From: a virus
DNA: 64,000 nucleotides
Strand: one strand, 5' to 3'
IMG/VR virus record: IMGVR_UViG_3300027972_000007
Location: 32,001 to 96,000 of that record
Part shown: piece after piece, positions 1 through 64,000 of the stretch
How positions within the stretch are numbered: position 1 is the first letter of the stretch
Layout: every line of letters begins with the position of its first letter
The notes under the pieces: model-generated
The model's input: only the letters and a program-made list of their open reading frames with translations
Databases searched by the model: none
What the model was told of the DNA's origin: nothing
Position numbers and translations under genes: made by a program

Positions 1-683
1 TAAAACATATAAAAAATAGGGCATATAAAGAAAATGATGGAATTTTAATATATACTGATATTTATAAGAATTTAAAAGCAACCAGTATAAAATACGAATG
101 TGAAAAAGCTCAAGAAAAAACAGCAATATATGATCAAGAAAATTATACTAAATTTGATTTTGATAATATTGATGATGCAAAAACTATTTGGTATAACTAT
201 TATGACCATATCAATCTCAATGGTACAAAAAATAAAATAAATAATTATGGAATAAGATACAATTATTGGGATATAACTAATGGTAATATAGAAAAGAATA
301 TAAATAATAATGAGAGTATATTAGCACAGAGAACGTTTAAAGAAGATAATTATTTAGTTGATAGTACATATAATGGTATTGAAAATAATGTTCACAAGTT
401 TTATTCAAAAGCTATTTCACAGAATAAATTCTATATAGATAATTTCTTTTCGTATGTTATGACTCTTAATATTAATAGTTTGAGTAATGTAAAATTATTT
501 GATAAAATAAATCTGATTGTACCATCAATGCCAACGTATGGAAGTATTCATGCAGTTAATGATATAATGAGTGGAAAATATTTAACCGCAGGCATAATAT
601 ATGGAGCAGGAAAAAGTAAAGTTTTTAGAAAACAAATAGTTCTTTCAAGGGATGGAAATAATAATTCCAATTTTCAATTATGA
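1..683 (+). CDS. 5'-truncated baseplate hub-like protein (gp27-type position)
   Basis: Frame is open from base 3 to the TGA at 681-683, so the 459 ATG is internal; ATGA overlap with the gp5-like gene; C-terminal SGKYL...LSRDG resembles hub proteins. Confidence 0.55.
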   Translation, partial: KHIKNRAYKENDGILIYTDIYKNLKATSIKYECEKAQEKTAIYDQENYTKFDFDNIDDAKTIWYNYYDHINLNGTKNKINNYGIRYNYWDITNGNIEKNINNNESILAQRTFKEDNYLVDSTYNGIENNVHKFYSKAISQNKFYIDNFFSYVMTLNINSLSNVKLFDKINLIVPSMPTYGSIHAVNDIMSGKYLTAGIIYGAGKSKVFRKQIVLSRDGNNNSNFQL

Positions 684-1414
684 GCGAAAATATAAGGCAA
701 GAATATAATAAAGATTTAGTGAATATTTTGCAAACTTTTTTTGATCAAAAAGCAGACGAAGTTTATGGGAATTATTATGCCGGTATCGTGAAAAATAATA
801 ACGATCCCAAAAAGTTGGGACGTTGTCAAATTCGAGTTTATGGTATTTATGGCAAAGAAATTATAGATAATGATTTACCTTGGGCATTGCCTGATTTTAA
901 TTTTGTGGGTAGTTTGAAGGGTTCGTTTATAGTTCCACCAAATGAATGCATAGTAAATGTGCGTTTTGATCAAGGAGATGTATATAGGCCAATATATACC
1001 TCGAAAATTATCAAAAAAAATAGTTTACCTGACGATAAAAATACTGATTATCCGAATATGATGGTTTTTTTTCAAACAGATGAGGGCGATAAATTTATTC
1101 TCAATAGAAAAACAGGGCAAACTATTTATGAACAACGAGCAGGAATAAAAATTACAATGGAAAGTAATGGTAGTTTTAAATTAGAACATCAAACAGGCCC
1201 AATATTTGAAATTGATGTTTCAGGTAATGTAAAATTATTTTCAGGAGAAAAAAATCCATTATCAACAATAACAATAGAACCAGGAGCAGCGGGGCGGATT
1301 AATATTGGCAAAAATGCTATACGGCCTTGTCCTGACGCTTTAACTTGTTATATAACTGGTGCGCCATTAGCAACAAATACATTAATACCAGGAATGAAAA
1401 TAAACATACCGTAA
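680..1414 (+). CDS. Baseplate central spike, gp5/VgrG-like OB-fold protein without lysozyme
   Basis: YAGIVKNNNDPKKLGRCQIRVYG...LPWA...F..GD...P OB-fold motif, followed by beta-repeat segments. Confidence 0.85.
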   Translation: MSENIRQEYNKDLVNILQTFFDQKADEVYGNYYAGIVKNNNDPKKLGRCQIRVYGIYGKEIIDNDLPWALPDFNFVGSLKGSFIVPPNECIVNVRFDQGDVYRPIYTSKIIKKNSLPDDKNTDYPNMMVFFQTDEGDKFILNRKTGQTIYEQRAGIKITMESNGSFKLEHQTGPIFEIDVSGNVKLFSGEKNPLSTITIEPGAAGRINIGKNAIRPCPDALTCYITGAPLATNTLIPGMKINIP

Positions 1415-1423
1415 GAGAAAATT

Positions 1424-4400
1424 ATGCTAGATATAACTACAATAAAAAACGAAACTATAGGAATACTGCAAACTTCTGCTGGAGGTTTATTTGATTTTGA
1501 AAAAATGCCAGATCATATAAAATATGATCAAGAAGACGATGGCAGAGCAAAATTAAATAGTAATAATGAAATAATAATTTTAAAACAGTATGAAGAACCA
1601 GCATTAGAATTGATTTTATCGGCTATTGATAATGGAATTATTAATGCATTTAAAACGAGTGGAACATTAGACGATTTTTCTGATGTAGAATATAATAATT
1701 TAGCTAAAAATGATTTATTAATTTATGATGGAATTGATTGGATTAATACTTCAGTAAGTGGAATTAATTTATCTGGTAATAATGTATCAAGTCATAAAAT
1801 TCCTTTAAATTATGTACCTAAAAGTGATGGTATTGGTGGATGGGCAAAAACTAATATATATGAAGATGTAAATGGATTAATTAAAATAAAATATGGTACA
1901 AGTATTAATGAATTTTCTATTGATGGCACATTAGGCGGTAATAGCGATTTAGCTCTACCGACAGAAAAAGCAGTTAAAACGTATGTTGACAGTAATGCAC
2001 CACATAAATTATTATCTACTAGACATACAGATACAACAGTAGCAGATGTTAGCAGAGGTGATATAATTACGGGTCAAGGCGTATCAGCAACATGGACAAG
2101 ATATGCTATATCTGTTCCCGGTGCAAATTTAATGAATGTTTTTGGTGTTGTTAATGGGGATGTTGAACCAGGGTATAAAGCGATATTTGATAATACAAAT
2201 CCGACAACTATAGGTATAAGTGATTCTGCATCGGCAGGAACTGCTATTATTGCTGCTCACCGGGATCATCAACATGCTTCACCGGCAACGTGGCCAGCTA
2301 CAGCGCACGACCTTTTTTCGACTATTCATGGAGACACTACAGGCGCAGCGTCTCCTGTTGACGGTGATATTATTATAGGAAACGCAACGCCGAAATGGAG
2401 TAAACTGGCAAGGAGCATCCCAGGATATGCAAGCATAATTAATGTTCCTGGAATACTATATGGAGAGTTAAGGCCAAGTTATAAAACAATATTAGATTCG
2501 GTGACAATAGCAACTGACAGACACGAACCAACAGGGTTTACCGCTGCGGGAGTTGCAGCAACTACACTATCATTTGTTGACAATACTCGCATATTTACGA
2601 TTACAGGAAATCACGAAATTTATATACAAGGAATTAAGTCAACAAAATCTACTGCATCAATTACGTTGAGTGATGTCACGGGAACACATTGGATATACTA
2701 CAATTCAGCAGGAACATTATCAGAAACGACATCAGTTCCGGGTTTCGGTGATGGAAATGTATTTATTGCGACAGTATATTACAATACGACTCCGGGCTTT
2801 GATAAAGGACTTCTGGGTGGAGAACGACATGGTATTACAATGGATTGGAAAACCCATAATTTATTGCATAATACGGTGGGTGTGTTGTATGCTGTTGATA
2901 GTACAGGGGCGCTTACAGGAGCATTCACAAACACAACATTTTCAATTGGTGCTGGTGCAATTTACGATGAAGACAATAAGATTCTCATTACAGCACAAAC
3001 TACATGTGATGTGCTGTATAAAAATGGTGCGGCTGATTTTGAATGGGATTTAAACCAGACAGCATACTATAAACTAAATGCAGGTAATTTACGGTATAAT
3101 AATGGCAATGCTTTAGCAGATGTTGGTGCAAATCAGTACATGGCAATGTGGATTTTTGCAACAAATTCTATTGTAAAGCCAATAGTTGCACTGATGGGAC
3201 AACGTACTGATGTAAATATTGCCGATGCTCGCGCAAATAATAAGTACGAAAGTTTGGCATTGGGTAATTTACCATTTCAGGAGATGAAATTACTTTACAG
3301 AGTAATATTACGAAATGCAGCACCGAACTATTATATTGAAACACAGGATTTGCGTACAATAAGTAATTTACCTGCGGGAACATTTATTGCTACTGCTCAT
3401 GGTGCGTTATCAGGTCTTGAGTGGGGAGTATCCGGTCATAATAATATTGTTTTCAACGTGAATAATAATGCGAATGGGCGTGTAGGTGTCGGAGTAATTG
3501 ACCCCTTATATTTATTTCATTTACATGCGGCAGATGGTGTATCGGATAATACGTATGTGGCATATATATCCAATGATGAATCAACCGCAGATCGTAATAA
3601 TGGTTTGTGGATTAATGCGGGTAGTAGTGCAAGCGATTATAATATTCGATGTGCTGCAAAAGGAGGTGCTGCTCTTTGGAATGTAACGGGTGCAGGTGCG
3701 GTGACGTTTAATACTTACGGGCTTGGTATTATCCACAGTTCCGCAGCGGGATTACTGACATCCAGCGCAATAGTAGCGGCGGATTTAGGTTTACTCGGTA
3801 CGGCTGGAGTACATGCTAAATTTGGCGCTTTAGGAGTGGGACTGGTTGATAGCCTGTTAAGTGAAACTGCAAGTGATGTTGTTATTGGTAGTACAAAAAG
3901 ATTTGGTTTGGGCGCTGGAAAAGGCGGCATGACATTTACCGATGCAGCGACGGATACGATTACTTTTGATGATTGCAACGTCGGCATCGGGACGGTCGCG
4001 CCTACTGAAAAATTAGTAGTTGCTGGAAATGTTGTATTAGGATATGACACGGCAGGAACATATCTGGTTGGTAAAACGTTTGCAACACCAGCATCAGCAA
4101 GTAATGTTCCGTCTTCTATGTTATATGGTCTTTATAATGGTACTACAGTAACAACCTTTGCTGGAATGTCTGTGTCTTCCGTAAGAAATCCTGGCAATAC
4201 GGCAAATGATTATACTACTCAATTTTATTATCATCAGGGCGGCATTGCTGATGGGATAGCAATGACAATAGATAAGATTGGCTACATAGGAATCGGGGCG
4301 GTGACACCGTATACGAAATTTGAAGTTTTACACGCTGACGGTACCGTGGGAACAACACCACCGATTACATCGTCAATTAATCTTACCAATTTAACCCAAG

Positions 4401-5860
4401 TTGCTAATACGTGGTCTGCAATTCTTTTTCGTTCTTACGACGGTATGGGAAACGTGCCAGTTACGGCAGCTATAGGGGCCAAATATACAGCGAGGAATGT
4501 GGGGTCCGACACATCTTTAGCCACCAGTTTGTGCTTTTTGACAGGAGATAATTTAACATATCCGCTGGCTGAACGGATGCGAATTACAGATGTAGGCAAC
4601 GTCGGCATCGGGACGACACCTGCAACTGTCGATGGTGTTGTATCAAAATTAACTATTGCAGGTTCCACGAATTTGCTTACCATCACAGGCGCTGCAACTG
4701 CCGTAAAAGATTTAACATGGTTTGACAATACCAGTGGGGAGGCATGGATCTGGTCACATCGTTTACATTCGGCAGGTAATAATTTTGAGGCGTGGTATCA
4801 CAACGGAACAAACTGGAACGCCAGTCCAAATTTAGCTTTAACACCGACCGGCAACGTCGGCATCGGGACGACGGCACCGCTTGTGGACGTGGGAGGTTCT
4901 ACTGGTGATTTTGATTCAACGAGTCTCGGTTTACATATTAAAGCAACTTCTGGGTATAATGCCAGATTAATTCTTGAGGGCGGGTCTGCAATGAGTGACG
5001 GGCTTCGAAATTCAGCTAACAGTATTATTTTCTGTAATACTTCTATTGGTGGTGACAATGAAATGTTTATAATAGGTCAAGACAACGGTTATTCTGAAAC
5101 CGGCGATTTCTATATGCGACCAATTAATGCGGACGGAAGTATAAAAAGTTATAATTACTATATGTCAGCTACATCGGCAGTTTCTCGATATACAACAAAG
5201 ACAGTTGATGCCGTTGGATATTCATTGCAAATATACCATGACAGAAACGGTAATATTTTATCAAATGCAGACGTGATCGGTTGTATAGATTTTATTGGGT
5301 ATGTTGATGCAACACCAAGTCCGGTAATAGAAACAATAGGACGAATAGAATCGCGGTGGTATTCGCCCAATGGTGGTTCGGAATCAATGAGGTTTTTGAC
5401 CAATGGCACGCTGGCTATGTACATAGAAGATCATGGAGGCGGCGTGTATGTTACGAATGAATTGGTGACAGCGGCTCATTTAGTAGCCCCAACTATATAT
5501 GTAGATCACATATCAGAAAAAACAAATACTCACGGAATCGTGTTTGACCACAATTTGTCGAGTACCAATAAAAACATATCTGCCGGAAACGTTAATCTCG
5601 ACGACGATACTGCCACGAGTTTTACGCCTGGCAGATCGCATGGAATGCTTTGTATCCACTGCCAGACCTCTTGTACTAGTGCTATAATTGCATACGATGT
5701 AGATGGTTCAGTATCAATAGCAATTACAGCGCAAAGTGGTACGACGTTTGCAGTAACTACAGGCGCACTGTCTGGAACAACTGGAGGCGATGGAACTTTT
5801 AATGTAAGTGTACATACTGACGGAAAAATATATTTTGAAAATAGAACAGGTGGGACTTGA
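1424..5860 (+). CDS. Long tail fibre / receptor-binding protein
   Basis: 1478 aa, Gly/Thr/Ala-rich, repeated GNVGIGT and ERMRI motifs, EFSIDGTLGGNSDLALPTEKAVKTYVD fibre motif. Confidence 0.8.
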   Translation: MLDITTIKNETIGILQTSAGGLFDFEKMPDHIKYDQEDDGRAKLNSNNEIIILKQYEEPALELILSAIDNGIINAFKTSGTLDDFSDVEYNNLAKNDLLIYDGIDWINTSVSGINLSGNNVSSHKIPLNYVPKSDGIGGWAKTNIYEDVNGLIKIKYGTSINEFSIDGTLGGNSDLALPTEKAVKTYVDSNAPHKLLSTRHTDTTVADVSRGDIITGQGVSATWTRYAISVPGANLMNVFGVVNGDVEPGYKAIFDNTNPTTIGISDSASAGTAIIAAHRDHQHASPATWPATAHDLFSTIHGDTTGAASPVDGDIIIGNATPKWSKLARSIPGYASIINVPGILYGELRPSYKTILDSVTIATDRHEPTGFTAAGVAATTLSFVDNTRIFTITGNHEIYIQGIKSTKSTASITLSDVTGTHWIYYNSAGTLSETTSVPGFGDGNVFIATVYYNTTPGFDKGLLGGERHGITMDWKTHNLLHNTVGVLYAVDSTGALTGAFTNTTFSIGAGAIYDEDNKILITAQTTCDVLYKNGAADFEWDLNQTAYYKLNAGNLRYNNGNALADVGANQYMAMWIFATNSIVKPIVALMGQRTDVNIADARANNKYESLALGNLPFQEMKLLYRVILRNAAPNYYIETQDLRTISNLPAGTFIATAHGALSGLEWGVSGHNNIVFNVNNNANGRVGVGVIDPLYLFHLHAADGVSDNTYVAYISNDESTADRNNGLWINAGSSASDYNIRCAAKGGAALWNVTGAGAVTFNTYGLGIIHSSAAGLLTSSAIVAADLGLLGTAGVHAKFGALGVGLVDSLLSETASDVVIGSTKRFGLGAGKGGMTFTDAATDTITFDDCNVGIGTVAPTEKLVVAGNVVLGYDTAGTYLVGKTFATPASASNVPSSMLYGLYNGTTVTTFAGMSVSSVRNPGNTANDYTTQFYYHQGGIADGIAMTIDKIGYIGIGAVTPYTKFEVLHADGTVGTTPPITSSINLTNLTQVANTWSAILFRSYDGMGNVPVTAAIGAKYTARNVGSDTSLATSLCFLTGDNLTYPLAERMRITDVGNVGIGTTPATVDGVVSKLTIAGSTNLLTITGAATAVKDLTWFDNTSGEAWIWSHRLHSAGNNFEAWYHNGTNWNASPNLALTPTGNVGIGTTAPLVDVGGSTGDFDSTSLGLHIKATSGYNARLILEGGSAMSDGLRNSANSIIFCNTSIGGDNEMFIIGQDNGYSETGDFYMRPINADGSIKSYNYYMSATSAVSRYTTKTVDAVGYSLQIYHDRNGNILSNADVIGCIDFIGYVDATPSPVIETIGRIESRWYSPNGGSESMRFLTNGTLAMYIEDHGGGVYVTNELVTAAHLVAPTIYVDHISEKTNTHGIVFDHNLSSTNKNISAGNVNLDDDTATSFTPGRSHGMLCIHCQTSCTSAIIAYDVDGSVSIAITAQSGTTFAVTTGALSGTTGGDGTFNVSVHTDGKIYFENRTGGT

Positions 5861-5910
5861 CCGATGGGTTATACACTACTCGGTGAGTAGAAAACAAAAA
5901 GGAGAAAACA

Positions 5911-6162
5911 ATGGCAGATTTTGATTATGTAGAAATAGCCAAAAAGGAACACATGGTAGGAATTGATGAATCAATAACTCGTATTTATGAAGCAATAGAA
6001 AGATTACAAGTTAAATTAGATAAAGAATTAGTAGAAAAAGAAATGATTGAAAAAATAAAAAACGAAGATTATGAAGTGTTTTATAAAGATAAAATATTAA
6101 AGATTAAGGCAAGACTCGGTATAAAAACTATAGAAGAAAAACCAATAACTAAAGAAAAATAA
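5911..6162 (+). CDS. Hypothetical protein, possible fibre assembly factor
   Basis: Strong AAGGAG RBS; follows the fibre gene. Confidence 0.55.
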   Translation: MADFDYVEIAKKEHMVGIDESITRIYEAIERLQVKLDKELVEKEMIEKIKNEDYEVFYKDKILKIKARLGIKTIEEKPITKEK

Positions 6163-6225
6163 CAAATTCGGCGAAAATTAAGTTTTATAAATAATTAAAA
6201 TAATAATCATTTAAAAGGAGTTGTT

Positions 6226-6708
6226 ATGAAATTAGATGTTGAAGGGTTGTTAAATCTGCATAGTGCTGTTAATATGTGTGAAGAATTAAAAAAATTAAAG
6301 TCCGCAGGAACGTGGAAATTCGGTTTTTTATTAGTTGAAATTATGAAATTGATTAAAGGAAAATCGGCCGAATATAAAGAAAAAATCGATATAATGAATG
6401 AAGATATTACTAATTTAAGATTAAAATATTGCACAAAAGATTCAGAAAATAAACCTATAATTATTAAATCTATTGACCGAAATGGTAATCAAATAGAAAT
6501 GTATACAGGATTAGTAAGAGGTCAACAACCAGAATTTGATAAATTAACAGATGAAATAAAAAATAAATCAAAAGAATTATTGAAAGAAAAAGTTGAAATA
6601 GAATTAGAAAAAATACCTAAAATAAAAGAAGATGATATTCATCTTGAAATATCAGAGTATGCTTTTATACAATTAGGATTATATGATCTCATAGAAAGAA
6701 ATAAATAA
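6226..6708 (+). CDS. Hypothetical helical protein (fibre-associated)
   Basis: AAGGAG RBS; preceded by a TATAAATA late promoter at 6186. Confidence 0.6.
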   Translation: MKLDVEGLLNLHSAVNMCEELKKLKSAGTWKFGFLLVEIMKLIKGKSAEYKEKIDIMNEDITNLRLKYCTKDSENKPIIIKSIDRNGNQIEMYTGLVRGQQPEFDKLTDEIKNKSKELLKEKVEIELEKIPKIKEDDIHLEISEYAFIQLGLYDLIERNK

Positions 6709-6719
6709 AGAAGAATAAA

Positions 6720-7100
6720 ATGATTCTCTCAACTAGAGATAATTGGGCTTATGATATAGCTAAAAATATCAATACTAAAGGCGAAGTATGGGATGACGTT
6801 GCAATTAAGCAAAGTATTGAAACTATATTAACCACTTCTTATGGTGAAAGAGTATTTAATCCTTTTTTTGGTTCTCCTTTATATTCTTTTATTTCAGAAA
6901 CAATAAGTCAGCAAACAGCAGAAAGATTATTAGATTCTATTATTAAAGCTATAAAGAGATGGGAAGATAGAATTACTATATTAGAAAATAGTGTAAAAAT
7001 GATAATAAGTTATGATTCACATGCAATTACATTGAAAATACCATATATAATAAAAAAATTAAATATTGTGAGCTCATACGATAAGAAGATTATTTTTTAA
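6720..7100 (+). CDS. Baseplate wedge subunit gp25-like
   Basis: AIKQSIETILTTSYGERVFNPFFGS and WEDRI motifs. Confidence 0.9.
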   Translation: MILSTRDNWAYDIAKNINTKGEVWDDVAIKQSIETILTTSYGERVFNPFFGSPLYSFISETISQQTAERLLDSIIKAIKRWEDRITILENSVKMIISYDSHAITLKIPYIIKKLNIVSSYDKKIIF

Positions 7101-7111
7101 AAGGATAGAAA

Positions 7112-9658
7112 ATGGGAAATTTTTTAAAATACACGAATTTAACATACGAAGAAATATTAACCGGAATTAAGAATAAAATTGAGAATGATAGTAGATTTGA
7201 AAATTTTAAAGAATCTGCTATTGCTCAATTAACGTATGAAATATTTGCTGCTGTTGGCGATTTATGTAATTATAATTTAGAAAGAAGAGCTGAAGAAAAT
7301 TATTTTGATACTTGTAAATTAAGATCGTCTGCTATTTTATTAGCAAAACAATTAGGGTATGTAGTAACAAGACCAATACCTGCAGAAGCTAAAATAAAAA
7401 TGAAAATTACTGGCGATTTAACAAGTAAAAATATTAAAACTGGCGATATTTTACAAGTTCCAATTTATACAGATTTTACTTATGATTCTAATAATTATTT
7501 GTTAAAAAATACGATTAGTTATACATTTACATCTGCCGATGTTGCATCAATAAGTGCTACTGGCGAAGATTATGAAAAAGAAATTACTATAGGCGACGAC
7601 GATGAATATTTTTATGTTTTGCAAGGAGAAAGAAAACAAAAAATAATTGAAGGCGAAACGAATGATCAGGTAGGACAGAATTTCCAGATATATAAATTAG
7701 AAGATAGTGAATTTTCTAATAAATATGGCGATCAAGATTATGATATTAATATTACTACTGTTGAAGTTGGTCAAACATCGGCTGCTGCAGTAGATTATTC
7801 TATTGATAGAAGATCGTTAATTAATTTAGAATCAATAGAAAATTTTGTTCAGGGAGATGAAAAAAAGGTTTGTGTTGTTAGAACTGCTGTTGATGAAAAT
7901 GTAGAAATTTTATTTGGTGACGCTCAATATGCAGCAATAGGAGCTAATGTAAGTGCTAATGGCCCTATTACAAATTATGATAATATTTATATTACATATT
8001 TAGCAACGAAAGGCTCTAAAGCAAATAAAACCGGAATTATTGATGAAAGTTTAAATACTGATTCAACAGTATTAGCAGGTGGAGCTGATATAACAGGCAA
8101 TATAGAATTTTTATTTTATTCAAATCTTATTGGCGGTGCTGATATTGAAGATATTGATTCCATAAAATTAAATGCACCTTCAGTTTATTATTCTTTAGAT
8201 AGAGTAGTAACAAAAAGAGATTATATAGCATATTTAAAAAGTTTAACATCGCCAATTATAATTAAAAATGCAGTGGTATGGGGTGAACAGGACGAGATGG
8301 AAGATTCAACTAATGAGCCTATTAGAAAATTATTTAATGTGGTATTATTTTCTTGTTTGGGTTCGTTATATAATTTAACTGGTACTGCTTATTCAGTTAA
8401 AACTGAAGATAATAATTTAGAAACAGCAGTATTAGATTTAGATTGTCAAGAGGATGATTTGAAAAATGAAAATTATTTTAATATTTACGTGAAACAAAAT
8501 ATTGTTGATCAATTAGAAACATATAATACTTCAGGATCATATTATATACTTTATGGTAACGATAATTTAGGAATAGATTTAGACGATTTTAAAACTAAAT
8601 ATGATACACAAAAATTAAGTATTACATATACATCGGATTTATACTTATCTGGTTATTCAGTTATAAATCAACAAACAGATGAAATAAATATATCGGCTGT
8701 TAGTACATTATCGGAAATTGCTTCTGAAATACAAACTGAATTGAGATTAGTTACTGACCAAAGAGGGTCGTCAGCAATTAATGATAATTATGGTAATTAC
8801 GCTTTTTCAGCAATTTCTTGTAATTATGATTCAGTTAATGATAGATTTATTGTTTCGGGTAGTCCGTATGATTCTTGTTATATCGCTTCTCTTTCTCCAG
8901 AATTAACAGCATCCAATTATGCATTTACTAATGCATTAGGATTTTATGCCAAATCAAGCAATAAAGCAACATTAATAATAAACGATAATTCACTTATTAG
9001 TGATAAGATAACAAGCGTTATTGATAAATTAGATTTACGTTCACAGGTGACTGTTAAAAACGTATATATATCACCAATCATACAAAATTTTAATTTAAAT
9101 GGTACAATATATGTAAATCAATTAGCAGATAAAACAGATCTTTTAACGAGTATTAAAAATGATATTTATAAATGGTTAGATAAGAATGCTGATTTTGATA
9201 CTTCTATTTATTTATCTAATATTACTGATATTATAGAAGAATTTCCTAATGTGGTTTATTCTAATATAGAATTTTCCGCATCTACAGTTTCATATACTGC
9301 ATATGATTCGACGTCAAATACAATTTTAAATAAAACATTATACGCAGACGAAACCAATTTAAAAACTGAATTTGATAATTATTATAATATCTTAAATGTC
9401 GATTTGACATTGACAGAAAGAACATTTTTTAATTATACTAAAGATTTATATGATAGTTTAACGAGCAGTAATAATAATCATACACCATTTAGGGATACTG
9501 AAGATTTTATTACACTTGTTTCAGATATTCATAAAATATTTTTATCAAGAATAAAATCTAATATGATTGATAGTAATGGTAATATTGTTAATTATAGCAT
9601 GCCAAATGAGGTGGCTAAAATTAATATTGCTTTGGTAGCAACATACAAAACAGTATAG
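7112..9658 (+). CDS. Baseplate wedge subunit gp6-like
   Basis: LAKQLGY, ILFGD, GGADIEDIDSIKLNAP...RVVTKRDY motifs; follows gp25. Confidence 0.9.
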   Translation: MGNFLKYTNLTYEEILTGIKNKIENDSRFENFKESAIAQLTYEIFAAVGDLCNYNLERRAEENYFDTCKLRSSAILLAKQLGYVVTRPIPAEAKIKMKITGDLTSKNIKTGDILQVPIYTDFTYDSNNYLLKNTISYTFTSADVASISATGEDYEKEITIGDDDEYFYVLQGERKQKIIEGETNDQVGQNFQIYKLEDSEFSNKYGDQDYDINITTVEVGQTSAAAVDYSIDRRSLINLESIENFVQGDEKKVCVVRTAVDENVEILFGDAQYAAIGANVSANGPITNYDNIYITYLATKGSKANKTGIIDESLNTDSTVLAGGADITGNIEFLFYSNLIGGADIEDIDSIKLNAPSVYYSLDRVVTKRDYIAYLKSLTSPIIIKNAVVWGEQDEMEDSTNEPIRKLFNVVLFSCLGSLYNLTGTAYSVKTEDNNLETAVLDLDCQEDDLKNENYFNIYVKQNIVDQLETYNTSGSYYILYGNDNLGIDLDDFKTKYDTQKLSITYTSDLYLSGYSVINQQTDEINISAVSTLSEIASEIQTELRLVTDQRGSSAINDNYGNYAFSAISCNYDSVNDRFIVSGSPYDSCYIASLSPELTASNYAFTNALGFYAKSSNKATLIINDNSLISDKITSVIDKLDLRSQVTVKNVYISPIIQNFNLNGTIYVNQLADKTDLLTSIKNDIYKWLDKNADFDTSIYLSNITDIIEEFPNVVYSNIEFSASTVSYTAYDSTSNTILNKTLYADETNLKTEFDNYYNILNVDLTLTERTFFNYTKDLYDSLTSSNNNHTPFRDTEDFITLVSDIHKIFLSRIKSNMIDSNGNIVNYSMPNEVAKINIALVATYKTV

Positions 9659-9665
9659 GTAATTT

Positions 9666-10100
9666 ATGGCAGATTATAAATATGTCGATTTAAGCACAAG
9701 TGCATCAGGCTACGGTACAGTAGAATATCCGTATGGATATATCGATTGGTTTAATTATGTAAATAGTGGATCAAATGGTTTTGGAGTTGAAGTCGATACT
9801 GTATTTGTTTTGAGCGGCACCCGAACAACAACTGGAGCATTAGAAATAGATATTAATATGCGTTATGAAAATATGAGTATTAGCGCAGTGAATTGGCAAA
9901 CAACACCTTGGAAAATAACTACTGATAATTTGTTAAAAATAAAAACTGGAAGAAATGGATTTACTCCAAATTTATATTTCAGTGGAGGAATATTAGAAGA
10001 CGCGTACGGGTTTGAAATTGTAGCGTATGATAATCCTCAAAATAAAATATTAAATACTAATAATATGTGGATTAATGATAGAATACCTTCGCCGTCATAA
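9666..10100 (+). CDS. Virion structural protein (N-half of a beta-rich module)
   Basis: YVDL...GYGTVEYPY motif shared with downstream ORFs. Confidence 0.55.
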   Translation: MADYKYVDLSTSASGYGTVEYPYGYIDWFNYVNSGSNGFGVEVDTVFVLSGTRTTTGALEIDINMRYENMSISAVNWQTTPWKITTDNLLKIKTGRNGFTPNLYFSGGILEDAYGFEIVAYDNPQNKILNTNNMWINDRIPSPS

Positions 10101-10109
10101 AAGGAAATT

Positions 10110-12050
10110 ATGATTCAGATAAACGGTTTTAAAAATGTAAATATAATTAACAGCAATATTTTTAGTGTTAATGAATTTTATGCTGACGATCTTATATCAT
10201 TTTTTAATGATCAACAAGATGTTACTGTTGATATTATAAATTCTGTTATTTATGCTGAACATATACTGAAATATAATGTTTTCAGTAAATCTGTCAATGT
10301 TTCGTTGAATAATGTAACATTGAGCACGACATTAGCTATTTTAAAAACATCTCACAGTCCTTTTTTAGCTGTTGATTCTTTAGAATATGAAACAGGTACT
10401 ATACAAGAAAGTTGGATTTCGCCAGTATATTCCACGCCAACAGCGAGTGCATACAGCGATTTTAATTATCTCAAAAGTAATTTAGGTATAACTGTTTCTG
10501 GTGATACAGATTATAAAACTGATGGATTAGAATGGTTTTCTGGGCAGAGAGATGGAATCGGTTCATTCTATTTTGAAAAGCCTGATAATGTTTTATCTGC
10601 ATCAGGATCCTCAGGTACTATTCCTTTTGATATTTCATTTTCAGTTAGTGCCACTTCTGCTAACACCAATAATAATGAAATAACCTATGATTTTGGTGAT
10701 GGCAATACTTCTGCCACAACTAATTTATTAATAACACATACTTATAATTCAGTTGGTACTTTTAGTGCAACGGCAGAAATAGAAACAAAAAATGAATGGT
10801 ATAAGTTAATAACTTCAGCAACAAAAATAACATCATATAGTGGTACGTTATCAGCTTCATATAATATTCACAATTTATCAACGTCAGCAGTTATTACAAG
10901 TGCTAATACATATCAGGATTTATTTTTGTCAGGAGATATATTAGGTGGTAGTCCAAATTTGTATGATATTAATTTTATAGATGATAATTATGAAAGTCAA
11001 AATGTAATTGATAGTCTAATTTATTATCCTTATAAATTTAAAACGCCAGGAACAAAAAATATAACATTAAAATTATATGATTCACCAGATACGTTTTCTG
11101 TTTCGGCAGCATTTATTGTGTCTGAATTACCCAGCACAACATATTATGTTGATATTAGTGAAACATACGATACAAATACTTCTAATATTGGTACCAGCGC
11201 AGATCCGTTTAATTATTTAGAATTCTATGATTATATTAAAACTGATGGGAGTGCAAGCGCTACAGATATTTTCAAATTACGTGGATATAGAGAGTTAACA
11301 AAACCAACGAGTGCAACATCTCCTTGGACTGCTATAGAAACAGATTCCGATAAAAAAATAACTATTGAATCTTGGGATCTTTCTGCTTATGGCCCTTGGT
11401 TATTAATAATAAATGATTATTCAGTTTATGATAGTACTATAGTTTCTTTTAAATCATCAATTCTAAAAAATGGCATTATCTATAACAAGCCATTTAATTT
11501 AAATAATACTGATTATGGTGGTACATATTATTTATCATATGCTTATAATATGTATTTAGTTCAACAAGGATTAAATAGTACTATTAAAGTATATCCAAAT
11601 ATTTCAGTTAGTGGCGTTGACGTTGAAGGATGTACAATTTATTCCGAAAATGGATTTAGTGATTTAAATACTTTTAGTGCTTATAATTTTAAAATTACTG
11701 ATTCTGTTATTACTGGATTTACAAGTTCGGCAAGCACATCAAGTTTTTTGAGCGCAAATTGTTATCTCTATAATGATACTTTTAGAGAAACTTCGGCTTA
11801 TATCGATTCTTATTTTATATTAAGTGCTAACGAAAATTGTCAATTTGGATGGTCATTACCTACTGATTATCCTTTTCTAAAAGGCGATAGTGGTTATAAT
11901 CAAACACTATCTTGGTTATTAATGAATAAAGAAATATTAGTTCCATTTAGTGGCATTACTACGCCGCCAAATCCAGGTAAAAATTACGACATATATAAAA
12001 ATTATGAAACTGGTTTATTTGGTTATAGTAGAAAGGATTATGTGAGATGA
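10110..12050 (+). CDS. Virion appendage protein with PKD domains
   Basis: YDFGDG...HTYNSVGTF PKD motif; YYVD...GTSADPF module. Confidence 0.7.
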   Translation: MIQINGFKNVNIINSNIFSVNEFYADDLISFFNDQQDVTVDIINSVIYAEHILKYNVFSKSVNVSLNNVTLSTTLAILKTSHSPFLAVDSLEYETGTIQESWISPVYSTPTASAYSDFNYLKSNLGITVSGDTDYKTDGLEWFSGQRDGIGSFYFEKPDNVLSASGSSGTIPFDISFSVSATSANTNNNEITYDFGDGNTSATTNLLITHTYNSVGTFSATAEIETKNEWYKLITSATKITSYSGTLSASYNIHNLSTSAVITSANTYQDLFLSGDILGGSPNLYDINFIDDNYESQNVIDSLIYYPYKFKTPGTKNITLKLYDSPDTFSVSAAFIVSELPSTTYYVDISETYDTNTSNIGTSADPFNYLEFYDYIKTDGSASATDIFKLRGYRELTKPTSATSPWTAIETDSDKKITIESWDLSAYGPWLLIINDYSVYDSTIVSFKSSILKNGIIYNKPFNLNNTDYGGTYYLSYAYNMYLVQQGLNSTIKVYPNISVSGVDVEGCTIYSENGFSDLNTFSAYNFKITDSVITGFTSSASTSSFLSANCYLYNDTFRETSAYIDSYFILSANENCQFGWSLPTDYPFLKGDSGYNQTLSWLLMNKEILVPFSGITTPPNPGKNYDIYKNYETGLFGYSRKDYVR

Positions 12051-13555
12051 GAGGACAAGTAACATATATTACAAGTGCTGCCACTTTGAACGAATATCAA
12101 ACTAATATAAATATTGATATTAATAATTCACTATTATTTACAACATTTAGTGCAGATAACGGCGATTATGGTTTGAGATCATTTTCGTATGATGACAGTG
12201 GTATTGTTACTTCAGCAGACAAAGATATAATTGGAAGTGTAGCAATCGAAAACATTGAAATAGATACTATTAATAAATTACTTTTTGTAGATTATGATAC
12301 TAAAATTTATTCTTATATTTATGATACTTCAGGTAATATGACAAGCGCCGATTGTTTTGAAGGATTAAGTTCAGCTACTAATATAAATGGGTTATGTGTC
12401 GACAATACAAATTCATTACTTTTTGCGAGCAGTGATCAATTTGCAGCTTTATCATTTTCATATGATACTTCAGGTAATATGACCAGCGCTGAAGAATATG
12501 GTACAAGTGCAGGAAAAATAGATTTAGATAAAGAAATAACTAAATTATTTCTTTTGAGTGCGGGAGCTGTTGTAATGGTATATTATGATACTTCAGGCAA
12601 TAATTTTGTTTATATGGATTCATTAGTATTAGATGATAATACAAATAATATTGCTATAGATAATATTAGAGATTTAATTTTTATTACAAGGAATATCAAT
12701 GGCGGTTTGATTTCAGTATTATACAATAATGCGAACATAACAACATCTGCATTTTCAAATTCGCCGGGCGGTGCAGGGTATGGCGTAATTATAGATCAAA
12801 ATAGGCAATTAGTTATCAATTGTAATGGTGTCGGAACGGGATATATTTATAGTTATAATTGTAATGGCGAATTAAAAATGTTAGATTATATACCTGGTTC
12901 ATCTGATAATAGATATATAGTAATTGATAATGTAAAAAAATTAATATTCACTAATGATGTTTATAGTGATAATGATCCTTATGGTAGAATAAAAAGTTTT
13001 TCATATGATTGGGATAGTACATTTTATTCTGATATAAATAATTCTTATTCTGATACTGGAACTGGAACAAGTGCAAGCCCATTTAATGAATCACAATTGG
13101 AATTATTTTTGAGTGGAACTTCGGCATTTGATGGTTATGTTACAAGTGCAGATACTATTAGAATAAAAGGTGATTGTATTAAAAGTACTGGAAGTAATTT
13201 ACAATTATTTGAAAATATAAATACAAAAGTAACAATTACTTCATGGCAAGATAGAAGTCCTTGGTCTGTTTATCATATAAGTGCTACGGGAATAAGTGGT
13301 TGCACTATGATTTCTCAATATGAACCGTCTAATTTTTCGACAAATAGCGCAGATATTGATTTAATAATAGAAGATGGGATCATAAATAAACCGTATATAA
13401 ATATGGATAATAATAGTGAATATTTTATTTTTAAAAATTGCATATTTTATGATAATTTAAATTTATCAATATTAGATGGTAGCATTTTAGATTTTAATGG
13501 CTGTACAAGAACCAGCGGGGATAATAACTATTATGGGTATCAATTGTTGGGTTAA
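12047..13555 (+). CDS. Virion protein with beta-propeller-like repeats
   Basis: Repeated ID..N.LLF...SFSYDTSGNMTSAD units. Confidence 0.65.
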   Translation: MRGQVTYITSAATLNEYQTNINIDINNSLLFTTFSADNGDYGLRSFSYDDSGIVTSADKDIIGSVAIENIEIDTINKLLFVDYDTKIYSYIYDTSGNMTSADCFEGLSSATNINGLCVDNTNSLLFASSDQFAALSFSYDTSGNMTSAEEYGTSAGKIDLDKEITKLFLLSAGAVVMVYYDTSGNNFVYMDSLVLDDNTNNIAIDNIRDLIFITRNINGGLISVLYNNANITTSAFSNSPGGAGYGVIIDQNRQLVINCNGVGTGYIYSYNCNGELKMLDYIPGSSDNRYIVIDNVKKLIFTNDVYSDNDPYGRIKSFSYDWDSTFYSDINNSYSDTGTGTSASPFNESQLELFLSGTSAFDGYVTSADTIRIKGDCIKSTGSNLQLFENINTKVTITSWQDRSPWSVYHISATGISGCTMISQYEPSNFSTNSADIDLIIEDGIINKPYINMDNNSEYFIFKNCIFYDNLNLSILDGSILDFNGCTRTSGDNNYYGYQLLG

Positions 13556-13567
13556 AAAGGATGATAA

Positions 13568-14617
13568 ATGTCAATAATTATTAGACATAATGACTGTGCT
13601 TTTATAGATAGCAAACCATATGATTTGGGTGCTGTTACTTCACCACTCGACGGTATAGATATATCTAGTATTGAATTTAATTATTGTGCAGTTACAGATT
13701 CACAGACAGTTTTTTCTGCTGGCGTTTCTGCTACCGATTCAATAACATATTTAAATAATGATTTTAGTTGGGATCAAGATAGTAAAGTTTTTCCTACATT
13801 TGCTAATATAGATAAAGAAAGTATTAGATTTAGTGAATATGGTTTAAGTTCCACTAGCGTAGATAGAGCTTCGAGCTGGGTTACTAATGATATTAATACT
13901 GGATTTTATCGAGATAGTAGATTAGGACCTGGAGCATGGTTTTTTAATTTAACGGGTCATATCGGGGCATTTTATTTTGGTCCTATTAGTGGAGCTCATG
14001 TTACTCCGGAACCATTAGAAATAACTTTAGAATTATTAGAACCAACTATTATAATTGGCGATGTTATAACAGTTACTCCCGAACCATTAAATATATTTTT
14101 AGAATTATTAGATCCAACAATTTATTCTTATGAAGATGTGGTTGTTGATTTTGTCGGCTCGCCACTTAAAGGTTCGAGTCCATTAGACGTAGATTTTACG
14201 GCAACAGTTAATTTGCTTTCAGAAACATTACAGAATTATAATATAACAAGTTATAAATGGTATTTTGATTATGATATTTCTGCCGCTACTTCTGCAACAA
14301 CAGATATTCCAACCACCAGCCATACATTTAGCGGATATTCAGGTAAAACATTTTCTATTAATTTAGATGTTGTTCTTACAAGCAAATCAACATCTGCTAC
14401 AATTACAAGAAGTAAATATAAATCTAATTATATAACTCTTTGTGGAATGCAACAACCAGTTAGATTTGGTACTGATAGATTGATTGATTTGAAAGGTTAT
14501 TTATCTGATTATCATCAAGAAACTGATATTTATAATTTTATAAAAATGTTTGAAGATTATTTAAATACAATGTATGAAGGAAATAAAAGTTACGAATACA
14601 GTGAAGAGGATTTATAA
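13568..14617 (+). CDS. PKD-domain baseplate protein carrying the N-part of a gp7-like domain
   Basis: VDFVGSPLKGSSPLDVDF...YKWYFD PKD motif; duplicated VTPEPL.I.LELL; helical C-terminus. Confidence 0.6.
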   Translation: MSIIIRHNDCAFIDSKPYDLGAVTSPLDGIDISSIEFNYCAVTDSQTVFSAGVSATDSITYLNNDFSWDQDSKVFPTFANIDKESIRFSEYGLSSTSVDRASSWVTNDINTGFYRDSRLGPGAWFFNLTGHIGAFYFGPISGAHVTPEPLEITLELLEPTIIIGDVITVTPEPLNIFLELLDPTIYSYEDVVVDFVGSPLKGSSPLDVDFTATVNLLSETLQNYNITSYKWYFDYDISAATSATTDIPTTSHTFSGYSGKTFSINLDVVLTSKSTSATITRSKYKSNYITLCGMQQPVRFGTDRLIDLKGYLSDYHQETDIYNFIKMFEDYLNTMYEGNKSYEYSEEDL

Positions 14618-15550
14618 GTGAATACTAAAAAAATAGTTTATATTTCGCCAGATTTTGCAACGAGTGGTATATCCATATTAGAGAAAATTCATCGATTAAA
14701 TGATTTACAAGATCCTGATTTAATGGATGTGGAGCACTTGCAATATTTTGCTAATAATTTAGGGTATAATGTAAATATTAATAGGGGGGAATTAGGGAAT
14801 TTAGCAGAATATGTGACGAGTGCTACATGTCCTGATATTGAAACTGAAAAATATTTGCGTTTTGCTATTAGAAATCTACCATTCTGGTATCGTATAAAAA
14901 CAACTCATAATGCAGTTAAAATAATGCTGTATTCTTTTGGATTAATTGGCGATATTTCTCAATATTATACTGATAATTATTTGCCTGAATCTGAAGGAGG
15001 AAGATGGGTAACAGAAGATATTAATCATCTAAGTTATTCATTAAGTGGAATCCCAAGTAATTTTTATCCGACGCCACATTTTATTGTGTGGGTGAACCTT
15101 GACCTCAGCACCAATAATTTGTCGTGGCAATATGAGAAGAAAAATGAAATAGTAAATGCAATAGAATCTGTCAAACCAGCCAATACCGTTTTTAGAAAAT
15201 TGGGTGGCTATACTAAAATTCCAATTAATCTCTATTGTTCGATTGCAGTTCGTTTTCATAGTATTTATATAAAATTACCAGTAGATGACGTATACGGCGA
15301 TTCCGATCATTGGTTTGGTTCAGCATCTGAATCTATGTCAGAATCTGCTTCTGAAAGTAAGTCTGCAAGTCTTTCAGAATCTGCTTCTGGATCACTTTCA
15401 GAATCTGCAAGTGAATCGAAAAGTCCAAGCAAATCTGAATCTGCTTCTGGATCATTGTCAGAATCTGCAAGCGGTTCTGCAAGTCCAAGTTTAAGTGAAT
15501 CTGCTTCTGGAAGTTTATCGGAATCTGCAAGCCCGTCAGGGGAAGAATAA
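14618..15550 (+). CDS. Baseplate wedge gp7/tail protein I-like with Ser-rich tail
   Basis: GTG start after GAGGA; DPDLMDVEHLQYFANNLG, WYRIKTT, ESVKPANT motifs; C-terminal SESAS repeats. Confidence 0.7.
   Translation: MNTKKIVYISPDFATSGISILEKIHRLNDLQDPDLMDVEHLQYFANNLGYNVNINRGELGNLAEYVTSATCPDIETEKYLRFAIRNLPFWYRIKTTHNAVKIMLYSFGLIGDISQYYTDNYLPESEGGRWVTEDINHLSYSLSGIPSNFYPTPHFIVWVNLDLSTNNLSWQYEKKNEIVNAIESVKPANTVFRKLGGYTKIPINLYCSIAVRFHSIYIKLPVDDVYGDSDHWFGSASESMSESASESKSASLSESASGSLSESASESKSPSKSESASGSLSESASGSASPSLSESASGSLSESASPSGEE
15320..15540 (+). repeat. Serine-rich coding repeat (SESAS/GSLSESAS)
   Basis: Repeated gaatctgcttct / gaatctgcaag units. Confidence 0.9.
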
Positions 15551-15588
15551 TAAATAATTAAAATGATTATATTTAAAGGAGAAAATAA

Positions 15589-17616
15589 ATGTCTTTGCTA
15601 AATTTCAATATCGTGACTGAAAGTGGGCTGAACTATATTACTAGCGCATATAACGGCGGTCCATTAATTGCAATAAAATATTTTTTGCCATGCTATGACT
15701 ATCGAATCGACCAATTTGTGCATGACGGCTCGGAAACTTCAGTTATTGCTTTATCTGCTTCTGTTTCAGCTACAGACACAACTCCATCAGGAGAAAAAAT
15801 ATGGAATATATCAACAGATAATGCATATACTTTATCTGATACTGACGATTTTGTAACAAGTGCAGGCGGAGAAACATTAGATGACAGCGGCGATCCTTGG
15901 ATATTAACTGATGCAGTAATTTCAAAAGAACAAAAAATCAATTTATATAATGGTGTACCTTTAAGTAATTATGTTTCTGGAAGTGATGTTGATGCTTCAG
16001 CCACTTCTAATGCTTGGGAAATTTATGATGGTGCTTTAGTTGTCGGAAATAATGATGTTCCTGCAGAAACTTCAGCAGGTTCAAATAGATATTTTCAAGT
16101 TGTTGATTATTATCCAGTTTCTGACGGTAGTGTTCTAAAGGGTAGTTTTAAATGTAGATTAAATAAAAAATTAGGTACTGTTAAATTTAACAAAATAGCA
16201 TTATATGTTGTCCAGGTAGATAATAATGGTGTGGAAACTTCTTCGCCTGCATTATTTGCAGAAGCTGTAATAGATTCGCCTATTACAAAAACAAATTATG
16301 GAACTTCGGGTTTTGAAGATATTGTTATTGATGTTCAGATTCAAATTGGGTCAGTTACTACAAATTTCAGTGATGTTTTTTATGCAACAAGCGCAGATTA
16401 TTGGAGTAGAACAGTAGGTGGAGTTTATTATTCTGAAAAAGTTGGTATTGGTGTTTTTGATGACGGCTATGAAGAAATGCAAAATAAATTACATATTAAA
16501 GAGTCTGATGCCACAAAGCCACAATTAAGATTGGATTATGGAATAGGAACTTCGGCATTAACTTCAGCAACATTTCATACTACGTCGGCAGGCAATTTAG
16601 AAATTACATTATCAAGTAATAAAGCGATTCAACCAAAAACAACCGATTCTATCGATTTAGGAACCAGTGCTTTGGAATATAGAAAAGTTTATGCAACATC
16701 AGCTAATTTTGATTATTTGGATGATTCCGGTGCTGGTAGTATTAAGGTAAATAAAAATGTAGTGCCACTCACGCATAATGCTTATAATTTAGGCACTTCG
16801 ACCAGTCGTTGGGAAAATGGTTATTTTAATATTTTAGAAAGTAGCGCATCATATTCTGATTATTATTGTCCGAACACTAATGCTGTATCATATGCCAGTT
16901 TAGGTTCGAGTAGCAGAATTTGGAAATATTTATTTGCTGATACTTTATCTAATCCTAATAGTACAATTAAAATTGCAGAAACAATAATTCCGGTGACTGA
17001 TGAACGTTGTGGATTGGGTGATTCAAGTCATGCATATAGTGCTGCGTATATTAAAGATTTATATTTATCGAAAAAAAATAATTTTAAAACTGGTGAGTGG
17101 TATTTTTTAGGTAATCATACTTGGTATCCGAATAATGGATCTTTCTGGAATGCTGTTCCAACAGGTTTCGATAAATCATATAGTAGTTTGTACAATGAAT
17201 CACAATGGGATTATGTTGATATTTGGAATTGGAAATTTAGTGTTATTGGAAAAACATTATTTATAAAATTTACATTTCAATTAGATAAAAGTTCAAATAG
17301 TTTGACTGGAAGAACTGCTAATATATGCAGAACTGCAATTTTAACAGGTTCTAATGAAGGAGATTTATTAAATTCTATAGTTTCTGATAAAGCTGCAGGT
17401 ATCGCTACAAGCAGTAATAATCATTGTTTTACTATTGTTAATCCACAAACATCCGATCCAGTATTAATTTTAATGGTTAAATTTTTTAATTCTGCTGAGA
17501 GTGGTTTTGATCAGAGAAATGGATTTTTATTTTCAATACAAAAATCTTCTTCTGCAGCATGGAATAGTGCAGCAAGATATTATGCCGCATGTACTTTAAC
17601 TTATGAATTATCATAA
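15589..17616 (+). CDS. Baseplate/short fibre protein
   Basis: N-terminal VTESGL..I motif; repeated P.T....LG....W fibre units. Confidence 0.65.
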   Translation: MSLLNFNIVTESGLNYITSAYNGGPLIAIKYFLPCYDYRIDQFVHDGSETSVIALSASVSATDTTPSGEKIWNISTDNAYTLSDTDDFVTSAGGETLDDSGDPWILTDAVISKEQKINLYNGVPLSNYVSGSDVDASATSNAWEIYDGALVVGNNDVPAETSAGSNRYFQVVDYYPVSDGSVLKGSFKCRLNKKLGTVKFNKIALYVVQVDNNGVETSSPALFAEAVIDSPITKTNYGTSGFEDIVIDVQIQIGSVTTNFSDVFYATSADYWSRTVGGVYYSEKVGIGVFDDGYEEMQNKLHIKESDATKPQLRLDYGIGTSALTSATFHTTSAGNLEITLSSNKAIQPKTTDSIDLGTSALEYRKVYATSANFDYLDDSGAGSIKVNKNVVPLTHNAYNLGTSTSRWENGYFNILESSASYSDYYCPNTNAVSYASLGSSSRIWKYLFADTLSNPNSTIKIAETIIPVTDERCGLGDSSHAYSAAYIKDLYLSKKNNFKTGEWYFLGNHTWYPNNGSFWNAVPTGFDKSYSSLYNESQWDYVDIWNWKFSVIGKTLFIKFTFQLDKSSNSLTGRTANICRTAILTGSNEGDLLNSIVSDKAAGIATSSNNHCFTIVNPQTSDPVLILMVKFFNSAESGFDQRNGFLFSIQKSSSAAWNSAARYYAACTLTYELS

Positions 17617-17626
17617 AAGGATATAA

Positions 17627-18136
17627 ATGGGCACGCCTAATTTTTTTAATACTACAAAATGGAGGTTGGAATTTTCTAATATTCCAACTATTACTAATTT
17701 AAACAATATGAAATTGTATAATGATTATGTAAGAAATTGTACAATACCAGAATTTGCATTAGATAATGATTACAGTAATTATGGTACAGTTATTTATAAA
17801 AGGCCTATTACAAAAGTTAATGAAAATTTAGGTAATTTGGATATTGAATTTAAATGTTCTGAAGATTTAGAAAATTATACTAATCTGTTTCAATATATTC
17901 AGTATTTAAAATATGGCGAAGATTTACCTGAAGATGTAATAGTAGATAATGTTATAAAAAATATTAGTATTGTAATATTAGATAATCAAAATAGAGATAA
18001 GAAAATAATTTATTTTACGAATGTTTATTTGAGTTCAATTAGTAGTTTAAATTTACTATATGGTGAAGAAATAGAAGTGACGTTTACTGCTTCATTCTTC
18101 TTTCAAGAGATGAAAATTAAAGATCCACAAGCATAA
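17627..18136 (+). CDS. Tail tube terminator / tail completion gp3-like
   Basis: FSNIP...CTIP...LDIEFKCSEDLENY...FTASF pattern of tube-fold proteins. Confidence 0.7.
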   Translation: MGTPNFFNTTKWRLEFSNIPTITNLNNMKLYNDYVRNCTIPEFALDNDYSNYGTVIYKRPITKVNENLGNLDIEFKCSEDLENYTNLFQYIQYLKYGEDLPEDVIVDNVIKNISIVILDNQNRDKKIIYFTNVYLSSISSLNLLYGEEIEVTFTASFFFQEMKIKDPQA

Positions 18137-18147
18137 AGAGGTAACAA

Positions 18148-18510
18148 ATGAATATTGTGAAAGTTGAATTGTTGAAAGATGCTAATGTAATTATTGAAAC
18201 ATTAGAAAGAATTGGTATAGCAAATATAGGTTTAAAAACATTATGGCCAAGCTGTTATTTGTATACTGAAAATGAAGAACATTTTATAGTTCATTTTAAA
18301 GAATTGTTTTTATTAACTAAAGAAAATAGCTATAATAATGTAAGTGAAAAAGATATTGAAAGAAGAAATGCTGTAATATGGAATTTAAAAAATTGGGGGT
18401 TGATTAATGTCGATGAAAATTTAATTGAGCCCCATAGTGAAAAAGTATTTGTATTGCAGCATAAAGAAAAAAGAGAATGGAAAATAGAACATAAGATTAA
18501 GTACAGATAA
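18148..18510 (+). CDS. regA: Translational repressor RegA
   Basis: ETLERIGIA, L.PSC, IVHFKELF, RRN..I..L..WGL motifs of T4 RegA. Confidence 0.9.
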   Translation: MNIVKVELLKDANVIIETLERIGIANIGLKTLWPSCYLYTENEEHFIVHFKELFLLTKENSYNNVSEKDIERRNAVIWNLKNWGLINVDENLIEPHSEKVFVLQHKEKREWKIEHKIKYR

Positions 18511-18518
18511 AATATTCC

Positions 18519-18551
18519 TTGACTTTTATTGCGTTATAATATATATTATAA
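18519..18551 (+). promoter_or_regulatory. Repeated sigma70-type phage promoter
   Basis: TTGACT-N17-TATATT overlapped by the palindrome TTATAATATATATTATAA; about 10 copies in the window. Confidence 0.8.
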
Positions 18552-18587
18552 TAAGAAAGAAAATAAACAATTAAAAGGAGAAAATAT

Positions 18588-18908
18588 ATGAATAAGAAAG
18601 TTGTAGATTATCTGAATGAGGATGTAAAGAAAACAATAAAATTATCCGATGTCAGAAAAAAGTTGGAAGAAGAAAATGTCGGCGATCAGATAACCACAAA
18701 AAACGGTAATATATTAGTAAGAAAAGGATATTTTTATTCGAGCGGGGGTAGCGAAGAAAAATTAGCTTCCAGAATTACTCCAATTTTAGATTCTATGAAT
18801 ATTAAATACACAATAGTTGATAAAGGAAATGTATGGAGATCTTTTAAAGGCGGTGCGCCCATAGCCAAACAGTCCCATTGGTATGTAGAAATAAAAATAA
18901 ATGAATAA
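18588..18908 (+). CDS. Putative internal head protein (capsid-targeting N-terminus)
   Basis: MNKKVVDYLNE leader shared with three other ORFs. Confidence 0.6.
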   Translation: MNKKVVDYLNEDVKKTIKLSDVRKKLEEENVGDQITTKNGNILVRKGYFYSSGGSEEKLASRITPILDSMNIKYTIVDKGNVWRSFKGGAPIAKQSHWYVEIKINE

Positions 18909-19037
18909 TTTAAATTCATATGAAATTATTATCTAATATTTGGAAATCTTTTATTCTATTAAACAAAGTTGTAATAGGATTTATTGTAGTTTTCTTTTAC
19001 TTTGATTATTTAATAATTTTTTATAAAGGACAATAAT

Positions 19038-19301
19038 ATGTCATTAGGTAGTAACAGAGTCGGATTGCCGGGAGTATACACCAATAAAGTTAAAGAAACA
19101 TCTCATAAGATTATTATTGGAGATAAAGAATATACATTAAAAATTAAAAATAAATCTCATATGGGTAATCCAGTTGGTTTTAATTATACTATTAATGATA
19201 GTAAAAAGATTTTTTGTAATCGTTTAACAAGAGATGAAGTTATTGAAAGTGCTAAAAAAAGAATAGAAAGTGGTAATATAATAGATTATTTAAAAAAATA
19301 G
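19038..19301 (+). CDS. Hypothetical protein
   Basis: AAGGA RBS; leader duplicated at 19628-19660. Confidence 0.6.
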   Translation: MSLGSNRVGLPGVYTNKVKETSHKIIIGDKEYTLKIKNKSHMGNPVGFNYTINDSKKIFCNRLTRDEVIESAKKRIESGNIIDYLKK

Positions 19302-19327
19302 ATTCTTTTCTTAAGGAGTATGGAGTT

Positions 19328-19582
19328 ATGAATAAGAAAGTTGCAGATTATTTAAATGAGGCAGCGAATAAAAAGAAAACTAAAGGAAAACTATTAACAA
19401 TAAAAACGGCAAAGACAGCAAAGGTTATTAGAAACATACAGCATCCAGAATGGGGAACAAAAAAGTTTAATTACAACGACCAACCACTTCCTAATGGTGA
19501 TGTTTGTAGTTCATTTGGAAGTGGGTCAGATTCGGCAGTTCTTTTCGAAAAAGACTATAAGTTTTGGGAAGTAGTCGCATAA
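19328..19582 (+). CDS. Putative internal head protein
   Basis: MNKKVADYLNE leader. Confidence 0.6.
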   Translation: MNKKVADYLNEAANKKKTKGKLLTIKTAKTAKVIRNIQHPEWGTKKFNYNDQPLPNGDVCSSFGSGSDSAVLFEKDYKFWEVVA

Positions 19583-19658
19583 AAGAAAAGTCCGATTTTT
19601 ACAAATATAATTTTCTTTTATACAACATATTTAATAATTTTTTATAAAGGACAATAAC

Positions 19659-19976
19659 ATGAATAAGAAAGTTGTAGATTATTTGAATGAAACGGTAAAT
19701 GATATACATAAAAGTAATACTAACGAAGAACAAATTTTAGAATATTTAGAGAAAAATAAAATAAAATTTAAAATTTTAAAGAATCATATTAAATTAGTTA
19801 ATTATGATTACAATAAAAAAGACAACGATTTTGTTGAAAATTTAGGCTATATGATAAAATATGATTCTAATAGTGATTATTTTAAATTATATCCAAGAGT
19901 TCAACAACATTTTAATTATCTACACTGGACTCAATATACAACAAGACGACAGCAAACACCGGAAGGTTCTAAATAA
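19659..19976 (+). CDS. Putative internal head protein
   Basis: MNKKVVDYLNE leader. Confidence 0.55.
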   Translation: MNKKVVDYLNETVNDIHKSNTNEEQILEYLEKNKIKFKILKNHIKLVNYDYNKKDNDFVENLGYMIKYDSNSDYFKLYPRVQQHFNYLHWTQYTTRRQQTPEGSK

Positions 19977-20038
19977 TTATAAAAATAAAAGAGTTTGGAT
20001 TGATGCTTATACTCAATTAATAAAGGTTTATCCTTCTT

Positions 20039-20644
20039 ATGAATTTGAATTTGGTTTGTTCAGATTTTTCTTGTCCTTGTTATAGTGAATGTTGTTTTCT
20101 TCCAACTTCATTATTCCCTTATTTTAATGAAATTACATTTTTATTTGTTGGCCAAGGCGGCGGTAGCGAAGAAAGAAAACAACGATTACCTTTTGTTGGT
20201 GATGCAGGAAAACGACTCCACGATCTTTTAAACTTGTGTAAAGAAACATATCACCATTTTGGTTTTGCCCTTTCTAATACTATTCGTAATAATCCGGAAA
20301 ATAATAGAGTTCCTACAAAAGAAGAATACGACCATTGTAAAATTCATCTTTATAAAGATATACAAAATTTAAGAGAATTTGGTCTTTCAGTAATAATTCC
20401 TCTTGGAAATAATTCTAAAGAATTATTATTAAATATTAAAGGTACTATGAAAAATTGTCACGGTAATATATATAAGTATAAAGATTACATTATAGTGCCA
20501 ACATATCATCCAGCAGCTATGATTAGACAAAATCCAATCTTTAATGAAAACAAATTAAGTGAATTCGAACAATGTTTTATTGATGATATGGGTAAAGTGT
20601 TTAAGTACTTAAAATTATATCCAAAAACCGATAAAATAGTATAG
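20039..20644 (+). CDS. Uracil-DNA glycosylase family 4-like
   Basis: FVGQGGGSEE...PFVGDAG, LG, TYHPAA motifs; N-terminal Cys cluster. Confidence 0.85.
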   Translation: MNLNLVCSDFSCPCYSECCFLPTSLFPYFNEITFLFVGQGGGSEERKQRLPFVGDAGKRLHDLLNLCKETYHHFGFALSNTIRNNPENNRVPTKEEYDHCKIHLYKDIQNLREFGLSVIIPLGNNSKELLLNIKGTMKNCHGNIYKYKDYIIVPTYHPAAMIRQNPIFNENKLSEFEQCFIDDMGKVFKYLKLYPKTDKIV

Positions 20645-20653
20645 ATTTTATAC

Positions 20654-20715
20654 CTAGAATTGAGGATAATTGGAAAGTAATATCAAAGTATATTAAAAAT
20701 TATCCTTGTTTTTAG
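20654..20715. repeat. 62-bp imperfect palindromic element, copy A
   Basis: CTAGAATTGAGGATAATT-26 nt-AATTATCCTTGTTTTTAG; homologous to 34567 and 36035. Confidence 0.8.
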
Positions 20716-20761
20716 ACTCAAAATAATATATATTTAATAGATATATTTTCAAAGGAGTTTT

Positions 20762-21019
20762 ATGTCTAATTTAAAAAAGTTGAATAAACCTGTATTGGCT
20801 GAAGGCGAAGTTACAGGCCACGCACACGTTATTGATGCAGATGTTGATGTTTATTTAGATGAAAGTAGCGGTTCACGCGAATTTCATCTCGACGAACCAG
20901 CCACAATAGTTCATGAAGAACACAACCCCATCACTATTGAAGAAATGGATGACTTCGAGGTTGGAAAAGTGCAAGAATATGACCACTTTCTCGAAGAATC
21001 GCGTAACGTTCAAGATTAA
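20762..21019 (+). CDS. Conserved small phage protein (LAEGEVTGHAH)
   Basis: His-rich putative metal-binding motif; strong RBS. Confidence 0.7.
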   Translation: MSNLKKLNKPVLAEGEVTGHAHVIDADVDVYLDESSGSREFHLDEPATIVHEEHNPITIEEMDDFEVGKVQEYDHFLEESRNVQD

Positions 21020-21031
21020 TTTTTTGGTATT

Positions 21032-21811
21032 ATGATTAAAATACTTTCAGGCTGGAGCAATCCCGGAGGGAGTACAACAAGTTGGATTAACCTAACTAAT
21101 GAATTAAATAGAGTAGGTTATCCGACTTGTTTATATGGCCCTCATAATTATCATATTGATAAGTGTAAAAGTAATTTTTTAGCATGTTTAAAAATTAACA
21201 ATGAAGATAGAATAATAATTCATTTTTTAAAACCACAAACCATAATTTGTAAAAAATATATATTTAGTTCGCACGAACAAAATATATTTCCAATATCGAA
21301 TATAAATTATAAAATATGTGATAAAATTCATTATGTCAGTCAATGGCAAAAGGAATACCATAATATTGATCATCCATATTTTATAATTCCTAATATTGTT
21401 GAAAATTTAAAAATATCAAATAAACCAGATAAAATATTTGGTATTATTGGTAGTATTGATAGAAATAAAAATGTTCATAAAAGTATTGAAAGAGCTATTA
21501 ATGATGGGGCTAAAAAAATACTTATTTATGGTATGGTTACTGATCAAAAATATTTTATGGAAGAAATTCAACCTATTATTAAAAAATATGGTAATATTGA
21601 AATGAAAGGTTTTTGTAATGATAAGCAAAAAATGTATGATTCGATAAGTAGAGTATATCAAGATAGTGAAATGGAAAGTTGGGGATATATTCGAGCGGAA
21701 TGTATTAAAACTGGAACTGAATTTTATGGCAATAAAACAACGGAAAAAATAGATATTTGGAATACAGATAAAATAATTGAGGGATGGTTAAAAGAAATGG
21801 AGATTTTATGA
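21032..21811 (+). CDS. Glycosyltransferase (GT-B, family 4-like)
   Basis: N-terminal PGG, VS..QK, IPN, G.I...KN, ESWG...AE motifs. Confidence 0.75.
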   Translation: MIKILSGWSNPGGSTTSWINLTNELNRVGYPTCLYGPHNYHIDKCKSNFLACLKINNEDRIIIHFLKPQTIICKKYIFSSHEQNIFPISNINYKICDKIHYVSQWQKEYHNIDHPYFIIPNIVENLKISNKPDKIFGIIGSIDRNKNVHKSIERAINDGAKKILIYGMVTDQKYFMEEIQPIIKKYGNIEMKGFCNDKQKMYDSISRVYQDSEMESWGYIRAECIKTGTEFYGNKTTEKIDIWNTDKIIEGWLKEMEIL

Positions 21812-22197
21812 ATAATAAATCATACAAATTAGGTTTTAAAAGAACAGGCCCAGCATTAGAAGATATAAAAAAAGAATTAGAAACAAAATCAAATAATACC
21901 GACGATTTTATTACGCCAGATTTGAAAGGCGTAAATCCAGATCTTTCCGAAATAAATATTAAAAATGTAGAATTTACTGACGATTCGGATGCAGTCAATT
22001 ATCCATCGCATTATAATAAAGGCGGTATCGAAGTAATAGATTTTATAATGGCATGGTTTACTGATGATTATTGTTTGGGAAATGTTTGCAAATATATTGC
22101 AAGAAGCAAACACAAAGGTAAAGAATTAGAAGATTTAAAGAAAGCACAATGGTATTTGAACAAAAAAATTAATTTTTTAACTAATGCAAACAAATAA
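21808..22197 (+). CDS. DUF3310-like protein
   Basis: [16 protein letters not shown]...GNV.KYI.R..HKG..LEDLKKA.WYL; start moved to the ATGA overlap. Confidence 0.8.
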
Positions 22198-22417
22198 TAT
22201 ATTACCAATAGAAGAAATAGATCCGGAATTTGCTACTTTAATTAAACAGGTAGCGAATAAAGAGTTACCTGCAATTGTTTTTAATGATAAAGTATTTAAA
22301 ACAATTAATGGCAAAATAGTTGGTGAAATTGTTGATAATATATTAAAAATAGGTAGAAATGAATTATGCCCTTGTAATAGTGGAAGGAAATATAAAAAAT
22401 GTTGTGGTGGAAAATAA
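22184..22417 (+). CDS. SEC-C motif protein
   Basis: [20 protein letters not shown]. Confidence 0.85.
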
Positions 22418-22638
22418 AGAATATAATTAATAAAATCAGATGGCAAATAAAGATTTTGTGGTGGTTTGCAATTGATTTCATTAATGGAAGATGATTAGCA
22501 TCTGTTTTAACATGGTGGAATTTAAAACACTATTTTTATATTCTCATATAGCAGGATTTAGTATAGCAACAATATTATTTATTATATTTATTGTATTGTG
22601 GTATTTAATAACAATTTTAATAAAGAGAATTAATCATA

Positions 22639-22920
22639 ATGAATGGAATAATTAGTAAGTATAATTTAGCATTCAAAATAGAAAACAACATAGAAGTAAC
22701 TTATATAGAAGTACCTAAAGGTTCAATAATTCTAAAAGCCGATAACGAGAATAACCAATTGTATTTTTATATATTAACAACCGATTCTAAAAAAATGGAA
22801 ACATTAAAAATAGTAGCATACCGCAATAATATAAAATATGATTTTGCTGGTAGTTATATAGATTCAATAACAATTACATATAAATTTGAAGATTTAATAT
22901 ATCATTTTTTCGTGGAATAA
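22639..22920 (+). CDS. Hypothetical protein
   Basis: Intact ORF within the operon. Confidence 0.55.
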   Translation: MNGIISKYNLAFKIENNIEVTYIEVPKGSIILKADNENNQLYFYILTTDSKKMETLKIVAYRNNIKYDFAGSYIDSITITYKFEDLIYHFFVE

Positions 22921-22922
22921 AA

Positions 22923-23438
22923 ATGGCTAATATATTTTTTACATCTGATACACATTTTGGTCATTTAAATAAAAGAGGAACAGGAATTATTGATTATTGT
23001 AAAAGGCCATTTAAAGATATAATAGAAATGGATAACGCATTAATTGAAAATTGGAATAGAAAAGTATCGATGTATGATATAGTATATCATTTAGGAGATT
23101 TTTCTTTTTATAATTTTTCAATAGCTAAATTAAATGGTTATATTCAATTCATAAAAGGTAATCATGATGCTAAAAAATGGCCTGATTTCGCAGTAGTAAA
23201 ATTTAAAGGAAAGAAAATATTATTACGGCATAAACCTTTTGAAAAATATGAAGATATTTCATATCCTCAATGTGATATTATATTTTGTGGGCATGTACAT
23301 GAAAAATGGCTGTTTAAAATATGTAAAAGTTTAAATAATGAAAGTAAATTAATGATAAATGTTGGAGTAGATATGTGGAATTTTGAACCAGTTACATTCG
23401 ATGAAATAATGAAAAATGTAAGAATAAGGAGTATGTGA
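22923..23438 (+). CDS. Calcineurin-like metallophosphoesterase
   Basis: SDTHFGH, HLGDF, GNHD, GHVH motifs. Confidence 0.9.
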   Translation: MANIFFTSDTHFGHLNKRGTGIIDYCKRPFKDIIEMDNALIENWNRKVSMYDIVYHLGDFSFYNFSIAKLNGYIQFIKGNHDAKKWPDFAVVKFKGKKILLRHKPFEKYEDISYPQCDIIFCGHVHEKWLFKICKSLNNESKLMINVGVDMWNFEPVTFDEIMKNVRIRSM

Positions 23439-23439
23439 T

Positions 23440-23973
23440 ATGAATAATGAACATGTAGAAATTCTTAAATCTGGTGTTGCAGAATGGAATGAGTGGAGAA
23501 AAGAAAATCATAGTGTAATTCCTGATCTGCAAGGTGCTAATCTGCGGGGTGCTAATCTGCAGGGTGCTGATCTGTGGAATGCTAATCTGCAGGATGCTGA
23601 TCTGCAGGGTGCTGATCTGTGGAATGCTAATCTGCAGGATGCTGATCTGCGGGGTGCTAATCTGCGGGGTGCATATCTTTCCCGTGCAGATCTTCTGAGA
23701 AGTCAGTATCAAATATCAAATTTATTACATGGAATATGTTGGGGCGAATTAACTAAAGAATTAACTCTCGAACTAATGCGTAGAGACGCAATAATTTGTG
23801 GAGTTGAAAAAATGAATAAATGGGCAAAAGGGCACAATTGTCCATTTAAAACAGGTTTTGAAAGGGATTTTTTCTTTAATCAAAATCAAAAAATTTGGAA
23901 ACCAGGTAAACCAAAACTTAATGATTTACAACTATTTAAAGCTTTATGTAATGTAAAGAAAATAAAGATTTGA
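23440..23973 (+). CDS. Pentapeptide-repeat protein
   Basis: A(N/D)LxG repeats; 15-nt DNA periodicity at 23522-23700. Confidence 0.9.
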   Translation: MNNEHVEILKSGVAEWNEWRKENHSVIPDLQGANLRGANLQGADLWNANLQDADLQGADLWNANLQDADLRGANLRGAYLSRADLLRSQYQISNLLHGICWGELTKELTLELMRRDAIICGVEKMNKWAKGHNCPFKTGFERDFFFNQNQKIWKPGKPKLNDLQLFKALCNVKKIKI

Positions 23974-24408
23974 AATGAATTACTTCTATACCCTATATAT
24001 ATAATTAAAACAAAGGAGTTGAAAGTGAAAGGTCTTTTCATAAAATTAATATTCATTTTTGTATTTGCTTTATCGTATGCTTCATTAACAGATTATATTA
24101 TATCCCATAAATTAATAACAGAAGCAAGAAGTCTAATAACGTTAGGATTTTTTATGGGAATAACATGGGCAATTATTTACGATATTATTTTTACCATCAC
24201 AAAACACAATCATTATAAATAATTAAAATAAATCTTGTTTTTATTAGAAAAATTTATTGAACATTGACAACCCCAAATTACCAGAATGATTAATGAAGCA
24301 GCAAAAGAATTCGTAGATAATAAATTTTGGGAAATTACTGAATTATTAAATTCTTTAAAAGAACAAGTTCAAAATAAAATAGAAGATAAATAAAAAGGAA
24401 TATGTGGT

Positions 24409-24627
24409 ATGCCAATTAACACTAAAATAATAGAAATTTCAAAAAAGATTCTAAATTCTAATGGTAATATGCACGATAGAGTCGAAAAAGTAATTGAACC
24501 ATATAATTTAAGTGACGACGAATTATCTCAATTAGGATTTGAGTTAATAACTGATGTTATTTCAATTTTTTGCCAATTAAAAATTATGCGCGGAATAAAG
24601 ACTAGAAAATCACAGGGTTATAAATAA
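24409..24627 (+). CDS. Hypothetical protein
   Basis: RBS-preceded ORF between two copies of a ~40-bp repeat (24214, 24619). Confidence 0.45.
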   Translation: MPINTKIIEISKKILNSNGNMHDRVEKVIEPYNLSDDELSQLGFELITDVISIFCQLKIMRGIKTRKSQGYK

Positions 24628-24680
24628 TTAAAATAAATCTTGTTTTTATTAGAAAAATATATTATATTTAATGTTGATAT

Positions 24681-24695
24681 TATAAATAATTAAAA
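24681..24695 (+). promoter_or_regulatory. T4-type late promoter TATAAATA(ATTAAAA)
   Basis: Same motif at 6186, 24214, 24619, 27685; one-mismatch variants at 15549 and 24941. Confidence 0.7.
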
Positions 24696-24706
24696 AGGAT
24701 GGAAAT

Positions 24707-24931
24707 ATGAAGTCAGTATTAGAGTATTTAAATGAGAGTACAAAATATGTATCAGTAGATACAAACGCATTCGAAAATGAATATGGAAAGAAACCAAAAG
24801 GAATAGCCGGATGGGCATTTAAAATTAATGGGAAAGAATTTTCTTTTAGTGGTAGTTATTCAGAAGCAGTAAAAAAAGCTAAAGAAAGAGCATCTAATAT
24901 GGGTGTATATTCAATAACACTTATGATTTAA
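24707..24931 (+). CDS. Putative internal head protein
   Basis: MKSVLEYLNE leader directly behind a late promoter. Confidence 0.6.
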   Translation: MKSVLEYLNESTKYVSVDTNAFENEYGKKPKGIAGWAFKINGKEFSFSGSYSEAVKKAKERASNMGVYSITLMI

Positions 24932-24967
24932 TACAGTAATGATAAATAATTAAAAAGAGAAGATATT

Positions 24968-25093
24968 ATGATAAAAAGTACAAGACGAATTACAATTACC
25001 TCGAAACCATGTTTAACCATATCATGGCTCGAAGGTGTATTGTTTTATCATAATGATAAAGCAAATCAACCCAGAATGCTTTATATGAAATAA
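24968..25093 (+). CDS. Putative attenuator leader peptide of the tRNA array (41 aa, all 20 amino acids)
   Basis: MIKSTRRITITSKPCLTISWLEGVLFYHNDKANQPRMLYMK*; its 3' end forms the antiterminator arm. Confidence 0.7.
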   Translation: MIKSTRRITITSKPCLTISWLEGVLFYHNDKANQPRMLYMK

Positions 25094-25123
25094 GTAAAAA
25101 ACTTATAAAATTTCATATAAAGC
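25078..25123 (+). promoter_or_regulatory. Antiterminator hairpin
   Basis: GCTTTATATGAAAT (25078-91) is perfectly complementary to ATTTCATATAAAGC (25110-23); overlaps the terminator 5' arm. Confidence 0.7.
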
Positions 25124-25158
25124 CTTTAAAGAAGAGATTTTTTAAAGGCTTTTTTATT
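25119..25158 (+). terminator. Intrinsic terminator/attenuator upstream of the tRNA array
   Basis: AAAGCCTTTAAAGAA-GAGA-TTTTTTAAAGGC followed by TTTTTTATT. Confidence 0.85.
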
Positions 25159-25199
25159 AGTTCTTTGACATTTATACAATTTCGCCAAGTACATTTTTT

Positions 25200-25276
25200 C
25201 GGGGCGTATTGTAATCTGGTAACACTCCTGACTTGGGATCAGGAAAGTGAGGGTTCAAATCCCTCTGTCCCGACCA
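25200..25276 (+). tRNA. tRNA-Pro(TGG)
   Basis: Cloverleaf; CCTGA-CTTGGGA-TCAGG; CCA encoded. Confidence 0.9.
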
Positions 25277-25279
25277 TAT

Positions 25280-25363
25280 TGACGAGTAGTCTAATGGCAA
25301 GACAGCAGGCTGTTAACCTGCCGCAGAATAATCTGTTTGGAGGTTCGAATCCTCTCTCGTCAG
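25280..25363 (+). tRNA. tRNA-Asn(GTT) with long variable arm
   Basis: GCAGG-CTGTTAA-CCTGC, G73, extra CAGA/TCTG stem; no CCA. Confidence 0.8.
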
Positions 25364-25374
25364 CTAAATTATAT

Positions 25375-25446
25375 TGCAGAGTACAGTATTGGTAACTGAG
25401 GAGCCTCATAAGCTTCTTTATATGGGTTCAAATCCCATCTCTGCTA
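25375..25446 (+). tRNA. tRNA-Met(CAT), 1:72 mismatch
   Basis: GGAGC-CTCATAA-GCTTC; U1/U72 unpaired as in initiators but lacks three G-C pairs; no CCA. Confidence 0.75.
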
Positions 25447-25452
25447 AATTTC

Positions 25453-25527
25453 GACTGAGTGGTGAAGTCCGGTTAACACGGTAGTCTGCAAAACTATTAT
25501 TCACAGGTTCAAATCCTGTCTCGGTCT
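25453..25527 (+). tRNA. tRNA-Cys(GCA)
   Basis: GTAGT-CTGCAAA-ACTAT, U73; no CCA. Confidence 0.85.
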
Positions 25528-25531
25528 TTTC

Positions 25532-25617
25532 GGAGGATTAGGATAATTGGTAATCCAACAGTCTTGAAAACTGTCGTCAGAAATGATTTGAGGGTTCGAG
25601 TCCCTTGTCCTCCGCCA
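25532..25617 (+). tRNA. tRNA-Ser(TGA)
   Basis: CTTGAAA loop, long variable arm, GCCA end. Confidence 0.9.
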
Positions 25618-25625
25618 AATTATAT

Positions 25626-25701
25626 GTTGGAGGTAGTTCAAAGGTAGAACATTGGATTGTGGTTCCAATAGTTGCGGGTTCAAATCCCGTCTTCCAACCC
25701 A
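25626..25701 (+). tRNA. tRNA-His(GTG)
   Basis: G-1:C73; TTGGA-TTGTGGT-TCCAA. Confidence 0.9.
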
Positions 25702-25707
25702 AAATAT

Positions 25708-25783
25708 AGCGCTGTCGCCAAGTGGTTAAGGCGCCACTCTGATAAGGTGGTATACAACGGTTCAACTCCGTTCAGCGCTACCA
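25708..25783 (+). tRNA. tRNA-Ile(GAT)
   Basis: CCACT-CTGATAA-GGTGG; CCA. Confidence 0.9.
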
Positions 25784-25789
25784 AATTTT

Positions 25790-25865
25790 GCTGGTGTAAC
25801 TCAATTGGTAGAGTAGTAGTTTTGTAAACTACAAGTTAAGTGTTCGAATCACTTCATCAGCTCCA
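25790..25865 (+). tRNA. tRNA-Thr(TGT)
   Basis: GTAGT-TTTGTAA-ACTAC; CCA. Confidence 0.9.
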
Positions 25866-25873
25866 AATTACAT

Positions 25874-25948
25874 GGGTCATAACAGTCGGACGGGCGAGTT
25901 TCCTTTGCAAGGAAATTTTGATGGGTGGAACTCCCATATGATCCACCA
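25874..25948 (+). tRNA. tRNA-Ala(TGC), non-canonical D/T loops
   Basis: G3:U70 present; TTTCC-TTTGCAA-GGAAA; T-loop TGGAACT. Confidence 0.75.
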
Positions 25949-25954
25949 AATTAA

Positions 25955-26030
25955 GCGGATATCGTTTAGTTGATAAGACCTCTGCCTTCCAAGCAGGTGA
26001 CTGCCGGTTTGAATCCGGCTATCCGCACCA
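25955..26030 (+). tRNA. tRNA-Gly(TCC)
   Basis: TCTGC-CTTCCAA-GCAGG; CCA. Confidence 0.85.
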
Positions 26031-26074
26031 ATATATACAGGTTCAACTCCTGTTAATCATATTAATTTTAATAT

Positions 26075-26174
26075 ACGTCTGTAGCTCAACGAATAGAGCG
26101 CTTGGTCACGAACCAAGGACTTCTCAGCCACGAACTGAGGACTTGTGAGGGTTTGAATCCTTCCAGACGTACCA
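26075..26174 (+). tRNA. tRNA-Arg(ACG) with duplicated anticodon arm
   Basis: ACGTCTG/CAGACGT acceptor; two tandem stem-loops, both with ACG. Confidence 0.75.
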
Positions 26175-26175
26175 C

Positions 26176-26252
26176 GCGACGGTCGATTAGTTGGTTAAGT
26201 CTCTGGATTGTCAATCCAGTGATCGTGGGTTCAAATCCCATTCGTCGCGCCA
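26176..26252 (+). tRNA. tRNA-Asp(GTC)
   Basis: CTGGA-TTGTCAA-TCCAG; GCCA end. Confidence 0.9.
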
Positions 26253-26258
26253 AATCAT

Positions 26259-26343
26259 GGAGACGTATGTTAATGGTAAACAACAGGTTTGCTAAACCTG
26301 CGTCTGAAAAGATTTCAGGGTTCAAATCCCTGCGTCCCCGCCA
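26259..26343 (+). tRNA. tRNA-Ser(GCT)
   Basis: TTGCTAA loop; long variable arm. Confidence 0.9.
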
Positions 26344-26350
26344 AGTTTAT

Positions 26351-26423
26351 GCAGCAATATATCAATTGGTAGATAGCCACTTTGCCAAGGTGGAGGTTGC
26401 CGGTTCAAGCCCGGTTTGCTGCT
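26351..26423 (+). tRNA. tRNA-Gly(GCC)
   Basis: CCACT-TTGCCAA-GGTGG; no CCA. Confidence 0.85.
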
Positions 26424-26438
26424 TTTATAAAAATTATC

Positions 26439-26528
26439 GGGCAGGAGGTCAGATATCGGTTGGCTGCACCAGACTGTAAATCTGGATTCTGTAATAGAAC
26501 GTGGAAGGTTCAACTCCTTCTCTGCCCA
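26439..26528 (+). tRNA. tRNA-Tyr(GTA)
   Basis: CCAGA-CTGTAAA-TCTGG; long variable arm; no CCA. Confidence 0.9.
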
Positions 26529-26545
26529 TAAGTTCTTTGAAAATT

Positions 26546-26620
26546 GCCCCCATAACTCAGATGGTTTAGAGTAATTCACTTTTAATGAATAAGTCGTCAG
26601 TTCGAATCTGACTGGGGGTA
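26546..26620 (+). tRNA. tRNA-Lys(TTT)
   Basis: ATTCA-CTTTTAA-TGAAT; no CCA. Confidence 0.9.
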
Positions 26621-26630
26621 TAAAATTATT

Positions 26631-26705
26631 GGGCAAGTGGCGAAATTGGTATCCGCGATAGTTTCAAAAACTATACAAATAAGAGTTCGAATCTCTTCTT
26701 GCCCA
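26631..26705 (+). tRNA. tRNA-Leu(CAA), short variable loop
   Basis: ATAGT-TTCAAAA-ACTAT, Leu-type D arm, A73; no CCA. Confidence 0.8.
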
Positions 26706-26715
26706 TAAAGTTTTT

Positions 26716-26797
26716 AGCCTGATGGTGGAATTGGCATACACGCAAGTCTTAGAAACTTGTTCTGAAAAGATTGAGAGTTCAAATCTCTCTCGGGCTA
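26716..26797 (+). tRNA. tRNA-Leu(TAG)
   Basis: CAAGT-CTTAGAA-ACTTG; long variable arm; no CCA. Confidence 0.85.
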
Positions 26798-26808
26798 TAT
26801 AAATTATT

Positions 26809-26885
26809 GCTCCTGTAGCTCAAATGAATAGAGTAAGACGCTTCTAACGTCGAGGTTGCAGGTTTGAATCCTGCCAGGAGTACCA
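26809..26885 (+). tRNA. tRNA-Arg(TCT)
   Basis: GACG-CTTCTAA-CGTC; CCA. Confidence 0.9.
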
Positions 26886-26902
26886 TTATAAAAGAAGGAC
26901 GT

Positions 26903-27493
26903 ATGTTACAGACACTGGAATTAAATAAAGCATCAGTTCCTGTTGGAATTATATCTGCTAAAAGAGCATTAATAGCAGTATGTAATAAAAGAGCTATTGC
27001 TTTAGCAAATTATGATAAAGTTTATCATTCATCGGATTATATATGCATGGATTTGAATTTAGTAAAAGGAAAGAATTCATTAATATCAATTCCTATTCCA
27101 TCAGTCATACGATTTATTGATTCTGATTTCATGCCAAAAAGATATACAAATATTTTACCATTTAATCGCATGAATGTGTATATAAGAGATAGTGGAACTT
27201 GTTGTTATTGTGGTAAAAAAGTATCCATAAGTAATTTTACTTTTGATCATGTTATACCAAGGGCTGATGGAGGAAAAAGCTGTTGGGAAAATGTTGTGGT
27301 GAGTTGTGTAAAATGCAATAATCAAAAGGATAGAATTCCATTACATAAATTTTCAAAGAAACTTATAAAAAAACCATATGTACCACATTTAACGAAAGCA
27401 GCACCAGAACATTTAGTAAGTAGAATAGCAATGGAAATACCACATGAAACATGGTTAGATTATATTTACTGGAGAATAGAATTAGAAGAGTAA
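26903..27493 (+). CDS. HNH endonuclease
   Basis: RDSGTCCYCG...TFDHVIPRADGG...WENVV..CVKCN..K; start moved to the ATG after GAAGGA because the track start lies inside tRNA-Arg. Confidence 0.9.
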   Translation: MLQTLELNKASVPVGIISAKRALIAVCNKRAIALANYDKVYHSSDYICMDLNLVKGKNSLISIPIPSVIRFIDSDFMPKRYTNILPFNRMNVYIRDSGTCCYCGKKVSISNFTFDHVIPRADGGKSCWENVVVSCVKCNNQKDRIPLHKFSKKLIKKPYVPHLTKAAPEHLVSRIAMEIPHETWLDYIYWRIELEE

Positions 27494-27508
27494 TTTCATG
27501 AAAAATAA

Positions 27509-27583
27509 GCTCCCGTAGTGCAGTGGTTAGCACGTCTGGTTTTCAACCAGAGAATCTCGGTTCAACTCCGGGCGGGAGTACCA
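27509..27583 (+). tRNA. tRNA-Glu(TTC)
   Basis: TCTGG-TTTTCAA-CCAGA; CCA. Confidence 0.9.
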
Positions 27584-27713
27584 TATTTTAATGAAATCAC
27601 ATTTCTATTTGTTGGCTAGAGAAATAAGGATAATATTATAATTTTTAACAAAATAAATTAAATCGAAATAATAATTATTATTTTTATAAATAATTAAAAA
27701 AGGAAAGATATAC

Positions 27714-27899
27714 ATGCTCAATCAATTAAATCAAATTAAAAGTAAAGTTTGTTTGTGTGATAAAACATTAAAAGAATTAACTAAAGAATTAGATATGGAT
27801 TATAACAGTTTTATTAGAATTATTAACGGTTACCAGAAGATTCCCGAAGGATTTTTTCAAAAAGTAGAATTAGTTTTAAAAACATGGAAAGAAAAATAA
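27714..27899 (+). CDS. Small HTH (XRE-like) protein
   Basis: TLKELTKELDMDYNSFIRIING HTH pattern; abuts tnpB. Confidence 0.65.
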   Translation: MLNQLNQIKSKVCLCDKTLKELTKELDMDYNSFIRIINGYQKIPEGFFQKVELVLKTWKEK

Positions 27900-27900
27900 T

Positions 27901-29151
27901 ATGAGATTGGTTTATAAATTCAACTTTACTGATACTTCAGATTATTTGAATAATCTTTGTATTATTTCAAAGAATTTATATAATCAGGCCAATTATTTGA
28001 TTAAACAAGAATTAAATACTAATAAAAAGTGGTTACGTTATAATGATTTAGATAAAATAATGAAAGTAACTAAAAATCTTGAAAGTAATATTAATTATAG
28101 ATTACTTAAATCTCATGTTGCTCAACAATGTTTAAAGTTATTAGATAAAAATTGGTCGTCTTTTTTTATGTCAATTAAATGTTGGAAAGCAAATAAAGAT
28201 AATTATAAGGGTATGCCCAAATCACCTTATTATCTTAAAAAAGATAAGAATTTATTAATATATACTAATCAAGTTTCTAAAATAAAAGATAATAAAATTT
28301 ATCTTTCTAAAGATTTTACTATAGATATACCTAAGTATAAAGATTTTAGTAAATTTCAACAGATAAGAGTATTACCTACATATATCAAAAATCAATTTGA
28401 AGTAGAGATAATTTATAATCAAGACATAAAGAATGAAAATCTGAATTATGATAAGTATTCTTCTATTGATTTAGGATTAAATAATTTGGTGTCTTTAGTT
28501 TCCGAAAACAAACCAATATTAATTAATGGAAATATACTTAAATCATATAATCAATTATACAATAAACAAAAAGCTAAATTATATTCAGTTAAAGATAAAA
28601 TGAAGAATAAACATTACACAAGGAGACTATATGAGTTAGAAAAGAATAGAAATAATTACGTCAAAGATTATTTACACAAAGTTTCAAGATTAATGATTAA
28701 TTATTTAATTAAGAATAAGATTGGTAATTTAGTTATAGGTCACAATAAACAATGGAAAGACTCCATTAATATAGGGCATAAAAATAACCAGGCTTTTGTT
28801 ACTATTCCTCATTCACAATTAATTAATTATTTAACATATAAATCTGAACTTTGTGGTATTAAGGTGCAAGAAGTTGAAGAGAGTTATACATCTAAATGTG
28901 ATTCTTTAGCTAATGAAACTATAGAAAAACATGAAGTATATTTAGGAAAAAGAATAAAAAGAGGATTATTTCAAAGTTCGTCAAGAAAATTAATTAATGC
29001 AGATGTTAATGGAGCTTTGAATATAATGAGAAAAGTAGTTGGTAATTCTTATGCAAATAAGATAATCAATAGTGGGTTCTTGTTTAACCCAGTAAAGATA
29101 AGGAATCTGTTTTCAAACTCTTTGCAAACTTGTTTATTAAAGATAACATGA
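27901..29151 (+). mobile_element. tnpB: IS200/IS605-superfamily TnpB (RNA-guided nuclease), no TnpA
   Basis: SKNLYN.ANY, IDLGLNNL (RuvC-I), DYLHKVSR, YKSELCGI, EESYTSK, INADVNGALNI (RuvC-III). Confidence 0.9.
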
Positions 29152-29170
29152 GTGAGACGCTCTAAATTAT

Positions 29171-29246
29171 TGGGATGTCGCCAAACGGTTAAGGCACTGG
29201 ACTTTGAATCCAGTATTTGAAGGTTCGAATCCTTCCATCCCAGCCA
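29171..29246 (+). tRNA. tRNA-Gln(TTG)
   Basis: CTGGA-CTTTGAA-TCCAG; GCCA end. Confidence 0.9.
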
Positions 29247-29254
29247 TTCTTTAC

Positions 29255-29330
29255 ATAAGCGTAATTCAATTGGTAGAATACTGGTCTCCAAAACCAGCAG
29301 TTAAGAGTTCGAGTCTCTTCGCTTATGCCA
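29255..29330 (+). tRNA. tRNA-Trp(CCA)
   Basis: CTGGT-CTCCAAA-ACCAG; GCCA end. Confidence 0.9.
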
Positions 29331-29354
29331 TATTAAAAATAATTTAAATACTTC

Positions 29355-29387
29355 TTGACTTATTTCTTACTTTAATATATATTATAA
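29355..29387 (+). promoter_or_regulatory. Repeated phage promoter
   Basis: TTGACT...TAATATATATTATAA plus the conserved leader. Confidence 0.75.
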
Positions 29388-29627
29388 TAGTAATAGAAAA
29401 GATAAACAATTTAATAATTTAATTCATAAAAAGGATTAATAAAATGCATATACAATATTTTATTGATAAAGAAGAATTTGCTGGTCGTACTAGAGATATA
29501 ATTCCAAGAATTGGAGATGAAATAAGATTTAAAAATGTAATATATAAAATTAAAAGTGTAGTATGGATAGAAGATGAAACGCCAGAACATGTTCATATTT
29601 TAATAGAAAAATAATTAAAAATACTTA

Positions 29628-29660
29628 TTGACTTTTATTGTGTTATAATATATATTATAA
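29628..29660 (+). promoter_or_regulatory. Repeated phage promoter
   Basis: TTGACT...TTATAATATATATTATAA. Confidence 0.75.
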
Positions 29661-29816
29661 CAGGAAAAATTATTATGAAAAATCTTTACATAGTTATTAT
29701 TCCATTTTTAATGCTTTTGACAATTTGTTCAGTTATATTTATCACATTTTATTTTGATGATTATAGTGATTATCAAATCAAAATAGAAAGTAAAAGAAAT
29801 TTAGAAATAATTATGA

Positions 29817-30140
29817 GTGATACAACAAAGAATTAAAAATATGGAACATTTTGTGGTTAAACATTATAGTGAAGATGCTCATCCATCAATAAAAGGAAAT
29901 GGTTTTGATGGTCTTGTAATTGGCAATAATCGTAGCGAAGCAGAAGATTTCATTAATTGGATAAATGCTGTTATTGATAAAGCATGTAATACAAATAAAT
30001 CAAATATATGCATAGCAGAGACAAAAGTATCAGTATCACAGTGGAATTTAGATAAACCGGAATGTGCTTGCGGCGGCAAAGTTATACTGGTTCAAGAAAA
30101 ATATCGTTGTGATTGCGGACGAGTATTTTATAAAATATAG
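29817..30140 (+). CDS. Hypothetical protein with C-terminal zinc ribbon
   Basis: CACGG...CDCG. Confidence 0.55.
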   Translation: MIQQRIKNMEHFVVKHYSEDAHPSIKGNGFDGLVIGNNRSEAEDFINWINAVIDKACNTNKSNICIAETKVSVSQWNLDKPECACGGKVILVQEKYRCDCGRVFYKI

Positions 30141-30162
30141 TATAAAAATAAAGGGAGTAATT

Positions 30163-30582
30163 GTGAGACAAATAAATGTTATTAAACGTGACAAAAAGCA
30201 TTTCCAATACTATCATAAAAAGGTATGGAATAAAATTATTGAATATATTAAAAGAGATTTTCCTGACAATAATACTCTAATATATTCTTCTGTTATTTAT
30301 GAATATAAATATGAAGCATTTAAAGAGATATTTAATATAGAAGAAGGAATTAGATCCCAATGTTTTGGATGTCATTGGTCAAAAATATCAATTGAAGATA
30401 ATGAATGTTATTGTAAAGATTGCCTATTTAAGATAAAATATAAAAAAGCTTTATTTGAATATGACTCAGAAAGACAATGTCTAAATGGTTTGTATTTTAA
30501 ACTTATTGATTCAGATAATAATTTAAATGTTAAAGAGTACATCAAAATCTGTATCAAAATCAGAGATTTTCCAATTAAATGA
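30163..30582 (+). CDS. Cys-rich hypothetical protein
   Basis: GTG start after GGGAG; CFGC...C.DCLF...C. Confidence 0.55.
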   Translation: MRQINVIKRDKKHFQYYHKKVWNKIIEYIKRDFPDNNTLIYSSVIYEYKYEAFKEIFNIEEGIRSQCFGCHWSKISIEDNECYCKDCLFKIKYKKALFEYDSERQCLNGLYFKLIDSDNNLNVKEYIKICIKIRDFPIK

Positions 30583-30603
30583 AACATAAAAAGGAATTTT
30601 ACA

Positions 30604-30999
30604 ATGGAAACTACAGCAAAAAAACTATTAATTAAAGCAATAAGTATATGGCAAAAAACTCATGAAAGTCTATTAGAAGTAGAAGGAGAGAAGATTGATA
30701 GAAATAATTTCATAGCTCCGTCAACGGTATATATAAATGAAAAAATAATTATGAAACATGGTATTTATCAATGTCCATTATGTATAGAATACCATAGAGA
30801 CAATGATTGTAGCGGATGCCCAATAAAAGAACATACTGGTTATAATCATTGTGATAACACTCCATATAGAACATTAACATATTATATGATTAAAACTAAA
30901 CCCAAAACAGTAACTAAAAAACTAATTCGAATCCATCAAGAAATGATAGATTTAATGAAAAAGATATTAAAAGATACACTCTGGAAATTGTATATTTAA
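30604..30999 (+). CDS. Cys-rich paralog family member 1
   Basis: CPLC...CSGCPIKEHTG...CDNTPY. Confidence 0.7.
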   Translation: METTAKKLLIKAISIWQKTHESLLEVEGEKIDRNNFIAPSTVYINEKIIMKHGIYQCPLCIEYHRDNDCSGCPIKEHTGYNHCDNTPYRTLTYYMIKTKPKTVTKKLIRIHQEMIDLMKKILKDTLWKLYI

Positions 31000-31013
31000 G
31001 ATAAAATATTAAA

Positions 31014-31292
31014 ATGAGGTTAAATATCATGAAAATATTGTTAATAATTTTATTATTTATAGGGTGTAGTAATTATTATAAAGAAATGAACGATATTGAA
31101 CTCGCAAAACATAATGAATTTATCAGTTATACTATATTAAATGAATTTCAATCTATTGCTGTTGATACATTACATAATATATGGCTTATCGAACATCACG
31201 GTAATGGTACTATAACTGATAAAAGACTAATATATTCTCCTATAAAAGAATATGAATTATTCATTATGCCAGCAGAAAAATATGGAAAATAA
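31014..31292 (+). CDS. Putative lipoprotein
   Basis: Hydrophobic signal ending FIGC. Confidence 0.55.
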   Translation: MRLNIMKILLIILLFIGCSNYYKEMNDIELAKHNEFISYTILNEFQSIAVDTLHNIWLIEHHGNGTITDKRLIYSPIKEYELFIMPAEKYGK

Positions 31293-31524
31293 TAACAGAT
31301 AAAAAGGAATTTTATGTGTTTAGATATAATTAATAAAAAATATGATATCCAACAGAAATATAAAAAGTACAAAGTAAAAAAGAATACAAAGAATATGAAT
31401 TAGAAACTATTACAAATCATTATTATGCAAGAATAGTGTATGGAATATATGATAATAGACTTGGTTATTACTATATCTGTATAAAATGTAAGAGTAAAAA
31501 TAGAACAGAAAAACTTATTAATAT

Positions 31525-31785
31525 ATGAAAGATAAAAAGCAAAACAATTTTGAAACAATGTATTTAGGAAAATGGATAGCTCAATGTGCAGTATGTGATA
31601 ACAAAAGGCAACATTGTCCGGATGAACCCATTCATTATGTAGAATATCGAGATGAAAAAGTAGGTTTATGTGAAAGATGTTTTTCTAATTTTCAAAATGG
31701 AGCATTTGATTATTCCCGAGTTAGAAAGATACCAAGAGAAGAACGTTTATATATTTGTACTAAAAATGGAAGGATATTAAGATAA
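31525..31785 (+). CDS. Hypothetical zinc-finger protein
   Basis: CAVC...LCERC. Confidence 0.55.
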   Translation: MKDKKQNNFETMYLGKWIAQCAVCDNKRQHCPDEPIHYVEYRDEKVGLCERCFSNFQNGAFDYSRVRKIPREERLYICTKNGRILR

Positions 31786-32012
31786 TCATGCAATTTAAAT
31801 CAGTATCTTATAATTATGCTTTAGATACAAATCTATCTACTAATTTTAAAGGTAGCAATATTCCTCATTCAGATATAGTTAAGAATATTACAACAGAAAT
31901 GATCAATAAATTAATTGGAAAGATGAGTGATATGGATATCCCTGATATTCTATATATCTATCAATATGACTGATAAACCATATTTGCAACAAGAGCAAGA
32001 AGAAAAAGAAGA

Positions 32013-32357
32013 TTGGAGTGGAAACTTATGAAAAATTATTATGTTGTTTTTAAAAGAAAAGGTGAAAAAGAACTTTCTCCAAGTGATTATTATATTATAA
32101 ATTCTATAGATGAAAAAACAGCAAGAAAAGAAGCGAGAGAATTACTTAAATTAAACTTTTTCGATAGTAATATACCTAAAATTGCTCGGGTTGATGTTAT
32201 TGAAGAAAAAAATTACTGTTTAGAATGCAAACTTTGGAACCCGCATATTGATGATATGAGTCCAGAAAAAATTGCTAAATATAATTTGCCAAGAATTAAA
32301 GATAATTGTAGTGCATGGTTATGTAATAATGGAACATGCCCATTTACTATCATATAA
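32013..32357 (+). CDS. Hypothetical protein
   Basis: Cys-rich C-terminus; true start probably the ATG at 32028. Confidence 0.5.
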   Translation: MEWKLMKNYYVVFKRKGEKELSPSDYYIINSIDEKTARKEARELLKLNFFDSNIPKIARVDVIEEKNYCLECKLWNPHIDDMSPEKIAKYNLPRIKDNCSAWLCNNGTCPFTII

Positions 32358-32382
32358 AAAATAAAGATTAAAGGAACAAAAT

Positions 32383-32619
32383 ATGGAATATAAAGTTATT
32401 AATTTAAAAAATAATAATCCGTACTTTCTACCAATACCAAACCAAATAACTGAAGGTGAAATAAATTGGTATAATAAGATTATTCTTGAATTACAAGAAA
32501 AGATTGAAGAATTGGAAAAGGTTATTGAGTTGGTTAGCAAAGAATTAGAAGAATCTCTCTGTTACAAAGGTCGTAGCGTAAACGAGATTATCGTTTCTTT
32601 GAGACAAAGAATTAAATAG
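32383..32619 (+). CDS. Hypothetical coiled-coil protein
   Basis: RBS; heptad pattern. Confidence 0.5.
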   Translation: MEYKVINLKNNNPYFLPIPNQITEGEINWYNKIILELQEKIEELEKVIELVSKELEESLCYKGRSVNEIIVSLRQRIK

Positions 32620-32809
32620 AACAATATTAAATAAAAAGGATATAACTAATGGATAATAATTCTAATGTTAAAAAACTAATCTATGAAATAAGAGACGAAT
32701 TCTTTAAAAGATTACTTGCTAAAACTGGTTGGGGAAGAAATGATATTAAAGAAGTATATAACGATTCATTAATTTTTATATTATCAGATAAAGTAGAAGG
32801 AGAAGTAAA

Positions 32810-33295
32810 ATGAATTATAGTAAAATGAATTATAGTAAAATGAATTATTATGCAGAATTAATTGAAAGTTTTAAAGGTAATAACAAAAATTATTTAAAAG
32901 AGATTTCTGATGAGATAGATAATTTTAGTGCCGCACTTGCAGCCTTCACTCATGATAAATTTGGAGTAAAAATATTCTTTATAAAAGATTCTACTAACTA
33001 CATTGAAAAAGGCAATAATAATTTTGCATATTCATTATTTATTAGATCAGGATTAAAACGTATTGTATTATATTTTCATTTTAGTGAAGAAGGATACCCA
33101 ATAACAACCACATTTGATAATAAAAATATAAGTATTAGAAGTATTTCCGAGTTAAAAGACTTTTTCAAGCATTTGATACATTCTTCTTCATTCATGAAGG
33201 CTATTTTAGAATTTGTTGATAGAATTAAATTAGAAAGAGAACATAATAAAAAAGAATCTATAGATTGGGCGGATTTACGCGGATTAGAAAATTAA
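32810..33295 (+). CDS. Hypothetical protein with triplicated start
   Basis: 15-bp tandem repeat encoding MNYSK MNYSK MNY. Confidence 0.6.
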   Translation: MNYSKMNYSKMNYYAELIESFKGNNKNYLKEISDEIDNFSAALAAFTHDKFGVKIFFIKDSTNYIEKGNNNFAYSLFIRSGLKRIVLYFHFSEEGYPITTTFDNKNISIRSISELKDFFKHLIHSSSFMKAILEFVDRIKLEREHNKKESIDWADLRGLEN

Positions 33296-33419
33296 ATGGT
33301 TAGTAGAATTCTAATAAAAGGAGTAATGTTACACCAATTCACTCGTTAATCATCGCTATATCGAGTAATAGCGGTATTGGAAAAGGCATTAGCGTGCCAG
33401 TAGCATTATTCCCTTAATA

Positions 33420-34045
33420 TAATGAGTGTACATTTTTTGTACAATATCACATGAGGAGGTTTAAAATGAATGATATGAGCTGGCCGGGTGCTTTAGTGAA
33501 TTTAGGTCTTTTATGTGCAATAGTTGTAATAGTTTATATCTGTAAAAAATATAAAAAGGATGATTAAATTGTATGTGTGTACATTTTTTGTATATTATAA
33601 TGTACATTTTTTGTACACTGTTATGATTTAATTTATTATAATATACTTAATCTATTATAATATACAATTATAAATTAAAGGAAGTTTTTTGAACAGATTT
33701 GACCGTTTATAATTTGAATATTGATTATATTAACAAATTTATTTTGATGTTTTATGAGATATTTTATGAATTTGAGCAGATTTGTGTTTATACAGAAGTG
33801 TTTGAATGAGAATGAGTTAATGAGGATGATGGCATGAGAATATTGGAGAAAATTTCATGATGGCGCATGATGTTTTGAGAAGTTGCATGAGAATTGCAAG
33901 TTTTTCAGGATGTTTTGAGAATTTGCATGAAGCTTCATGATATAAGTAACAATATCACCCACGTCATCATGAAAAAATTCTCGAAAAAATCTTGCACAAA
34001 ATTGTCTTCATAAAATTCTCATGAAAAAATCTTGCACAAAAATAT
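33420..34045. repeat. Repeat-rich, mostly non-coding region (candidate origin/terminus)
   Basis: Three TGTACATTTTTTGTA boxes, clustered (T)CATGA, direct repeats GATGTTTTGAGAA and AAAAAATCTTGCACAAAA. Confidence 0.6.
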
Positions 34046-34127
34046 TATTTGTAAATCATTTAATTATTAGATTTGACTTTTCCTGGCAAATAAGTTATTT
34101 TAATATTAATCAAATATAAGGAGTTTT

Positions 34128-34538
34128 ATGAAATATCTTTTTAATTCAGGTTCTTTCAGCATTAGTGAGCCTTTAGATATTGGTAATTCTAAAGGAGTAT
34201 TAGAAGTTAAATTAAATTGTGGTTGTGGAAGTGTAACAACTTCATATATTTCTATTGGAGATTTCTTAAGGGCTGTAAAAAGTATTGATGATACATTAAG
34301 TCGAGCAGAATCAAATGCAATTTTTTCAACAATTTCACGATGGGGTCCGCCAACGCCTTCTAATCCAATATCTTATAACCCATATAATGTTAAGTGTTCA
34401 AAATATGGTTGCTGTAAGGAAAGTATTAAAAAAATAGATGAGAATAATTGCCCTTGTTGTGGAGAATTAGACGGGTATAAAAGATTAATTGCATTAGGAA
34501 TATTTAATAATTGTCCAAGATGTGGGAGAAAGCTATAA
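34128..34538 (+). CDS. Hypothetical zinc-binding protein
   Basis: CPCCG...CPRCGRKL; strong RBS. Confidence 0.6.
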   Translation: MKYLFNSGSFSISEPLDIGNSKGVLEVKLNCGCGSVTTSYISIGDFLRAVKSIDDTLSRAESNAIFSTISRWGPPTPSNPISYNPYNVKCSKYGCCKESIKKIDENNCPCCGELDGYKRLIALGIFNNCPRCGRKL

Positions 34539-34566
34539 ATCTTTAATACAATAGTCCAAATACTGC

Positions 34567-34628
34567 CTACAATTAAGGATAAACGAAAAGTAATACTTTG
34601 ATACGTCGAAAATTATCTTCAATTCTAG
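34567..34628. repeat. 62-bp imperfect palindromic element, copy B
   Basis: CTACAATTAAGGATAAAC-26 nt-AATTATCTTCAATTCTAG. Confidence 0.8.
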
Positions 34629-34662
34629 GGTTAAAATAATATATACGTATTAAAGGAGTTTT

Positions 34663-34923
34663 ATGAAATTGATTTGTGGCGATTTTAAATGTGATATATG
34701 TTTCCGTTATACTTCTCATATAGTTCAAATAAGAATTGTGAAAGATTTGTTTTGGCCAGTAATAAGTGTTGTATGTACTGATTGTTTAACTTCTAAAGAG
34801 TTTTTCTATTTGGATGACGATGATGTTTTAAAATTTAATAGAGTGGAAACTACAAAAATTAAAGAGTTATATTTTAATTCATTGCATAGTAGTTCATTAA
34901 GTAAAAAGCTTGGAATAAAATAG
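34663..34923 (+). CDS. Hypothetical zinc-ribbon protein
   Basis: CDIC...CTDC; last + strand gene before the switch. Confidence 0.6.
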   Translation: MKLICGDFKCDICFRYTSHIVQIRIVKDLFWPVISVVCTDCLTSKEFFYLDDDDVLKFNRVETTKIKELYFNSLHSSSLSKKLGIK

Positions 34924-35154
34924 AATTCAATACTTTATTGACTTCATTTAAAGTATTACATTAGTAAATCAATTTAGAGCTGGCTGAAATGGTGTTTTCT
35001 TTAACTACAATAAAATCAATGTGGTTGATTTTTTTATCCCGGGGATAATTTCAAAAATATTGAAAAGTGAATCAATGAGTTATAATTCTTTTAAATACTA
35101 TTAGAAAAGCTATGTTGTAGGATAATAGGAATGATGTTATATTGGGTATAGAAT

Positions 35155-35190
35155 AAAAAACCTTATTAGAGTGATTCTAATAAGGTTTTA
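35155..35190 (-). terminator. Intrinsic terminator at the strand convergence
   Basis: AAAACCTTATTAGA/TCTAATAAGGTTTT stem with a U-tract on the minus strand. Confidence 0.75.
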
Positions 35191-35409
35191 AACAGGAGAA
35201 ACGAGAAAATTATTTTATTACTTCTTCGATACGTATTATCCAGCCTGATGGTATTGCAATACTTGATTTTGCTATTTTACCTTTTGCTCCTTTGATTGTT
35301 TTGCAGTCTTTAATCTCTCCCACAACTTTTCCTGTTTCTGTTACTATGTATACTTTCATAATCAACTCCTGTTTAAATTGTTTATGTTTAAGGATTAAAA
35401 ATTTATTCT

Positions 35410-35565
35410 TTATTCATCGCAACGGGTAGCACAGCATTCACAACCAGTCGTATCGCATGCTGGTTGCCACTTTGCTATTCTCGGCCACCAGACAAAACGG
35501 CGCATATACCATAAGCGTATGCGTTGTAAAAAACTTTTTTTCCTTCTCACTATTCTTCTTTTCAT
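35410..35565 (-). CDS. Small cationic, Trp/Cys-rich peptide (51 aa)
   Basis: MKRRIVRRKKSFLQRIRLWYMRRFVWWPRIAKWQPACDTTGCECCATRCDE; CAGGAG RBS; promoter at 35602-35634. Confidence 0.6.
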   Translation of the reverse strand: MKRRIVRRKKSFLQRIRLWYMRRFVWWPRIAKWQPACDTTGCECCATRCDE

Positions 35566-35601
35566 AATCAACTCCTGTTTATTGTTTATTTTCTATTACT
35601 A

Positions 35602-35634
35602 TTATAATATATATTATAACGCAAAATAAGTCAA
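35602..35634 (-). promoter_or_regulatory. Repeated phage promoter
   Basis: Same motif; further minus-strand copies at 35929, 38237, 41782, 44932, 54458, 62756. Confidence 0.8.
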
Positions 35635-35637
35635 GAA

Positions 35638-35892
35638 TTATTTTTTAAAAGGCATGGCCAATTCATCTTTAGAAATTTCTTTATAATTTATATAATATCC
35701 ATCAGAATTATATGACATCCACTGAAAATATCTATTCTGATATGTTATAACTTTTGGCCACTTCCAAGGGTCTTTGTCAGAATCTGAATATTTAAACATA
35801 AGCCATAAACCATTTGTACATAATGATTCTGTATGTACATTGTGAGAAAAAGGTATCATTGCATCTTTAACAACTTTAACTTGATCACACAT
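35638..35892 (-). CDS. Hypothetical protein
   Basis: Own promoter (35929-35962) and CAGGAG RBS. Confidence 0.65.
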   Translation of the reverse strand: MCDQVKVVKDAMIPFSHNVHTESLCTNGLWLMFKYSDSDKDPWKWPKVITYQNRYFQWMSYNSDGYYINYKEISKDELAMPFKK

Positions 35893-36034
35893 ATTTCTCT
35901 CCTGTTTAATGTTTATTTTCTATTACTATTATAATATATATTATAATAACAATAAAAGTCAAGAAGTATTTTAACTATTTTTTAATCTATTACTACAAGC
36001 TCGAAATTCCGTATACATATACGTTATTTTCACC

Positions 36035-36096
36035 CTACAATTAAGGATAATTGGAAAGTAATACTTTGATACATCGAAAATTATCCTCAATTCTAG
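36035..36096. repeat. 62-bp imperfect palindromic element, copy C
   Basis: CTACAATTAAGGATAATT-26 nt-AATTATCCTCAATTCTAG. Confidence 0.8.
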
Positions 36097-36111
36097 ACTC
36101 TAAATATAGCT

Positions 36112-36145
36112 AAAAAACCCTATTAGAAGAATTCCTAATAGGGTT
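36112..36145 (-). terminator. Intrinsic terminator
   Basis: AACCCTATTAG/CTAATAGGGTT stem; paralog of the 35155 terminator with a compensatory change. Confidence 0.75.
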
Positions 36146-36178
36146 CTAAACAGGAGAAACGAGAAAAGTATTTTATAT

Positions 36179-36583
36179 CTATATGTCTTTTTGAAAGTGA
36201 ATCAATATCTTTTCCATCAAATTTATCATTCTCTGATGATAGAGAATCAATTTTTTAGTTACTGTTTTGGGTTTGGCATACTTCATATAATTTGATAATG
36301 TTCTATATGGAGTATTATTACATGAATATTTTTTTGTATATTCTTTTATTGGGCAACCTTCACATTCATTCCAAATATCTTTTTCTAGCTCGATTATATT
36401 ATATTTTAAACATAAAGGACAATTCTCCGAGTCGTGCTCGAAAATTTTCTTTCCTTCTACATATAATATATGATAGCCGCGAATGATAGTTATTTTTTTC
36501 CCATACACTTTCACTAATCTTTTATGTGCAGTTTTCCATTTATTTATCGATTTAATTAATAGTTTTTTTGCTATACTATTCAT
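36179..36583 (-). CDS. Cys-rich paralog family member 2
   Basis: CPLC...CEGCPIKEYT...CNNTPYRTL. Confidence 0.7.
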   Translation of the reverse strand: MNSIAKKLLIKSINKWKTAHKRLVKVYGKKITIIRGYHILYVEGKKIFEHDSENCPLCLKYNIIELEKDIWNECEGCPIKEYTKKYSCNNTPYRTLSNYMKYAKPKTVTKKLILYHQRMINLMEKILIHFQKDI

Positions 36584-37004
36584 ATTTTATTCCTTTGGTT
36601 CAATTCAATTTGAAGAAATAATAAAAACAGTTTTTTCGTTATAACAATTTCAAGGTATCTCGGTTACAAAACGTTTTAACTTCCCACATTTATTACATTT
36701 GCAAATAGTAACGGTTTTAGACGTAAACAGCCAACGATATGAGTCAACAGCGGAAACCTTCACATTAACAAGTTTATCGATGGGTGCTGGAAACGTTTCT
36801 TTATCGAGAACAACCCAATCATGTTTGCAAAACATACTATTTTCCTTTTAATAATTGTTTATCTTTTTTCTGTATAAAAAATGAGTGACCCTAGTCATCG
36901 AAAGTAATTCCAGATTCGATTCTTCAGAGTTACTTGGGCAAGATTTTAACCTTTGCAAGAATCACTCATAATTTTTTTATCGTTACGGGAGAAACAATAA
37001 AAAT

Positions 37005-37253
37005 CTATTTAAATCTTATAGTAGCATTTTTGAAAAATCCTTCACAAATACATCCTTCAACTTCTTTTCCTGCTTGGGATGTTGCAATAAATCCAGTAGC
37101 ATAAATATCGTCTCTGCCGCATGCAAACCAATCATATCCAGTTATTCTAATATTTGTATAACCTTGATTTGCAAGTATTTTTCTTGCAGATGATTCATTT
37201 GTGCAGCTAATAATGAATACCGATAAAATTACTGTTAAAATAAACTTGATCAT
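37005..37253 (-). CDS. Putative lipoprotein
   Basis: Signal peptide ending IISC; GY.WFACG..D motif. Confidence 0.7.
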   Translation of the reverse strand: MIKFILTVILSVFIISCTNESSARKILANQGYTNIRITGYDWFACGRDDIYATGFIATSQAGKEVEGCICEGFFKNATIRFK

Positions 37254-37468
37254 ATTATTTCCTTTCTTTTATCTCCACGGCTTGGGTTCAGGTACTTGAA
37301 ATCCATATACTGCCTTTTTCTCGCAATAAGTACTCTTTCTTCCATACTTGCTCATTCCAGAAGGATGAGCAGCTTCTGATTTTTTTCTTGCAGATTTTTC
37401 TGCAGCAAGTTTCAGTCTTGATTTACCCTTCATGATTTACTCCTTTTTACGTTTAGAATGTTTATAAT

Positions 37469-38015
37469 TTAATGAAGATTTCTTAACATTTCGTCATATG
37501 CTGCAATACCTTCTTTAAGATAAAAAATATCTTTGCCGGGAAATTCTTTCTGAAATTCTACCCAAATATTTCCTAGAGAAAAAAGATTATACAATCTATC
37601 TTTTGCTGTACATTGATTATTTGTTTGGGCAACCAGAGCTATTTTTATATTAGCATAATGTTCAGCCAACCAGTCCAATAATTTTTTATGTTCTTTATAT
37701 AAATTTTCGTTGAATATATAATAGCTTTTATTTTCTATTGTTTTAATATATTCCATTATCGATTTAACTTCATGTGCAGGCAAAGGAACTGGTATTGTCA
37801 TATTGTTTTTAACTGCGTAACCAATATTATCCCATATACAAACACATGCACCGCGATTAGGAAATTCTTTTTCTATTTGTTGTATATTATAACGTATCTC
37901 AATAAAATTTTTAAGTTGTAATGCTTTTCTTTCTTGTTCGTTTTTCTGTATTCTTTCTTCGACTTTCTTACCTTCTTTTTTCATCAATTTCTTTATCTGA
38001 TTATTGTTCAGCATA
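37469..38015 (-). CDS. Hypothetical protein
   Basis: Intact ORF; start approximate. Confidence 0.55.
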
Positions 38016-38288
38016 CATTTCTCCCGTTCTCCTTTATTAATGGACAAATTAAATCTTTATTTTTTTGTTTGGCTGCATTATATCCTCTATCATAACCCGC
38101 CATAAATGCTCTTTTACGAACTTCATGTGTTATACCTGCAATTTGTATAGCTATATCATGTGGTATTCCCCATTCAACCATATCTGTTACGAATGCCTTT
38201 TGAAAATCATCCATATTAATTTTTTTCATTTTTCTATTATAATATATATTATAGTAACAATAAAAGTCAAGAAGTATTTAAAAGTTTA

Positions 38289-38723
38289 TCATTGTGATAC
38301 AGTTAATTCGTTATATAATTTTATTTCTTTTCCATCCCAATATTGTACTGGCAAATTATTTTCTCGTAGATATTTAACCATACGTTTGAAATGATCTGAT
38401 TTGAAATCTTTTACTGCATCATATTCTGAAAAATATTCTGAATTTTTAATTAAATGTTGTCTATAACATTTTTCTTTTCCTAGTGAATCGCCATAGCCAT
38501 TATCTCTACATGCCCATAAAATTGGCTCACCGAAGTGGTTATTAAATTTTTCATAAGTTATAACACAAAACGTTATATTTTTATAAAAATCTTGTTGTAT
38601 CATTACATATTTTGGTGCAGATTCAATATTAAATCTGCCTTTATTTTCACACCGTTGTATACTATCTTTATTTACCGATATTTTGCCACATATTTCACAT
38701 TCATATATAGTTTTTGTTTTCAT
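38289..38723 (-). CDS. Hypothetical protein
   Basis: YECEICG...CE N-terminal zinc motif. Confidence 0.6.
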   Translation of the reverse strand: MKTKTIYECEICGKISVNKDSIQRCENKGRFNIESAPKYVMIQQDFYKNITFCVITYEKFNNHFGEPILWACRDNGYGDSLGKEKCYRQHLIKNSEYFSEYDAVKDFKSDHFKRMVKYLRENNLPVQYWDGKEIKLYNELTVSQ

Positions 38724-38728
38724 ATTAT

Positions 38729-39301
38729 TTACCTTTTATATGCACATATTAATTTTTTTACTTCTTCAGGAAATTTATTTATTCTTTCTTTTGTTTTATT
38801 ATATAATATCTGAAAATCTTCTTTATTTAAACATACATTATTATGATCCATCCAATGGCAGAGAAAAGGAAATGGGCAATATTTCCAAGGTTTTAAGAGA
38901 ATTCCTTCGCTGATTATATGATCGATGAAATAATTCATCTTTTCTCGTGCATCAAAATAACCAGAAACTATTGTAAATTTTCCTTCTTGGTTATATCTCC
39001 CACTTATTGGTAATGTATTTCTTTGATGGTTTAAAAATTGCCAATTAAAGTAAATATGTACACTATTTAAGCTAATCTTTGATGTATAATTGAATGTATC
39101 AAATGCTAATAACAGCCCCCTTTCATAATTAAAATAGAAATTGAAACTATCTCGCTTTTGAAATTTATTTATAAATTCTTCTTTATATATCTCATTGAAT
39201 CCTGCTTCTTTGAATGCAGCTATATATTCTTCTAATGACATTTTGAAATTTGTATCCATTTTCATTGTATTACTTGAATTAATAGACATATTATACCTCA
39301 A
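38729..39301 (-). CDS. Hypothetical protein
   Basis: Intact ORF in the minus-strand operon. Confidence 0.6.
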   Translation of the reverse strand: MRYNMSINSSNTMKMDTNFKMSLEEYIAAFKEAGFNEIYKEEFINKFQKRDSFNFYFNYERGLLLAFDTFNYTSKISLNSVHIYFNWQFLNHQRNTLPISGRYNQEGKFTIVSGYFDAREKMNYFIDHIISEGILLKPWKYCPFPFLCHWMDHNNVCLNKEDFQILYNKTKERINKFPEEVKKLICAYKR

Positions 39302-39648
39302 TTAAAAACATTTATATTACCTCGGCATCAAATAAATCAACTTTAAAGGTATCTGATAAAATACATTGGCAATCACTTTTTCCCTCTTCTTGAAGACACC
39401 CTAGAATTATTAAATAATTACGAAAATTATCTATATTTCTTCTTAAATCTTCAACTGGAATAATTACTCTATCCATATCAGTATCTTCGCATATAGAATT
39501 ATTTAATTTTTTAACAATATTGTTATACTCCCTAATTATCTTTTTACGAAATTCATTAAAATTTATTTCCACTTTGTTTCTCCATTAAAATTATTCAATT
39601 ACTTGAAATATATGTTTATTATCTTCAATACGATTTAAAATTATACTT

Positions 39649-39753
39649 TCATGGCAAGGGAAGTTTTGCAATGTCGCATACATGGTCAACACGAACCCAA
39701 TCACACCCCAAGTCCACCTTGCCGCAACCTAAATGTAATTTTATACTGCCCAT
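39649..39753 (-). pseudogene. Truncated SAM-dependent methyltransferase remnant
   Basis: MGSIKLHLGCGKVDLGCDWVRVDHVCDIAKLPLP* retains only motif I and the D...LP segment. Confidence 0.5.
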
Positions 39754-40070
39754 TTATTTAACACCTTTGGAATAAATATAATATAAAAAAATACCACCCC
39801 AAATAAAATATATACAGGCCAACATAATATATGGTATGTAAATAATTCACACCGGCAAATCGGATCGCTCTCGATATTCTTAACAACAGCTTTGTGTGAC
39901 AATATTCCACCAATTAATCCTATTAAAACATAAAAAAACATTGTTTTTTCAGATATAACAAGATAATCACAACGTAACCCAATAAAGAATAAAATTACTG
40001 TAAACAATGTAGCAAAACACCACACAAAATACAACCTTAATTTTATATATATTTTATCTATATCGTCCAT
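39741..40070 (-). CDS. Membrane protein
   Basis: Three hydrophobic segments. Confidence 0.6.
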   Translation of the reverse strand: MDDIDKIYIKLRLYFVWCFATLFTVILFFIGLRCDYLVISEKTMFFYVLIGLIGGILSHKAVVKNIESDPICRCELFTYHILCWPVYILFGVVFFYIIFIPKVLNKWAV

Positions 40071-40412
40071 TCTAATATCCTTTCCATTAGACTTATCATT
40101 CTCTGATGGTATTATCAGAAATTTTTCTTATTTTTCTGATATTAATATAAAGATCAGTATTGAATTTTGTATTGAACATATTTAAAATGCTTTTGTTAAT
40201 TCTATATCAAGATAAGGATATTGTCCTCTTTTATCTACGCAATGAGTTATCATACATATTTTTAAATAAGTACCATCTGATAATTGTACCATATCTCCTA
40301 TCATTGGACGACACGAAAAAACATCAGGAAAAGTAGGATGAAATTTCAAATCTAAATTAGTATGACATCTTACTTTTATTTCATTATTCATATTTTATCT
40401 CCTGTTATAATT

Positions 40413-40868
40413 TTATCCATAACATGCAGACAATAACCATTTTGGTTCTGCATCAATATTAAGATATGTTTTGCAAAACTCTTTGAATAGTTGAACATTG
40501 TTTTCATTAGCTATTAATGAAGGTATTTCTGTTACGTTACTCCAGTCAGCATAATTTCTCGTATCTTTAACTGCTATAATATATTCAGTTCCATCATCAT
40601 ACATAAGGGAACCATAACATACTATTTCGACAGGTATGGGATGCAATTTTTCAAACTCTTTCTTAATTTTATAATATAAATCTATTTTTGATTTTTCTGG
40701 CTTGATACCATTTATATAATTACCAGTATCGTCATAAATTTTAAACGTCGGCACATATTTACAAATATCCCATATCCACCAATCTTTAATATATCGATCT
40801 TTCCAAGGAAGAGAATCTCGGCGTATTTTTATTCCATAACAAATATTAGCATTTGCAGACGAACCCAT
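40413..40868 (-). CDS. Hypothetical protein
   Basis: GAGGAG RBS; intact ORF. Confidence 0.65.
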   Translation of the reverse strand: MGSSANANICYGIKIRRDSLPWKDRYIKDWWIWDICKYVPTFKIYDDTGNYINGIKPEKSKIDLYYKIKKEFEKLHPIPVEIVCYGSLMYDDGTEYIIAVKDTRNYADWSNVTEIPSLIANENNVQLFKEFCKTYLNIDAEPKWLLSACYG

Positions 40869-40922
40869 AATTTACTCCTCATTTATTCTATAAACTTTAA
40901 AGATATCTGATAAAATTTCTTT

Positions 40923-41741
40923 TTAAAACTCTTGCAATAAATCTGATACCTTTAATATATCAATTTCTGCAGTATAATCCGTGGAGTATATATGAAACTT
41001 TATTTTTTCTCCAATTAAGTTAAACGTAAAATTGATTACAATGCCGTTTTCGAAAGTTACTTTTATCGTTTTATATGTAGTATAAGTATTCTTATACCCT
41101 GCGCAATGCAACAATTTTTCATTTTTCTCACACTTTGCTTTTGGGTATCTTTCAGATAATTCTTTTAATGCATTATCAAAAAGATTGTTCGAATATATTT
41201 CATTTTTTTCTTTTGTTTCCTTTTGTTTCAAATATTCATCAATCTTTTCCATTACTGTTGATACTTTTGAATATGCTTTATTTTCTTTATCGTAACTAAT
41301 TCCTTCGATGAACATTTTGAGACCTTTTGAATTACTATGATAATGCCATCTATTACCATTATATACTTTATGTTCTCGTACCAATACTTTTATGTTAGAA
41401 TTATTACGAACAATGATTGATTCAAGATAAGTAATCTCCTTCGTCCAAGTAATATTTCTTTTCGTGCCGTCATATTCAGAAATTACATATATTTTTGTTT
41501 TAATGGTTTTTTTTAATTCGTAGTAATTCTTATCGAACTCTGCAAAGAATGTTTCATAAGACTTATTGATTATATCTTGCTCGACGAGAAATTTTGCAAT
41601 TTCTGCTTCCTTATCCACAATTTCTTTCGCCCTTTTTATTTCTACTTCTGCTGCTTTCACTTTCTTCTCGGCTTCTTCTTTTTCCCTTTTAGCTTTTATT
41701 AAGGACAACTCTTCCAGGCTTAATGTAATTTGATCTGACAT
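40923..41741 (-). CDS. Hypothetical protein
   Basis: First gene after the promoter at 41782-41814; coiled-coil N-terminus. Confidence 0.7.
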   Translation of the reverse strand: MSDQITLSLEELSLIKAKREKEEAEKKVKAAEVEIKRAKEIVDKEAEIAKFLVEQDIINKSYETFFAEFDKNYYELKKTIKTKIYVISEYDGTKRNITWTKEITYLESIIVRNNSNIKVLVREHKVYNGNRWHYHSNSKGLKMFIEGISYDKENKAYSKVSTVMEKIDEYLKQKETKEKNEIYSNNLFDNALKELSERYPKAKCEKNEKLLHCAGYKNTYTTYKTIKVTFENGIVINFTFNLIGEKIKFHIYSTDYTAEIDILKVSDLLQEF

Positions 41742-41832
41742 ATCTCTCTCCTGTTTAAATTGTTTATAATTTCTATTACTATTATAATATATATTATAGT
41801 AGAATAAAAGTCAAGATATAAATTAAATTATT

Positions 41833-42225
41833 TTATAGAGTTGTTACACCAAATATCTTTAATAGCATTTTCGTTTGCGCCACATCTACATCTAAACCGT
41901 GAGTGGCGGGAGGACATGAAATTAAATTCTTATCCTCAAATTTAGCCCATTCTGGAGCATTTTTAGCCCAATCAGGAGTATTCAGTTTCTTTTCTACTTG
42001 CTTTTCTTTTATAATACTTTCTACTTTTTTCATGCCAACCATTTCTCTAACTTCATTCCAATTTTCAAATCCTAAATAAATTGAAACATCTGGAATATCT
42101 GTTATTGGTGGTTTGTAAAAATGTGCTACTGCATTCTCTACATTGCAATGCACGACATTTCTTCCCCATTCAAAAATTGCAATATTGTTTTTTTCGTCAA
42201 AACTTTTCAACATCTTTTTTTCCAT
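41833..42225 (-). CDS. Hypothetical protein
   Basis: GAGG RBS. Confidence 0.6.
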   Translation of the reverse strand: MEKKMLKSFDEKNNIAIFEWGRNVVHCNVENAVAHFYKPPITDIPDVSIYLGFENWNEVREMVGMKKVESIIKEKQVEKKLNTPDWAKNAPEWAKFEDKNLISCPPATHGLDVDVAQTKMLLKIFGVTTL

Positions 42226-42234
42226 AATACACCT

Positions 42235-42744
42235 CTATGATCTTCTATTGCATTTTGTGATATCAGTATATGCACGACATTTATTATCAATATTTAAACT
42301 ACATTTAGTATTACATTGACCGGGTGTATCAGATTTTGTTTTAGCTTCATCTATAAGTTGTTTTAATTTTTTCAACAGTTTGGGATCAGGATATACTATA
42401 ATTTTCTGATTAGGCTGGGAAGGCGAGGAGGAAGATGACGACGAAGATGGCGAAGAATTTGTTAAATTAAAAAATAAACTCAAAATATATTCTATTTTTT
42501 CATAGTGTTTTACTTCATAATTTAAATCGGCTATTAAATGTGATAATACATTCAAACCATTAAGGATATTTGTTGTGTTCAAAATCGTGCCGTTATTAAC
42601 ATAATCGTCAACTTCTTTTACTGCAATTTCAAGATGTTTAATTCGTAGTGTTGAATTGTCTTTATAATTATTAAATAAATCGTTCACTTTCTTTTGTATT
42701 CGACTGGAAGTATTTTTTAAAAGATTCAACATTAACTGCTTCAT
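42235..42744 (-). CDS. Hypothetical protein with poly-Ser linker
   Basis: SSPSSSSSSSSPS; 37-bp leader duplicated at 43161-43197. Confidence 0.6.
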   Translation of the reverse strand: MKQLMLNLLKNTSSRIQKKVNDLFNNYKDNSTLRIKHLEIAVKEVDDYVNNGTILNTTNILNGLNVLSHLIADLNYEVKHYEKIEYILSLFFNLTNSSPSSSSSSSSPSQPNQKIIVYPDPKLLKKLKQLIDEAKTKSDTPGQCNTKCSLNIDNKCRAYTDITKCNRRS

Positions 42745-42794
42745 ACTGTTCTCCCATTTAAATTTAAGAATTATTTTAGTTTTCTCTTTTCATA

Positions 42795-43163
42795 CTATTC
42801 ATTAGTTTCAGTTAATTCTTTATATAGTTTTTCCATCCATCTAATCATTTTTAAATGGTTTTTGATGTCATTGTTTGTAATTTCTCTTGTTTTATATTCT
42901 CTTTTATTAACAACACAATATGGTGTGTTAACACATGATTCTCTTCCAGTATATTCTTTTATTGGACATCCGTTACAATCGTTATCAAAATAATTTTTGC
43001 ATAATGGACAATTTAAATATCCGTGGCAGTATATTTCATTATCATTTATAGATAAAAACGCTCCATTAAAAAGGCCCATTTTGCCTTTTACTGCAATTAG
43101 TTTTTCATGTGCAGCTTTCCAAATATCAATAGATTCTTTAAGTAATTGAATTGATTTCTTCAT
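42795..43163 (-). CDS. Cys-rich paralog family member 3
   Basis: CPLC...CNGCPIKEYTG...CVNTPY; start reset to the ATG after GGGAG. Confidence 0.7.
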   Translation of the reverse strand: MKKSIQLLKESIDIWKAAHEKLIAVKGKMGLFNGAFLSINDNEIYCHGYLNCPLCKNYFDNDCNGCPIKEYTGRESCVNTPYCVVNKREYKTREITNNDIKNHLKMIRWMEKLYKELTETNE

Positions 43164-43360
43164 ACTGTTCTCCCATTTAAATTTAAGAATTATTTTATAA
43201 ATAAAAAATATGAATAAACTCCAGCAACTATATAGATAATTATACATACCATAATCCACAGATACATAGCCTCTGGTCTGTTCTCAAATCTATCAAAATA
43301 TCATCAAAATATCTTATTATTTTTTCTTTAATATTATACATAAATATACCTATATAAATT

Positions 43361-43448
43361 TGGTGCCCAAGACCGGACTTGAACCGGTACGGTACTAAGT
43401 ACCGAGGGATTTTAAGTCCCTTGTGTATGCCAATTCCACCACTTGGGC
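43361..43448 (-). tRNA. tRNA-Leu(TAA)
   Basis: AGGGA-CTTAAAA-TCCCT; long variable arm; ACCA end. Confidence 0.95.
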
Positions 43449-43615
43449 TTTTAAAGATATTTAAATAATGTCAATGTCAATCCCATAGCCATTAAAAATA
43501 TATTAATACCTGGGATTGCTCGTTTATGAATAATGAGCAAAGTATTAATCGTAAAAAACCAAATAAACAAAAAAAATCCAATAAATTGAACTATTTCTTG
43601 AAACATATTTACTCC

Positions 43616-44929
43616 CTATTCATAACGCAGCCAACTATAATTTTCTTGTATATATTTTATTGCTTCTTCTTTTGAATTAATAATTTCTTCCAGTTGTTTA
43701 TCTTCTATATCGGAAAATATAACTTTAAATATCTTTCCTTGTATAAAACCCAAACTTAATAAATCAAAACCAGTTATTAGACGAGTTGGTTTTATTTGTT
43801 CAGGAGGAATTTCATCCATTTTTTTAATTATGAAATTATAATTATCAAGATTTTTATTTGAAGCCGAACAATCGCAATAATGCAAAATTAAATGTTCGTC
43901 AAAATTAGGAATTCTAATAAATCTTTTCAATTTTGCCATTCTCATATTTTGTACGAATCTAAATTTCATGTGATTTTCAATTAATGAAACAACTCTTTCA
44001 ATAAAAGAATTTGAAAATTTCATTCTTTTTAACATTTCATTTGCCAATTTTGCTCCAACTTCGTCGTGTGAATTAAATCTGATTCTCGTATCTATATAAA
44101 AAGTATTTGGTTTTCCTATATCATGTAATAACGTACCCATTAATAATTCATCGGAAACATTAATGGGAAGATTTTCTAACGCTTGAATAGTATGTTCAAA
44201 AACATCTCCCTCAGGATGAAATTGTATTGGTTGTTGAATATTTTTTAAATTATGAACTTCGGGCAATATATATTTTAGAATATTAGTTTCATAAAGGAGA
44301 TTGAATATTTTTCTTGGTTTATGGAGCCTCAACATTTTTAATAATTCTTCTGAAATTCTTTCAACTGATATATTTACTATTTCTTCTGCATGATTTTTTA
44401 TTGAATAAAAAGTATTTGTTTCGATTTCAAAATCAAATTTTACTGCAAATCTAATTGCACGTAAAATTCTCAATTTGTCTTCCTGTATTCGTTTTTCTGG
44501 ATCGCCAATAAAACGAATTATTTTATTGTTCAAATCGTATTGACCACCAACGAAATCTATTATCTTATCTTCAATAGGATCAAAGAACATTCCGTTGATA
44601 GACAAATCTCTTCTCAAAGAATCTTCTTTCATTGAGCTGAAAGAAACAGAATCCGGTCTTCTATTATCAGTATAATTTCCATCATTTCTAAAAGTTGCAA
44701 CTTCAAATTCTGTATTATCGATTACTACTATAATAACACCAAAAGATTTTCCAACTGGAATAGTCTTATCGAAAAGTTTTTCGACTTGGTCGGGCGTTGC
44801 ATTAGTGGCAATATCTATATCATTTGATTCTATTCCGAGAATCATATCACGAACACAACCACCAGCAAACACGGCTTGAAAATTATTTTCATTTAACTTT
44901 TTTATTATTGCCAATGCTTTATTTTTCAT
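43616..44929 (-). CDS. cca: CCA tRNA nucleotidyltransferase with HD domain
   Basis: GGCVRD...DIDIAT, EVATFR, RRDLSIN, ED.LR.LRA.RF, LLHDIGK motifs. Confidence 0.95.
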   Translation of the reverse strand: MKNKALAIIKKLNENNFQAVFAGGCVRDMILGIESNDIDIATNATPDQVEKLFDKTIPVGKSFGVIIVVIDNTEFEVATFRNDGNYTDNRRPDSVSFSSMKEDSLRRDLSINGMFFDPIEDKIIDFVGGQYDLNNKIIRFIGDPEKRIQEDKLRILRAIRFAVKFDFEIETNTFYSIKNHAEEIVNISVERISEELLKMLRLHKPRKIFNLLYETNILKYILPEVHNLKNIQQPIQFHPEGDVFEHTIQALENLPINVSDELLMGTLLHDIGKPNTFYIDTRIRFNSHDEVGAKLANEMLKRMKFSNSFIERVVSLIENHMKFRFVQNMRMAKLKRFIRIPNFDEHLILHYCDCSASNKNLDNYNFIIKKMDEIPPEQIKPTRLITGFDLLSLGFIQGKIFKVIFSDIEDKQLEEIINSKEEAIKYIQENYSWLRYE

Positions 44930-45827
44930 AATTATAATATATATTATAATGCAAAATAAGTCAAGGAATATTTTTAATTATTTTATTTTTTGTATTCTAA
45001 CGATTTTGCCAGTTTTGTCACAATAAGAATAAATCCATTTTTTGTTAGATTTTCTTTTGATTTTTTTATTACAAAACTTGCAATAATAGGTATTCATTTC
45101 AATTTTCAATTCTGGTTATAGAAAGAACGTTATAGCGATCATAAACAATTTCTCTTGCTTCAGATTCACAGTCGGCTTCTACTGTGACTTTTTTAGAATG
45201 GATAATACTTTTAGTATTTAAATAATAAGTAATTTGAAATGTATATTCTTCTTTGTTGAACATAATATACCTTTATACGTTTAAAAGAGAACATACTCTT
45301 TTAATTATTTATAAAGGTATATATTTATTTATAAAAATAATTGAATTTTACAATCGGGATAATCGCCTTCTTCAGCTAAAAGTTCTATTTTATCCATTTC
45401 TCGTTCAAAAACAAACCCACAATCTTTTTCATTTAGATATTGTTGTACTTTTTTTAGCGCTTCTTGTGGATTTTCTGCAACTACAAAAGGACGGCCATGA
45501 GCAACACTGCTAATTTTTGATTGCATGCCTCGCAAATAAACTCTATATAATTTCATAAATTAACCTTTCTTGTTTTATATTCTTTCATTTTCTTTTCTCA
45601 AATTTATCTCCCATCTCACACATTCTAATGCAGCTTCTAATTGATCTAAAGTTGCGCGTTTCCAATAATCGAACAAACCAGAAGATTTACTATTTTTAAC
45701 ATATATGGAAGAATCTTCGCAATCAATATGAACCCATTTATCTGGACATTTACTTTCAAATTCCCACTTAAATGGTTTATTTAATTCTTTTACTTTTTTG
45801 TCATTAACTAATATTCTATTTTTCATA

Positions 45828-46748
45828 TTAACACCTTATATTAGGATAATTATCTTCAAACCAATCAATTGTTTTATCTAATCCTTGCGGCAAAGGTGTA
45901 AAAGAGAATGATGGGTATAAAGAATTTAATTTTGAAACGTCTGACGGTTTTCTTTTTTGCCCATCTGGTTTTGTTTTATCAAAAATTATATTGCCTCTAA
46001 AATTCATTTTTTCTGCTATCATTTCTACTATTTTTGCAATACTTATTTCATTACCATTCGAAAATATTATCGGACTTTCTTCGTTGTAATAATTTAATGC
46101 CCACATAGATAAACGAGCTATATCAAAAGAGTATATAAATTCTCTTAATGGTTCTCCACTACCCCATATTACAAAATCTGTATTGTTCATTTTTGCTAAA
46201 TAACATTTATGAATTAATGATGGTATTACATGACCGTCTGTTAAACTGAAATTATCATTAGGGCCATATATATTAGTTGGAATTACTGTAATAAAATTAC
46301 ATCCATATTCTTTTCTATATGCTAAACTCTGTACTTCTAACATTCTTTTAGCATACGCATAAGCGAAATTTGATGGATGTGGCGGCCCATTATGCAAATC
46401 CTTTTCATTTAATGGATAATTACATTTATCAGGAAATACACAAGTAGACATAAATGAAACTAATTTTTTTACTCCTGCTAATCTCGCACATTCTAAAACA
46501 TTAAAATTAATCATAGTATTATCAGCATAAAATTTTCCTGGGCATTCACTATTAATTCCAACCCCGCCAACCTTAGCAGCAAGATGAATGATATGAGTAG
46601 GTTTGATATAATTAAAAATTGTTTTCGTTTCTTCAAAATTTCTTAAATCAACATATTTATGGGAAAGATAACAAGTGTCATAAAAATGTAATTCTTTCAT
46701 AGCATGGCCAACCAACCCATCTGCTCCTGTTATTAATAATTTACCCAT
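45828..46748 (-). CDS. fcl: GDP-L-fucose synthase
   Basis: TGADGLVG, HLAAKVGG, STCVFP, YAYAKR, PTNIYGPNDNF, WGSGEPLREF motifs. Confidence 0.9.
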   Translation of the reverse strand: MGKLLITGADGLVGHAMKELHFYDTCYLSHKYVDLRNFEETKTIFNYIKPTHIIHLAAKVGGVGINSECPGKFYADNTMINFNVLECARLAGVKKLVSFMSTCVFPDKCNYPLNEKDLHNGPPHPSNFAYAYAKRMLEVQSLAYRKEYGCNFITVIPTNIYGPNDNFSLTDGHVIPSLIHKCYLAKMNNTDFVIWGSGEPLREFIYSFDIARLSMWALNYYNEESPIIFSNGNEISIAKIVEMIAEKMNFRGNIIFDKTKPDGQKRKPSDVSKLNSLYPSFSFTPLPQGLDKTIDWFEDNYPNIRC

Positions 46749-46750
46749 TT

Positions 46751-47776
46751 TTAATCCTTTTTATTATATAATAATTTTTGCCATTTTATGGTTTTCTTTA
46801 ACCCATCATTTAATTTTGTAAATGTTGGATTAAATTCATTTTTTATTTTATCAATATTCAAACCCACTTCTGAAGGCGATCCGTCCAACGATAAATTAGT
46901 ATTTAATTTAACTGGTGCATTTAATATATTTCCTATATTATTTGCCAAGTCAAGAATCGAGATTTTTTCATTCCCGCCAACATTATAAAGTCTTTCTTTT
47001 CCTTCAAATAATATTTTCCACAATAATTCAATCGCATCAGAAATATATATGTATGTTCTTTTTGCTAATCCTAAATCTAATAATTGAATTTTTTTCTTGA
47101 GTATTGCATTTCTAATAAATGTATTTAATACTCTCTCGTCATTTTTACGAGTCCCCATACCATACGCTAAAGCAAGTCGAATACTTTTTACATCAAAATT
47201 ATCTTTATAATTATCTACTATTGTTTCACCGCATCTTTTACCTTCAATGTAACATGCCCTCGGATGATATGGGTCGCTTTTTCCAATATTCTTTTCTTCA
47301 GGATTTGTATATAAAAGTCCACTATACACTTCACTCGAACTTAAGAAAAGAAATTTTCCATTACTTTTTAAATTTTCAAAAAGATTGAAAAGAACTGAAG
47401 TATTCAATTTCAATGTTTTTATTGGATCAGCAAGAAATTTTCCTGGTTGCCCATAAGTGGCTGCATGTATAATAATATCATAATGTGAGTTACATTTTTC
47501 AATAGTTAAATCAAAAGAACTAACATTACATGAGCTAAAATTATACAAATCTTTCAATTGTTCGTTTCTATTAATCGCTCTTACAATAAAATTACAATTA
47601 TATTTCTTGTTTAAAACATGTAAACACGCAATTAAATTAACGCCAATTAAACCACTTGCGCCAGTTATTAATATTGATTTTTCATTAATATTATTAACAA
47701 ACAAATCAACATTATTATCAACTATCTTTTCTGCTTCAGCATAAATCATTTTACTCAATATATTCATATTACTCAT
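46751..47776 (-). CDS. NAD-dependent epimerase/dehydratase (UDP-glucuronate decarboxylase-like)
   Basis: TGASGLIG, SSSEVY, RACYIEGKRCGE motifs. Confidence 0.85.
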   Translation of the reverse strand: MSNMNILSKMIYAEAEKIVDNNVDLFVNNINEKSILITGASGLIGVNLIACLHVLNKKYNCNFIVRAINRNEQLKDLYNFSSCNVSSFDLTIEKCNSHYDIIIHAATYGQPGKFLADPIKTLKLNTSVLFNLFENLKSNGKFLFLSSSEVYSGLLYTNPEEKNIGKSDPYHPRACYIEGKRCGETIVDNYKDNFDVKSIRLALAYGMGTRKNDERVLNTFIRNAILKKKIQLLDLGLAKRTYIYISDAIELLWKILFEGKERLYNVGGNEKISILDLANNIGNILNAPVKLNTNLSLDGSPSEVGLNIDKIKNEFNPTFTKLNDGLKKTIKWQKLLYNKKD

Positions 47777-47948
47777 CTTCTGAAAATAGAGTATCTATTT
47801 CACTTCTTCTCATTTCAATCGCATCATTTAAAGAATCTATAATTTCTACTAAAAAATCGATGTATTCTTCGTCCGTCATACCTACTGTCGAATCAAAAAT
47901 TTCAGATACAAATTCCATTGTAGTTTTCATTTTAAATCTCCTTTCTTA

Positions 47949-48341
47949 TTATTTATTTTCTATCAATTTATATTTTTTAATAATTTTTTGCAAATTTTCA
48001 ATAGATATATTTATCCATAAAAAATAATCGATAATTTTTGAAGTAGAGAAACAAATTTCTCCAATTTCTTCGTCTCCATTTATTCCAAAAAAATTATGCA
48101 TTCTATGTATAATAACAAAGTGACAAGAATTATTAAATTTTTTCATTATATCTTCATAAGACATTTCAATTCTTTGTCTCATAGAACTTTTAGAACAATC
48201 TAATATATCTACCCACCAATTCACGGATACTTTTTTAGCATCATTAATAATAGCAATTTTTTTCTTTAATGATAAATTATTTGTTTTATAAAAAATATCG
48301 TGTTTATACATTAGAAAAAATACTTTCCAATTATCAGACAT
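47949..48341 (-). CDS. Hypothetical protein
   Basis: Intact ORF. Confidence 0.55.
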   Translation of the reverse strand: MSDNWKVFFLMYKHDIFYKTNNLSLKKKIAIINDAKKVSVNWWVDILDCSKSSMRQRIEMSYEDIMKKFNNSCHFVIIHRMHNFFGINGDEEIGEICFSTSKIIDYFLWINISIENLQKIIKKYKLIENK

Positions 48342-48478
48342 ACACCTATTGACATTAATACAACATCTTTTAAAGAAAATGATAATTTATTAAGTAATAC
48401 AAAAATATTGGCGAACCCATAAAAAACAAATAAAAATACTCCAAGGATTTGTAGTATAGGTATTAACATATTTCACTC

Positions 48479-49357
48479 CTATAATTTGATTAGTTTTTCT
48501 ATCTTTTCTTTAATATTTTGAACTGTAAATCCATATTCTTTATCATGTTCTTCTTTAGTACCATATTTATTTGAAAATATTAACGGCATTCCAATATAAT
48601 CAATTACTATTGGTTTTGGATAAACTGCTTTCATTATTTTAGTTGATAATGATCCTTCATAAAATGGCTCACAAATTAAAAATTTATTAGAATTTAAAGA
48701 ATGTAATATTTCAAAATCAAAAGGTTTTAATGTAGTATAATATATTATTTTTACTGATAAATCTTTTGTTGCTTCTATTACCATATCTAAAATATTACCA
48801 GTTACTATAATACTCACATCTCCAGTATTTTTAATTAAATTAGCTTCGCCAAAATTAACAATATTATCAAAACTATTTTTGTAATCACTCAATCTAAAAA
48901 ATGTTGGGAAACCATTATTATAACTTTGGTGAAAAAGTGTATCAAATTCTTTACTGGTTCCAGGAACTACAATTTGCATATTTGGCAAATTCATTAATAT
49001 GCCAACATCTTCAGGACAATGATGAGTGGAGCCTAATGAAGCATAATCGTAAGAAGAACCAACCCCAACAAAATTACCATTTAATTTTTGGTAACAAAAA
49101 TCTAATTTCAATTGTTCAAATGCCCTATCAATCATAAATGGAGTTATTGTATGAACTATTGGAATGAAATTAGTTAAAGATAGACCTGCAGCAACAGAAA
49201 CCATAGATTGTTCGAGTATACCAATATTATATGTTCTATTAGGATAATCTTTAAAACAATTTCTAAATCCAAAGACGCCAATATCACCCAAAAGAAGAAC
49301 TATTTTTTTGTCTTCTTTCATTAATGATTCGACTGTTTTAATAAATTGTTTACGCAT
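48479..49357 (-). CDS. Transketolase-like, C-terminal (pyrimidine-binding) subunit
   Basis: MRKQF start; NIGILEQSMV, RAFEQLKLD, LGSTHH..ED motifs. Confidence 0.9.
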   Translation of the reverse strand: MRKQFIKTVESLMKEDKKIVLLLGDIGVFGFRNCFKDYPNRTYNIGILEQSMVSVAAGLSLTNFIPIVHTITPFMIDRAFEQLKLDFCYQKLNGNFVGVGSSYDYASLGSTHHCPEDVGILMNLPNMQIVVPGTSKEFDTLFHQSYNNGFPTFFRLSDYKNSFDNIVNFGEANLIKNTGDVSIIVTGNILDMVIEATKDLSVKIIYYTTLKPFDFEILHSLNSNKFLICEPFYEGSLSTKIMKAVYPKPIVIDYIGMPLIFSNKYGTKEEHDKEYGFTVQNIKEKIEKLIKL

Positions 49358-49852
49358 TATTTTTCCGATATGTTTGTCAGTTTTTTTCCACATCTTTTAC
49401 AAAGACTATTTTCTTTAGCGCAAGAAGGACATGGCTGATTAACCCAACCAGCCCAATATCTACCATGTTTTTCGCACAAACCATCGCCTCGAATGGACGG
49501 AATTTGCCATTTCTTTTTACATCTATCACAAATAAGTTCTATACCCATTTTATCCTATTTCATTTTAGTCTTCAGCGCATCTGCGGTCTGTGGCGCGATC
49601 TTTTTCTGAGCATTTTCGCAAATAGTACAAACATCAGATTTAAAACTACCCCACAAAGAACATAAATCGTGAGCTTTAAGCCAAGCACAAATTGCGGGTT
49701 GTGTGTAATTTGCATAAGTAAATCTTTCTAACATATATTCGCAAGCAGCATTCCAATATTCTGTTGCTTCCGGTTCTCGACCTTGGGAAAACAAACAATA
49801 ATCACGAAAATCTTCGGGTGATGTAGATGCCATATACTCTCCTCCTTAACAA

Positions 49853-50398
49853 CTATTCCAAATGTTTTGTGTATAATCCTAAATCTAAACCCTGTTCTTG
49901 TGCTATATAATTAATAAAATCAACTAATATAGCATCGATAGTATTTTGAGAAATTCTTTCGCCATTATAATTATTCATATGTTTATTTTGCTTTATTGAT
50001 TTCAATACTCCCTGTTTTCTATAATCATTTAAACAATTTTCTAATAATTTGCATAATTTTCCTTTAGTTAAAATATTATCATATTCTCCATCGGGTTCTG
50101 TGGTATGTTGGCCCGAGCAATCATTTTCTCGAAGTTGTGAAATACAATCAGTAATAACTATTCTTGCTTCAAGTACAGTTGTCGGTACAATATAATGTCG
50201 TGCATCAATTTTATTAATTTCCATTTCGATATTGTCCAGTAATTTTGTTGTGGTAGTATTAATGCCAATAGTTTTACCTGTGAGGGCAAGGTATTCTTTT
50301 TTATTATGTTCATCACACCGAGTATCGAATGCGTCATTTCGATAGATAACTTTATTACATATTTCGCAATTAAGAGTATATACTGGTTTATTTTCCAT
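49853..50398 (-). CDS. Hypothetical protein
   Basis: Inserted with other small ORFs between the transketolase halves. Confidence 0.55.
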   Translation of the reverse strand: MENKPVYTLNCEICNKVIYRNDAFDTRCDEHNKKEYLALTGKTIGINTTTTKLLDNIEMEINKIDARHYIVPTTVLEARIVITDCISQLRENDCSGQHTTEPDGEYDNILTKGKLCKLLENCLNDYRKQGVLKSIKQNKHMNNYNGERISQNTIDAILVDFINYIAQEQGLDLGLYTKHLE

Positions 50399-50409
50399 AA
50401 AAATTCCTT

Positions 50410-51237
50410 TTAATACGTTCCATTTTTATGATCCTCCGCGAGAGAAAACCCCGACCCTCGTGGTCGGGGTAGTTGACTCATTATCATTTCATATTCTTCT
50501 TTACTTGGTATTTTATGATGCCATTCAGGATTATTTTCCATCATTTTACATCTATGTCCCTTAATTGTATTTGCTATAATTGCAACAGGCAAAGTATCTT
50601 TTTTAGTAAAATTTTCAAAACAATTTATAGCATCTTTTATTTCTTTATGATTATGGCCATTTATTTCAAAACTAAACCACCCAAATGAATTAAATTTATC
50701 GACTAAATTATCAATTTCTATTGCTCTATCATTAGAGTGATTATAATCTACAATACAATACAAATTATTTAATTTATGTTGTGCAGCTATTAAAGCACTT
50801 TCCCAGATAGTTCCTTCATTACATTCGCCGTCACCAATTATCACATATACTTTAGCATTAGATTTTTTAATTTTCAAAGCTAAAGCAATTCCAACTGCCA
50901 TAGGAAATCCATGCCCTAATGAGCCAGTAGAACATTCAATTCCGGGTACTTTATTTTTATCGGCATGACCGCCAAATATACTATCATATTTCCCAAAATT
51001 TTCTAATTCGCTTATTTTAAAAAAATGATTTTTGGCTAATATAGCATAATGAGCTAATGCAGCATGTCCTTTACTCAAAATAATTCTATCTCTATTATCA
51101 TTATTAATATTTAATGGATTTATATTGCAATTTGAATAAAGAACATCTAATATATCAAGTACTGATAATGAAGATGGAATGTGCCCTTCTTTAGCATTAT
51201 ATGCCGTTTCAATAATTATTTTTATTAATTCTTTCAT
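50410..51237 (-). CDS. Transketolase-like, N-terminal TPP-binding subunit
   Basis: GHIPSSLS, LSKGHA, STGSLGHG, GDGECNEG..WE, TIKG, WHH motifs. Confidence 0.9.
   Translation of the reverse strand: MKELIKIIIETAYNAKEGHIPSSLSVLDILDVLYSNCNINPLNINNDNRDRIILSKGHAALAHYAILAKNHFFKISELENFGKYDSIFGGHADKNKVPGIECSTGSLGHGFPMAVGIALALKIKKSNAKVYVIIGDGECNEGTIWESALIAAQHKLNNLYCIVDYNHSNDRAIEIDNLVDKFNSFGWFSFEINGHNHKEIKDAINCFENFTKKDTLPVAIIANTIKGHRCKMMENNPEWHHKIPSKEEYEMIMSQLPRPRGSGFSLAEDHKNGTY
50428..50477 (-). mobile_element. Collapsed IS200/IS605-type (IscB-like end) miniature element
   Basis: ATGA|GTCAACTACCCCGACCACGAGGGTCGGGGTTTTCTCTCGCGGAG: GC-rich hairpin in an AT-rich genome. Confidence 0.6.
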
Positions 51238-51491
51238 AATTTTAAGAAAATGATGTACCGCAAAGTAAAACTAAAGCGCCTGTCCAACCACAAATAGAAC
51301 AAAACCAACCCAATTTTTCTTCTGCAATACATATTTTATATATTGAAGAAAGTAACACGAAAATATTTAATATCAATAAAAATATAGACATATAAATGAA
51401 CTCCTAAATTAATATTTTATTTTTTAATTGAGTAGAATACCAAAAATGATATTCTACCCTTTAGAACAGTCATAAACAGGAGAGAAAATGA

Positions 51492-51878
51492 CTATTCTTT
51501 TTCGACTTTTTCTGCTTTATTTGGCTTTAATTCATCTAACCATTCATTGGCTATACCAATTATTTTGTTTGGTATTTTTTGAATCTCTTCGTTATTAACA
51601 ATTTTTGGTACAATAATAATTGCAGACATTTCTTTTGTTGATGGCATAAGAATGCCAATTAATAGAATAATACTTCCTAATATTCCAATAAGAACTGGTT
51701 TCGTTTTTTTAGCATGCGTGTTATAATATTCACTATAATCAATCATATTTTCGCTGGCAGAAATTCCACAAAATAACATCACACCTGCGGCATATAATAA
51801 CATTAAAGTTCCTAAAACACCAAATAAATGTGAAAGAGCATCCAATTTCAACAAACAATAAATCTGAAATGCATTCAT
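51492..51878 (-). CDS. Membrane protein
   Basis: Two hydrophobic helices; PSTKEM...I.PKI. Confidence 0.65.
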   Translation of the reverse strand: MNAFQIYCLLKLDALSHLFGVLGTLMLLYAAGVMLFCGISASENMIDYSEYYNTHAKKTKPVLIGILGSIILLIGILMPSTKEMSAIIIVPKIVNNEEIQKIPNKIIGIANEWLDELKPNKAEKVEKE

Positions 51879-52502
51879 ACAAACTCCTTTGTTACATACA
51901 AAATTCAATACCTAATTTATTTTTTGAACAAATTTTAAAAAAATCTTTTAAAAGATAATAGTATTTATCTTCTATTTTATTCTTTAAAATTTGTTTATAA
52001 CAATACTCGACTTCGAGACTATTTAATTTCCTGCCCGGATAACTATCAATTTTCACAATATTATTTAAAATATTGATACAATTTTCAATATTAATAATAG
52101 CAATATTAATTAAACAATCTATATTATATTTTTCTAACATTTTTTTATAAGAATTTTGAAATTGTTTTCTTAACATGCTATCAACCAACATTCTTTTATA
52201 TCTTTTTGTCCAGAAGTTAGTTTTGAGCAATTGAGAATTTTTCGTTGCTTTTATTAACCACATTTTGCCATCCAGCAAAAGAAATTGTTAAACATTTTTT
52301 ATCATGATTAGCATGAATATTTACTGCTATTTTTTTAGCTGCAGCAGAATTTCTAATGCTGCATCTTTTTTTATGTATAATTTTTTGGTTTGATAAATCA
52401 AATGGGCAGTCAAATGGCCTGCCATTGACTATATCTTCCCACGGGTATTTGCGTTGCATATAACTCCTTTATTTTAAAAAATTTCTTCAATATTTAATTC
52501 AT

Positions 52503-54422
52503 TTACATATTAATCATCTTAAAAAAATCACTTTCACTTAATATTTCCACTCCCAATTTTTTAGCTTTTTGGGTTTTAGAACTTACTGAATTAGGATCTG
52601 CCACAACCAAATAACTTAATCCTTTTTTAACTGATACTTCAACCACGCCGCCGTTTTCTAAAACAATATCCCACATATTTTCACGGGTTAATCTTTTTCC
52701 GTCTTCGCATCGCTGTATTGCACCAGTAAAACAAAAGGATTTTCCTTCTAAATTATTATTCATAGCCTTTTTTCTTTCTATTTGTTTAATGGTAATAACT
52801 TTCAATAATTTTTCAATAATAATTTTTTTATCATTCAATCCATTTATAATCTGATCTGCAGTTTTTTCGCCAATTCCTGATATTTTTACTAATTCTTCTT
52901 TTGATAAATTTTGTATTTTATCAATAGTATCATAACCAGATTTAATAATAGATTCGGCAGTTTTGCCCGAAAAATTTGGCATATTCAAACCAGAAATAAA
53001 TTGCGGAATTGTGATTTCTTTTTTCGAATTAATATTTTCGAGAAGTTTATTGGTTGATCTTTCACCCATTCTTTCAAGTTTTAGAATATCTTCTTTTTTC
53101 AAAGTATATAAATCTGCAGGATCTTTAATTAAAGAATGTTTATATAATTGTTCTATAATTTTATCGCCAACATCCATAATTTCAATACTGTTAATCCATT
53201 TATTAATATTGCCCAGCATCAATCCGTCACATTTCGGGTTTTTGCAAACTAAATATTCTCCTTCAATGGTTGTTTTATCATTACATATTGGACAATATAT
53301 AGGAAATTCAATTTTTTTACTTTTTTCGTCTGAAAATATTACTTTTTCGAAGTATGGAATTACATCATTGGCTCGTTTTATTTGGACTTTATCATTATAT
53401 CTCAAATTATGAACTAGAAATGTGTTCACATTATGTAATGTTACATGAGTAATATTTACTCCGCCGCAAGGAACTTTTTCTACAATTGCAACAGGTGTTA
53501 TTCTTCCAGAATTTCCTAAACTCCATTCAACATCTAACAACGTAGTTTCGGCGCTCATAGCTTCAAATTTCCATGCAATTGCTGCTTTTAAATTAGCTCC
53601 AAGAAACCCATGTTTTTCTTGTAACTTAATATTATTACATTTTATGACTAAACCGTCGATGTCATATTTTGTCTTTGCTCTCAAATAATTTTCAAAATTA
53701 TGAAAGATTTCTATAACATGTTCTTTTTTAGCTAATTCATGAAAACAGATTTTAATTTCATTTTTATCAAAAAACAAAAACTTTTCACTTTCCGAATCGA
53801 CATCAATGCCAATAATATCGTAATGAAGCACTGACAAGTATTCCGACCAGTTTCTGTCAAATCTTTTTGCAATACCATTTGCTGCATTGCGAGGATTGGA
53901 AAATTCTTTTTCTTCATTTTCTCTTTTGATTCTATTTATTTCTTCAAAATCCTCTCTTAAAAGAAATATTTCTGCCCTTAATGAACCTGTAAAATTTGGA
54001 ATATTCTTTTTCACATTTTTCATTTTCAGAACATTAGATAAAATCATTTCACCTTCTATACCATCTCCTCTTGTTGTTGCTGCTACCAGATTCCCATTTT
54101 TATAATCTAAAGAAAGCGAAGCCCCATCTAATTTATCCATAACCATATAATATTCGTCATTAATTTCATTTGCCCACTTAGTAAATTCTTCAACAGAATT
54201 TACTTTATTGAGCGAATACATAGGAATAGTGTGTTTATATTTTTTCCATTCTGTCATTTCAACATTTGCGCCAATTTGTTTAAGATAAGGATCCTCCGGG
54301 TTTATTTTTCTTAAAATATCTTTATGTATATCATATTCTTTATCACTCATTGTAGAATTTGATAAATTATAATATGCATTATCAGCTGCTATAAGAGTAT
54401 TCCTGATTTCATTTACGTTCAT
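52503..54422 (-). CDS. ligA: NAD-dependent DNA ligase
   Basis: AYY...SDKEYD, KLDG, TRGDG..GE, NPRNAA, DGLVIK, zinc finger, HhH, BRCT. Confidence 0.95.
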   Translation of the reverse strand: MNVNEIRNTLIAADNAYYNLSNSTMSDKEYDIHKDILRKINPEDPYLKQIGANVEMTEWKKYKHTIPMYSLNKVNSVEEFTKWANEINDEYYMVMDKLDGASLSLDYKNGNLVAATTRGDGIEGEMILSNVLKMKNVKKNIPNFTGSLRAEIFLLREDFEEINRIKRENEEKEFSNPRNAANGIAKRFDRNWSEYLSVLHYDIIGIDVDSESEKFLFFDKNEIKICFHELAKKEHVIEIFHNFENYLRAKTKYDIDGLVIKCNNIKLQEKHGFLGANLKAAIAWKFEAMSAETTLLDVEWSLGNSGRITPVAIVEKVPCGGVNITHVTLHNVNTFLVHNLRYNDKVQIKRANDVIPYFEKVIFSDEKSKKIEFPIYCPICNDKTTIEGEYLVCKNPKCDGLMLGNINKWINSIEIMDVGDKIIEQLYKHSLIKDPADLYTLKKEDILKLERMGERSTNKLLENINSKKEITIPQFISGLNMPNFSGKTAESIIKSGYDTIDKIQNLSKEELVKISGIGEKTADQIINGLNDKKIIIEKLLKVITIKQIERKKAMNNNLEGKSFCFTGAIQRCEDGKRLTRENMWDIVLENGGVVEVSVKKGLSYLVVADPNSVSSKTQKAKKLGVEILSESDFFKMINM

Positions 54423-54496
54423 TATTTTTTCTCCTATTATGTTTATTTTCTTTCTTATTATAATATATATTAAATTTCAATAAAAGTCAAGAACTA

Positions 54497-54895
54497 TTAT
54501 ATATTAAGTAAATTTAAATTCATTTCACATATCATATTTGTTCTTTTATCAGAACGAAATATCATTTTTTCTATTTTTAATTTTGTTTTATCTTCAGCTT
54601 CAACGATATAATAAGATATATCCTTCGCTATATCATAAGGAAGCAATTGCTCTAATTGGTTTTTTGAAAATAATTTATAAGTAACTCTATTTTCAAATTT
54701 TTTATCAGTTAAACGAAAAAGCAAATTATCAATTCTTTTTCTTACTATTTTTAGTGCTTCTTTTTTCGAAAAAATATCAGCTTTTAAAAATGGTTTAGCA
54801 TACGCCATCAATAAATTATTATCGTGCTTTTGAAACATAACAGTATATTTAGGTACTGAATTGCCATCTCTTCCATGAAAAATAATTTCTTTCAT
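54497..54895 (-). CDS. Hypothetical protein
   Basis: Last gene of the NAD operon; GGAG RBS. Confidence 0.6.
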   Translation of the reverse strand: MKEIIFHGRDGNSVPKYTVMFQKHDNNLLMAYAKPFLKADIFSKKEALKIVRKRIDNLLFRLTDKKFENRVTYKLFSKNQLEQLLPYDIAKDISYYIVEAEDKTKLKIEKMIFRSDKRTNMICEMNLNLLNI

Positions 54896-54907
54896 ATCGT
54901 CTCCTTT

Positions 54908-55504
54908 TTATTTGTACAAATTATGTTTATTAATATAATTAGCTACATTCTTTGATACTAATTCTTCGAACTCAATATTATGTTTAATATTTTCTCTTAT
55001 TTTTGTACTAGAAATATTGAAAATTATTTTTTTATATACTTCAAAATTAGAAGATAATTCTCTATTAATATGATACTGATCCCTTCGTATAACTAAAAAA
55101 TCAAATTCCTTCATCAATCGAACACCTTCGTACCATTTCGATTCTATTTCACACTTCCCGTTTTTCTGAAATATTAAATCAGATCCAATTATAAATTTCA
55201 ATTTAGTCTGATGAAATTCTTCTTTTAATTGTCTTAACATTAGAATCGAAAAAGTATTTGTTGAATAAACATTATTGTAACGAATAATAAATTCAGTTTT
55301 ATAATTAAAATCTCTAAATTTTCCGAATGCTAATTCAGACATATTTACTCTATGATCAGGACAAACATATTTTTTATCATTTCTTTCTCCTGATAAAATT
55401 AAAATAATTTTTTCGAATACTTCGTCGTCCATTAAATTTGATATTAATGCTTCGTGACCTATATGTGGAGGATTTGCAGAAATTCCTAATATTCCTATCA
55501 TCAT
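54908..55504 (-). CDS. nadD: Nicotinate-nucleotide adenylyltransferase
   Basis: SANPPHIGH, R..M, IIGSD, ISSTKIR motifs. Confidence 0.9.
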   Translation of the reverse strand: MMIGILGISANPPHIGHEALISNLMDDEVFEKIILILSGERNDKKYVCPDHRVNMSELAFGKFRDFNYKTEFIIRYNNVYSTNTFSILMLRQLKEEFHQTKLKFIIGSDLIFQKNGKCEIESKWYEGVRLMKEFDFLVIRRDQYHINRELSSNFEVYKKIIFNISSTKIRENIKHNIEFEELVSKNVANYINKHNLYK

Positions 55505-56331
55505 TCACCATCCCATGAAAAAATATTTTCTCTCGAAAAATTATATGGATTTTTTCTTTTAAATTCTGAATTAAAATGTCGTTCAACTACCGCATCTGGA
55601 AGAAAAAAACTATCTGTTTCAATATAATTTTGCAAAATTTTATCAACTTCTTCATATGCATTTCTACAATTTTGAAACTTTTTATTCCAGTTTGGCATTA
55701 TTTGGTCTAAATCAGAATTTGTTATACCTAATCCGTCAGTGGGAATTGCATCAATGCAATCTTTTAATCCTTCTGAATGATTAATAGAATATAAATATTC
55801 TGATAAAGTATAAACTTCAGTTTTCCAAAGTGATTGAATCATACCCAAATCACCCACATCGCCATGCAAAGTCCAAAATCCAAGCAAATATTCTGTATAA
55901 TTATCGGTAGAAAGAACAAGACCTTTTTTATCGCCTGCAATCCAATATAAATATTTCATTCTTATTCTAGCCTTTAAATTTCCTTGGGCTATTTTTGACA
56001 TTATAACATATTCTGAAACTTCAAAAACTCTCTTTTCTTCTAAATATAAATTTGTTAAATCTGCTTCTGCAAAACTTGTGCATAATTCATAACCTACCAA
56101 TCTTGCTCTTTTAATTTCATCATCTTTATTAGTTTCAATTGGTATACTTCTCCCTATTAAAGGAATATTCAATTTATCGCAAACTGGTTTTGCTATTGCA
56201 CAACATAATGCACTATCAATTCCGCCACTAACTCCAATAACCAAACATTTAATATGATGCTGTTCAATATAATTTATTAATTCTTTTCTAATATTGAATG
56301 TTAATTTTTGCATATCAATAAAAACATTCAT
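55501..56331 (-). CDS. nadE: NH3-dependent NAD synthetase
   Basis: GVSGGIDSA, GNLKARIRM, E..LGFWT.HGD, KTEVY, PTDGL motifs. Confidence 0.95.
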   Translation of the reverse strand: MNVFIDMQKLTFNIRKELINYIEQHHIKCLVIGVSGGIDSALCCAIAKPVCDKLNIPLIGRSIPIETNKDDEIKRARLVGYELCTSFAEADLTNLYLEEKRVFEVSEYVIMSKIAQGNLKARIRMKYLYWIAGDKKGLVLSTDNYTEYLLGFWTLHGDVGDLGMIQSLWKTEVYTLSEYLYSINHSEGLKDCIDAIPTDGLGITNSDLDQIMPNWNKKFQNCRNAYEEVDKILQNYIETDSFFLPDAVVERHFNSEFKRKNPYNFSRENIFSWDGE

Positions 56332-56339
56332 AATTTAAC

Positions 56340-58019
56340 TCATTTCATTGTTACATAATATAATTTTTTATCATCAACAAACAGTACTTGCATTTGTTCG
56401 TTATATAATCTTACTGATGCATCAAAAGGACAATTTGTTATTTCTTTTCTTTTTATATTGTCAATAAATATTATCAATTTTTCATCGTCAATAGAAATAC
56501 AATAATTATTTGGTAAAACAATAAAATTCGATAAATGAAAATTTAAAATATCTTCTACCCTTATTGTATACTTTGAATGATCTGCATTAAAACAAATAAA
56601 AAATCTTAAATATTTATTTAGTTTTTCCGCAATTACAATACAAATTCTTTTATCATATTTAGCGTCTACAATTCTGTATCCATCCAATTCTTTAACATGA
56701 ATATTTACACATTTATCTTTTTCAAATGGAATTGCTAAATGACAAACCATAAAATCATCCTGAACGACTACTCCTTTAAACATTTTATATGATGAACCAA
56801 TATTGCAAATATTCTTTGTCATATGAACGATTTTACCAATACGTTCAAAAGTATTTTCTATGAGATGATTATTATTTATTGTATAAAGAATATTATTATA
56901 CCCCATCATATCTTCTGCTTGTATTGAACTAATATTACTACCATTTAAATCATAAAATGTTGCTAAATTATCTATTAATTGAACTACAAGAGGTTTGTCA
57001 TTAAAAACTTCGCACATTCCAGTCAAAAATGATTTTGCAGATTTTTTTATTGCAAAAACATTTTTATTATTATCATAAATTCCTTCTGATGTTAAAATAT
57101 AACGTTTATTATTTAAATAAAAAATACTTCTTATCTGTTTTTCCATTTCAACAATTTCTTTTATGATAAAATCATCAGAACTTCCAATCTTTCTAGTTAT
57201 AATTCCAGAAACAGTATCGTCTGCGAATGGAGGTATTGATCTTTCATTTTTTTGAAATACTAATTTATACCAATCTAATTGTGCTTTAGGAATAACTGAA
57301 AAATCCTGGCATATTTTAGGAAGAATTACATCTTTATCAAAAACTGAAATTCCTAAATCCATCCTTTTACTCCATTCGTCGGGCTTAAATTTTGGGTGTT
57401 TACCTTTATAAGGATGGATTCCAGTATACATCTGAAACGTAACAACAGCCCATGCAAACCAATCAGATAATTCTGTAAATTTATCTGTCGTTCTGTCTCG
57501 TATTGATTCCATAATTGCATTAACTTTAAAATTTTTTGTCTGCCACGAATCAACATCAATATGAAAAACTGTTGTTATCATCTTATCAAGAAGAAAATTC
57601 ATTTCATTATAATCAACTACTAAAATTTTATTATCATGAATATACTGTAACGTTTTTTGCATTTCTGTTATTAATGAAACAATATTTGTCTGATTTATTC
57701 CTTTACTGTCTTTGAAATTTTTTGTAAAAATTTGACAAAGAAATTCAATATCTTTGACAAATTTCATAGTAAATCCTATAGGTTTATTTGTCGTATAATC
57801 ATATAATGTAGATATTGGACCTAAAATATTATCGCGTTTCAATTCACTTAATTCTTGAATTTTAGCTTCTGGTATCATTTTTTGTGGGTCGTGGTATATT
57901 TTATACGCTAAATCTCCCTTACAAAAAACAACTCCCTGCCCACCTGCTGCTTTATATTCTTTTTCAGTAAGAGTTATGATATTTTTTTTATCGGTGACTT
58001 TGTATGTTGTTTTATTCAT
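56340..58019 (-). CDS. Ser/Thr-type protein kinase (TerY-P triad-like)
   Basis: GGQGVVF, AYKIY, VVDYNEMN, IDVDS, DWFAWAVV.FQMYTGIHPYKG motifs. Confidence 0.8.
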   Translation of the reverse strand: MNKTTYKVTDKKNIITLTEKEYKAAGGQGVVFCKGDLAYKIYHDPQKMIPEAKIQELSELKRDNILGPISTLYDYTTNKPIGFTMKFVKDIEFLCQIFTKNFKDSKGINQTNIVSLITEMQKTLQYIHDNKILVVDYNEMNFLLDKMITTVFHIDVDSWQTKNFKVNAIMESIRDRTTDKFTELSDWFAWAVVTFQMYTGIHPYKGKHPKFKPDEWSKRMDLGISVFDKDVILPKICQDFSVIPKAQLDWYKLVFQKNERSIPPFADDTVSGIITRKIGSSDDFIIKEIVEMEKQIRSIFYLNNKRYILTSEGIYDNNKNVFAIKKSAKSFLTGMCEVFNDKPLVVQLIDNLATFYDLNGSNISSIQAEDMMGYNNILYTINNNHLIENTFERIGKIVHMTKNICNIGSSYKMFKGVVVQDDFMVCHLAIPFEKDKCVNIHVKELDGYRIVDAKYDKRICIVIAEKLNKYLRFFICFNADHSKYTIRVEDILNFHLSNFIVLPNNYCISIDDEKLIIFIDNIKRKEITNCPFDASVRLYNEQMQVLFVDDKKLYYVTMK

Positions 58020-58861
58020 GATTTAGTAAATACTTGTTTGTTAAAAATTGTAGAAATTGAAACATCGTCATAATGTGTCCACAAATTCTCTATTGATTTT
58101 TTAAAAAATGACATTCGTTTTTTAATAAACTCGCCCGTTGTTGATTTAAAATTTATAATTTGAGGAACAATTTTAGAAATTTCTATTGAATTTTTATTTA
58201 AATCTCTATATGAACAAACACCATCAGAACAAATTGTTAAAGAAACAAAATCTTCCGCGTATTTTGAATGAAAAATATATGGCGTGAAAAATTCAAATTC
58301 TTCATATTCTTTTTCTATTTTTGAATCAAAACCCGAAATATGCGTTATTTCATAATTAACTTTTGGAACGATTGATCGATTAATTAGTGCGTCTGAATAA
58401 TCATCTTTATTTGTTGACAAATAAAATGGCATATTATTTGGATAATCTATTTTTGTTATTTTAATATTATTATTTTTATCTTTTAAAATTACCAGCCCGT
58501 CTCCCCAAGCAAAAACATAAATATCATTTTCTATTTGTAGTGAAATAAGCAATGTAGCTTGTAATGATAATGAAGAAACTGAATATAATTTATGTAAAAC
58601 GTCTGCTCTTTTTAAAATACTATTACCCAATAATCTAGATAATGTTTGTTCTGAACACTCTTTAAACAAACCGGCTTTATAATAAAGTATTAAACAGCAT
58701 TTTGCTGCATGGCATAAAATTTGAGCCCCAATTTCAGAATATTCTGCTGACGAACACCCATCAGAAATAATTCCGTATGTCATTTTATCTACAGTTCCAT
58801 GCAATACATAATCTTGGCAAACTAAATGTGAATTGCCAATTTCAGAATATGAATCAATCAT
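58016..58861 (-). CDS. PP2C-like phosphatase
   Basis: G.SH..CQD, SDGCSS, ATL, GDG, SDG, DDVS motifs. Confidence 0.85.
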   Translation of the reverse strand: MIDSYSEIGNSHLVCQDYVLHGTVDKMTYGIISDGCSSAEYSEIGAQILCHAAKCCLILYYKAGLFKECSEQTLSRLLGNSILKRADVLHKLYSVSSLSLQATLLISLQIENDIYVFAWGDGLVILKDKNNNIKITKIDYPNNMPFYLSTNKDDYSDALINRSIVPKVNYEITHISGFDSKIEKEYEEFEFFTPYIFHSKYAEDFVSLTICSDGVCSYRDLNKNSIEISKIVPQIINFKSTTGEFIKKRMSFFKKSIENLWTHYDDVSISTIFNKQVFTKS

Positions 58862-58917
58862 ATTTTCTCCTAAATATAGGTCTTTATATTCCTATAAAAA
58901 CCCATATAAATTTCGTA

Positions 58918-59694
58918 CTAAAATTTAAAATCTATTGGCTGGGATGCTCCGCCAGTTCCGAGTGCTTGAGACGTCGAAGAAACACTTTGTGAAATAAATT
59001 GTGCTAATTTAGCCAATTTCTTTTCGGAAACTTCGCCGACTGAAATATATTCATCTATTCCAGCATCATTTTTAAAAGTTTCTAAACACTTTTTAAAATG
59101 AGGATCGGTATCATTAACACCAATTAAAATGACCTTAATTGACTCCATCACCTCTTCTTTTTTTATTGCATTAATTGCTTCTTTCACGTCTGAAGTAAAA
59201 GATTTTGACGCATTGTCGTCGCCGTCAGTAATAACAAAAATAATGGCATTGGCATTAAAAACATTTTCTCCGTCATACAATTTTTTTGCATAATCTCTTG
59301 TCGTGTCAATTGCTTCGAGAGTTGCATCATACAGCGGAGTACTCCCACTTGGCTGAATAGTATTTTTAAAATTTACTGTATCTATTGTACTCAACAATGT
59401 AAATCCATGTATTTCTTCAATATCGCTATTGCGTCTGCCTGAATTTGCACTAAATGCGGTTGTTCTTGCAAGAAGATTTAAAGATCTCGGAGATCTTTTG
59501 CAAGATTCCATACAAGCTATTAACATCTGTTCCAACAAATCTTTAAACGGTTCAACCGAACCGGTTTTATCAACGACATTAGTGACAAAAGTGTATTCTG
59601 TTGCGCCGAGTTTATCAACAGAAATAGTAGTATAACCAAAACCTTGAAGGGTCTGGCTAACTTCGGTTGCATCAACTCCCATTAATTTTGGCAT
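58918..59694 (-). CDS. vWA domain protein (TerY-like)
   Basis: MIDAS DKTGS, G.TPLYDA, ITDG motifs. Confidence 0.85.
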   Translation of the reverse strand: MPKLMGVDATEVSQTLQGFGYTTISVDKLGATEYTFVTNVVDKTGSVEPFKDLLEQMLIACMESCKRSPRSLNLLARTTAFSANSGRRNSDIEEIHGFTLLSTIDTVNFKNTIQPSGSTPLYDATLEAIDTTRDYAKKLYDGENVFNANAIIFVITDGDDNASKSFTSDVKEAINAIKKEEVMESIKVILIGVNDTDPHFKKCLETFKNDAGIDEYISVGEVSEKKLAKLAQFISQSVSSTSQALGTGGASQPIDFKF

Positions 59695-59744
59695 AAAATT
59701 TCCTCCAATTAATTTTTAAATGTTATTAAAATTTACTTTTCAAT

Positions 59745-60569
59745 TTAAAAGAATGATGTCGTCGTGGAAATCTGCATTCCTTTTTGTTTGTACTCATCGA
59801 TGAAACTTTCTCCCATAAACTCACAACCAGGAACATTCGACGTCGCATCTTTAAGCAACACAAATTTCTTAATCTGGTCTGCAGAAAATTCAGAAAAAAC
59901 ATCGCGCATTGTATTTGCAAAACAGTGAGATAATGCTTCGCCTGCACCGAGAATAACATCATATTTTTTCAATATATTAATAAAAGGGGTATTTAATCTT
60001 GTCAATGGGTCATTAGGATCTTCGACATCGGCTTTCACTGCGCTATAATGTTCTGTAAAAGGATTTGATCCTTTTGTTGTTCTTGGCGCAACAGCATGAA
60101 ATCTATCTTCCCATTGATCTACTGCTTGTAGAAAAACAGATTCCAAACATTGTCCTGGTGAGCCAATTATACAATGTTCAGGCCAAATCATCAGTTTATA
60201 ACGCTTATTGTCGTCCAGAGCTTTCAAATATTTGAGATATCTTGCTTGAAAATCTGGATTATATGCTCTCCAATCACCTTTTTCAGCCATTTCATAAGTT
60301 AAGAAAGTAGGAACTGTGCTGCCTGAATTTAAAAAGATTGGCAGTGGATGCTTACCAGAATTATTTACCCAACATCTTGCATGTGCAATGTGAACCTTAT
60401 AATGACTATCCATCGTAATTTGAATTTCTTCAATATCGTCTCCATATTTTTTAATCATGGTTGCCAATCTCTTCATGTCTTCATCTGCACCAGGCACAAA
60501 CAAATTACCTTTTGGATTGCAGAAATCAAATTGTGGGTCGATTACCAACAAACAAACCTTTTTATTCAT
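59745..60569 (-). CDS. pncA: Nicotinamidase (isochorismatase family)
   Basis: LLVIDPQFDF, L.VPGA, DSH, WPEHC, KG, GEALSHC motifs. Confidence 0.85.
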   Translation of the reverse strand: MNKKVCLLVIDPQFDFCNPKGNLFVPGADEDMKRLATMIKKYGDDIEEIQITMDSHYKVHIAHARCWVNNSGKHPLPIFLNSGSTVPTFLTYEMAEKGDWRAYNPDFQARYLKYLKALDDNKRYKLMIWPEHCIIGSPGQCLESVFLQAVDQWEDRFHAVAPRTTKGSNPFTEHYSAVKADVEDPNDPLTRLNTPFINILKKYDVILGAGEALSHCFANTMRDVFSEFSADQIKKFVLLKDATSNVPGCEFMGESFIDEYKQKGMQISTTTSFF

Positions 60570-60592
60570 ATCAACTCCTTTAAAAGTTTTTA

Positions 60593-61765
60593 TTAAAATA
60601 TTTTCAAAATTTGTTTACATAGTTTTATTGTTTCAATATCGCCAGTATTTTTATTGGGGTCGTCTGATAATTTAACTGATTTTACCCATAAACCATCAAC
60701 CACACATTCAGTTAATTTAATAACAATATTTAGTGGTTTTGCTCCCACATCATTGGTAAACCATGTACCAACTCCATAAAAATCGTTTATAAAACCATTA
60801 CATGCTTTATGAATTACAGAAATTTGTGAAACACTTTTTAAATTATCTGAAAAAACTATTTGTTTCGTCTGCGAATCAATACTCAAATTATGATACTTCG
60901 AAATTATTTTTCTAGCAAATTCTATCGGATCGCCGCTATCTTGTCTAACTCCATCAAAAATTCTTGCATATAATGAATCAAAACTATTTAAAAAATTATT
61001 AGTAGTAAAAGTATCAGGTAAAGCAATACCTAAATTTCCTTTATAAACATCTACCCAATTTTTCATCGCCATTCGATTTGCCCACTGGAACCCGAAGCGT
61101 GCTGCATGAAATTGAGTCCATTCATGTGCTTGAGTTCCTATAGGTAATATATCAAATTCTTTTGCGATACTTAAATTGCTCGACCCAAATAAAAAATTTC
61201 CATGCTCAATAAAATCTCTAACAACATTAAAATGATTATTATAAGAAAATCTTCTTCTAGTACCAAAATCTGTAATAACAACATCAAGTTTATTTAATTC
61301 TTTTGCTTTTCTCTTATTATATAATCTCAAATCTTCTGCAGATTTTTGTGTTCCTGCAGTTTTTTCAAAATAAAGTTGAGATATAGTTGCCATTAAAGGC
61401 ACTTCCCAAAGAATAGTTCTATACCAGTAACCTTCGATATGAATTTTTAATTCTGAACCAACTTGTTCGATTATTACTTCGCTCGGATCATATTCATAAC
61501 CATCGAGAAAATCTAAATAAAATGGATTTAAATAATAACATTTCTGTCTTAAAAACTTCTTTTCTTCTTTTGTTAATTTAATTCCTCTGAAAGTTTCAAC
61601 TATTCGTTTTAATTCGTCTGCAAAACCATTAGGAAATGATCTATTATCCCTATTAAAAAATTCATATCTTACTACTTTATCTGGATATAATTTGCATACT
61701 GCATTTTGCATTGTAAATTTATATAAATCATTATCTAAAAAATCATTCACATATCCATTACTCAT
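60593..61765 (-). CDS. pncB: Nicotinate phosphoribosyltransferase
   Basis: DNDLYKFTMQ, DFGTRRR, GTQAHEW, GVRQDSGDP, NIVIKL, KLSD motifs. Confidence 0.95.
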   Translation of the reverse strand: MSNGYVNDFLDNDLYKFTMQNAVCKLYPDKVVRYEFFNRDNRSFPNGFADELKRIVETFRGIKLTKEEKKFLRQKCYYLNPFYLDFLDGYEYDPSEVIIEQVGSELKIHIEGYWYRTILWEVPLMATISQLYFEKTAGTQKSAEDLRLYNKRKAKELNKLDVVITDFGTRRRFSYNNHFNVVRDFIEHGNFLFGSSNLSIAKEFDILPIGTQAHEWTQFHAARFGFQWANRMAMKNWVDVYKGNLGIALPDTFTTNNFLNSFDSLYARIFDGVRQDSGDPIEFARKIISKYHNLSIDSQTKQIVFSDNLKSVSQISVIHKACNGFINDFYGVGTWFTNDVGAKPLNIVIKLTECVVDGLWVKSVKLSDDPNKNTGDIETIKLCKQILKIF

Positions 61766-62007
61766 AATGTCATTCCTTTATCACATTAGTTCAAGATTTA
61801 GTAATCGAATTTTCCAGTTAATTTAGTATATAATTTACGTAACAAATCGATTTGGTTGGCTATAACGTTGGGATATAGAGAACCGACCATCATACTTTTT
61901 AGTTCCGTTCGCGCTTTAATTTCTTCTTTGATTTTTTCTGGTTCTGTTAATCTTAAAGCGTTTTCGATTGACAACGTTTTTGGTAATGCCATGATTTTAT
62001 CCTCATC

Positions 62008-62325
62008 TTATAGTATTGTAACATCAAAATCTTTAAAATGCTGCGACATAATATATGCAGTAAAAGCTATTTTATATTCATTTTCGATATTTGAAGTTAA
62101 TAAAGCTCTTAAATATCTCATTATTTTTTTCTTATCTTCAAATTCAGGTATTAAAATATCTATATGATCTCTTGTTAATTTTTCCTTTATCCATAAAGAA
62201 ACAAATTTATTCCATTTATTATTTTTTGTTTTAAATGTATGCGGAATTTCTTCATATTTTAATGTATATAAAGATTCGTTACCACAAATTACTGACCAAT
62301 TATCGACATCTTTAATTTCTATCAT
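62008..62325 (-). CDS. Hypothetical protein
   Basis: GAGG RBS; upstream in the NAD operon. Confidence 0.55.
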   Translation of the reverse strand: MIEIKDVDNWSVICGNESLYTLKYEEIPHTFKTKNNKWNKFVSLWIKEKLTRDHIDILIPEFEDKKKIMRYLRALLTSNIENEYKIAFTAYIMSQHFKDFDVTIL

Positions 62326-62815
62326 TCAATCCTCATAAACATCAATTCCACAAATATTTTCGTCTTGCCATTGAAATTTGAAAATGTATATTGTATTATT
62401 ATATTTTATTTTTATTTCTTCTGTTGGATATGCAACTTTTTTAATTACTGTTCTAAAAATAGAAAAAAATTTTGAATGTTCATTAACAAAAATTTCTTTC
62501 ATGATATTTTCTTTTTCTTGTTCTTTTTTAAAACAATTTTTTCTAAATCAGTTATTCTCTTTTTAAGTTTTTTAAACTCTTCTTGAATTACATATAACGA
62601 TCCGAGCATTTGATTAGATTGAATTGGAGGATCTGGAAATAATTCCGGAGCTTTATATGGATTTTTTTCCACACGAAGTTTCATACACTCTTCATTTGCT
62701 TTTTCTATTAAAGTCATATCAATCTCCTGTTTAACTTGTTCAATTTCTTTTCATGTTATAATATATATTATAAAAAGAAATAAGTCAATAAGTATTTTAA
62801 ATTATTTTTGATATA

Positions 62816-63136
62816 TTATATAGCTATAAAATCTTTATTATCAATATCGGGATTGTGGTATATTAAATTATCTTGTTTAATTGTTTGTTCCATTAATTCT
62901 CTACCACAATTTTGAAACCCTTTTTGATATGTCTCATTTAATAAATCATTCATAAATTTAATAAACGTATCATTTGACCCATATTTATCTTTATATATCC
63001 CACCTTTAAGAGAACAAATAAATTGGTTTTTATATTTAATCACAAATTTTTCATAACCATCTTCTAATTCTTCTTCTACTGTATATGGTTTTTCTAAAGT
63101 AATGCAACCACAAATACAACCTTCTTGTTTATTCAT
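62816..63136 (-). CDS. Hypothetical protein
   Basis: GGAGG RBS. Confidence 0.55.
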   Translation of the reverse strand: MNKQEGCICGCITLEKPYTVEEELEDGYEKFVIKYKNQFICSLKGGIYKDKYGSNDTFIKFMNDLLNETYQKGFQNCGRELMEQTIKQDNLIYHNPDIDNKDFIAI

Positions 63137-63138
63137 AT

Positions 63139-64000
63139 TTAAATTTCCTCCATAGTAAATTTTAAAGATTGTGATTTTTCCTTCTTTTCTTTTTCTTCTT
63201 CAACATCATTAAACCAAATTTTCTTTTCTTTTAAAATCTCATTTTTTCCTGTAAACATTGAACTGTTTTCGTCATAAATAAATTCGGCATTATCTTTAAA
63301 ATAATCAATTTTAAATATATATCCAATTTCAATGTAATTATCTATTATTGTCAAATAATTTTTTTCTAAACTAAAATTATTTAATGTTTGTATTATATTA
63401 CCAAATAATTTAGTTGAAGGATTAAATGTATTATTCAATAACATAATATATGGTGTTTTTATTTCATTAAAAAATTCAGAATTAATTTCTTTTGAAACTT
63501 CGTCTATTTTAAAATATTTAATGAAATTTTTATACTTTTCTAAATCTAAATTACTTTCAACATTCTCATCAATTAAAATTAAATCAAATATTCCTAAATC
63601 TTTAAATGTTTTTTTGATCATTTTTTTTACTATTTCAATATCATTTTTTTCTTTTTTAATCATATAAAATGTTAATATTTTTTTATTTTTCTCTCCAAAT
63701 TCTTCAATTAATGAAGTATATTCAAAACAATTTAAATTATTTTTCTTATTACCACAAATTACTATTTTAATATTTTTTCCTTCAATCTGCTTTTCTAATG
63801 TTTTCCAAAAACCTTTTTTTGCTTCTGAAAGATTCGATTCTATACCTATAATGATAATTTTTTTATACCCTAATTCAATTGCCATTTTAACAGTATTAGT
63901 TTCATTATTAGAGCATTCATTATTAAGATAATTTATACTGAAAGGTTTTGACAAATCAAGTATAATAGTTTTATCATTAGTATCATTTTTACTGTCTTCA
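63139..64000 (-). CDS. 5'-truncated protein, possibly glycosyltransferase-related
   Basis: Frame stays open to the window edge; AIELGYKKIIIIG motif and a GT2-like C-terminal pattern. Confidence 0.45.
   Translation of the reverse strand, partial: EDSKNDTNDKTIILDLSKPFSINYLNNECSNNETNTVKMAIELGYKKIIIIGIESNLSEAKKGFWKTLEKQIEGKNIKIVICGNKKNNLNCFEYTSLIEEFGEKNKKILTFYMIKKEKNDIEIVKKMIKKTFKDLGIFDLILIDENVESNLDLEKYKNFIKYFKIDEVSKEINSEFFNEIKTPYIMLLNNTFNPSTKLFGNIIQTLNNFSLEKNYLTIIDNYIEIGYIFKIDYFKDNAEFIYDENSSMFTGKNEILKEKKIWFNDVEEEKEKKEKSQSLKFTMEEI

Follow-up and report, generated by a model that had tools for sequence, protein, structure and literature searches.

Attenuators of enterobacterial amino-acid operons combine a short translated ORF, a terminator ahead of the genes under control and a second helix that competes for part of the 5' arm of this terminator; the position of the ribosome chooses between the two helices. 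Some of their leaders are multivalent, that of thr responding to Thr and Ile and that of ilvGMEDA to Ile, Leu and Val; trpL, hisL, leuL and pheL are further leaders of this kind. In the pheST leader (pheM), a single amino acid is sensed via Phe codons. In both the pheM leader and the T-box riboswitches, a shortage in decoding or charging leads to readthrough and thereby raises the output of part of the translation apparatus; T-boxes, which require no ORF, do so by direct binding of uncharged tRNA. Control of tRNA genes is not known for either of them, and no publication on leader-peptide control of tRNA genes was found.

In the leaders of vmlR, msrD and mef/mel, a slow ribosome opens the antiterminator (PMC9226507, PMC10314930, PMC4335068). 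These leaders are described as sensing the speed of translation in general; they respond to drug-bound ribosomes held at specific peptide motifs. Both the purpose of the tRNA arrays carried by phages and the way in which they are expressed are under debate; the roles put forward include codon compensation, a substitute for host tRNAs that have been degraded and escape from anticodon nucleases (PMC10264068, PMC11464382, PMC11555353).

The window analysed here is a stretch of 64,000 nucleotides from a distant, deep-branching T4-like myovirus (gp6-like protein, ~23 % identity) which uses Shine-Dalgarno (SD) sites. Its main tRNA operon is headed by a locus that we consider rather likely, from its sequence and from folding models, to be a translation-coupled transcription attenuator (Table 1). 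Like the enterobacterial attenuators, it displays a short leader ORF, a terminator before the genes and an alternative helix reaching into the terminator 5' arm. Unlike them, it is phage-encoded and would regulate tRNA genes rather than biosynthetic enzymes. It also shares with the pheM leader and the T-boxes the predicted passage from decoding shortage to readthrough, and with the vmlR, msrD and mef/mel leaders the apparent sensing of translation speed in general; in contrast to the latter, with their specific peptide motifs, it is the variety of its codons that appears designed.

Table 1. Features of the putative attenuator and of its surroundings (window positions unless stated otherwise)
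Feature	Positions	Strand	Remarks
Consensus early (sigma-70-like) promoter	18519-18547	+	~19 genome copies of TCTTGACTT..TATAATATATATTATAAT
275-bp exact duplicate	24677-24951	+	copy of genome 22845-23119; 74-aa gene cassette
T4-type late-promoter-like box GATAAATAATTAAAA	24941-24955	+	motif family in genome
SD-like AGAGAAG, weak	24956-24962	+	5 nt ahead of ATG 24968; read from sequence
Leader ORF	24968-25093	+	41 codons, all 20 amino acids, 29 different codons
Hairpin within leader ORF	25040-25064	+	11 bp, MFE fold
Helper helix '1:2', weak	25056-25084	+	25056-25063 / 25077-25084, 8 bp
Antiterminator 5' strand	25074-25091	+	last codons (Leu Tyr Met Lys) and first stop base
Inner hairpin AUAAGU/ACUUAU	25090-25106	+	small, enclosed by antiterminator
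Antiterminator 3' strand	25110-25127	+	25119-25123 (AAAGC), weakly 25125-25127, also in terminator 5' arm
Intrinsic terminator	25119-25158	+	15-bp stem 25119-25152, 4-nt loop, TTTTTT
boxA-like GTTCTTTGACAT	25160-25171	+	E. coli rrnB leader counterpart GCTCTTTAACAA
Main tRNA block	25200-26885	+	16 ARAGORN tRNAs, 2 more from Rfam, 1 tRNA-Ala-like by eye
Second boxA-like site GTTCTTTGAAA	26532-26542	+	2 nt ahead of tRNA-Lys (26545)
Distal tRNAs Glu, Gln, Trp	27509-29330	+	beyond HNH gene and HTH + TnpB pair

The late-promoter-like box that the preliminary description had placed at 24941 was retrieved as a member of a motif whose core, ATAAATAATTAAA, counts 19 copies across the 170-kb genome, nearly all of them 10-40 nt ahead of an SD site and an ATG. 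The T4-type late promoter box is TATAAATA and the leader box reads GATAAATA, with a G where the 18 other copies have T; elsewhere in the genome, the tail sheath gene is likewise preceded by this G variant. The leader ATG sits 13 nt behind the box and its SD-to-ATG spacing is that of other genes behind the same promoter box. The leader is the sole plus-strand ORF of at least 20 aa in the gap upstream of the tRNAs. The duplicated 74-aa cassette just before it is flanked by two late-promoter boxes, its right end being formed by the first 11 nt of the leader promoter box. Scanning of positions 17500-25200 revealed no convincing plus-strand terminator between the early promoter, 6.6 kb upstream, and position 25119, so that early transcripts should also reach the leader.

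The composition of the leader ORF was confirmed as described earlier, down to its synonymous codons for Leu (TTA, CTC, TTG, CTT), Ser (AGT, TCG, TCA) and Arg (AGA, CGA). All 20 amino acids were encountered in only 0.22 % of the 41-codon windows drawn from long ORFs of the genome (0.47 % in an i.i.d. simulation) and in one out of 352 ORFs of 35-50 aa; this diversity was spotted post hoc, among the very many windows scanned. The first 33 codons already specify 19 amino acids (P=0.003), and at least 29 different codons out of 41 are expected with P=0.023. A codon cognate to 21 of the 23 phage anticodons is present (null 14.5 +/- 2.0, P=0.0012), the exceptions under strict wobble being the Gly-UCC and Leu-UAG tRNAs, and the leader amino acids cover 14/14 of the ARAGORN amino-acid types of the main tRNA block. 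Val and Phe codons are also present, yet phage tRNAs for these two amino acids were not found. No tandem control codons of the trp/his/thr type were detected in the leader ORF; there is about one codon per amino acid, in contrast to the enterobacterial leaders with their runs for one to three amino acids. Judged by its codons, the leader appears built to sample nearly all of them and to be matched to the downstream tRNAs.

ARAGORN retrieved 19 plus-strand tRNAs in 25200-29330, to which Rfam added two (26075-26171 and 26439-26528); a tRNA-Ala-like sequence at ~25866-25950 was recognized by eye only. The earlier count of 22 tRNAs is plausible on this basis, its last member being the one seen by eye. 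The HTH + TnpB pair that separates the distal tRNAs from the main block is driven by a late promoter, and a leader of their own was found neither at these distal tRNAs nor at the solitary tRNAs of the genome.

The claimed pairing between the end of the leader and the base of the terminator was also confirmed and exceeds chance: it is a perfect 14-bp helix (25078-25091 / 25110-25123), followed past one mismatch by a 3-bp extension. Genome-wide, 14 perfect inverted repeats of at least 12 bp with loops of up to 40 nt were counted where ~3 were expected by chance; the antiterminator helix and the terminator are two of them and overlap by 5 nt. The terminator starts 25 nt after the leader stop; its stem has three G-C pairs at its base, continues with TTTTTTATT and ends 47 nt ahead of the first tRNA (tRNA-Pro, 25200). 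The number of terminator-arm bases sequestered in pre-terminator folds was discarded as non-discriminating, 75 % of ordinary gene ends reaching at least 5 nt, and duplex energy was used in its place. The antiterminator duplex, at -17.4 kcal/mol, is stronger than that of 50 out of 52 ordinary gene-end terminators (96 %).

Unlike the alternative helices of the enterobacterial attenuators, the antiterminator is limited to the terminator base, where it takes 5 nt (up to 9 with the weak extension) of the 15-nt arm. Despite it, nucleation of the terminator through its upper 10 bp is unhindered, and at equilibrium a shortened antiterminator helix and the full terminator can coexist. In the folding model, the '1:2' helix takes up the antiterminator strand once this is released and shifts the equilibrium toward the terminator (P 0.99), but it loses to the 14-bp helix until the terminator 3' arm emerges. 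With such a weak 1:2 protector, an untranslated leader should also read through, in contrast to the enterobacterial systems. The 11-bp hairpin within the leader ORF could possibly act as a pause hairpin for RNA polymerase.

Folding with a ribosome masking successive positions reproduces the established behaviour of E. coli thrL, trpL and leuL, and an analogous pattern was predicted here. As long as the terminator 3' arm was not yet out, the modelled 14-bp helix formed with P ~1.0, whether the ribosome was absent or stalled at codons 10-33; only an A site placed at the stop, or at codon 35 and beyond, abolished it. Without a ribosome, the full terminator was formed at equilibrium with P=0.99. 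An initial argument against the switch drawn from such equilibrium folding was dropped because genuine E. coli attenuators also favour their terminator at equilibrium, full-leader folding of this kind being uninformative. When ribosome positions were compared at equilibrium, codons 28-33 alone mattered, a fragile result, the differences amounting to 1-3 kcal/mol. For terminator formation, a barrier of 4.2 kcal/mol was computed, compared with 8.7-15.6 for thrL, hisL and leuL and 5.8-6.5 for trpL; it falls inside the range of the other phage leaders presented below (3.6-14.3). The attenuator reading initially proposed is thereby partly supported: its core, a ribosome whose position would decide between antiterminator and terminator, stands within the reach of sequence analysis, but the overlap is short and the barrier low. 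Freeing of the antiterminator by a stall at any codon before the stop, as then assumed, would hold for codons 1-33 and not for the last eight, which lie under or too near the antiterminator strand; codons 34-41 would consequently be silent, and the codons that can signal would be 1-33 only (19 amino acids, Gln being codon 34).

No relative of the phage was retrieved, either by blastn against 50,697 phage records or by protein-seeded scans with the 74-aa, 259-aa and 848-aa neighbours, and the exact tRNA-Pro 26-mer gave no match. Phosphoesterase relatives were at most 43 % identical and not syntenic; 60 % matches to the C-terminal domain of the pentapeptide protein lay in unrelated contexts and were set aside. 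A second contig (L066) is identical, and the protein collection places the phage in a single JGI sample (3300009085). As the phage is without relatives, the locus itself offers no test of conservation or covariation.

Among 119 IMG/VR contigs with tandem tRNAs and unrelated to this phage, 17 further arrays displayed the same layout, namely an ORF of 19-43 codons, a gap of 21-29 nt and then a terminator, at most 150 nt upstream of the tRNAs (L078, L084, L085, L090, L095, L104, L112, L114, L121, L146, L151, L156, L172, L182, L187, L189 and L194); these leaders represent only ~9-10 independent lineages. For arrays with up to ten amino-acid types, the leaders cover 96 % of the array amino acids, against 76 % in permuted pairings, a coverage reached by 0/20000 permutations. 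A leader with ..PIYWYPI.. heads an Ile/Pro/Trp/Tyr array, one with ..CWCPS.. a Cys/Pro/Ser/Trp array, and arrays of 16-18 tRNAs are preceded by leaders with 18-20 distinct amino acids in 32-43 codons. The median antiterminator energy was -20.5 kcal/mol versus -9.75 kcal/mol in controls (Mann-Whitney p=1.2e-8). Within one leader family, the antiterminator remained 99 % paired with four pairs changed on both sides, which 0/500 shuffles reached. The scan for codon-diverse leaders with covarying switches, initially suggested for related phages, found no relatives to draw on; support in layout and, for one family, in covariation came from the unrelated contigs.

Of the other folded leaders, about half had an antiterminator 5' strand comprising the stop and last codons; in the L078-type family this strand lay 24-38 nt upstream of the stop. 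An enclosed inner hairpin was present in most of the folded leaders. In L156 and L187, the first tRNA begins directly after the U-tract, so that the tRNAs would be made by readthrough only. The present locus resembles these leaders in ORF length, in gap, in an antiterminator drawn from the 3' part of the ORF, in coverage of the array and in energies and barriers within their range; a boxA-like site is also found in some of them. It differs in sitting behind a T4-type late-promoter-like box of a deep-branching, SD-using T4-like myovirus and in having no sequence similarity to any of those leader families, the likeness being architectural only. The tRNA region of Pseudomonas phage PAK_P4 displayed annotated promoters and no leader of such kind.

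The best surviving alternative, to which we grant a minor share of belief, is that of an ordinary small late gene: the terminator would simply end the 18.5-25.1 kb unit, the hairpin would protect or process the mRNA 3' end, and the tRNAs would arise from constitutive leak-through or a weak promoter. The promoter-SD-ATG arrangement is indeed that of many small genes of the phage, the ORF closes a series of small genes and is not preceded by a terminator, and the exact duplication of the 275-bp cassette attests to the plasticity of the region. About one ORF with all 20 amino acids is expected per genome by chance, and the coexistence of terminator and shortened hairpin at equilibrium would suit a structure of this sort. 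However, a stability hairpin needs no 5-nt reach into the terminator arm, for which chance amounts to ~0.1 % by estimate rather than by computation, and so strong a competitor helix occurs at only 2/52 ordinary gene ends. The 25-nt gap, the codon coverage and the boxA-like site moreover match the layout that recurs before tRNA arrays, and the peptide has no homologue except itself among 5.8 billion proteins.

A promoter of the array's own beyond the terminator, made of TTGACA (25165-25170) with TACATT or TACAAT, would render all upstream elements irrelevant; we regard this as improbable. The TTGACA is perfect, its flank resembles the -35 half of the phage early promoters and a TACAAT lies at 25175-25180. 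The latter is only 4 bp away, however, and TACATT, at 19 bp, would place the start on or inside the tRNA. The site was not called in the promoter scan, the long conserved -10 block of all phage early promoters is absent, and no copy of the consensus phage promoters (late or early) lies between the terminator and tRNA-Pro. TTGACA is best read, from the sequence, as part of a boxA-like RNA site (GUUCUUUGACAU) and not as a -35 box. The 12-mer is identical at 9/12 positions to the E. coli rrnB boxA; in L090 and L182 it recurs unchanged 14-16 nt ahead of the first tRNA, which is too near for a -35 box, and a variant sits 2 nt before tRNA-Lys; a promoter would not fit at these places. The motif is ~6.5-fold enriched in the 60 nt upstream of phage tRNAs. 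As in rrn and lambda antitermination by boxA and NusB/NusE, a boxA-like element would be transcribed, here just past the terminator and again inside the array; unlike in those systems, no boxB or boxC was identified, and the putative site would act downstream of the attenuator rather than as the switch.

Slightly less probable still is a genuine RNA switch set by something other than the ribosome, such as a protein, uncharged tRNA or a Nus or phage antitermination factor, the ORF being incidental. Antiterminator and terminator are near enough in energy for a small input to tip them, a boxA-like site follows the terminator, and translation of the leader ORF is itself presumed. On the other hand, Rfam families (T-box, riboswitch and known leaders) gave no match in 24500-25200, about half of the leaders elsewhere build their antiterminator 5' strand on the stop and the final codons, and leader content tracks array content elsewhere, which is sensible only if the ORF is read. 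An IS200/IS605 end hairpin is an unlikely source of the structure, the TnpB gene to which it would belong being 2.8 kb away.

From these elements we infer that the leader is translated and coupled to the polymerase, how strongly and in which direction the switch acts and what triggers it physiologically; the attenuator would operate as follows. Transcripts carrying the leader ORF would begin at the late box and also at the early promoter. A ribosome keeping pace with RNA polymerase up to the last codons or the stop would cover the antiterminator 5' strand and leave the 3' strand free, the terminator would form and transcription would end 42 nt ahead of tRNA-Pro. A ribosome lagging within codons 1-33, for instance where a decoding tRNA is scarce, would let the 14-bp helix form first and keep the terminator stem bound at its base, and some of the polymerases would then read through into the boxA-like site and the tRNA array. 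The phage probably makes its tRNAs only when ribosomes read the leader codons slowly. As the leader has a codon for nearly every phage-encoded tRNA, this would amount to tRNA on demand with feedback, termination resuming once decoding is fast again. The sensor of missing tRNAs imagined in the preliminary description is in keeping with the coverage of the anticodons; since an untranslated leader would also give the antiterminator, decoding speed in general would be sensed, and not tRNA depletion specifically.

A further reading, close to the universal tRNA-pool alarm suggested earlier, is that of a counter-defence alarm: loss of any one host tRNA to an anticodon nuclease or to another defence that depletes tRNAs would stall ribosomes at the corresponding leader codon and switch on the whole replacement tRNA set. 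Codons 27-34, adjoining the antiterminator strand, read Tyr-His-Asn-Asp-Lys-Ala-Asn-Gln, a run that covers the usual targets of anticodon nucleases. Anticodon nucleases as the trigger are nonetheless pure speculation, and such an alarm, together with codon-matched leaders being a general and so far unrecognised means of regulating tRNA arrays in large phages, seems doubtful to us.

If the attenuator is real, the phage would measure the decoding capacity of the cell and supply tRNAs on demand, and classical attenuation would be extended from amino-acid biosynthesis to tRNA genes. The recurrent layout could serve the annotation of tRNA operons in uncultured phages, and the leader could predict which tRNAs a fragmentary contig carried.

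A translation-coupled attenuator probably gates the main tRNA block of this phage, its leader sampling nearly all the codons that the phage tRNAs read. What was shown for it comprises anatomy, statistics, model behaviour and recurrence in other phages. The promoter box, the leader ORF with its amino acid and codon repertoire, the 14-bp repeat and the terminator of the preliminary description were each confirmed in the sequence (see table), and a genome-wide inverted-repeat search upheld the overlap of helix and terminator. Perfect inverted repeats of at least 12 bp with loops of up to 40 nt numbered 14 genome-wide (~3 expected); the antiterminator helix and the terminator were two of these, overlapping by AAAGC. 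Presence of all 20 amino acids was indeed rare, occurring in 0.22 % of 41-codon windows from the phage's long ORFs, and the leader was the sole such case among 352 ORFs of 35-50 aa. Its codons were cognate to 21 of the 23 phage anticodons (null 14.5 +/- 2.0, P = 0.0012). Codons 27-34 (window 25046-25069) encoded Tyr-His-Asn-Asp-Lys-Ala-Asn-Gln, seven of eight being NAN codons, and adjoined the antiterminator strand upstream; as estimated from amino-acid composition, such a run would occur in ~1 % of windows of this AT-rich genome.

Features of the leader locus, the tRNA region and the early promoters (window coordinates)
Feature	Position	Strand	Evidence or remark
Late-type promoter box GATAAATAATTAAAA	24941	+	sequence inspection
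Leader ORF, 41 codons	24968-25093	+	20/20 amino acids, 29 codons
Inverted repeat, perfect 14 bp	25078-91 / 25110-23	+	inverted-repeat search
Terminator	25119-25158	+	
tRNA-Pro, first tRNA	start 25200	+	ARAGORN
tRNA-Ala(UGC)-like, missed by ARAGORN	25866-25950		by eye only
Arg(ACG)-type tRNA with inserted second stem-loop, missed by ARAGORN	26075-26171		Rfam, 47 bits
Tyr(GTA) tRNA, missed by ARAGORN	26439-26528		Rfam, 34 bits
HNH endonuclease gene inside tRNA region	26903-27493		
Small ORF and TnpB (OrfB_IS605 / Cas12f-like) inside tRNA region	27686-29151		late-promoter-driven
Early promoter copies	18519, 29355, 29628	+	consensus
Early promoter copies	35634, 35962, 38270, 41814, 44964, 54490, 62788	-	consensus; others outside window

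The array had been described as holding 22 tRNAs; 21 were recovered by ARAGORN and Rfam (+ strand, up to 29330); a candidate 22nd, the tRNA-Ala-like element, was recognised by eye only. The HNH gene and the TnpB pair split the tRNA region, and tRNA-Glu, Gln and Trp lay beyond them.

In equilibrium folds, the full terminator existed side by side with a shortened hairpin, and imposing the 14-bp helix cost 3.1 kcal/mol. Equilibrium folds were dropped as an argument against the switch because the terminator was likewise favoured in the genuine E. coli attenuators folded as controls (thrL, trpL, hisL and leuL), which makes this test uninformative. In equilibrium models, terminator probability was lowered most by stalls at codons 28-33. 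A masking model, in which the transcript was folded before emergence of the terminator 3' arm under a 30-nt ribosome mask, reproduced the established behaviour of thrL, trpL and leuL. For the phage leader, the 14-bp helix had a probability of ~1.0 when no ribosome was present or when one stalled within codons 10-33, and the helix was lost with the A site at codon 36 or the stop. The proposal that a ribosome at the stop abolishes the helix and an earlier stall leaves it was thus borne out in the model, but signalling from any codon was not: codons 1-33 would be able to signal and the last eight would not. Codons 1-33 contained 19 amino acids, Gln being codon 34. The weak point of the switch reading is the hold on the terminator: the antiterminator takes up only 5-9 of the 15 bases of the terminator arm, and the path barrier to the terminator, 4.2 kcal/mol for the leader, is lower than in trpL (5.8-6.5) and in the remaining E. 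coli controls (8.7-15.6).

Tandem tRNAs in other phages were sampled by a three-tandem-tRNA pattern, giving 119 unrelated IMG/VR loci (~1 Mb) with 123 arrays of at least four tRNAs, 105 of them with sufficient upstream sequence. The window's own array excluded, a terminator lay within 150 nt upstream of 34 of the 105, and a 10-80-codon ORF ended near it in 31 of these 34. Seventeen arrays shared a narrower layout in which an ORF of 19-43 codons stops 21-29 nt ahead of the terminator, the corresponding distance in the window being 25 nt; their leaders represented roughly nine to ten lineages, and some arrays were cut by locus ends. For arrays of up to 10 amino-acid types, leaders covered 96 % of the array amino acids, a share that fell to 76 % when pairings were permuted (0/20000 permutations reached the observed value), and the matching share of leader residues was 0.47 against 0.31. 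In a homologous family of leaders ending in G(R)GMS, flanks were conserved and variation was confined to the middle, which read PIYWYPI before Ile/Pro/Trp/Tyr arrays, CWCPS or CWPP before Cys/Pro/Ser/Trp, and IIGWPS before Gly/Ile/Met/Pro/Ser/Trp. Arrays of 16-18 tRNAs had leaders with 18-20 distinct amino acids in 32-43 codons; an all-20 leader is therefore what the pattern predicts for a 22-tRNA array. Homologous leader ORFs ahead of arrays formed three families among the sampled loci (L078/L085/L112/L146/L189, together with L084; L121/L151/L156/L187; L104/L182), one of them being the G(R)GMS family.

The main rival is an ordinary small gene whose terminator ends an operon, and it appears unlikely. 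Between the 3' end of the ORF and the stretch that overlaps the terminator arm, the duplex had a median energy of -20.5 kcal/mol in leaders; the corresponding value was -9.75 in 52 ordinary gene-end terminators of equal gap (Mann-Whitney p = 1.2e-8); the window duplex (-17.4 kcal/mol) was stronger than 50 of these 52. Barriers of the other leaders were 3.6-14.3 kcal/mol, and their overlaps and barriers bracketed the window values. In one leader family, pairing reached 99 % in the antiterminator and its inner hairpin, both partners having changed in four pairs (0/500 shuffles); slid controls were 34-58 % paired. At two loci the first tRNA began immediately 3' of the U-tract, so that tRNAs there can arise only by readthrough.

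An independent promoter downstream of the terminator is made less likely by the lack of any early- or late-type copy between terminator and tRNAs and by the context of the TTGACA found there, which sits within a 12-mer, GTTCTTTGACAT (window 25160-25171), identical to E. coli rrnB boxA at nine of 12 positions. We interpret GTTCTTTGACAT as a boxA-like RNA site, in which case only transcripts that pass the terminator would contain it, making such a promoter less likely. The 12-mer recurred identically in L090 and L182, 14-16 nt upstream of the first tRNA, and a variant lay at window 26532-26542, 2 nt before tRNA-Lys (26545). The motif G[TC]TCTTT[GA]A[ACT]A had 43 matches in 2.3 Mb, 12 of them at most 60 nt upstream of a tRNA on the same strand (4.3 % expected, ~6.5-fold enriched); it preceded phage tRNAs in L090, L094, L104, L152, L155, L172, L179, L182 and L188, often by only 1-18 nt.

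The late-type box occurred in 19 copies, nearly all immediately upstream of an SD and start codon. In the leader's copy G replaced the first T, and the identical variant preceded the tail sheath gene. Window 24677-24951 was an exact 275-bp copy of genome 22845-23119 (L002), a 74-aa gene cassette flanked on both sides by late-promoter boxes, its copies preceding the tail sheath gene and the leader. As the duplicate ends at 24951, no more than the 3' half of the leader's promoter region is its own. An independent JGI contig of the same phage (L066) breaks within the 275-bp repeat. The arrangement hints that cassettes are shuffled through recombination at the promoter boxes. A late-promoter box directly followed by TAAATCTTGTTTTTATTAGAAAAAT was repeated at window 24215-24255 and 24620-24660 and at genome 132520 (-); TAAATCTTGTTTTTATTAGAAAAAT can fold a small AATAAA/TTTATT hairpin, and a start codon was absent at the usual distance. 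Early promoters (~19 highly conserved copies) consisted of TCTTGACTT, ~10 nt and TATAATATATATTATAAT, then a conserved A-rich 5' UTR; a terminator scan found no convincing terminator between the copy at 18519 (+) and 25119.

The source contig (170 kb, 27.7 % G+C, estimated 74 % complete) encoded a gp6-like baseplate protein only ~23 % identical to counterparts in T4-like cyanophages and coliphages; judged on this protein, the phage is a deep-branching T4-like myovirus. Blastn, protein-seeded, tRNA-Pro 26-mer and leader-peptide searches found no relatives. For one pentapeptide-repeat protein (window 23440-23973), relatives with 60 % identity to its last 88 residues were present on short metagenome contigs in ENA, which had no other gene in common with the phage.

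Full-text literature searches returned papers on phage tRNAs countering tRNA-targeting defences and no paper on leader-peptide control of tRNA arrays. In the attenuator proposed here, a ribosome arriving at the leader stop would cause termination ahead of the tRNAs, and a slow ribosome on the leader would permit readthrough into the tRNA block; we infer leader translation, coupling and effect size. Anticodon nucleases are a speculative trigger of the switch. The proposed mechanism is classical attenuation; its target, a tRNA array, and the design of the leader are new.
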